From: a virus
Lineage: Duplodnaviria > Caudoviricetes
IMG/VR virus record: IMGVR_UViG_3300008255_000261
Location: 1 to 36,648 of that record
Strand: one strand, 5' to 3'
DNA length: 36,648 bases
Made by a program: the position numbers and the translations under genes. Below are positions 1-36,648 of the stretch, in pieces. Every line of letters starts with the position of its first letter. The first letter of the stretch is position 1. Below the pieces are notes generated by a model that worked only from the letters and a program-made list of their open reading frames with translations, was not told where the DNA came from and made no database searches.

Positions 1-395
1 AGTATTTTAATAGTTGTAAGTATAGTAACTCATTGCATCATTAGTCTTTTATTAGTGCTTGACTGTTACTATAAAGAATTAGACTTTTCTTACTTCTTAC
101 AACTACAAGGAATTTCAACCTATATCGTTAGCTATAAAGTTTAGATTTAACTAAACACAACGATTAACTAACATTATCATTGTTTATTAGTACCCTCTTT
201 CTTATTACCTATTAACAATACTAAGATTACTCCGTTAATATCTCTTCTATTATAATTTTCAAATAGGCTCATATTATGTGGATTATTAACATCATGTGTT
301 TCATGATTAATATTTTTATGTAAATCACTAGTGTCATATCAGTTACTCCAATATTACCTTTATTTAAATTTACAAATTTTTAATGTTTAATTTTA

Positions 396-590
396 TTATT
401 CATATTTTTCTAAACTTTTAAACATTATTAATATTAATGATACTATTGATGTAACAAGTACTACCCCAACTCTTCCAGATTCTTTCCATTCAAATATATT
501 AATATTTCCTGAAATAAATATACCAAATAATATTACTATAATAAATATAGATATAAATATTATTGTGAATTGTTTTAATGTATTTTTCAT
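396..590 (-). CDS. small two-TM membrane protein
   Basis: ATG at 590 (MKNTLKQF...) preferred over the longer non-ATG start in the ORF track; two hydrophobic segments (FTIIFISIFIIVILFGIFI, VGVVLVTSIVSLILIMF). Confidence 0.65.
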   Translation of the reverse strand: MKNTLKQFTIIFISIFIIVILFGIFISGNINIFEWKESGRVGVVLVTSIVSLILIMFKSLEKYE

Positions 591-1092
591 GTTATTATTA
601 TTAATTAATAAATTAAATTGTGTTTTACACCTAAAACTTTGATTATTCTTAATATACACTTATATGCGTAGACAAAAGAACTAAACTATCACTATTAGAT
701 TCTAATAGCTATTTTAGATTTATCAAAGAAATTGGTGTTCTCAACATCTTGGAAAGAGTTAAGTTTTTTATTAATTATTTACATTTTGTTAAATAGTTAA
801 CAACTATGCTATATTTTTTACAATGTTAATTGATTTTTAACGAGTTGTTATAATGGTAAATAATGTTTGGGTGGGTTATACACCCCTTTATTCATGCACC
901 TTTCCAGAGCTTTTGTATATAAACTCTTTCAATATTTTCACTCTTCCTACAAAAATTATATTTCATCGATAATATTTACACTTAATCTGATAAAAACTTT
1001 TTTTCTCCCGAGGATAAATTTACTTTTTATTAATTTCTTCCTACAAGAATAGATTAAAGGTATAATTTTATCGATGAAATACATTAGAATAA

Positions 1093-1185
1093 TTAAGCTT
1101 CTGTTTTAGGATCAAAATTATGAAGAAACCAACCAACTTCTTGTTTGTTTAAATAGTCTTCAATCAATGTTTCTGTTGTTGTCAT
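1093..1185 (-). CDS. 30-aa hypothetical micro-protein (MTTTETLIEDYLNKQEVGWFLHNFDPKTEA)
   Basis: Translated by hand; starts 12 nt after the stop of 1198-1380 on the same strand with an A-rich leader; below the ORF-track cutoff. Confidence 0.45.
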   Translation of the reverse strand: MTTTETLIEDYLNKQEVGWFLHNFDPKTEA

Positions 1186-1197
1186 ATTGTTGTTATT

Positions 1198-1380
1198 TTA
1201 AAGTTTTAATATAAACATTCCATATATTGCTCTAGCTATTAATATAAGTGGTGCAAATACAATTAATAATAATAATAATGTCCAATCAAAATAGTCTATT
1301 TGATAATCATCATTCATTTCACTTTGAATATAAGTGAACAATCCATATCCAATCCATAATATTGTTATCAATATTCCCAT
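1198..1380 (-). CDS. small two-TM membrane protein
   Basis: ATG start, two hydrophobic helices with an acidic loop, operon-like spacing with neighbours. Confidence 0.65.
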   Translation of the reverse strand: MGILITILWIGYGLFTYIQSEMNDDYQIDYFDWTLLLLLIVFAPLILIARAIYGMFILKL

Positions 1381-1388
1381 GATTAAAA

Positions 1389-1577
1389 TTATTTTAATAT
1401 AAATTTTGTTTGTATATAATGTATATCATTTTCAATCATAGCATAAAATGTATATGTTCTCATTGTTTTTTCTTTGTCAAATGTTATTCCAATCCTTTTA
1501 CATTCTTCAAATAACAATGAATATTTAATGTTTGTTGGAACATATAATGTTTTAGAATATAATAATTGTGCTTTCAT
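1389..1577 (-). CDS. hypothetical protein
   Basis: ATG start, 8 nt from the next co-oriented gene. Confidence 0.55.
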   Translation of the reverse strand: MKAQLLYSKTLYVPTNIKYSLLFEECKRIGITFDKEKTMRTYTFYAMIENDIHYIQTKFILK

Positions 1578-1637
1578 AGTGTTTTAAAAAGCCCATCCCC
1601 AAGATGATAACACATCCCACCCATACATATAATAAGG

Positions 1638-1672
1638 AAAATAAAAGCACCCAAGATTAATTGAGTGCTTTT
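1638..1672 (-). terminator. intrinsic terminator after 1679-2137
   Basis: Minus strand reads AAAAGCACTCAA-TTAATC-TTGGGTGCTTTT-ATTTT, just after the stop codon. Confidence 0.7.
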
Positions 1673-1678
1673 AGATTG

Positions 1679-2137
1679 TTACAATGCTGCCATTAATGAG
1701 GTTAACGTTTCTTGTGTCAATGGTGCTTTCTTTAATGCTTCAAAGTTATTTTCCAAAGCAAGGAATTGAAGTGCATTAATGTGTTCAGCTTTACTTACGT
1801 AGCTAACAAGCTCGTAGTATTTAACATCAATAGTTTGGTCTGAAACTTCTCCTGTTTTTTCATCAACAACTTGAACAGTTTTAGCATGTGTTAATTCTTT
1901 CAATTGAACACTTGCTAATTTTCCCTCATGTTTTAAGGTGATGAACTCTGCTTTTTCATCAGAAGGAACACTGAATTGACACCCGTTGTAAGAGAAACGA
2001 TGAAAGGTCTTACCGTCAATAGAACGTTGTCCTGTTTTGTAAGGAAACATTCCTTGCAGTTGCATTTTTTGAATGTCCATTACGTTTAAGTTAATAATTT
2101 TAGCCTCTACTGTAGTGTTTTTAACATCTGTAGCCAT
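1679..2137 (-). CDS. hypothetical protein, first gene of the leftward cluster
   Basis: 152-aa ORF with protein-like composition and its own terminator. Confidence 0.85.
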   Translation of the reverse strand: MATDVKNTTVEAKIINLNVMDIQKMQLQGMFPYKTGQRSIDGKTFHRFSYNGCQFSVPSDEKAEFITLKHEGKLASVQLKELTHAKTVQVVDEKTGEVSDQTIDVKYYELVSYVSKAEHINALQFLALENNFEALKKAPLTQETLTSLMAAL

Positions 2138-2297
2138 AATATTTTGTTTTTTAAAATTAGTGTGCGCATAATTACATGGGGACTACCCCCAACCGCACAA
2201 ATTCAACTGGGGGTTATTGTATGGAGTGGTCACAACACTCATCTATAAACCACTTTTCAAAATTAGAAAAAAATTTTTTAAAAAAATTATAAAAAAA

Positions 2298-2329
2298 TTT
2301 GCATAATAAAATTATACATTGTAATTTTG
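2298..2329 (+). promoter_or_regulatory. Bacteroidota primary-sigma-type promoter
   Basis: TTTG (2298-2301) - N20 - TAATTTTG (2322-2329) matches the -33/-7 consensus; further TAnnTTTG boxes at 2458-2465 and 2481-2488. Confidence 0.6.
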
Positions 2330-2500
2330 GGGGGTGGGGTGGGAATAGATATAAAGGATGTTTCATTTAAACGCTTTTACTTTTTCCAGATATAAACAAA
2401 AATTATAGAGAAAATTAATAATAGTTATTATAATATAGCTATTCAAATTATTTTTTATACATTTGTATGTTATTTATTTGTATATTTGTAAAACTAAATT

Positions 2501-2854
2501 ATGGAAAGTAAAAAAATAATATTTCAACGTATTAGAAGAAGGGTTGTAGATAAATATGAATTAGCTGAAAAGTATTATTCATTGTTAGCTACAGTGAATG
2601 ATATTTCTTTAACAAAGCGAGAAATACAATTAATAGCCTTTATAGCTATACATGGAAGTATTTCTTACGTTAATAATAGACAACAGTTTGTAACAAAGTA
2701 TAAAACATCAGAGGCTACAATTAATAATTTAATTTGTAATTTAAAGAAGTTGAATATTATAATTAAAGAAGGGGGAAAGATAAAAATTAATCCTAATATT
2801 TTGTTGGATTTTAACAACACGCTTAAATTGGAAATAAATTTAGAGAATGAATAA
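2501..2854 (+). CDS. winged-helix DNA-binding protein, RepL-like
   Basis: LTKREIQLIAFI...KTSEATINNLICNLKKLNIIIKEGGKIKINP is a wHTH ending in the RepL-type 'INP' motif; position upstream of terminase as in crAss-like phages. Confidence 0.65.
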   Translation: MESKKIIFQRIRRRVVDKYELAEKYYSLLATVNDISLTKREIQLIAFIAIHGSISYVNNRQQFVTKYKTSEATINNLICNLKKLNIIIKEGGKIKINPNILLDFNNTLKLEINLENE

Positions 2855-3209
2855 GCCTGAAAGTATGTCCATTAAAGAATGGATTATTAAGAACATTTCT
2901 AGAAAATTGATGATTCCAGAGAAAACTATAAATGTGGTTATAACACATCAGTTTGATTCTGCCAATGAAGCTTTAAAGAATAAGAATAGTGTTGAGCTCT
3001 ATGAATTTGGTAAGTTTTTATTTAAAGAAAAAAGAGCTAAATATTTTTTAAAAAAAGTTTATTCCAAAAAAGAGGTGTTTACAAATATTATGAATGATGA
3101 AAATGTATCTGAAACTAAAAGAAGAAGTGCTTCTATAAAGTTGGAAGAAGCTTTAAGACATATTAAAGATATTGAACTAAAGTTAAAAATTGTTAAGGAT
3201 GAAAATTAA
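2847..3209 (+). CDS. HU/IHF-like DNA-binding protein
   Basis: IIKNISRKLMIPEKTINVVI...EALKNKNSVELYEFGKF follows the HU/IHF pattern (V-L-x-x-FG-x-F). Confidence 0.7.
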   Translation: MNKPESMSIKEWIIKNISRKLMIPEKTINVVITHQFDSANEALKNKNSVELYEFGKFLFKEKRAKYFLKKVYSKKEVFTNIMNDENVSETKRRSASIKLEEALRHIKDIELKLKIVKDEN

Positions 3210-3495
3210 TGTTTCACAAATTTATGAAGGATGGAAAAATCATATTCATCCTGAACACAAATTAAAAGAAATAATAAAAAGTACAAGTGAAGAAAGATTA
3301 AAAATATGTAGACAATGTTCTTTTAATTCATTAAATAGAAAAAACTATTCATCATTAAGAATAGATGAACATTGTATAGATTGTGGATGTACTTTAATAG
3401 CTAAAACAAAATGTCTTTCTTGTGAATGTCCACAAAGTAAATGGAAAGCTGTAGTTTCAGAAAATGAATATAACATAATGAAAAATGGAAAATAA
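3199..3495 (+). CDS. Cys-rich putative Zn-binding protein
   Basis: RLKICRQC...CIDCGC...K...CPQSKW; ATG at 3199. Confidence 0.7.
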   Translation: MKINVSQIYEGWKNHIHPEHKLKEIIKSTSEERLKICRQCSFNSLNRKNYSSLRIDEHCIDCGCTLIAKTKCLSCECPQSKWKAVVSENEYNIMKNGK

Positions 3496-3769
3496 TTTAA
3501 CAATAAGAAAAATTCCTGTAGATGTTTTATTGGATTTATTAACAAATTTATATAATCAAGGAGTGGATTATGTTGATTTAATAGGTGATATAAATGATGA
3601 AACACAAGAAGATAGAATAGGAATAGCTGTTTATAAAGAATATATGGCAAAAGATGTAGACGTTGAAGAATTAGTGTTTCCTGGAGGAACTCTTCCTTTA
3701 AAAATAAAAGAAGAATATTTTGAAGAGTTTAAAAAACTTTCAGAGGATGATTTAAATCAATTATTATGA
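3485..3769 (+). CDS. hypothetical acidic protein
   Basis: Overlapping start/stop with neighbours. Confidence 0.75.
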   Translation: MENNLTIRKIPVDVLLDLLTNLYNQGVDYVDLIGDINDETQEDRIGIAVYKEYMAKDVDVEELVFPGGTLPLKIKEEYFEEFKKLSEDDLNQLL

Positions 3770-4047
3770 GAAGAAATTATTTTAGACAAATATTAAAAAC
3801 ATTTGAAGAATTAAAAAAATCACATCCAAAATATGAAATTACAAAACATATAGCAACAGCTTTAGATGGACAAGATGTTTGGGGAATAAGTGATGAATCT
3901 TTTTCAAAGGCATTAAAAAAATATCAATCAGAACTAGAAATAGATATAATTCATAAAGAAGATGATATAGATGCTATTATAAAAGATGGTATGAATATAA
4001 ATAAATATTTCCTATCAAATGAACATCAAGAAGAGTTTTATGAATAA
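3766..4047 (+). CDS. hypothetical protein
   Basis: ATGA overlap with the upstream gene. Confidence 0.75.
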   Translation: MRRNYFRQILKTFEELKKSHPKYEITKHIATALDGQDVWGISDESFSKALKKYQSELEIDIIHKEDDIDAIIKDGMNINKYFLSNEHQEEFYE

Positions 4048-4052
4048 CTATT

Positions 4053-4382
4053 ATGACTGTTAAAAAAACTACATATATTAATGCGGAGTTGGATTGGGCA
4101 GAAGAACAATTAAATTCTTGGAAAGCTTATGTTGATGCTAATCCTTTACATGAGTTAGAAGATAGAATTCAATTCAGAGAAACAAAAACAGGAGGAGCTA
4201 TTCCAATGGTTATAGCCTCTATTGAATCTCAAGGAAAATTCGTACAAGATACAATGAAAAATTATCTGGCTTTACTGGAACAAGTGAATAAATTAAGGGA
4301 AAAAGAAGAAGCAAAAATAGAAGTGAGAGGAAAAGGTGAATTAGGAAGTATGGCTGAAGACTTTCTTAAAGAAAGAAAATAA
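4053..4382 (+). CDS. hypothetical protein, possible terminase small subunit
   Basis: Helical 109-aa protein abutting terL; function inferred from position only. Confidence 0.5.
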   Translation: MTVKKTTYINAELDWAEEQLNSWKAYVDANPLHELEDRIQFRETKTGGAIPMVIASIESQGKFVQDTMKNYLALLEQVNKLREKEEAKIEVRGKGELGSMAEDFLKERK

Positions 4383-6407
4383 ATGAAACTACATAATGTT
4401 GATTACAAAGATTGGTTTATAAACCAAAAACGTATTCCTGATAGAACATCAGAAGAATATAAACCATTTTTTAATTATCATAAAGAATTATGTAATAATG
4501 GTTGTATGATGGATGGTGTTTACATCAATCCATTTTTATATTGGCATTTAAATATTTGGCATACAGAAGTTGATATATTAGATGAATATGGAAGAATCAA
4601 TCAAAAATATGCCAATCCGTATTTAAGAGATAATGAATGGTTAGTTACAAATGAAATAAATAGGGCCCAAAAAGAAAAAAAGGGGCTTGTTATTCTTGGG
4701 ATTAGAAGATTTGCCAAAAGTGTATTGGAAGCTAGTTATATAGGACATGGTGCTACATTTGATGAAAATTCACAAAATATTATTGCAGGGTTAAATGCAG
4801 CAGATATAAAACTTATTACAGATAAACTTGATAAAGGACTTAATTTTATTCCTGAAGCATGGAGATGGCAAAGAGTGGAAGACAATTGGAAAAATCAAGT
4901 GACGTTAGGTATTAAAACACGATCAGGAGAAAGAATACCATTTTCTCAAATTTTAATCCGTAACTTAGATGGTGGAAATAATGAAGAGGCCATTGCTGGT
5001 ACAAAACCACGTAAATTAATTATTGATGAAATAGGTAAAGGCTCTTTTTTAAGAGGACTACAAGCAGCCATTCCTGGGTTTACAACACCATTTGGATGGG
5101 GATGCTCTCCAATCCTTACAGGAACTGGGGGTGATATGAAGATGTTCATGGATGCTAAGTCATTAATGTTTGATGTTGATAATTTTAATTTTTTAACATA
5201 TAATAATGTTAAAGATGAAAAAAGAATTCATGGTTTATTTATAGGCCATAAATATAGAATGGAAGCTAAAGAGAAATCTTCTCTTGGAGAGTTTCTTGGA
5301 AAACCAAAATCATCTGCTCTATATAAGGTGGAAATGTTAGTTTCAAATGAACAAAAAGCTAATGACATCACTGATAGTAATTTAAAAAGATTAAAAAAAG
5401 CAGGAGATAGAATTGCATATTTAAAAGAAAAAATGTATTATCCAAAAGAAGTGGATGATATATTTTTAAATGAAGACACAAATATATTTGATATTGAAGC
5501 AGCTAAAAGACAAAAAGCAAGACTTTTATATCAAGAAAGAACAGGAACTCCTGTAATATTATATGATGATGGTGATGGTGTTAAACATCAATTTACTGAT
5601 AAATTACCTATTACAAACTTCCCATTAAAAAATGATGATAATAAAGATGCTCCTATAGTTATATATGAGTTTCCAATATCAAATCCTCCATATGGATTAT
5701 ATGTTGCAGGCATTGACCCTTACAGACAAGGTAAAGCAGCTTATAGTTCTTCATTAGGATCTGTTTATATTTATAAACGAATGCATTCTATATCTGGAGA
5801 AAAATATCAAGATATGTTTGTAGCCAGCTATTCAGCTCGTCCAGATAAAAAAGAAATATGGGAGGAACAAGCTAGACTTTTAATTAAATATTATAATGCT
5901 AGGGCTTTGTGTGAAAATGATGAAATTTCTTTTATAGATTATATGATTAGTAAAGGAGATGCTCATTATTTAGAAAAACAACCTTCATGGTTAAAAGAAA
6001 TTGTTCCAAACACCACAGTGAAACGTGATTATGGAATACATAGAAGTGCTGAAAAAATAAGAGATTTTTTACATGGATGTCTCAAAAAATATACAGAAGA
6101 AGTTATTCATATTGAAAAAGATGAAGAAGGAAATATAACATCTGAAACTAAAGGAATGTCAAAAATATTTGACCCTGTTCTTCTTGAAGAATTAATTCAA
6201 TATAACCAGGATGGTAACTTTGATAGAATTATAGCAGCAGAATTAGCGGTGGCATTAGCTATGAAAATGAATCCTATATATGGAAAACTAAGTGACGTGG
6301 CAGATGAACGTATAAATGCTTTATATAAAAAAAACAAAAAAACAAATTCAATTTTTCAAAACTCAAAAGGAGTGTTTACTAAAAGAAATAATAGATTATG
6401 GCAATAA
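4383..6407 (+). CDS. terL: terminase large subunit
   Basis: Walker A-like GIRRFAKS, Walker B LIIDEIGK, coupling motif TGTGG, nuclease motifs AGIDPY and GNFDRII. Confidence 0.92.
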   Translation: MKLHNVDYKDWFINQKRIPDRTSEEYKPFFNYHKELCNNGCMMDGVYINPFLYWHLNIWHTEVDILDEYGRINQKYANPYLRDNEWLVTNEINRAQKEKKGLVILGIRRFAKSVLEASYIGHGATFDENSQNIIAGLNAADIKLITDKLDKGLNFIPEAWRWQRVEDNWKNQVTLGIKTRSGERIPFSQILIRNLDGGNNEEAIAGTKPRKLIIDEIGKGSFLRGLQAAIPGFTTPFGWGCSPILTGTGGDMKMFMDAKSLMFDVDNFNFLTYNNVKDEKRIHGLFIGHKYRMEAKEKSSLGEFLGKPKSSALYKVEMLVSNEQKANDITDSNLKRLKKAGDRIAYLKEKMYYPKEVDDIFLNEDTNIFDIEAAKRQKARLLYQERTGTPVILYDDGDGVKHQFTDKLPITNFPLKNDDNKDAPIVIYEFPISNPPYGLYVAGIDPYRQGKAAYSSSLGSVYIYKRMHSISGEKYQDMFVASYSARPDKKEIWEEQARLLIKYYNARALCENDEISFIDYMISKGDAHYLEKQPSWLKEIVPNTTVKRDYGIHRSAEKIRDFLHGCLKKYTEEVIHIEKDEEGNITSETKGMSKIFDPVLLEELIQYNQDGNFDRIIAAELAVALAMKMNPIYGKLSDVADERINALYKKNKKTNSIFQNSKGVFTKRNNRLWQ

Positions 6408-8983
6408 TTAGATATACCAAAGATGCAACTATAAAGTATGCATATTTAAATATTTTTCCTGATCAGTTTAAAACCGATAAACAGAAAAAAGATGAGAGTT
6501 GGATTAAAAATACAATGGATTATTTTTCCAACAAAGCTTATGCAGAATATATGAAACATAGGGATACCTTTGTAAAAAACTATGATTTATTAAAAGGTAT
6601 TTTAAAACCTGAAGATTTTTATCAAGAGCCAGATGTAAAAAGTTTTACAGATATTTTAACAACAGATTTAGATCTTCCTTCTTATGTAAAAATGTATTCT
6701 ATTATGACCACTCCTATAAATGAATTAGTAGGAGAAGTTACAAAAAGACCAGATACATTTAAAGTGAAAGCATTTGATGATGATAGTAAATCAGAAGAAT
6801 TGGAATTTAAAACTCAACTTTTACAAGAATTTATAATAAATCAAGCTAAACAAAAAATATTAGAAAAAGCAGCAATAAAAGGTGAAGAAATAAATGAAGA
6901 AGATTTAGAGCAACTTACATTAGAAGAAGTAAAAGATGAATTAGATTCTTATACATCTATAGCTGAAAAATGGGCTAATCATATTCTTACATGTTTGAAA
7001 GCAGAATTTAATATAAAAGAAAAAAGTGAAGATGCATTTAGGGATTTATTAATTTCATCTAGACAATATTATCATGTGTATGAAGACAATTCAAAATTAG
7101 GATTTAATATAAAAGTTGAAAATCCTAAAAATACATGGTGGTTATCCACTCCTGATAAAAAATATATTTCAGATCCTACAGGAAGAATGCAAGGAGCGTA
7201 TGCTGCTGGTACAGTACATGTAATGGAATTTTCAGAAATAATTGAAACAATTCCTGAGCTAACAAAAGAAGAGATAGACCATTTAAGAACTTCTTTACAG
7301 GATTATGGATTAATAAACACTAGAGAATCTAATTTAGGAAACCCTAATGCAGGAACAGGTATTGATACTATTACATATGATACTTATGATCCATTGGTGT
7401 TACAAACACGAATGATGATAGAATCTGAAATTAAAGAAAATAATGATGGGCTTAGAGATTTTTTAGGGCTCACTTCCAATGTTTCATCTTTTGGATATAA
7501 ATATGTTGTAATTAAATCTTATTGGGTTAGTAAGAAAAAAATAGGAAAATTAACCTATGAAGATGAAATGGGAAATATTCAAACAATTCTTGTAGATGAA
7601 AATTATAAATCTGGTAATATTCCTACACAACTATCCTTAAAATGGGGATGGATAAATCAACTTATGGAAGGAACAAAAATTGGTCCAGATATTTATCATG
7701 TAAAGAATTTTGATATGCTTCCATATATTCCTATTTTAGGCACTATTCATGAAGTGAAGAATACAGAAGCTAAGTCTTTAGTGGATTTAATGAAACCCTT
7801 TCAAGCTATTTATAATTTATGTATGAACCAATTATGGAAACTTCTTGAAAAAGAAATTGGTAATGTTGGTTCTATAAATATACGTAGAGTACCCATTCCT
7901 AAAGATGGTGATGCAGCAGATGCTTTAGATATTTGGGAAATGGAAGCAAGAGAAAGAGGTATTATATTTGATGATGATTCACCTGAAAATTTAAAAGCTC
8001 CTATAAGTAACACTTCTGTTGCTAAAAATATTGATTTAACCAGAACAAATGAAATACAATCCAGATATAACTTAGCACAACAAATTAAAATGGAATGTTG
8101 GGAATTAATTGGAATGTCCAAACAGCGTATGGGGTCTATTGCTGCTAGTGAAACAGCTACAGGAACAAATACGGCTATGCAGCAAAGTTATTCTCAAACA
8201 GAACCTTTATTTGTAGCACATGAGTATGTACTTGGACAATTATATCAAGCAGTGGTAGATGCTTCTTTGTACATTGAAAGTGCTAAACCAGAATCAACTT
8301 TATCATACATCACTTCTGAAGGAGAAAGTGCTTTTATAAAAGTTAATGGTTCTGATTTAAAGTTAAGAGATTTAAAAGTGTTCTTGACCAACAGACCAGA
8401 AGATCAACAAATGTTTAATGAATTGAGACAACTTTCTCAAGCTATTATACAAAATGGTGGAACTCTTTATGATGTTGTAGAATTATATACAACAAAATCT
8501 CAAAGAGAAATGAAGAAAACTTTTAAAGAATTAAGAGACAGACAAATTGCACAACAAGAACAAGAAATGCAATTAAAACAACAACAGTTAAAACAACAAC
8601 AAGAACAGACTCAGGCTGCTTTACAACAAGCACAACTACAACATGATAAGGATATAGAAAATGAAAACTATCAGAAACAGTTAGATAGAATTAATAAAAA
8701 AGAAGTGGCAACCATTCAAGCTTTAAGAAATAATGAAAATGCCACCAAAGATGTTGATGGTAATGGTTTAGCAGATGCATTGGAAATAACTAATATGTCT
8801 TTAGAATATGAAAAAGCTTCAAAAGAACATCAAGTAAAACTTTCTGATATTAATTCTAAAACAGCAATAGCTAATAAAAAACTTGATATTGAAAGAGAAA
8901 AAAATCAAATAGCTCGTGAAAATATGAAAAATGATTTAGAAGTGGCTAAAACCAATGCTAAAGGAAGAACAAAAAATAAATAA
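6398..8983 (+). CDS. portal protein
   Basis: 861 aa directly after terL; SLVDLMKPFQ..YN and LIGMSKQRMG..ETATG portal-like segments; Q-rich C-terminal coiled-coil barrel. Confidence 0.88.
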   Translation: MAIIRYTKDATIKYAYLNIFPDQFKTDKQKKDESWIKNTMDYFSNKAYAEYMKHRDTFVKNYDLLKGILKPEDFYQEPDVKSFTDILTTDLDLPSYVKMYSIMTTPINELVGEVTKRPDTFKVKAFDDDSKSEELEFKTQLLQEFIINQAKQKILEKAAIKGEEINEEDLEQLTLEEVKDELDSYTSIAEKWANHILTCLKAEFNIKEKSEDAFRDLLISSRQYYHVYEDNSKLGFNIKVENPKNTWWLSTPDKKYISDPTGRMQGAYAAGTVHVMEFSEIIETIPELTKEEIDHLRTSLQDYGLINTRESNLGNPNAGTGIDTITYDTYDPLVLQTRMMIESEIKENNDGLRDFLGLTSNVSSFGYKYVVIKSYWVSKKKIGKLTYEDEMGNIQTILVDENYKSGNIPTQLSLKWGWINQLMEGTKIGPDIYHVKNFDMLPYIPILGTIHEVKNTEAKSLVDLMKPFQAIYNLCMNQLWKLLEKEIGNVGSINIRRVPIPKDGDAADALDIWEMEARERGIIFDDDSPENLKAPISNTSVAKNIDLTRTNEIQSRYNLAQQIKMECWELIGMSKQRMGSIAASETATGTNTAMQQSYSQTEPLFVAHEYVLGQLYQAVVDASLYIESAKPESTLSYITSEGESAFIKVNGSDLKLRDLKVFLTNRPEDQQMFNELRQLSQAIIQNGGTLYDVVELYTTKSQREMKKTFKELRDRQIAQQEQEMQLKQQQLKQQQEQTQAALQQAQLQHDKDIENENYQKQLDRINKKEVATIQALRNNENATKDVDGNGLADALEITNMSLEYEKASKEHQVKLSDINSKTAIANKKLDIEREKNQIARENMKNDLEVAKTNAKGRTKNK

Positions 8984-9061
8984 AAAAGTTATTTTTATTT
9001 TAAAATGAAAATAACTAATGCTATATTATCTTGAAAAGTAGAGTAAATATAAACATATTTC

Positions 9062-9092
9062 TTTGATAATTCAATATGTTGTAATACTTTTA
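9062..9092 (+). promoter_or_regulatory. putative Bacteroidota-type promoter for the capsid operon
   Basis: TTTG-N19-TACTTTTA (one mismatch to TAnnTTTG) in the portal/scaffold gap. Confidence 0.45.
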
Positions 9093-9130
9093 TACTTGTA
9101 AATAAAACCAAAATTTATAAAAACTACATT

Positions 9131-10384
9131 ATGGATCAAAATTTAGAAAAATCATTCAATACATTCAGTATTGAAAACACAATGGATATGGGAGTGGGGG
9201 ACTCTCAATTGTTAAATGATTTAATGTCTCCTGAAACATCCACCTCTAGTCCAGATGATGTAGAGGAAATTGTTAAAACAGTTGAAAAAACTGAAGATGT
9301 TAAGAAACAAGCTAAAGTTAAAGAAATAAAAGGAGATGATGAAGAAGATAAAACTGATGCTGATAAAAAACCAGCAAACCCTTTAGATGATTTTTTTTCT
9401 TCAGAAGATGAAGAAGAGGGTGAAGAGGAAGAAGAAGAAACTACAAAGATTGAACAAAAAGAAACTAAATCTGATGATGAAATCACTCCTGAAGTTTCAC
9501 AATTTTCAGCTCTTGCTAATGATTTGTTAAAATTAGGTGTTTTTACAAAAGAAGAAGATGAAGAAGATTTTTCTATCAGTTCTCCAGAAGAATTTCTTGA
9601 AAGATTTAATTCTGAAAAGAAAAAAGGAGCTATTCAAGTTGTAAATGATTTTATTGGACAATTTGGAGAAGATTATCAACAAGCATTTGATGCCATATAT
9701 GTAAAAGGAGTTAATCCAAAAGAATATTTTAATTCATTTAACTCAATCCAAAACTTTAAAGATTTGGAATTATCTGGAGAAGAAAATGAATCAAATCAAA
9801 TAACAGTTATAAAACAAGCTTTATTTGATCAAGGATTTGAACCAGAAGATATTGATACAGAAGTTGAGAGATTAAAAAATTATGGTGATTTAGAATCTGT
9901 TGCAATGAAACACCATAAGGTGTTAATTAAAAAAGAAACAGCTAAGTTACAACAACTGGAACAACAATCCCAATTACAATTACAACAAAAAAACCAAATA
10001 AAGAATCAGTATATATCTAATGTACAAAGTGTTCTTCAAGAAAAATTAAAAACAAAAGAATTTGATGGTATTCCATTAAATCCAAAATTAGCAAATGAAC
10101 TACAAGACTTTTTATTAGTGGATAAATACAAAACTGCTTCAGGTGAAACTTTGACAGATTTTGATAAAACCATTTTAGAGTTAAAACGACCAGAAAATCA
10201 TGAATTAAAGGTTAAGGTTGGTTTGCTTTTAAAAATGCTTGAAAAAGATCCAACATTATCAACCATTCAAAAAAGTGGAGTTACAAAGAAATCAACACAA
10301 CTTTTTGGAAACCTTGCAAAACAAGTGACCACTGATAGAACGTTTAAAAAAGAAAATAATAAACCAACGTCATGGTTTCAATAA
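9131..10384 (+). CDS. acidic scaffold-like protein (conserved gene upstream of the capsid gene in crAss-like phages)
   Basis: Highly acidic disordered N-terminus, helical C-terminus, lies between portal and MCP. Confidence 0.65.
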   Translation: MDQNLEKSFNTFSIENTMDMGVGDSQLLNDLMSPETSTSSPDDVEEIVKTVEKTEDVKKQAKVKEIKGDDEEDKTDADKKPANPLDDFFSSEDEEEGEEEEEETTKIEQKETKSDDEITPEVSQFSALANDLLKLGVFTKEEDEEDFSISSPEEFLERFNSEKKKGAIQVVNDFIGQFGEDYQQAFDAIYVKGVNPKEYFNSFNSIQNFKDLELSGEENESNQITVIKQALFDQGFEPEDIDTEVERLKNYGDLESVAMKHHKVLIKKETAKLQQLEQQSQLQLQQKNQIKNQYISNVQSVLQEKLKTKEFDGIPLNPKLANELQDFLLVDKYKTASGETLTDFDKTILELKRPENHELKVKVGLLLKMLEKDPTLSTIQKSGVTKKSTQLFGNLAKQVTTDRTFKKENNKPTSWFQ

Positions 10385-10411
10385 AGTTTAACAAATAAAT
10401 AAAAATAACAA

Positions 10412-11965
10412 ATGGCAACTCAAACAATCCCAGGATTAACTGGCTTTACCTATGCTCGTGTAGCCTCTATGGATAAACGAGCAGTAGGAAAACTTACTGA
10501 TTCCAATCACTTAGAATCATTTCACTCTACAGAAATCGCTGATTATGATAAGAAAATAATTTCTTTATACACTCAGAGTACACTGTATAGTAATGATTTT
10601 TTGGATATGGTCAATAAATCAACACCTTATTATATTGATGGTAATAGTGATGCATGGAAATGGAAAATTTCTGTTCCATATAAATTTCCAAAAATTATTG
10701 ATATTCCAGATGCTACTTCTTCTTTAACAAAGCCAGGTATAGATGGACAAGAATTTTCTTTAGTGTTAGATTCAAATGAATTCTCAAAAAATGCTATTGT
10801 ATCAATTGGATCTCGCCAATATGGTCCTAGAGTATATGTTGTAAAAGATCCTATTCCTTATAATGCAGGATTTTTAACTACATTTACATTAGTTAGTGAT
10901 AACCCTATGGTAGATTTTTTAAGTTCTACATATTTACAAGTTGGACTTGAATTAGAATTAGTAGATGCTGCTATTGGTGAATTTGATCAAGATTTGTTAG
11001 GTCTTCCTCGTTTAGGAGAAGAAATTACAATGTTTGAATCATTAGGATCTGCTTATGGATTTGAACATACTATAACAGCATGGGCAGATGATAGAACTAT
11101 GAAAGATGCTTCTGGAAAAGCTCTTGATATATTAGTGTATGCTCCACAAAGAAGAAACCAACTTCCTTTAACAAGAAATGATGTTAAATGGGAACCATTT
11201 GTTGAATATATAATGAGAAAATCTATGCTTGAATTAAAAGTTAAGCGTATGATTTGGGGAAAACCTGGAACAGTGAAAACAGGAGGTTCTAAACAAGAAG
11301 TAAAACGTACATCTGCTGGTGTTTATCATAGAATGCGTAATAATGGAAATTTAGTACAATATAATAGAGGAGAATTTTCTGCAAATCTATTACGTTCTGT
11401 ATTTGGTGATTTATTTTATCGTAGAGTGGATGTAAAAGATAGACGAGTTAAAATGTACACTAATGAAGCTGGTTTTGATGTTTTTCAACAAGCTTTAAAA
11501 AATGATGCTTTAAATTCTGGACTATCTTTTGTAGCTGATTCTGGAAATAGATATTTACAAGGAGAAGGACAAAATATTACATATAATTTTGCTTTTGATT
11601 CTATGATTTCCAGAGAAACTGGAAAAATTGAATTAATTCATTTAAAGGAACTTGATTTACCACAATCTAATTTAGAATTTGGACAAAACAAAAAATCAAC
11701 TCCTGTATTTATGGTGTTTGATGTTTCTCCAATGAGTGATGGTTCTTTAATAAATAATATTCGTGAAGTAAGAATGAAAGGTGCTCCTTCTATGACTTGG
11801 GGTTATGTTGATGGACGTAGACATCACCTTGGATTTGCAAAATCTCAAGGAATGACTAGTGCTAATAAATTTCCAGGGTATCAAATCTGGATGGAAGATA
11901 GATGTGATATTTTTATTGAAGATCTGTCTCGTACAGTGTTAATAGAAGAAATTCCACAATTTTAA
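10412..11965 (+). CDS. major capsid protein (crAss-like)
   Basis: 517 aa, position after portal and scaffold-like gene, followed by strong hairpins; overall pattern resembles crAss-like MCPs. Confidence 0.85.
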   Translation: MATQTIPGLTGFTYARVASMDKRAVGKLTDSNHLESFHSTEIADYDKKIISLYTQSTLYSNDFLDMVNKSTPYYIDGNSDAWKWKISVPYKFPKIIDIPDATSSLTKPGIDGQEFSLVLDSNEFSKNAIVSIGSRQYGPRVYVVKDPIPYNAGFLTTFTLVSDNPMVDFLSSTYLQVGLELELVDAAIGEFDQDLLGLPRLGEEITMFESLGSAYGFEHTITAWADDRTMKDASGKALDILVYAPQRRNQLPLTRNDVKWEPFVEYIMRKSMLELKVKRMIWGKPGTVKTGGSKQEVKRTSAGVYHRMRNNGNLVQYNRGEFSANLLRSVFGDLFYRRVDVKDRRVKMYTNEAGFDVFQQALKNDALNSGLSFVADSGNRYLQGEGQNITYNFAFDSMISRETGKIELIHLKELDLPQSNLEFGQNKKSTPVFMVFDVSPMSDGSLINNIREVRMKGAPSMTWGYVDGRRHHLGFAKSQGMTSANKFPGYQIWMEDRCDIFIEDLSRTVLIEEIPQF

Positions 11966-11971
11966 CAAATA

Positions 11972-12090
11972 AACACCTTTTAAAATTAGGTGTTAACCAC
12001 CGAGAAGAATATCTCTCCTTTCCCCAAAAGGAGAATTCTTCTCAAAATAGAGTGTTGATAAAGTCATATTCTTTCAATAGAAACACTCTA
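11972..12090 (+). other. three tandem stem-loops between MCP and tRNA
   Basis: AACACCT/AGGTGTT (11972-11994); GAGAAGAAT..TCTCCTTT/AAAGGAGA..ATTCTTCTC (12002-12043); TAGAGTGTT/AACACTCTA (12048-12090). Confidence 0.75.
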
Positions 12091-12095
12091 CAAAT

Positions 12096-12169
12096 TGCGA
12101 GATAGAGCAGATTGGTAGCTCGTTGGGTTCATAACCCAAAGGTCATTGGTTCAAGTCCAATTCTCGCTA
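12096..12169 (+). tRNA. tRNA-Met(CAT), initiator (fMet) type
   Basis: Cloverleaf: acceptor TGCGAGA/TCTCGCT with 1:72 mismatch, D stem GAGC/GCTC (A11-U24), anticodon stem TTGGG/CCCAA with three G-C pairs, anticodon CAT, T arm ATTGG-TTCAAGT-CCAAT; CCA not encoded. Confidence 0.95.
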
Positions 12170-12198
12170 CAAACCAATTATTAAATTTTTAACTACAT

Positions 12199-13167
12199 AT
12201 GGGCAAATCAGGAAAAATTTCTACAATTAAGAGAGAATATAGTAGTTCTCAAATGCAAACAATGCAAAGTGAACTAGCTAAAAAAGGAATGACAAGAATT
12301 CCTGGAACAGGGGTGTTTAAATACCCTTACAAGGAATTAAGTGGTAAATATAGAACAGGGTTAGACCCTGATGCTTCTTATATTCAAAGAATTCAAGACA
12401 GTACGGAAAAAGAACTTGAAATTGAAAGAGTGACAAAACTTAGAAAAAAACTAGAATCTGATTTAGGTGGAATAGATTTAGGTCCTAATTCAAAATTTTG
12501 GAATCATGGTCTTTCTACTTCTACAGATGATCAATCTCATGTTCAACCAGTTAAATTGAGAGATGGTGATAATTATTTTGATTTATCAATTCCTTTTCAA
12601 GAATTAGCTTTCTCTTGGTTAAGAGTACATCCAACTATTGCAAGCTCTTATCAAGCTTGGGAAAGAGGAGAATATCCTGCTGATACACAATTTTATGTGG
12701 TAGATGATGAAATAGAAAATGCAATAGTATTTAAGAAAAAACAACTTATTAATAAAGCTGTTATTAAATTTGATGGAATGACTCCTAGTAAAAAGAAACA
12801 AATTGCCCGATTATTAGGTCTTCCTATTACAGATAATACAAAAGAAGAAATTGTATATAATTTAGTAGATACATTATTAAAACAATCAGAATTTAAATCT
12901 GGTGCTAATAAAGGACAAAATCCTGTAAATGTATTTAATAAATATGCTGATATGAAAGAAAACTTAATTTATGTTAAGGATTTAATCAAACAAGCAATTG
13001 ATCATTCCATTTATAGAGTGAAGCCTAGTGGTACAATATATGAAGGAGAATTTGAAGTGGCTAAATATGAAGAAGAATTAGTTAAATTTTTAATTGATGA
13101 TGATCATCAAGATGAATTGTTAACATTAGAAGGAAAATTAAAAACAAAAAAACTAGCTAGTGTATGA
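12199..13167 (+). CDS. conserved crAss-like protein downstream of MCP
   Basis: 322-aa ORF; synteny only. Confidence 0.6.
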   Translation: MGKSGKISTIKREYSSSQMQTMQSELAKKGMTRIPGTGVFKYPYKELSGKYRTGLDPDASYIQRIQDSTEKELEIERVTKLRKKLESDLGGIDLGPNSKFWNHGLSTSTDDQSHVQPVKLRDGDNYFDLSIPFQELAFSWLRVHPTIASSYQAWERGEYPADTQFYVVDDEIENAIVFKKKQLINKAVIKFDGMTPSKKKQIARLLGLPITDNTKEEIVYNLVDTLLKQSEFKSGANKGQNPVNVFNKYADMKENLIYVKDLIKQAIDHSIYRVKPSGTIYEGEFEVAKYEEELVKFLIDDDHQDELLTLEGKLKTKKLASV

Positions 13168-13895
13168 TACCTGTAGATAGTTTATTATATAAAATAGATC
13201 AAAGACTAAATAAGCTATCCACAAATGTTCACCAACAAATACAATTAGAAGATAAAATTTTAGCTTTAAATGAAGCTCAAATTAAACTTATAAAACAAAA
13301 AGTTGATGGATTTAGTGTTAATAATGGGTTAGGAATGGATGCTTTTAAAAAACGATATGAAGATTTACAAAATCTTGTAATTTCTTATCAAAATCAACCA
13401 CTTTCTTTGTCTTTAACTGATATTAAATTAAACAAATGGGATGCAGATATTTCTAAATTAAATCCTTCTTATATGCTTTATCTGGATAGTTATATACTAG
13501 CCAATAAAAGAGATTGTAAAGATAAAATAATTTGGATAAATAGAGATTTAGCAAAACATGGTGATTTACAATTTATATTAAATAATGTACATTATAAACC
13601 TAGTTTTGAATATCAAGAAACTTTTAATTCTATTTCCTCTGATAAAATAAGTGTATTTACAGATGGTACTTTTACACCAACTAAAATGTATATAATGTAT
13701 TTAAGATACCCAGTGTATATAAATAAAGAAGGATATGTAATGTTAGATGGTAATGAGTCCACAAACGTAAATTGTGAGCTTGCTGAATATTTAGAAGATG
13801 AATTGTTAGATTTAACAGTTCAAAATTTAGCAATGTACACAGAAAATGCTAGTGCAGTTCAAAGTGCACAATTTAGAATACAAACAAACGAATAA
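13164..13895 (+). CDS. putative tail ring / head-tail adaptor protein
   Basis: LNEAQ near the N-terminus, YLRYP and CEL-x-EYL-x-DELLDL-x-V near the C-terminus, typical of adaptor/ring proteins; synteny. Confidence 0.6.
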   Translation: MIPVDSLLYKIDQRLNKLSTNVHQQIQLEDKILALNEAQIKLIKQKVDGFSVNNGLGMDAFKKRYEDLQNLVISYQNQPLSLSLTDIKLNKWDADISKLNPSYMLYLDSYILANKRDCKDKIIWINRDLAKHGDLQFILNNVHYKPSFEYQETFNSISSDKISVFTDGTFTPTKMYIMYLRYPVYINKEGYVMLDGNESTNVNCELAEYLEDELLDLTVQNLAMYTENASAVQSAQFRIQTNE

Positions 13896-13923
13896 ATAAT
13901 TAATAATTTAATACATAAACAAA

Positions 13924-15087
13924 ATGGCTGATTTTTCATTAACGACATTATTTGTCGTGCCAGTAGGACAGACTGCTCTTCCTAGCTCTGGTTCAACGCA
14001 AGATTTAACTGCGGGTCAAGTGGGTATTTTTAAAAACGATTATGTTCTTGCAACAGCAGGTAACATAGCTGCTGCCCCTTATTTCTACATTGCCCAAGGT
14101 AGAGATAATACTTTTTTACAGGGGTCTAAACGTTCTGATAAAATTTCAGGTTCTTTAAATTCTGGAACTAGTAATATTATAGAATGGTATAAAGTGAGTG
14201 GATGTAACACTCCTGTAAATCAAGTTACAGATGTAAGTGGATTTAGTATTCAATGTGGAGAAATTTTAACATTAACACTTAGAGCCCATTCAAGTTATAT
14301 TGATACGTTATATTTTAATGGATTGACAAGATCTGTAACAGTACAAGCTCCTTGTTGTGAGTGTGGTGCTGATCCATGTACAGATGTAGATGTTCCAACT
14401 TTAATTGATGCATTAATTGTAAAATTAACTCAAGCTGCTTCAGGTAATAACCCAGATAATGTTATTTTATCAGATTTCTTCCAATTTCAAAGAATTGGTA
14501 ATGATGCAGATGCAATTTTACGTATATCTGGAAAACCATTAACAGCATATGGACAACCATGTGATGTTGCTGCTTTCCCATTTGCATATGATAGAATGTG
14601 GTTTAGAACATTTGTTTATGAAGGTCCTGAAACCACTGCTGATTTTATTGTTTCTGATGCTTGTAATATTGTTGCAAATAGTCAAGTTACACAACGTTCT
14701 TCTTACGCAACAGGAACTGCTGCTGAAATAGCACAATTAGAGAAAAATTTCTATAGCTATCAAGCTGGTTATTTGAAGCATTTATATAGAATGAATGGTT
14801 ATAATGGAAACTTTGAATCTCAAGTAGATGCATCTAGTACATATGATACCTTCTATATTAAATTTGGAGATTATGATAAAAATGGCCAAAATTGGAGTGA
14901 TTATGTAAGTGGAGATAGCACAGTTATAATTGCTGCTGTTGCTGGAGGAGCTGCTTCTACAGCTATTGAAGCTGTATTAGAAGCTGCATTAGGAACTGTA
15001 ACAAGTACAAATAGTTGTATTACAACAACTTCTACTACAACTACTATTTGGGCAACTACTACCACAACTTCTACATTAATTCCTTAA
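13924..15087 (+). CDS. putative auxiliary capsid / structural protein with poly-Thr tail
   Basis: Ala/Gly/Thr-rich 387 aa, followed by a strong terminator; position matches the crAss auxiliary capsid gene. Confidence 0.55.
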   Translation: MADFSLTTLFVVPVGQTALPSSGSTQDLTAGQVGIFKNDYVLATAGNIAAAPYFYIAQGRDNTFLQGSKRSDKISGSLNSGTSNIIEWYKVSGCNTPVNQVTDVSGFSIQCGEILTLTLRAHSSYIDTLYFNGLTRSVTVQAPCCECGADPCTDVDVPTLIDALIVKLTQAASGNNPDNVILSDFFQFQRIGNDADAILRISGKPLTAYGQPCDVAAFPFAYDRMWFRTFVYEGPETTADFIVSDACNIVANSQVTQRSSYATGTAAEIAQLEKNFYSYQAGYLKHLYRMNGYNGNFESQVDASSTYDTFYIKFGDYDKNGQNWSDYVSGDSTVIIAAVAGGAASTAIEAVLEAALGTVTSTNSCITTTSTTTTIWATTTTTSTLIP

Positions 15088-15112
15088 TAAGAAGAGTTTT
15101 AATATAAAACCT

Positions 15113-15156
15113 ATGCCAGAGGGTGAGAGGATTCTCATAATCCTCTGGCATTTTTT
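15113..15156 (+). terminator. intrinsic terminator
   Basis: ATGCCAGAGG...CCTCTGGCAT stem followed by a T run. Confidence 0.85.
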
Positions 15157-15167
15157 ATTATAAAAAT

Positions 15168-15737
15168 ATGGCTGATTTAAATTTAAACATATTAGTAATT
15201 GATACACATGATGTACAAAAATTAGGAATTTTAGATAATTCCATATATGCATCAGTGGATCCAGGAGTAGATACACAAACAATATCTATAACACCTCCAG
15301 AATTTGATGCTGTTACATTAAGTTTTCAATATAATAATTATAATATATATAATTCTGAAGATTTAGGAATTACAGAAATTGGAGAAGATTTATGTGACTT
15401 ACCTGATGGTGTATATTATATTACATATAACAATAATACAGGTGGAACAGTTACAAGTGTAAACAAAACTATTATAAGAATAGATAAGTTACAAGAAAAA
15501 TTTGATGAAGCTTTTATGAGCCTTGATATGATTGAATGTGATGGTAAAATTAAAAAACAATCTAAAGTTCATTTAATGTCTATTTATTTTTTTATACAAG
15601 GAGCTATATCAGCAGCAAATAATTGTGCAGTGAATAAATCAAATTCATTATATAATAAAGCTGATGCTATGTTAGATAATTTCATAAAAAATGATTGTGG
15701 ATGTTCAGGTAATAACTATATAATAACATATTTCTAA
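15168..15737 (+). CDS. putative structural protein (tail hub-like)
   Basis: LPDGVYYITY beta-sandwich motif plus helical Cys-containing C-terminus; synteny. Confidence 0.5.
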   Translation: MADLNLNILVIDTHDVQKLGILDNSIYASVDPGVDTQTISITPPEFDAVTLSFQYNNYNIYNSEDLGITEIGEDLCDLPDGVYYITYNNNTGGTVTSVNKTIIRIDKLQEKFDEAFMSLDMIECDGKIKKQSKVHLMSIYFFIQGAISAANNCAVNKSNSLYNKADAMLDNFIKNDCGCSGNNYIITYF

Positions 15738-15826
15738 TGGCCTCATGCAAAACCTGTGGAACAAAAGTAGGATGTGGTTGTCAATTAACAAATGGACAAT
15801 GTTCTTCTTGCGCTTCTAAAACCTAA
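15737..15826 (+). CDS. 29-aa six-cysteine micro-protein (MASCKTCGTKVGCGCQLTNGQCSSCASKT)
   Basis: TAATG stop/start overlap with the upstream gene; fills the gap to 15833; CxxC-CGC-CxxC. Confidence 0.75.
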   Translation: MASCKTCGTKVGCGCQLTNGQCSSCASKT

Positions 15827-15832
15827 AATAAA

Positions 15833-16471
15833 ATGATGTTAAATCCTAAACTTAATAATTGTATAGATTGTACAACTATTGAAGTGTTATTAAATAATAT
15901 AGATAGAAAGATTTTTAAAATATCAAATGATATGTATAATAATCTTGTATTTATGTTAAATAAAGATATTTCAAAAGATATAATTGTGGATTTATTACAT
16001 TATAAAAGAATATTAACTTATAGATATTATAATTCTGAATATGCTAATGCATATACATTAGAAATGATTACTAGTAAAGTTAAGAGGTTAATTAGTGGAG
16101 GAATAGAAACTTGTCAATGTGAAGAAAGCTTAATAATCCTTCCCACTACAACCACCACAACTTCTACATCTTTAACTACAACTACCACCACTACAACAAC
16201 TATTCCTTTACAAGAAGGGCTTATGAGTTTAAATAGTAATATTGATCAAAATTTAGCTTGTTCTGAAATTAACGACACTTCTTTTTGGATGAGCACTAAT
16301 ACACCTTTAATTATTTTAGATGGTGATGTAGTTTATACAAACTCTTTAGGAACTATTAATTTTATAGGAAATAATAATTTTTATAAATTAGTATTAAATG
16401 GTGGAAATTTTTATAGTGCTAGAATTGATGTAAATGGAATTTTAAGTGATGTACAACTTTGTGTATCATAA
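15833..16471 (+). CDS. putative structural protein: helical N-domain, poly-Thr linker, Cys-bounded C-domain
   Basis: Modular sequence visible directly. Confidence 0.6.
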   Translation: MMLNPKLNNCIDCTTIEVLLNNIDRKIFKISNDMYNNLVFMLNKDISKDIIVDLLHYKRILTYRYYNSEYANAYTLEMITSKVKRLISGGIETCQCEESLIILPTTTTTTSTSLTTTTTTTTTIPLQEGLMSLNSNIDQNLACSEINDTSFWMSTNTPLIILDGDVVYTNSLGTINFIGNNNFYKLVLNGGNFYSARIDVNGILSDVQLCVS

Positions 16472-16495
16472 TTAAATAAAATAAAATAAGAAAAT

Positions 16496-17563
16496 ATGTC
16501 TTGTACAAATTGTTTTAATGGATGTGCTGGAGGACCAACATCTGATAAATGTGTAAAATACACTGGTTCTACAATTGCAGAATTAGGAATAACTAATGGA
16601 GATTCATTATCCGCTGTTGAAAATGCAATAACAACTTATCTATTAACTGCTTTAGATGGTTCTGGAATAGTTCCATATATAGATAATGGCTCATTATGTG
16701 CACTTGTATCAAACTATCTTCCTGGTTCTGGTACAATAACATTGATTAATGTTATAGATGCTCTTATACAAAGTGTGTGTGATTTACAAGAACAAGTCAC
16801 TACATTGTCAAATAGTATAACAACATTAAATGCAAATTATACTATTGGATGTTTAACAGGTGTTACATCTTCTTCTGATACACATAATATTTTACAAGCA
16901 GTAATAACAAAATTGTGTACTATTGAAACAGATTTAAATTCATTAGAATTAAATGTAGATACAAATTATGTTAAAGTTAGTGAAATAGATACATACATTG
17001 AAAATTATATAACAACTTCAGGATCTAGTGTATTAATAAGTGCAAAAATGGTTCCATATGTAGCAGTTGAATATTATGGTTCTTTAACTAATTTTGATGC
17101 TTCTGGTGCTGGTTTAGGTGATTGGAAAAATATTTATTTATGTAATGGTAATAATGGAACTCCAGATAAAAGAGGAAGAGTTGCTGTTGGTGCTATTACA
17201 GGAATGGGTGGTGGTGTATTGGATAGTGCTGTAGACCCTGCTATCACCACAAATCCAAATTATGCTTTATTATCAAAACAAGGTGCAAATGCTATTACAT
17301 TAAATAGCACACAAATGCCATCACATACACATACAACAACTGTATCAACTGATGGTGCTCATACGCACACTATTACAGGATATATTCAAAGTGGAAGTAA
17401 TGATGGAAGTGGTGGAGAGGCTGCAGGATATTTTGATACTAAAATTACATCTAGCTCAGGATCTCACACACATACAGTTACAAATTCTGAAACAGGTGGT
17501 GGAGGTTCTCACTCCAATATACAACCATCTTTAGGTTGTTATTATATAATTTATCTACCTTAA
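16496..17563 (+). CDS. tail fibre protein with tail-collar-like domain
   Basis: LCNGNNGTPDKRGRVAVGA...ITL...QMPSHTH...HTH...HTH...SHSNIQP..YII collar/HxH tip motifs after a coiled coil. Confidence 0.8.
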   Translation: MSCTNCFNGCAGGPTSDKCVKYTGSTIAELGITNGDSLSAVENAITTYLLTALDGSGIVPYIDNGSLCALVSNYLPGSGTITLINVIDALIQSVCDLQEQVTTLSNSITTLNANYTIGCLTGVTSSSDTHNILQAVITKLCTIETDLNSLELNVDTNYVKVSEIDTYIENYITTSGSSVLISAKMVPYVAVEYYGSLTNFDASGAGLGDWKNIYLCNGNNGTPDKRGRVAVGAITGMGGGVLDSAVDPAITTNPNYALLSKQGANAITLNSTQMPSHTHTTTVSTDGAHTHTITGYIQSGSNDGSGGEAAGYFDTKITSSSGSHTHTVTNSETGGGGSHSNIQPSLGCYYIIYLP

Positions 17564-17578
17564 TACTAATAAAACCAA

Positions 17579-17860
17579 ATGACAGTATTAATAACATTAA
17601 CAACTGCAAGTGCTAATACAGGCCCTTTCGATTTATATTCTAACTTAAATGACTTTACTACACCTTTTGAAACAGGTGTAGCTAAAGCTTCTTTGTTATC
17701 TGGATATTCCTCTGCATTAGTTCCTGATTATACAACAATTATTAGGGTAAAATCTGAAGGAGACTGTTTAAATTATATTGATATAAATTTAGAAGAAACC
17801 ACAACATCTACATCTACATCTTCAACCACCACCACTTCCACTTCTACAACAGTAATTTAA
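17579..17860 (+). CDS. small structural protein: 'GPF' domain plus Thr/Ser tail
   Basis: Clear paralogy with the N-terminus of the next ORF. Confidence 0.7.
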   Translation: MTVLITLTTASANTGPFDLYSNLNDFTTPFETGVAKASLLSGYSSALVPDYTTIIRVKSEGDCLNYIDINLEETTTSTSTSSTTTTSTSTTVI

Positions 17861-17865
17861 AAATT

Positions 17866-19413
17866 ATGACAGGATTAATAACAATAAATACAATAGGAGT
17901 AGATACAGGACCATTTAATATATATTCCAATATAGATGGATTTGTTTCTGCATTTGAAACAAATATAAATAGAACACAACTATTAGCAGGATTTTACACT
18001 GATCTTATACCAGATGGTACAGTAAAAATAAAAGTTGTAGATCTTGGGGATTGTGCTCTTTATATTGATATAATATTAGAGACTATATTATGTTATAGAT
18101 TTTTCCCAGAATTAGGATATTATTTTACAGATTATTTATACAAACCCACCACTACATATTTATATGGAACTTTTAATTCATTTGAAAATGGAGTGGATGT
18201 TATACCTTTAGGTAAAATAGTTAGACTTAATAATGATTTAACTATAGATGAAACATTTGTAACAGGTACAGGATTTGATGCTGTATTATATGATGGTTCT
18301 TCCATATTTGAACAAGCTGATGGAAAAATTATAGCAACTGGTGATTTTATTTCTTATAATGGTACTTCTGCTAATAGAATTATTAGACTTAATATAGATG
18401 GAAGTATTGATCCTAGTTTTAATTATGGAACAGGTTTTAATAACTTCACTCAAGGTGGGGCAGTAGATTCATTAGGAAGAATTATTATAACAGGAATATT
18501 TAATTTATATCAAGGAATAGTATCTAATAGAATTGTTAGACTTCTTTCAGATGGTACTAGAGACTCATCTTTTATAACAGGAGTAGGATTTGATAACACC
18601 ACTGTAGATGTTTTGATAAACCCAGATGATTCCATGTATATAACAGGGTATTTTAGCAATTATAATGGTACATCTGGATTAAATGGTATTGTTAAATTAG
18701 ATTCTGTAGGAACTATAGATCCTACATTTATAAGTGGAACAGGGTTTAATCCTTACACTGCTTCTAATCCAAATAATTTTGCAAGACTTATAGGAGAAAC
18801 TTCTTTTTATGTAGCAGGATATTTTACATCTTATAATGGAATAAGTGTCAATAGAATTATTAAATTAAATGAAAATGGTACTGTAGATGGTTCGTTTAGT
18901 TCTGGAACAGGATTTAATGCAAATGTATCCACTATAAAAGTAATTTGGAATGATAAATTAATAATTACAGGAAGTTTTACAGAATATAATGGAACAGTTT
19001 CTAATAAAACCATCATATTAAATTCAGATGGTAGTATATATTTAGCTCTTCCATTTGATACTTATCACTCCCCTTTTATAATTCAAAATACTTTATATGG
19101 AGCATTATTAGGAGAATGTTTACAACCTATTTATGAGCACACAACAACAACTTCTACAACTACATCTTTACCCCCATGGACTGAGTTCACTGTAGGAGCT
19201 TCATTTCAGGTTGCTTGTGAATCTATTCCAGAACCATTTACGTTAATATTATATCATAACGGAGAAGGAACATATCCAGTAATAGGTGATATAATTTCTG
19301 TAAGTGTAACAGGTTCTCCTGTGTATGAAACAGTTGGTGGTGTACATTATGCTCCTTTTGGAGAATTACTTACAGACTCCTCTGGAACAATGCAATTAAT
19401 TACCTGTAGATAA
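17866..19413 (+). CDS. delta-60 repeat (DUF5122-like beta-propeller) protein, candidate receptor-binding fibre
   Basis: Repeats such as QADGKIIATGDF.SYNG...NRIIRLN.DGSIDPSF..GTGFN; N-terminal GPF domain; Thr linker; Cys-bounded C-domain. Confidence 0.8.
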   Translation: MTGLITINTIGVDTGPFNIYSNIDGFVSAFETNINRTQLLAGFYTDLIPDGTVKIKVVDLGDCALYIDIILETILCYRFFPELGYYFTDYLYKPTTTYLYGTFNSFENGVDVIPLGKIVRLNNDLTIDETFVTGTGFDAVLYDGSSIFEQADGKIIATGDFISYNGTSANRIIRLNIDGSIDPSFNYGTGFNNFTQGGAVDSLGRIIITGIFNLYQGIVSNRIVRLLSDGTRDSSFITGVGFDNTTVDVLINPDDSMYITGYFSNYNGTSGLNGIVKLDSVGTIDPTFISGTGFNPYTASNPNNFARLIGETSFYVAGYFTSYNGISVNRIIKLNENGTVDGSFSSGTGFNANVSTIKVIWNDKLIITGSFTEYNGTVSNKTIILNSDGSIYLALPFDTYHSPFIIQNTLYGALLGECLQPIYEHTTTTSTTTSLPPWTEFTVGASFQVACESIPEPFTLILYHNGEGTYPVIGDIISVSVTGSPVYETVGGVHYAPFGELLTDSSGTMQLITCR

Positions 19414-19448
19414 ATCTAAAATTCTTGTTTTATTGGTTTTACAGGAAT

Positions 19449-19480
19449 CTCCCATTGATTATATCTTTGGGAGTTTTTTT
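19449..19480 (+). terminator. intrinsic terminator
   Basis: CTCCCA...TGGGAG stem followed by T7. Confidence 0.7.
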
Positions 19481-19520
19481 ATAATTTATTTAATTATATT
19501 AAATAACAATTTTAATTAAA

Positions 19521-19557
19521 TAAATTTGTTATTTATGAAAATATTTTATTATATTTA
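19521..19557 (+). promoter_or_regulatory. putative Bacteroidota-type promoter
   Basis: TAAATTTG at 19521-19528, and TTTG-N21-TATATTTA ending at 19557. Confidence 0.45.
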
Positions 19558-19581
19558 CAGTAATTTTTACAAAGCAAACAT

Positions 19582-20802
19582 ATGACTGAAAACGAAAAGT
19601 TATTAGAAAGATTAGAAAAGTTATTAAAATGGAAAAAAAGTAAAAAATTCTATTCTGAAAAATTAAATATAAGTGAAACAGAAGTAGATGAATTATTAAA
19701 AGAACTAAGAAATACAGGAGAAGAAGTAGAAGAAGAAATTGATATAGATTCTTTTACAAAAAAAGTTAATACAGAAAAAGGTACAATAGAAAGTGTAATA
19801 ACAGTTGATTTTGAACCAAAAGATGAATTAGAATTAGCAAAATTACATAAAATTGATTTAGATAAATACATTATTACAAATTATTGGTCTAAATTAAAAG
19901 AAAATGGCAAGTTTACTTCTTCTGTTTTTAGTAAAAAGAAAAAACCAGAAGATTATTCAATAGAAGATTTTTCTAAATTTTTAACTAATTATAGTCCACC
20001 TAAAAAAGAGATAATAAAAGAAAATCAAAATAGTGCTAAAGAACATATAGATGTTGAATTATCAATATCAGATTTTCATCTTGCAAAAAAATATATTGAG
20101 GATATTAATAATATTAAAGAAAGAGCTAAAATATTTTTTAATATTGCCAAAGATTTAATAGATAAATCAAAGGCTTCCTATTATTTAAATACAGTTGTTT
20201 TTCCTATTTCTAATGATTTTTTTCATACAGATAATATTCAAAATAGTACAACAAATGGTACACCCCAAGATGTGATAGCTGAATTTGATTCTGAATATGA
20301 AATTGGATTTGATTTACTTGTTAAAACTATTAATATGTTACAACAAAATGCTAATGATGTAAAAGTTATATTAGTACAAGGAAATCATGATAGAACAAAA
20401 TCTTTTTATTTAGCTCATGCTTTAGAAATTTATTTTAAAAATGAGTTAGATGTTTCTTTTATTAGACATCATAGCACTATTAAAGGAGTGGTGTTAGGAA
20501 ACACATTTATTGGTTATCATCATGGCAATTGTAAAATTGATGAATTACCTTTATTATTTGCTACAGATCCATTATATTCCTCAAAATTTGGTGATGCTAA
20601 ATATAGAGAAATTCATACAGGGGATAAACATCATTATATGGCAAAAGAAATAAAAGGTGTTAGAATACAACAAATGCCTAGTTTATCTGGGACAGATAGA
20701 TGGCATAGAGATAATAACTATGTTAATAATATAAGAGCAGCACTATTGATTGGATATAATCCAAAAGAAGGAAAGTGTTGTGAATTTGAAAAAAGAATTT
20801 AA
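19582..20802 (+). CDS. calcineurin-like metallophosphoesterase with N-terminal HTH-like region
   Basis: SDFH, NDFFHTD, GNHD, HHG and HTGDKHH motifs in canonical order. Confidence 0.85.
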   Translation: MTENEKLLERLEKLLKWKKSKKFYSEKLNISETEVDELLKELRNTGEEVEEEIDIDSFTKKVNTEKGTIESVITVDFEPKDELELAKLHKIDLDKYIITNYWSKLKENGKFTSSVFSKKKKPEDYSIEDFSKFLTNYSPPKKEIIKENQNSAKEHIDVELSISDFHLAKKYIEDINNIKERAKIFFNIAKDLIDKSKASYYLNTVVFPISNDFFHTDNIQNSTTNGTPQDVIAEFDSEYEIGFDLLVKTINMLQQNANDVKVILVQGNHDRTKSFYLAHALEIYFKNELDVSFIRHHSTIKGVVLGNTFIGYHHGNCKIDELPLLFATDPLYSSKFGDAKYREIHTGDKHHYMAKEIKGVRIQQMPSLSGTDRWHRDNNYVNNIRAALLIGYNPKEGKCCEFEKRI

Positions 20803-20804
20803 AA

Positions 20805-21527
20805 ATGAGTACAGGAAGAAAATTGGTTAGTGATGTTCGTAGTATGCATAAATTACTAAGTACAGATTCCCTTATTACAGATAGAGTGATTCTTTCTGAA
20901 ATAAGAAATAATTCTTTACTATTAATAAAAAGAGAAACCAATTTAAGAAAATTATGGGCAACTGATACAATATTTACAACAATTCCTTGTTTAGAAATGT
21001 GTGAAGTGTCTATTTCTGAATGTTGTAATTATGTAGATGATTGTAATATATCAAGAAGTCTTTATAAACTTCCAAGTATTGCTGAAGGTAATTATCAATA
21101 TTTAATTCAAGGAATTTATTCTATTAATATATTAAGTGGAAAAGGAAAAAAATTAAAAGAAATTTCTGTTAATAGATATATAAATTTATTAAACCTTCCA
21201 GTTATAAAAAATGAAGAATATTATTGGATTGTTAATGATTATTTATATGTTACAAATCCTCTAGTGAAAGGTGTTAGATTTACAGCATTATTTGAAGAAG
21301 ATGTTCCAAATGAAATAATGTATTCTGAATGTGCATGTGGAAATAATAAACCTTTAGATGAAATTTGTAAAAATCCATTAGATAAAGAATTTCCCTTACC
21401 TGGATATTTAGAAAAACAAGTGTTAGAATTGACATCACAAAAATTATTAAGTACATATTTTCAACTTAAAACTGATGTATCTTCAGAAGGATTAGATGGT
21501 CAAGCTCCTAATATTAATAAAAAATAA
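20805..21527 (+). CDS. putative tail ring protein
   Basis: 240 aa, C-terminal FPLPGYLEKQVLEL ring-like motif; synteny. Confidence 0.55.
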   Translation: MSTGRKLVSDVRSMHKLLSTDSLITDRVILSEIRNNSLLLIKRETNLRKLWATDTIFTTIPCLEMCEVSISECCNYVDDCNISRSLYKLPSIAEGNYQYLIQGIYSINILSGKGKKLKEISVNRYINLLNLPVIKNEEYYWIVNDYLYVTNPLVKGVRFTALFEEDVPNEIMYSECACGNNKPLDEICKNPLDKEFPLPGYLEKQVLELTSQKLLSTYFQLKTDVSSEGLDGQAPNINKK

Positions 21528-21530
21528 TCA

Positions 21531-22013
21531 ATGAGTAGAGTTAAAGTTGATTATAGATCAAATAGTAAAGAAAATTATAATGATTTTTGTAAGAAACATC
21601 CAACATTAGATTTATCATATGATATATGGAAAAAAATATTATATGAATTTAATAGTTCATTTAGAGAACATATTTTAGAAACAGGAGAAAAAATAAAATT
21701 ACCATATGGGTTTGGATCATTTTCTATAAATAAAAAGAAAAGAAGAAAGATTAAAACAAGTCCTGATGGAAAAGAATTTATAAATCTTCCTATTGATTGG
21801 AAGAAAACAAAAGAAAAAGGAAAATATATTTATAATTTTAATCATCATACAGAAGGATATTATTTTGGATGGCATTGGTTTAAAGAAACAGCAAGATTTA
21901 AATATGTAAATTTGTGGTATTTTAAACCTTCAAGAGTAACATCTCGTCTTATAACACATTATTTAAAGATTGATGATAAATATCAACATATTTATAAAGA
22001 ATATAGTAAATAA
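21531..22013 (+). CDS. IHF/HU-like protein (crAss-type)
   Basis: ILETGEKIKLPYGFGSFSINKKK and C-terminal FKPSR; basic; located before the tail genes. Confidence 0.7.
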   Translation: MSRVKVDYRSNSKENYNDFCKKHPTLDLSYDIWKKILYEFNSSFREHILETGEKIKLPYGFGSFSINKKKRRKIKTSPDGKEFINLPIDWKKTKEKGKYIYNFNHHTEGYYFGWHWFKETARFKYVNLWYFKPSRVTSRLITHYLKIDDKYQHIYKEYSK

Positions 22014-22034
22014 TAAAAATATTTTTTAAATGTT

Positions 22035-22167
22035 TTACAACGTGTTTGTGTATAAATAGTAAGGGCTAAGTATAAGCTAGTTATTCACAAAGCGATTAGA
22101 TTGTTAAATAGAAATTAATTTTAATTAGACATTGCGCCCTTATTAATTATACACGATGTTGTGTTTA
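22035..22167 (-). repeat. attC-like recombination hairpin
   Basis: Plus strand ACAAC-6nt-GTGTATAA-4nt-TAAGGGC ... GCCCTTA-4nt-TTATACAC-3nt-GTTGT; about 130 bp, bounded by AAC/GTT, about 40 nt downstream of the minus-strand ORF stop. Confidence 0.7.
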
Positions 22168-22752
22168 GTATTTTTAAAATCAAAATAATATGAGTAATAA
22201 AATTGTTAGTTGGAACCAGTGGAATAATCGTTATAAATCGAATCCTTTAAATTTTTCATCTCTTTTTTCAGATGCAATATTTCTTTTTGATTGTTTTCTG
22301 TGGTTTCTTGTAATTCTTGGAGTTGTTTGTTATACTTATTTAATATATCATCAGTTCTTTGGTTAATAAATCCAAAGTATATAGTAGATGCTACTGAAAT
22401 AGCTGTAATAATTAACATTATACGTTCAGCGTAATTAATTTTATTTGTTTTAATTGAAAGTCCAACAGGAGTGATGTTACATAACCATTCAAAATCCGAA
22501 TAATTACTATGAATATCTATATAATCTTTGTCAACCATATATTGACAAAACCATTGAGCAGTAAATGTATTAAATCCATCAAGTGCTTTTTTATTTAGAA
22601 TAACTATAGACCAAATATTTTTAAAGTTGGTGTTTGTTCCATTAGCAGGAATATAATTTAAAAGTTTACAAATAGTTTGTTTACGTAAAACTTTTAAATA
22701 CCACCATTCTTCTAGTGTCATACAATTATTTTTTTTTCAATATTAAATACAA
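22041..22752 (-). mobile_element. putative integron-type gene cassette
   Basis: Single antisense ORF flanked by a 14-bp direct repeat TACAACGTGTTTGT (22036-22049, 22748-22761); cassette start GTTGTATTTA complements the inverse core TAAACACAAC at 9 of 10 positions. Confidence 0.65.
22206..22721 (-). CDS. cassette-encoded membrane protein (N-domain, one TM helix, coiled coil)
   Basis: 171 aa, ATG start, does not overlap any plus-strand gene; TM IMLIITAISVASTIYFGFI. Confidence 0.8.
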   Translation of the reverse strand: MTLEEWWYLKVLRKQTICKLLNYIPANGTNTNFKNIWSIVILNKKALDGFNTFTAQWFCQYMVDKDYIDIHSNYSDFEWLCNITPVGLSIKTNKINYAERIMLIITAISVASTIYFGFINQRTDDILNKYNKQLQELQETTENNQKEILHLKKEMKNLKDSIYNDYSTGSN

Positions 22753-22811
22753 CGTGTTTGTATAAAATTTAGTTTTTAATTAATTTTATATATTATTATA
22801 AATAAATTATT

Positions 22812-23768
22812 ATGTCATATTATTATAAATATAATTTTGTTTCCCCTGCACCAATTTATGCAATTGTAAAAGAAGAACTTAAAAGTTATTTTGATACAGG
22901 TGCTATAGATGATTTGATGTTTCCAACATATTTAAATAAATGTTTAAATAAACTTGGAAAAACAACATATAAAGTAGTACCAACACCTTTATATGTTGAA
23001 GATTATGAAGCAAGATTACCAGATAATTTTATTTCTGTTAAAGAAGCATGGATGTGCGCAGAAGTACCATTAAATTCTTATCAAGTTGCAAGTTCTTTTT
23101 ATTCTCAAAGTGCTTCTTGTATAACAATACAAGTTAGTCCAGTTATAGTAAATGGAGAATCTTGTAATAATCCTATATGTGAAAATTCAAATTGTAATGG
23201 ATGTATGCCAGAAGTTATTCAAGCTGTTTATAAAACAAATGGAGAAATAGAACGTTCTTATATAAAACAATATTTATTAAAGCCTGGAAACATTTCAGCA
23301 AAACAAAATTGTGATGTAGGTTATTCAGAAAACTGGGCTCAATCTATTAAAGAATATAATCCATATGCTTCATCATATGATTCATTTGATATAAGAGACA
23401 ATAAATTTGTAACAAATTTTAGAAATGGTATTGTACATTTAAACTTTTATGCTGAAGATTATGATGATGATGATAATCAGTTAATTCCAGATAATTATAG
23501 AATTAGAGAATATATAGAAGCATTTATAAAATATAAAATGTTTGAAACATTGTTTAATCAAACCAATGATGAAACTTTTAATCAAATAGAAAAAAAATAT
23601 ATAATGTATAAACAAGCTGCTGATGAAGCATTTGTTTTGGCATCAACAGAAACAAAAAAACAAACTGTTTGGGAAAAACAAAGGAGAATTAAAAACACTC
23701 TTAATAGAAATAATATGTATCAACTTCCTAATTATACAAATAGTTTTAGAAGAAAGCGTAATAATTAA
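22812..23768 (+). CDS. putative tail ring / tubular adaptor protein
   Basis: ARLPDNF and IPDN..I.E.IEAFIKYK motifs; directly upstream of the muzzle gene as in crAss-like phages. Confidence 0.6.
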   Translation: MSYYYKYNFVSPAPIYAIVKEELKSYFDTGAIDDLMFPTYLNKCLNKLGKTTYKVVPTPLYVEDYEARLPDNFISVKEAWMCAEVPLNSYQVASSFYSQSASCITIQVSPVIVNGESCNNPICENSNCNGCMPEVIQAVYKTNGEIERSYIKQYLLKPGNISAKQNCDVGYSENWAQSIKEYNPYASSYDSFDIRDNKFVTNFRNGIVHLNFYAEDYDDDDNQLIPDNYRIREYIEAFIKYKMFETLFNQTNDETFNQIEKKYIMYKQAADEAFVLASTETKKQTVWEKQRRIKNTLNRNNMYQLPNYTNSFRRKRNN

Positions 23769-23773
23769 TTACA

Positions 23774-26700
23774 ATGGCAAATAAAGATCAAAGTAATATA
23801 AAACAAGAATTTAATAATGCTAGTGTAGGATTAAATTTAGATCAATCTATTAATCAAGTAAAAAAAGGAACATTAACATATTCTCTAAATGCTGTTGTAG
23901 AAAATTTTGATGCCAATTCTGTAAACTATCAAAATGAACAAGGAAATGAATTGTGTTTTGAATTTCCAAAAGATTTTATTTTAATTGGTAAACATTTTAT
24001 AGCAGAACAATCAAAACAAATATTTTTTATTACAAATCCTATTACAAATGATTGTCAAATAGGAATGATGGAAAATAATGATTGTCAATATAAAATCTTA
24101 ATTGATGATACTTGTTTAGGATGGAATATTAATTATCCTATACATAAAATTATTCATAAAATTACAAATTGTTCTACAGAAATTTATTGGGCAGATAATA
24201 TTGCAAGAAGACATTTAGATATTGATAATATTCCATATAAATTAAAATATGGTACAAAATTATGCAATCCTATATATTCTGAAGAAATAGATTGTAATCA
24301 GTTAAGTGTTCAACCAGATTTTAATATACCATTATTATCTATCATAGATGTAAAAACAGGTGGAAATTTAATATCTGGAACATATCAATTTACAGCACAA
24401 TATTCAGATTCTCAAGGAAATGGTTATACATCCTATTATTCTGTAACAAATCCTACACCTATTGCAGATTTACAAATAACAACAAAAGATTTTAATTATC
24501 CTGTAGGTAAATCTATTGTTATTGATATAGATAATCTTGATGCATCAGGACAATTTCAATATTTTAATTTAGCAGTGGTTAAAACAATAAATAATATATC
24601 TTCTGTTGAATTAGTGGGAACATATTTTATTGATAACACCAATAAACAAATAACATATACAGGACAATCTAAAACAGATATTAAATTATCAATAAATGAT
24701 ATATTTGAAAAATTTCCATATTATGAACTTGCAGATGATATTACATCAGTACAAGATATATTAGTTTGGAAAGGATTAACTTCTGTTGATAGAGTTAATT
24801 ATCAAAAAATAGCAAATCAAATAAGTTTACAGTGGCAAACTTTTAGAATTCCAGTAGAGGAAGATTACACAGATGAATTAAATGCTACAAATTTAAGAGG
24901 ATATTTAAGAGATGAAATTTATCCAATTGAAATATGTTTTGAACTTAAAAATGGCAAGCAAACCGATGGATTTCATATACCTGGAAGAAGTAAAACCTCT
25001 AATGAAACTTTATATTCTGACATACAAAATTCAAATCCTGATTTTATAGGAGATGAAGAAAGTGCACCATATTGGAAAGTATATAATACAGCTAGTGTAA
25101 TAGGATATTCAGATGAATATGATGCTACAAATGTAAATTATAAAGGCCCTTATGAATATGGAGAATTTGCATATTGGGAATCCACAGAAACCTATCCTTG
25201 TAATGAAGAATTATGGGGTGAATTAGCTGGAAGAAAAATTAGACATCATAAGTTTCCAGATAATTTAATATCTCCTCATATTGAATCAAAACAATATGAT
25301 GGTGCTTTAGAGATGGGAGATGTTGCCAAATTTCCAATTGGAATAAAAATAGATGTTTCTCAAATTACAACACTTATACAAACTTCTGAATTAACTCAAG
25401 AACAAAAAGACAATATTGTAGGATTTAAAATTTTAAGAGGAGACAGGAATACAAATAAATCAATAATTGGAAAAGGTATATTAAGAAATGTTGGTAAATA
25501 TGAAAGAGAAGGACAAAAATATTATTATCCTAATTATCCATATAATGATTTAAATGAAGATGTATTTTTAAATAAAAAAAATAATGCATGGATAAATCAA
25601 TGTCAAGAATTTAATATAATAGTAGAAGGATTAGCAATAGATCCAAATGGAGGAGATGATTATTTTGAAATTGAATTTACAAATTGTGATACAAACAAAT
25701 CAGAAAAGTTAAAATACTATGAATTAGGCACATATTCTATACCTTCTATAGATTTACCAATTTTATTAAATGGTATTGGAAAAATAAAATATGGAAATTA
25801 TGATATTTGGAGAATTGCTTCCACAGGTACGGCTATTCAAGCTTGTGCAGGATGGAGAGCAAGTTGGTTAAATTCTGAAGGAAATATTCAAGAAGAATGG
25901 GTTAGTGGATGGCCAATAAATGAAAGTAAAAATGTTGAAGTTAAATTAGGTACTTCTGTAACTTGTGTAGATGGTTGTAATCATTGTGGGAAAACATATA
26001 ATTATGTATCAACTATTAATTCTGAAATTGATTATTCTAACTCTGAAAATATAAAAGTAGATGCAATTGATTCTTTTGAAAATTTAGGATATATACAAAT
26101 TTTTAATTCACCAGAAACTTCTTTTGGACAACCATTTTTAGGAAATGTTCTAAAATTAGAAAATGTTTTATATGGAAAAGGAAAAGGACATTTTGTTGAA
26201 GTAAAGAAAAATGCAAAATATAAACTGTTAACAGCAGAAGCACAACAAGATGCTTTAGATAGCTCTCAAGAAATAGGAGCTATCACTTCTCCATTTAATG
26301 CACAAGCAATGTTTGCTGCTTATCAAGCATATTTAACTATTTATACAAATGGAATTACAAGAAAAAATTATGCATACTCTTATAATTCAATAGCAGATTA
26401 TAATTATACAGAAGATATATTAAATGAAGGTAATAAACAACGACAAATAGATTTTACAAAATATTTAATTCCAACTGTACAATCTATAGGAGATAATTCA
26501 GGAGTAAGTTTAAATAATTATCAAAGAGAATCATCTATTTTTATAAAAACAATAGAAGATAGAAATGGTAATCCTATAACAGCTTTACCTTTTCCAAATA
26601 CTTTATCTCCTATAAATGAAGTATCAAGAATTACAATAGGAGATAGTGGATTATGTAGTAAACCAGCAAAAGAACAAGATATAAGTGTTGTTTCTTATTA

Positions 26701-28837
26701 TGCTTCTATGAAAAATATATTTGATAATCAATGGGGACAAATATATTCTTATGATACAATAGATACAGGATTTTATTCTGAATTATCTACAGAAGGAGAA
26801 GATATAAAATATATATTTGGGGGAGATACTTTTATTTCAAGATTTGCATTTAAAACAAAACTTCCATTTTTTATTGATAATAGAGTGGGAGCTCCAGATG
26901 ATTCTGATATATTTTATGATGAAATAGGTAATGTTGCCTACCCTAAATATTGGCATTCTGCTAGATCTATTTTAAAAGATTACACTATAAATGGTATAGG
27001 TGTATTATCTAATATAATTTCTTATAAAGATCATAATTTTGATTGTCCAAATAATCCTTCATTAATTGCTCCACCAAATACAGGAGCAAATAGAACATAT
27101 TATGATGGGTATTTTTATTTATTTGCTTATGGAATTCCATATTTTTATTGTGAGAGCAGTTATAATACAGAACTAAGACAAGCTATAAATGATAGAGAAG
27201 GAGATTTTTTTCCACATGTTAACAATGGTATTCCAGATGATTGGGTTCAAGAAAGTTTTGTAAGTATAGCTAATGATAATACATATAATTATAATGTAAC
27301 TTTTTCTAAACAAAACAAAGAAAACATATTCACTCATCTCCCTATTGATTGGAAAGAAGCTTGTTATACAAATTATCCATTTAGAGCTATATATTCTGAC
27401 CCTCAAATAACAGATTCTGATAATAGAGTTAATAGTTGGCTTATATATAGAGCTCTTTCTTATAAAGATTTTCCTCAAAATTATGGAAAATTAGTTTCTT
27501 TAGATGGAATACAAAATAAAGCTGTTCTTGCAAGATTTGAAAATAAAAGTTTATTATATAATAATTTATTAACAATTGACACTAGTAATCCTCAAGCAGC
27601 TTATGTAGGAAATCCTAAATTATTTGAAAACCCTCCTATTGATTTTGCAGAAACAGATTTAGGATATGTAGGTAGTCAACATAAATTTTTATTAAAAATT
27701 CCAGAAGGACAAATAACTGTAGATTCTAAAAGAGGACAAATATTTTTAATACAGGGAACACAAGCTGTTGACCTATCTGCATTTGGATCTGGAATTAATA
27801 GATTTTTAACAGATCATTTAAAGTTTAATATTAAAAAATATTATCCAAATATAAATATAGATAATCATTTTAACGGAATTGGTTTACATGGAGTGTATGA
27901 TAGTAAATTTGATAGAATTATAATTACAAAATTAGATTATGTTCCATTATCGAATGAAATTAAATATGATGAAACCACTAATGAATTTTATATTGAAGAA
28001 TTAATTAATGATGTTGCATTAAAAATAATAATTTATCTTTCAGATGAAACTTATTTTTGTAATAAATCATGGACACTATCATTTAATTTTAATACAAAAA
28101 GTTGGGTTTCTTTTCATAGTTATATTCCTAATTTTTATATAGCAGAAAATAATTTCTTTTATTCAGGAATAAATAGTTGTTGTAATGATGATATAGAAGC
28201 GTTGATTGGAGAATTAGTAGAATACACTACCACCACCACCACCACATCTACATACCCTCCAATTTCAACTACATCTACCACCACCACTATAATTACAGTA
28301 AATTGTGAATTAGCAGATGGAACATTTACACAATTAAGTTGTGCATTATCTGGAACAGGAATAATAACTGTTCCTTCTCCAACTACAACAACAACAACAA
28401 CAACAATATGTACCAGACCATTAGGATTAAATAATTATACATTCTTTTCAGGATATGTTGAAAGTGGAAGTTTTACAGACACATCAATTTCTTCTACTAC
28501 AGGATGTAATGGAATTATAGTGTTTAATACAATAGATCCTTTAACAACTACTATGTTGTATTTTACAATCCATGCATTAAATTTAAATATTGGTTCAACA
28601 GTGTATTATAATTCTTTAAATACAGATTGTACTTTAGTTCCAGATGGTTGGTATTTTACAGATGAAAGTGCTTATGATGGAAATATATATCATGTAGTAA
28701 GTGGGATAGTATCAGAAATTTTAAATTGTAGTTTAACTACAACTACCACCACCACTGCAATTCCTGAAACAACCACCACATCTACAACCACCACTGAAAT
28801 TCCAGTAACTACAACATCAACAACAACTCTGATATAA
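23774..28837 (+). CDS. tail muzzle / stabilisation protein, N-terminal part, ending in Thr-linked accessory domains
   Basis: GLNLD...Y.LNA...NEQGN start, RGYLRDEIY, FHIPGR, IRHHKFPD, FGGDTFISRF and WVSFHSYIP motifs recalled from crAss-like stabilisation proteins. Confidence 0.72.
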   Translation: MANKDQSNIKQEFNNASVGLNLDQSINQVKKGTLTYSLNAVVENFDANSVNYQNEQGNELCFEFPKDFILIGKHFIAEQSKQIFFITNPITNDCQIGMMENNDCQYKILIDDTCLGWNINYPIHKIIHKITNCSTEIYWADNIARRHLDIDNIPYKLKYGTKLCNPIYSEEIDCNQLSVQPDFNIPLLSIIDVKTGGNLISGTYQFTAQYSDSQGNGYTSYYSVTNPTPIADLQITTKDFNYPVGKSIVIDIDNLDASGQFQYFNLAVVKTINNISSVELVGTYFIDNTNKQITYTGQSKTDIKLSINDIFEKFPYYELADDITSVQDILVWKGLTSVDRVNYQKIANQISLQWQTFRIPVEEDYTDELNATNLRGYLRDEIYPIEICFELKNGKQTDGFHIPGRSKTSNETLYSDIQNSNPDFIGDEESAPYWKVYNTASVIGYSDEYDATNVNYKGPYEYGEFAYWESTETYPCNEELWGELAGRKIRHHKFPDNLISPHIESKQYDGALEMGDVAKFPIGIKIDVSQITTLIQTSELTQEQKDNIVGFKILRGDRNTNKSIIGKGILRNVGKYEREGQKYYYPNYPYNDLNEDVFLNKKNNAWINQCQEFNIIVEGLAIDPNGGDDYFEIEFTNCDTNKSEKLKYYELGTYSIPSIDLPILLNGIGKIKYGNYDIWRIASTGTAIQACAGWRASWLNSEGNIQEEWVSGWPINESKNVEVKLGTSVTCVDGCNHCGKTYNYVSTINSEIDYSNSENIKVDAIDSFENLGYIQIFNSPETSFGQPFLGNVLKLENVLYGKGKGHFVEVKKNAKYKLLTAEAQQDALDSSQEIGAITSPFNAQAMFAAYQAYLTIYTNGITRKNYAYSYNSIADYNYTEDILNEGNKQRQIDFTKYLIPTVQSIGDNSGVSLNNYQRESSIFIKTIEDRNGNPITALPFPNTLSPINEVSRITIGDSGLCSKPAKEQDISVVSYYASMKNIFDNQWGQIYSYDTIDTGFYSELSTEGEDIKYIFGGDTFISRFAFKTKLPFFIDNRVGAPDDSDIFYDEIGNVAYPKYWHSARSILKDYTINGIGVLSNIISYKDHNFDCPNNPSLIAPPNTGANRTYYDGYFYLFAYGIPYFYCESSYNTELRQAINDREGDFFPHVNNGIPDDWVQESFVSIANDNTYNYNVTFSKQNKENIFTHLPIDWKEACYTNYPFRAIYSDPQITDSDNRVNSWLIYRALSYKDFPQNYGKLVSLDGIQNKAVLARFENKSLLYNNLLTIDTSNPQAAYVGNPKLFENPPIDFAETDLGYVGSQHKFLLKIPEGQITVDSKRGQIFLIQGTQAVDLSAFGSGINRFLTDHLKFNIKKYYPNINIDNHFNGIGLHGVYDSKFDRIIITKLDYVPLSNEIKYDETTNEFYIEELINDVALKIIIYLSDETYFCNKSWTLSFNFNTKSWVSFHSYIPNFYIAENNFFYSGINSCCNDDIEALIGELVEYTTTTTTTSTYPPISTTSTTTTIITVNCELADGTFTQLSCALSGTGIITVPSPTTTTTTTTICTRPLGLNNYTFFSGYVESGSFTDTSISSTTGCNGIIVFNTIDPLTTTMLYFTIHALNLNIGSTVYYNSLNTDCTLVPDGWYFTDESAYDGNIYHVVSGIVSEILNCSLTTTTTTTAIPETTTTSTTTTEIPVTTTSTTTLI

Positions 28838-28839
28838 TT

Positions 28840-29706
28840 ATGTCAAAAAATGTAACCATAAAAGTAACAAAACTTGGAACACTTCAAGGACCATTTGAAA
28901 TAATAGCTAATTCAAATGTAATTGTTGCTACAGGAGTGTTAAAACAAACTCTGATAAATGGTATCACTTATATTGTAGATGATAATATTACAACAATAAC
29001 TATAAAATCTTTAGGTAAATGCCCAGCGGAAAAAACATTTTCTATAGGTGAAATAGATAAAATTGAATATGCTACAGCAAAATATGTAGAAAATAAAACA
29101 TCTTGTATGTGGTCACATTTGACAGATCCAACATTATATAATTCTTTCTATGGATTTACAGAGCCTTATATAATAGAATATCCTTTTTCTTATAACTATC
29201 AAGATGAAATATTACAAAGTGTAATAGACTATACAAAAGTGTTTAAATATACAAAAGATAGTATAAATGTATTTAATAATGTTTCCAAAATAGAAACCAA
29301 TAATATATGGTTTAATAAAGCTGTATTATATAATGGACAACAATCATCAGGAATTCTTACATTACAGCCAAAACCAATAAATAATTTAAAACTATATTTA
29401 TCCTATCCTATTTTTAATAATGATAGTAAAACAATTTTATATACAAAAAGTGATAATTTTTATCAATATAATACATTTTGGTCTATTGTTAAAAATAAAG
29501 AAAATCCTCTTTTTATAAAAAGTTGTGAAAATATGTCCATTGATAAAGTAGTAAATCAAGATAATATGGAATATGGTAAAAAATCTTTTAATAAAGAAAC
29601 ATTAAGAGCTAAAGATTTAAAAATAAGACATATATTAGATGACAGAAGTGATGTTAATTTAGTTAGTAAATTTATAGTTACACATTCTCAAATATCCTAT
29701 AAATAA
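28840..29706 (+). CDS. tail muzzle / stabilisation protein, C-terminal part, with N-terminal GPF domain
   Basis: WSH...YNSFYG...PYIIEY, FNKAVLYNGQQSSG and LRAKDLKIR motifs. Confidence 0.65.
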   Translation: MSKNVTIKVTKLGTLQGPFEIIANSNVIVATGVLKQTLINGITYIVDDNITTITIKSLGKCPAEKTFSIGEIDKIEYATAKYVENKTSCMWSHLTDPTLYNSFYGFTEPYIIEYPFSYNYQDEILQSVIDYTKVFKYTKDSINVFNNVSKIETNNIWFNKAVLYNGQQSSGILTLQPKPINNLKLYLSYPIFNNDSKTILYTKSDNFYQYNTFWSIVKNKENPLFIKSCENMSIDKVVNQDNMEYGKKSFNKETLRAKDLKIRHILDDRSDVNLVSKFIVTHSQISYK

Positions 29707-30878
29707 TGAAAAATTGGTTAGACAAATATAAAGATGGTGGAAAAACAGAGAAGCCTAAAAACAATCCTGTTATTCCTTCTTATTTTAATTCCAATAAGCC
29801 TTCTAAATATCCATTACAATTTACTAAAACAGAACAAATTTCTGCTCCTGGAGGAGGATTAATGATAGCTTCTGAAACAAGAGAAGTTCCAGATGTAAGA
29901 AACAATTATATGTTGGAAAATTATGTTTCTACAATACCAACAAAACAAGTAAATTTTAAATCTGCAATTAAAAACAAATCAGCTTCACAATTTCTTAATA
30001 GATATAATGATCCATGGACAAGGCAAAAATTACAAGAACAATCAGGATTAACAAATTATGATGTAGATAATATGATTTTACAGGGATTATCTCCTTCTAT
30101 TGAACAAGGAAATACATCTGGTTCAAAAGGAGAATATGATTCTGTTACAAATAAAATATTAATGAATACTCCTGATGCTGCTGTAGAAACACATGAGAGG
30201 GTACATGCTTCTAATTTTGATGCTGCACAAGGAGAATATTTACAAAATGTATTAGGTAATCCTTTTCAGCAAGAAGGAAAAAATACTTTTAATAATGTAA
30301 AAAAATATATGCAAAAACCTCATGAAGCTTATGGGAATTTTGTAGAATTTAGAGAAAAGATAGGATTAAAACCAGGAGAACAAATTACACCAGAAGAATT
30401 AAAAAAGAGAGTAGAAAAAAATAATCTTTTAAATGAAAATTTTTATAAGGTGTATAATGATAAAAATATTACAAAAGCATTAAACACTGTAGCAAGTGAT
30501 AATGACAATTTGCAACCATTAAATATTGCTCAAAATGGTGCACAAATGAATTATTATAAAAATGGTCTTGATTTTAAACCAAAAATGATGCAACAAGGTG
30601 GTATAATAGAAGATGATATGGGTCAATGGAACCATCCAGGAAAAATCACAAAAATTAACAGTAACAATATAACTATGCAAGGTGTGAATTATCCTGTATA
30701 TGGAATATCGGATGAAGGAGATGAAAAACTAATGTTTCCAAATAAAAATTATAAATTTAAAGGAAGTAATGTTACAGAATATCCATTAGCACAAAATGGA
30801 AAAGAATTAGACCAATTAATAAATTTTACAAATTATAACACACCACAACCAGGAGGTTGGTTAAATAAATATAATTAA
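29706..30878 (+). CDS. putative virion protein with zincin-like (HExxH) domain
   Basis: THERVHA plus downstream PHEAYG third-ligand-like motif. Confidence 0.6.
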   Translation: MKNWLDKYKDGGKTEKPKNNPVIPSYFNSNKPSKYPLQFTKTEQISAPGGGLMIASETREVPDVRNNYMLENYVSTIPTKQVNFKSAIKNKSASQFLNRYNDPWTRQKLQEQSGLTNYDVDNMILQGLSPSIEQGNTSGSKGEYDSVTNKILMNTPDAAVETHERVHASNFDAAQGEYLQNVLGNPFQQEGKNTFNNVKKYMQKPHEAYGNFVEFREKIGLKPGEQITPEELKKRVEKNNLLNENFYKVYNDKNITKALNTVASDNDNLQPLNIAQNGAQMNYYKNGLDFKPKMMQQGGIIEDDMGQWNHPGKITKINSNNITMQGVNYPVYGISDEGDEKLMFPNKNYKFKGSNVTEYPLAQNGKELDQLINFTNYNTPQPGGWLNKYN

Positions 30879-30880
30879 TT

Positions 30881-33451
30881 ATGAGAGCACAAATTTTAAA
30901 AATAGCAGGTGTTAAATCAGAAAAAGACTTCTACAAAAAATTTCCTACAGAAGAATCTTTTATGGCTAAACATGGAAAAACTTTGAAAAAAGCTCAAATG
31001 GGGGCAAATTTAAAGCAAGGAATTGCTGGTGGATTTAATCCTTTAAGTATGGGTGTTGATGAAAATTTTCAAATTCCTGTAGATTTAGGAGAATCTTCTA
31101 AATTTGCAGATTATTTAAGGGCTTATGGTGCAGATGCTGTTGGTGCTATTGGTGGTATAGCTCAAGGAGTTGGGGCTTTAAAACAAGAAAAAAAGAAATT
31201 TCAAGGCTTAAAACAACAGAGAATGGTGAGTGATTTACAATTAGATGCTTCACGCACTAGACCAGAAGAAATAGAAAGAAAATATGTTAGACCAGAAGAT
31301 GTACAAAATACAGGAGAAGAATTTTTTCCTATATATGGAGTGGGTACAAATGTTTTAGCAAAAAATGGAAAACAAATAAAATATGCACAAAATGGTGGTG
31401 GTTTTTCTGATTTTATGAATCAAGGAGGAACAGATGTTGCAAATAAATTAATAGGAGGTGCTTTTGATAATAATGCTGGATATCAAACAGGAGCTGCTGT
31501 TGGTAATGCTGTAAAAATGATTCCTGGTGTTGGACCTGTTGTAGGTACTATTGCTGCTCCTATATTAGGAACTATTGGTGGTGCTTTAGATCAAGCATTT
31601 GGTAATGCTGGAAAAATAAAAAAAGAACAAAGCAAAATAGATAGAAATGTAAATAATATAATGGGTAATCAATTTGGACAAAATATTCAAGGCCAATATA
31701 ATAATTATATGAGAACAGGAGGTAATATAAGACAAAATAGTAATATGGATGGAGATTTACAAATTGGTAAAGGTTCTGCACAAACACTTTCTTATAATCC
31801 TTTTCTTCCTGATGATGGAGAAACAGTGATGTTTAGAGGACCTTCTCATGCTGATGGTGGTATGCCTATTGCTTATGGTAATAATCCTGTAGAAGTTGAA
31901 GGGGGTGAACCTGCTGTTAAATTACAAGATGGTGGAAATAATGAAAATCTTACAGTGTATGGAAATTTAAAAATACCAAAAGAATTTGAAAAAATTGATC
32001 CTTTAGCCAAAGGTAAAAAATTTAAAAATTATATCAATGATTTATCTAAAATTGAAGATAGGCAAAATAAAATAATAGAAAATTCCACCAAAGAATTAAA
32101 CGATTTAGATGTTATCACATCTTTTGATAAATTAAAATTAAAAACTTTTGAAACTAATGAATTAGGTGCTAATATGAAATTAAAATCTATAGCCGATAAA
32201 AAAATAAAAGCTGCTGATTTACAAAATGCAATTAATAGTACAGCAGAAGAATTTGGATTATCAGCAGATCATTTAGCTAAAGGAAAAATTAAAAAAGAAA
32301 AAATAAATAACAAAGCTAAAAATGGTGATAGTATTTATAAAGCACAAAAAGGTGGAGATATTCCTAAATTTTTTAATACATATACAGAAGACCAATCTTC
32401 TCCATCTACAATACAATTAAGTGATGAAGAATCAGGAATTAAACCTGTCAAAAAAGATTCATTTTCTCCATTGACAAGCTATGCAACTAAAATAAAAAAG
32501 TTTAATATTCCTTCACAAGAAGAATTACAATTATTAGATGAAGAAGCTAAATTTAATAAAGATATGAATTTAAGTTTTTTAGATAATAATAATTCTACAA
32601 CACTAAATAATAATTATCGTCCACAAGTAAGAAGTGTTATTTCACAAGATTCCAATTATTCTAATAATAATGATAATAATAATGAAGGACATAAAAGAAG
32701 TTGGTTAATGGATGCTTTTAATGAAGTGTTACCTTATATTAGACCAAGTGATAAAGAAGGATTAAATTATAATCAATTAACTGGAGAAATGTATGCTCTT
32801 TCTAATAATCAATTAGAACCTGTACAAGCTCAAGGTTATCATCCACAATTAACAACTCCTTATGATATTTCATTACAAGATCAATTAAATGAAGTGACAT
32901 CTCAACAAAGAGCTACACAAAAAATGTTAAGATATAATCCAGCTTCTCAGGCTAATTTAGCTGCACAAGCATATAATGCTAAAAATAAAGTGTTAGGAGA
33001 ACAATTCAGACTTAATCAAGCTAAAAAAGATCAAGTGTATTCTCAAAATACTAATACTATGAATGATGCACAATTAAAGAATCTTCAAACTTATGATCAA
33101 CAATATCAAAGACAAGCACAAGCTAAAGCTAATACAAAAGATGTTACACAAGCTGCTTTAAACTCTATTTCAGCTAAATATGCACAAAATCAATTAGAAA
33201 ATAGAACACTGCAAACATATGAAAATATGTATAATTATAGATTTGGAAATGATTATAGAGCTCAAAATTTTAATGGATTTTTTCAACCAAATATAGATTC
33301 AAATAAACCTTCTTTAGCCACACCTGATTATAATCCAAATGATTTATTACCTGTATATAATAATAAAGGAAAAGTTACAAGTTATAAAGTTAAAGAAAAA
33401 AATAAAAAATCTAGAAATGGTTCTATTGTTAAAGCTATTAAAAATTTATAA
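30881..33451 (+). CDS. putative cargo / ejection protein
   Basis: Gly-rich hydrophobic helices, GPSHADGG..EVEGGE motif, Q/N/A-rich coiled coil; located after the muzzle. Confidence 0.6.
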   Translation: MRAQILKIAGVKSEKDFYKKFPTEESFMAKHGKTLKKAQMGANLKQGIAGGFNPLSMGVDENFQIPVDLGESSKFADYLRAYGADAVGAIGGIAQGVGALKQEKKKFQGLKQQRMVSDLQLDASRTRPEEIERKYVRPEDVQNTGEEFFPIYGVGTNVLAKNGKQIKYAQNGGGFSDFMNQGGTDVANKLIGGAFDNNAGYQTGAAVGNAVKMIPGVGPVVGTIAAPILGTIGGALDQAFGNAGKIKKEQSKIDRNVNNIMGNQFGQNIQGQYNNYMRTGGNIRQNSNMDGDLQIGKGSAQTLSYNPFLPDDGETVMFRGPSHADGGMPIAYGNNPVEVEGGEPAVKLQDGGNNENLTVYGNLKIPKEFEKIDPLAKGKKFKNYINDLSKIEDRQNKIIENSTKELNDLDVITSFDKLKLKTFETNELGANMKLKSIADKKIKAADLQNAINSTAEEFGLSADHLAKGKIKKEKINNKAKNGDSIYKAQKGGDIPKFFNTYTEDQSSPSTIQLSDEESGIKPVKKDSFSPLTSYATKIKKFNIPSQEELQLLDEEAKFNKDMNLSFLDNNNSTTLNNNYRPQVRSVISQDSNYSNNNDNNNEGHKRSWLMDAFNEVLPYIRPSDKEGLNYNQLTGEMYALSNNQLEPVQAQGYHPQLTTPYDISLQDQLNEVTSQQRATQKMLRYNPASQANLAAQAYNAKNKVLGEQFRLNQAKKDQVYSQNTNTMNDAQLKNLQTYDQQYQRQAQAKANTKDVTQAALNSISAKYAQNQLENRTLQTYENMYNYRFGNDYRAQNFNGFFQPNIDSNKPSLATPDYNPNDLLPVYNNKGKVTSYKVKEKNKKSRNGSIVKAIKNL

Positions 33452-33492
33452 TTAAACAAATTATAATAGTTTACTAAATATAATTATTAAAT

Positions 33493-33523
33493 TTTGTTAA
33501 TATAATAATTTAAATTAAATTTG
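33493..33523 (+). promoter_or_regulatory. Bacteroidota primary-sigma-type promoter
   Basis: TTTG (33493-33496) - N19 - TAAATTTG (33516-33523) in an intergenic gap. Confidence 0.6.
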
Positions 33524-33561
33524 TTAATCTGTATGTAATACATACATTATATATAAAAATT

Positions 33562-36216
33562 ATGGCAAGTTATCTTGACAAAACTCCCACTTTTAATCCT
33601 TATATACAACAACAACCTGTAGAAGACATGGTTAAAGTTGGTATGCAAAAACAACAACAATATAATGAAGGAGTTGAAAAAATACAAAATAATATTAACA
33701 ACATAGCAGGACTGGATGTTATTAGAAATGTAGATAAACAATATCTTCAATCTAAACTTAATAATTTAGGTAATAAATTGAAAACCGTTGCTGCTGGGGA
33801 TTTCTCTAATTTTCAATTAGTAAATTCTGTATCTGGAATGACAAATGAAATTGCTAAAGATAAAAATGTATTAAATGCAGTTTCTTCTACAATGAAATAT
33901 AAAAAAGAAATTTCAAGAATAGAAGAACAAAAAAATAAAGGATTAGTAACTCCAGAAAATTTATATAATTTTCAAAAAAATGCTAATAATTGGTTATCAA
34001 GTGGAGATGTATCACAATCTTTTAATACTTCTTATAAAGATTATTTTGATGTTGAAAAATATTTAAGAGATAATTTTGATAAATTAAAAGAAGATGAGTA
34101 TTCTTATGATGAAGTGTTTACAAAAGATAAAAATGGAAATCTTCAATTAACTCCTTCTATGCAAAGAAGAGAGGCTAAAGGTTTATTTCCAGAAAGAGTT
34201 AAAATAATATTAAATCAATTATTGTCTGATCCAAGAGTAGATCAACAGTTACAAATAAGTGGTGAGTATATTTATAAAAATTATGATGAAAATACTTTAG
34301 CTTCTCAAATGATGTCTTTAAAATCTGAGAGTTTAAAAAATCTAGAGTTAGAAAAAGAAAAACTTTTAATAAAAAAAGCAACTGGTAGTTCTGATGACAT
34401 AAATGAAAAAATAGATGAAATAACTTTACAAATCCAAAAGTCATCAGAATATTATGATAATGCTATAAAATCTTCTTATCAAAATCCTGATGTGATAAGA
34501 GGAATATTACATAAAGGTAACTCTAAAGCTAGTTATTTACATATGTTTTCTTATAAAAATGAAATATCAAAAACATTAAAAAATCCTGAATGGAAAGGTA
34601 GATTTGATATTCAAAAAGAAAATATACGAAATAATCAATGGAATTTAACATATCAATTAAATAAAGAAAAATTGTCTTTAGAAAAACAAAAAGTATTATT
34701 AGAAAAACAAAACAATAATAAAGATGAAAATGATATAAATCCAAATTTATATTTTGTAGATAAACAAGCTAGTGATTTAGATAGAATGACCTATCATAAT
34801 AATGTTCTAAATGATGCTTTATCAAAAGATGAACAATTAACCACTGATATTATATTTGATGCTTTAAACTCTAATGGAGAATTAAATAAATATTTTTCTC
34901 AATTAGGAAAATCAGGAATACAATTATCAGATGCAAAAAAGAGAGAACTAGCCATTAAACAATTTAAAAATTTATCGCAAGAAGAATTTAATGTTTGGAA
35001 AATTTCTAAAGTTAAAGAAATAAATGAAGAATATAATCAAAATAAATCTTCAAATAATTATGTAAGAAATTTTAAATTAGAAGAACAGTTTTCTGCTTAT
35101 AATAAAAATTATCAAAATTTAAAATATATTAAAAGAATAGATGATGAATTAAAACATAAATTTAATGAAGCATTGGTTGAAAGTGGTGCTTTTGAAAAAA
35201 TAAAAGATTTAAAACCTATTAAAATAGATAATAATATTACACTTACACAAGAAGATCAATTATTGATTTCTTTAGCCCAATTAAATAAAAACTGGGGATT
35301 TAGTTCAAAAAAAACTAAAGTTAAAAATGATGTAGCTAAAACAGCAATTAGTAAATTAGAAAATAAATATGGTGCACAAAAAGTAGAATATATATTAAAT
35401 GATTTAAATGGTACTTCTGGGGGAGGAAGGAAAAGAATATCTTCTGATTCTATTTTCTTACTTAGAAAAAATGTAACAGGACTTTTATCAGATGTAAAAT
35501 ATGAAAATATTTTTGATAAACAATTTAATATTATTAATGATGCTTATTCTATAAATTCAAATTTAGCTGTATCATTAGCAAGTGGTAATACAGAAAAAGA
35601 TAAAAACAAACTATCACAACTAAAAGGATTTGTCACTTCTATGGGAAATCAAAATCTTAGTGAAAACTATACTGCTTTTAAAGAAAAAATTTCTTCATCT
35701 GATGCAGATTTATTAAAATTAGGTGTTACAGCTAAAATAAATGGACAAAATCCAGATAAAGTATTATTAGAATTACCTAATAATGGTGGCTCCATGTATA
35801 TAGAAAAAGATATGGCTAAAAATTTAGGAATAAATCCAGATGTTTTATATAAACCTTTTGATGTTTTAAAAATAGAAGAATCATTAAAAGCAGATGGAGC
35901 TACAACTTTTGATATAAATGATGAAAATAATTACACTCATGCTTTAGCAGCAATGACTACAGAAGAATTTGTAAACTTAGGAAGTAATAAAGAATTTGAT
36001 GTGTTTGTACATTTTATAAATACATCATTAGGGCCTAAACCTGTTATTAAAATAACAAAAACAACATATAATTCTAATACAAAAAAATATGAAAAAAGTT
36101 CTATGATGGATAATACATTATCAAGTAAACCTAATGTAGCTTTAGCTAAAAAATCTTTAATTGATATAATTGATCCTAGTTATTTAAATTTATTATTTCA
36201 ACAAAACAATTTATAA
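33562..36216 (+). CDS. putative cargo / ejection protein
   Basis: 884 aa, helical; N-terminal FNPYIQQQP...KVGMQKQQQY; synteny with crAss cargo genes. Confidence 0.55.
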   Translation: MASYLDKTPTFNPYIQQQPVEDMVKVGMQKQQQYNEGVEKIQNNINNIAGLDVIRNVDKQYLQSKLNNLGNKLKTVAAGDFSNFQLVNSVSGMTNEIAKDKNVLNAVSSTMKYKKEISRIEEQKNKGLVTPENLYNFQKNANNWLSSGDVSQSFNTSYKDYFDVEKYLRDNFDKLKEDEYSYDEVFTKDKNGNLQLTPSMQRREAKGLFPERVKIILNQLLSDPRVDQQLQISGEYIYKNYDENTLASQMMSLKSESLKNLELEKEKLLIKKATGSSDDINEKIDEITLQIQKSSEYYDNAIKSSYQNPDVIRGILHKGNSKASYLHMFSYKNEISKTLKNPEWKGRFDIQKENIRNNQWNLTYQLNKEKLSLEKQKVLLEKQNNNKDENDINPNLYFVDKQASDLDRMTYHNNVLNDALSKDEQLTTDIIFDALNSNGELNKYFSQLGKSGIQLSDAKKRELAIKQFKNLSQEEFNVWKISKVKEINEEYNQNKSSNNYVRNFKLEEQFSAYNKNYQNLKYIKRIDDELKHKFNEALVESGAFEKIKDLKPIKIDNNITLTQEDQLLISLAQLNKNWGFSSKKTKVKNDVAKTAISKLENKYGAQKVEYILNDLNGTSGGGRKRISSDSIFLLRKNVTGLLSDVKYENIFDKQFNIINDAYSINSNLAVSLASGNTEKDKNKLSQLKGFVTSMGNQNLSENYTAFKEKISSSDADLLKLGVTAKINGQNPDKVLLELPNNGGSMYIEKDMAKNLGINPDVLYKPFDVLKIEESLKADGATTFDINDENNYTHALAAMTTEEFVNLGSNKEFDVFVHFINTSLGPKPVIKITKTTYNSNTKKYEKSSMMDNTLSSKPNVALAKKSLIDIIDPSYLNLLFQQNNL

Positions 36217-36648
36217 TGGAACAAAATAATATTCCAACCACTACAATAGATACCACTATAAAACCATTGGTTAAATCTCTTGCTGAAAAATATAATGAAA
36301 CAAATTCTACAATACCATTATATGCTCCTTCACATGATTTAAAAGATGTTTATTATGGAGATAGATATAAACAAGGTACTTTTGTTGGTAGTGATTATGA
36401 AGAAATGTATGCACAACAACAATCTGAATGGGAAAAAGCTTTAAATGGAACATTAAAAGGTGTGAATCTAGCAGGAACAACAATTCTAGGAGGATTTGCC
36501 TCTGTTGGAGGAGCTATTTTAGCAATAGGTACAGGGGAATTCTCTAAAATATGGGATAATGCTGCAATGCGAGCTATTGATGATTGGAATAAAAAAGTGG
36601 ACAATGAATATTTACCAAATTATTATACAAAAAAAGAAACAAATTCTG
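36216..36648 (+). CDS. N-terminus of a probably large virion cargo protein (truncated by the window edge)
   Basis: TAATG overlap; open to the window end: MEQNNIP...AQQQSEWEKALNGTLKGVNLAGTTILGGFASVGGAILAIG...; absent from the ORF track. Confidence 0.75.
   Translation, partial: MEQNNIPTTTIDTTIKPLVKSLAEKYNETNSTIPLYAPSHDLKDVYYGDRYKQGTFVGSDYEEMYAQQQSEWEKALNGTLKGVNLAGTTILGGFASVGGAILAIGTGEFSKIWDNAAMRAIDDWNKKVDNEYLPNYYTKKETNS

Follow-up and report, generated by a model that had tools for sequence, protein, structure and literature searches.

The window, by which we mean the whole stretch of 36,648 nucleotides that was analysed, is a crAss-like structural module with crAss-type capsid, ring, muzzle, portal and terminase genes. 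The crAss-like assignment was made from gene content; the Pfam matches CrAss_Ring_2, CrAss_Ring_1, crAss_MUZ and Crass_capsid agree with the crAss-like tail operon proposed in an earlier, sequence-only reading of this DNA. A tRNA-Met gene is found directly after the major capsid gene (12096-12170, plus strand), and a DUF5122 beta-propeller gene lies at 17866-19413, with internal repeats at 18344-18441 and 18821-18918. At the locus of interest the following features are arranged between two tail-region genes.

21531-22013, plus strand: flanking phage gene, HU/IHF-like, 160 aa (weak PF00216 match; 80 related loci)
22014-22038, minus strand: right part of the putative docking site, resembling a cassette 5′ end; absent from relatives (gap 0-9 nt)
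22039-22167, minus strand: attC-like folded site with a 122-nt hairpin, from inverse core to GTT
22041-22752, minus strand: gene cassette of 712 bp, from G/TT crossover to G/TT crossover (cut between the G and the TT); near-identical copies outside the phage
22206-22721, minus strand (read from 22721 to 22206): cargo ORF of 171 aa, within the 712-bp cassette
22751-22811, minus strand: left part of the putative docking site, with a 9-bp inverted repeat (22790-22782/22769-22761), a 6-nt spacer and GTT at 22753-22751; absent from relatives
22812-23768, plus strand: flanking phage gene, tail ring protein 1 (PF24228, E 2.2e-9)

In 77 of the 80 related viral loci the flanking genes are separated by 0-9 nt; here the gap is 798 nt and consists of the 712-bp cassette plus 86 nt of residue. 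The cassette is an insertion into the phage, missing from its relatives. The remaining three relatives (L038, L039 and L074) carry at the same junction a sense ORF of 639-649 nt (~215 aa), which we take from its motifs to be HNH endonuclease-like, and the junction is therefore one that tolerates insertions. None of the 80 related phage loci has a hairpin of the cassette's family. The 86-nt residue is missing from the close phage relatives, and the upstream phage junction had no exact match among the records searched, which may leave out those nearest to the window. Comparison of the insert with the INPHARED phages gave short chance matches only. No terminator was detected, and a scan for sigma-70 promoters, which does not extend to Bacteroidota promoters, remained at chance level (10 found, 10.4 expected).

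Read on its own strand, the cassette consists of one ORF and, after it, an imperfect palindrome bounded by AAC...GTT, like a canonical cassette with its attC. The GTT triplets that bound it (22753-22751 and 22041-22039) are separated by 712 bp; the leader is 31 nt long and 38 nt lie between the stop codon and the inverse core. The attC-like site proceeds from the inverse core (22167-22158) through a 3-nt spacer, an arm (22154-22136), a variable loop, the second arm (22066-22048) and a 6-nt spacer to the GTT at 22041-22039, and 17 of the 19 arm positions are paired. In the bacterial allele all 10 of 10 positions of the cassette start are complementary to the inverse core, compared with 9 of 10 in the window. 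Compared with shuffles, the bottom (plus) strand folds at z = -3.1 (1 of 200 shuffles) and the top strand at z = -1.65; a tighter 122-nt cut gives -2.1 and -1.75, respectively, and the predicted folding energies are -13.0 kcal/mol for the bottom and -10.5 kcal/mol for the top strand.

The sequence-only reading had described an integron-like unit composed of leader, ORF, hairpin and GTT ends, 712 bp in length, and every one of these elements could be located. The ORF is the sole credible antisense gene, as had been said, being the only non-nested, non-overlapping minus-strand ORF of at least 80 aa beyond 2.2 kb, and recounting the complementarity in the window gave the same 9 of 10. The departures from canonical sites that had been pointed out are real and extend beyond the window: only the AAC and GTT triplets fit RYYYAAC/GTTRRRY, the adjoining letters deviating in the window and throughout the hairpin family, and the family stem is bulge-free, so that the want of obvious canonical extrahelical bases is a family feature. 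The window holds one full hairpin site and therefore falls outside the definition of a CALIN (at least two attC, no integrase). The reported absence of an integrase from the window agrees with a negative PF00589 search of the phage contig, whose CheckV completeness is 32%.

The hairpin had also been said to resemble the repeats of flavobacterial cassette arrays, and many relatives were indeed found in Bacteroidota arrays. The family was collected from GTDB genomes with an 18-mer from the hairpin's left end, which matched at 28 places; eight of these are not full sites, the other 20 are full or contig-cut sites, and 16 of the 20 were used for model building. Eighteen of the 20 came from Bacteroidota in the wide sense; Algibacter lectus has 34 consecutive bases in common with the window. 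Across 17 aligned sites the outer stem is 18 bp long and bulge-free, with a 3-nt spacer on one side and a 6-nt spacer on the other and two conserved A.C mismatches, present as G.T when the bottom strand is folded. Both sides vary in 7 of the 21 pairs, with a covariation score of 0.304 against 0.076 for a shuffle that leaves the relatedness among sites in place and at most 0.073 for slid controls; six of the 21 pairs are fixed by the collecting 18-mer, so that the informative part is the inner stem only. A covariance model identified 14-49 sites per genome, lower bounds with 150 candidates scored per genome, as co-oriented clusters in five of five genomes; the multi-copy occurrence that had been anticipated is thus documented in each of them. 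A profile from which the window's site had been left out still recovered it (E 2.2e-6; next match E 5.9) and returned nothing under E 6 in the 80 related phage loci. A search of Rfam gave no match.

In the cargo protein a membrane helix is predicted at residues 101-119, between an N-terminal domain without an assigned family and a coiled coil at the C-terminus. It showed no Pfam match above the cut-off and no match in PADLOC or NCBIfam; sequence searches returned its own cluster, one homologue of 46% identity and an additional match (E 2.7e-4) in a 2511-aa protein, and no relatives were seen in viral contigs. Weak matches to DUF4515 and to an Rz-like spanin, and all PDB matches, are confined to the membrane helix or the coiled coil and were rejected as compositional. 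The AlphaFold model is of low confidence (pLDDT 53, two sequences in the alignment), and the look-alikes in the protein atlas are proteins without a name, mostly from Bacteroidota. In the phage the cargo is likely a silent or weakly expressed passenger.

The same ORF is present in four other metagenomic contigs (L109, L111, L112 and L113), which have nothing else in common with the phage. The 712-bp unit differs from its copies in L109, L111 and L112 at 7-8 positions (~99% identical), L113 holding only the 5′ part; in the comparison with L109 no difference falls inside the ORF, and the phage hairpin allele is distinct from both host alleles. Each of these contigs has 2-6 hairpin-family sites on the cassette's strand, and the identical ORF thus stands among such repeats outside the phage, as the sequence-only reading would have it. 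The upstream neighbour of the cassette is one in L109 and L112, another in L111, another in L113, the cassette itself in the self-junction and again another in the phage, and every switch occurs at GTT; L109 and L111 share ~2.4 kb from a GTT onward and are different before it, and in L112 the cassette is followed by its own start. This is the behaviour of a canonical cassette, a unit among changing neighbours, and the switches in the bacterial contigs support the G/TT crossover that had been claimed. The contigs also encode an Avs1b-like defence protein and a T9SS-sorted protein, the latter 39-47% identical to its nearest named relatives, from Tenacibaculum and Polaribacter; judged from this one neighbouring gene, the array-bearing contigs appear Flavobacteriaceae-like. 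In L111 (7578-14081) a 2167-aa Avs1b-like anti-phage protein is encoded immediately after a hairpin-family site. No recombinase was found in these short contigs.

Capture of the cassette by the phage from a host is well supported, the direction following from the host polarity of the cassette, the allelic variety among host copies and the absence from phage relatives. The earlier picture of a phage trafficking host cassettes is accordingly upheld as to acquisition only; delivery to another cell would be a further step.

The metagenomic reads were considered in 8 of the 24 listed runs. The cassette is ~30-40 times deeper than the phage flanks in X2 (~980 vs 25) and X1 (264 vs 7-9), depth figures that are not to be equated with copy numbers; in X8 and X12 the cassette is covered and the phage flanks are not, and in X5, X6 and X7 the cover in this part is patchy and low throughout. 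Such an excess of the host copy in X1 and X2 is what one would expect if the locus were an assembly chimera of an abundant host cassette and the phage, and the DNA itself may stem from X4 or another run, but this reading is largely refuted and highly improbable: X4 has a single contig of 1687 nt over the whole locus and both phage junctions at a uniform depth of 10 with a different allele at 22748, unitigs of X1 and X2 extend 46 and 36 nt beyond the left junction, and the phage hairpin allele is unlike either host allele. The X4 contig, which may be close to the source of this DNA but differs from the window at two places, has the host-type base at 22748 and thereby the exact predicted junction, and the 9 of 10 complement of the window is therefore a later change from 10 of 10. 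Self-junctions of the cassette occur in L112 and in loose ends of X1 and X7, and in an assembled contig they are compatible with a circle or a tandem copy alike. No joint skipping the 712 bp was seen in the eight runs; joints of 923 nt and 400 nt, with sides of 21 nt, were discarded as chance.

In five genomes, six arrays, one of them interrupted, have a co-oriented tyrosine recombinase immediately before their start. With a profile built from five of these recombinases, 106 of the 151 Flavobacteriaceae genomes that were sampled gave matches at E <= 1e-60. In 23 of the 30 best loci a hairpin site on the same strand follows within 1.5 kb downstream of the recombinase, and 27, in bacterial genomes, have an attI candidate within 220 nt of its stop, in which a short inverted repeat is followed after a few bases by GTT and a start of cassette type. 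All six aligned recombinases show a ~30-residue gap at the IntI-specific insertion of IntI1 (R388), and in five of five genomes the recombinase stays below the TIGR02249 cut-off (203-206 vs 265 bits), its best family match being NCBIfam NF040815 (204-234 bits, cut-off 220). The available parts of one report describe the insertion as essential for integron function (PMC8138268), and those of another state that strand choice depends on the extrahelical bases of attC, near the L box (PMC5027507); the absent insertion may thus go with the absent extrahelical bases. Other tyrosine recombinases are also present in the array-bearing genomes, and it is on its position that we assign the array-head enzyme as the likely catalyst of cassette insertion. 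The system acts like an integron and is yet non-canonical: the term integron-like stands, and integron in the strict sense does not, given the missing extrahelical bases, the recombinase without the IntI insertion and the 3-nt versus 6-nt spacer.

On a Chryseobacterium plasmid (L125, 7956-16657) an array of family sites lies behind the recombinase and contains a group II intron and an IS110 element. Plasmid pHH1107 (L124, 6043-8230) shows tnpF, an attI-like inverted repeat with GTT, tet(X3) and an apparent left half-hairpin; tnpF is a shorter relative of the array-head recombinase (TnpF 54% identical over 61% of the query), and the hairpin model gave no match on this region. From this arrangement, tet(X3) may originally have been a first cassette of a Bacteroidota integron-like system.

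Sites of the family are carried by other viruses as well. Two patterns matched an estimated 140 and 700 stored viral stretches in partial scans, and by a crude longest-ORF rule applied to the upstream ORF, 147 of 196 viral sites are antisense, 15 sense and 34 unassigned, versus 25 sense, 4 antisense and 7 unassigned among 36 bacterial sites. Of 49 larger site-bearing viral records, five match the window terminase; a crAss capsid was found in three of the four terminase-matching records that were tested, each with several sites and no PF00589. In the two genomes inspected (G198 and G204) the small ORFs occupy the plus strand, opposite to the sites, which lie on the minus strand. The crAss-capsid genomes G198 (C1, 3.3-7.7 kb and 82.5 kb), G204 and G197 have site arrays and no tyrosine recombinase; the ORFs are inverted in G198 and G204, several of the sites being shortened. 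A related recombinase occurs in 10 of 252 viral loci; one phage with a recombinase of its own (G177, L414 4288-6303) has an adjoining 216-aa ORF in host polarity and inverted ORFs beyond. None of the 252 viral site-bearing loci has homologues of the window's proteins within 4 kb, and no second case in this tail module was seen among them. Since phage sites face against phage transcription, a cassette of host type is likely to end up antisense.

A comparable layout was found in a cultured, virulent phage, Polaribacter phage P12002L (L415), in which a GTT-to-GTT unit of 692 bp lies on the minus strand at 14505-15197. It has host polarity, its lone antisense ORF (gp24) lies between tail-region genes, and its start complements its inverse core; further sites of this phage are on the plus strand, among minus-strand genes. 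Phage P12002S is 98.6% identical over the region. The upstream GTT of the P12002L unit is preceded by a 9-bp inverted repeat (rank 2 of 1977), with a poor attI-profile score (rank 837 of 1977).

The 86-nt residue that surrounds the cassette in the window was compared with the parts of known sites. The inverted repeat of the left part, which ends 7 nt ahead of GTT, ranks 4 of the 1266 GTTs in the window, its end ranks 2 of 1266 against a profile of attC ends that may include the cassette's own site, and the right part ranks 2 of 1266 against a profile of cassette starts. A score combining inverted repeat and cassette start, put together after the fact, places the site first of 1266; among 12,620 GTTs taken from 40 of the 80 related loci, none reaches it. 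The upstream 16 nt match the attI profile only weakly (rank 52 of 1266) and attC ends better, and this upstream profile failed for both phage sites, that of the window and that of P12002L. The residue may be a decayed docking site, derived from an attI or an attC and older than the cassette.

The same data can be read in two other ways. A piece of a host array, comprising the end of an att site, the cassette and the first 25 nt of the next cassette, could have been taken up as a block through one illegitimate recombination, the GTT junctions then being made in the host. Both residues are foreign to the phage relatives, the right one looks like a cassette start and the left one like an attC end at the ranks just given, and contigs of the eight runs, which drop rare variants, contain no empty-site allele of the phage, all of which this reading would explain. 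We nevertheless consider it unlikely: neither phage junction is present in the four host contigs, the phage-flank unitigs of X1 and X2 continue unbroken through both residues at phage depth and thus leave no place in these runs for an abundant host copy with the residues, the ~99% identity of the cassette next to a degenerate left site suggests two ages, and P12002L repeats the layout. Insertion at a chance secondary site of the attG kind, that is into phage-born AT-rich spacer or promoter DNA with a usable GTT and no maintained docking site, appears more doubtful still. It would suit the very AT-rich region, the weak attI match and the short docking-site hairpin, which folds no better than shuffles; 13 bases around the crossover match the end of the cassette's own site, and insertion by IntI1 at attG sites is reported in the available parts of PMC12901181, citing Loot 2024. 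The first rank of the combined score, unequalled in the 40 relatives, and the 9-bp inverted repeat before the upstream GTT of P12002L argue against it.

We therefore favour insertion into a putative older docking site. It is probable that in an infected cell of Flavobacteriaceae-like type the cassette was released as a circle, which an IntI-like recombinase of the host then inserted at the GTT of that site. The array-bearing bacterium would be the phage's host, and the cassette would leave its array as a circular intermediate. The IntI-like recombinase encoded at the array head would catalyse the reaction, presumably on the bottom strand in its folded form, this being the better-folding strand and the one on which A.C becomes G.T. 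Insertion would take place at the GTT of the 86-nt residue, predating the cassette, between the two tail-region genes. The antisense orientation would arise from a phage site that points against late transcription, as such sites mostly do in phages, whose own cassettes have inverted ORFs.

As a wider and tentative reading, which we regard as rather doubtful, Bacteroidota phages, crAss-like ones included, would keep docking sites against their own transcription and use a non-IntI recombinase of the host in trans. Phages and hosts would then take part in one cassette economy with two polarities, inverted cassettes being expressed by the phage and host-type cassettes being silent and able to re-enter arrays. 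If so, the locus would be a shuttle caught in the act, and the enzyme would recombine single-strand hairpins that have no bulges while itself lacking the domain regarded as essential for integrons.

The locus gives a direct view of gene movement from a host cassette library to a phage. The matched host-phage pair supplies the precise substrates that a recombination assay would need and offers a new means of assigning uncultured phages to their hosts, and P12002L, cultured and with the same layout, is available as a bench model. With close relatives of the recombinase in 106 of 151 Flavobacteriaceae genomes and arrays of dozens of sites, a major gene-shuffling system has maybe been overlooked by standard tools. 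According to the available parts of PMC9024848, integrons are almost absent from Bacteroidetes in surveys, and apart from Chlorobi and Ignavibacteriae only Salinibacter is named there as having a complete one.

Class 1 integrons and the sedentary chromosomal integrons of Vibrio share with the system described here the single ORF with an imperfect palindrome, AAC...GTT and the G/TT crossover, the cassette start complementary to the inverse core, the better folding of the bottom strand, the shuffled neighbours and the long co-oriented arrays behind a tyrosine recombinase, headed in bacterial genomes by an attI candidate. In contrast to them, the Bacteroidota hairpin has no extrahelical bases in its 18-bp outer stem and has spacers of 3 and 6 nt, and the recombinase lacks ~30 residues of the IntI insertion, falls short of the TIGR02249 cut-off and lies upstream of its array in the same orientation, whereas intI1 in R388 is divergent. 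NF040815, an XerA-like family named "site-specific tyrosine recombinase/integron integrase", and the TnpF beside tet(X3) are alike by sequence match only, and no account of either as a cassette-array recombinase was found in the literature. Searches of the literature, which covered few subscription papers, likewise found nothing on this Bacteroidota system or on a cassette in a crAss-like phage.

Insertion at attG sites resembles our case in that a cassette lands outside an integron at a GTT-bearing site, but the available parts of PMC12901181 concern IntI1 and bacterial genomes, whereas here the enzyme is another one, the target is a phage and some att-site features are present. A further precedent is the work of Qi et al. 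(2023), who reported CALINs in virulent phages, including the Bacteroidota phage P12002L (PMC9892861), and thus, as here, cassette sites in phages without an integrase. Unlike our analysis, the available parts of that paper describe calls that required at least two sites of the canonical model and tests with IntI1, and mention neither a crAss-like phage nor, for any virulent phage, a matching host copy; its supplement, as far as available, lists two oligonucleotide sites of P12002L, both different from the tail-region site described above. What is new is the matched pair of one cassette in host and phage.
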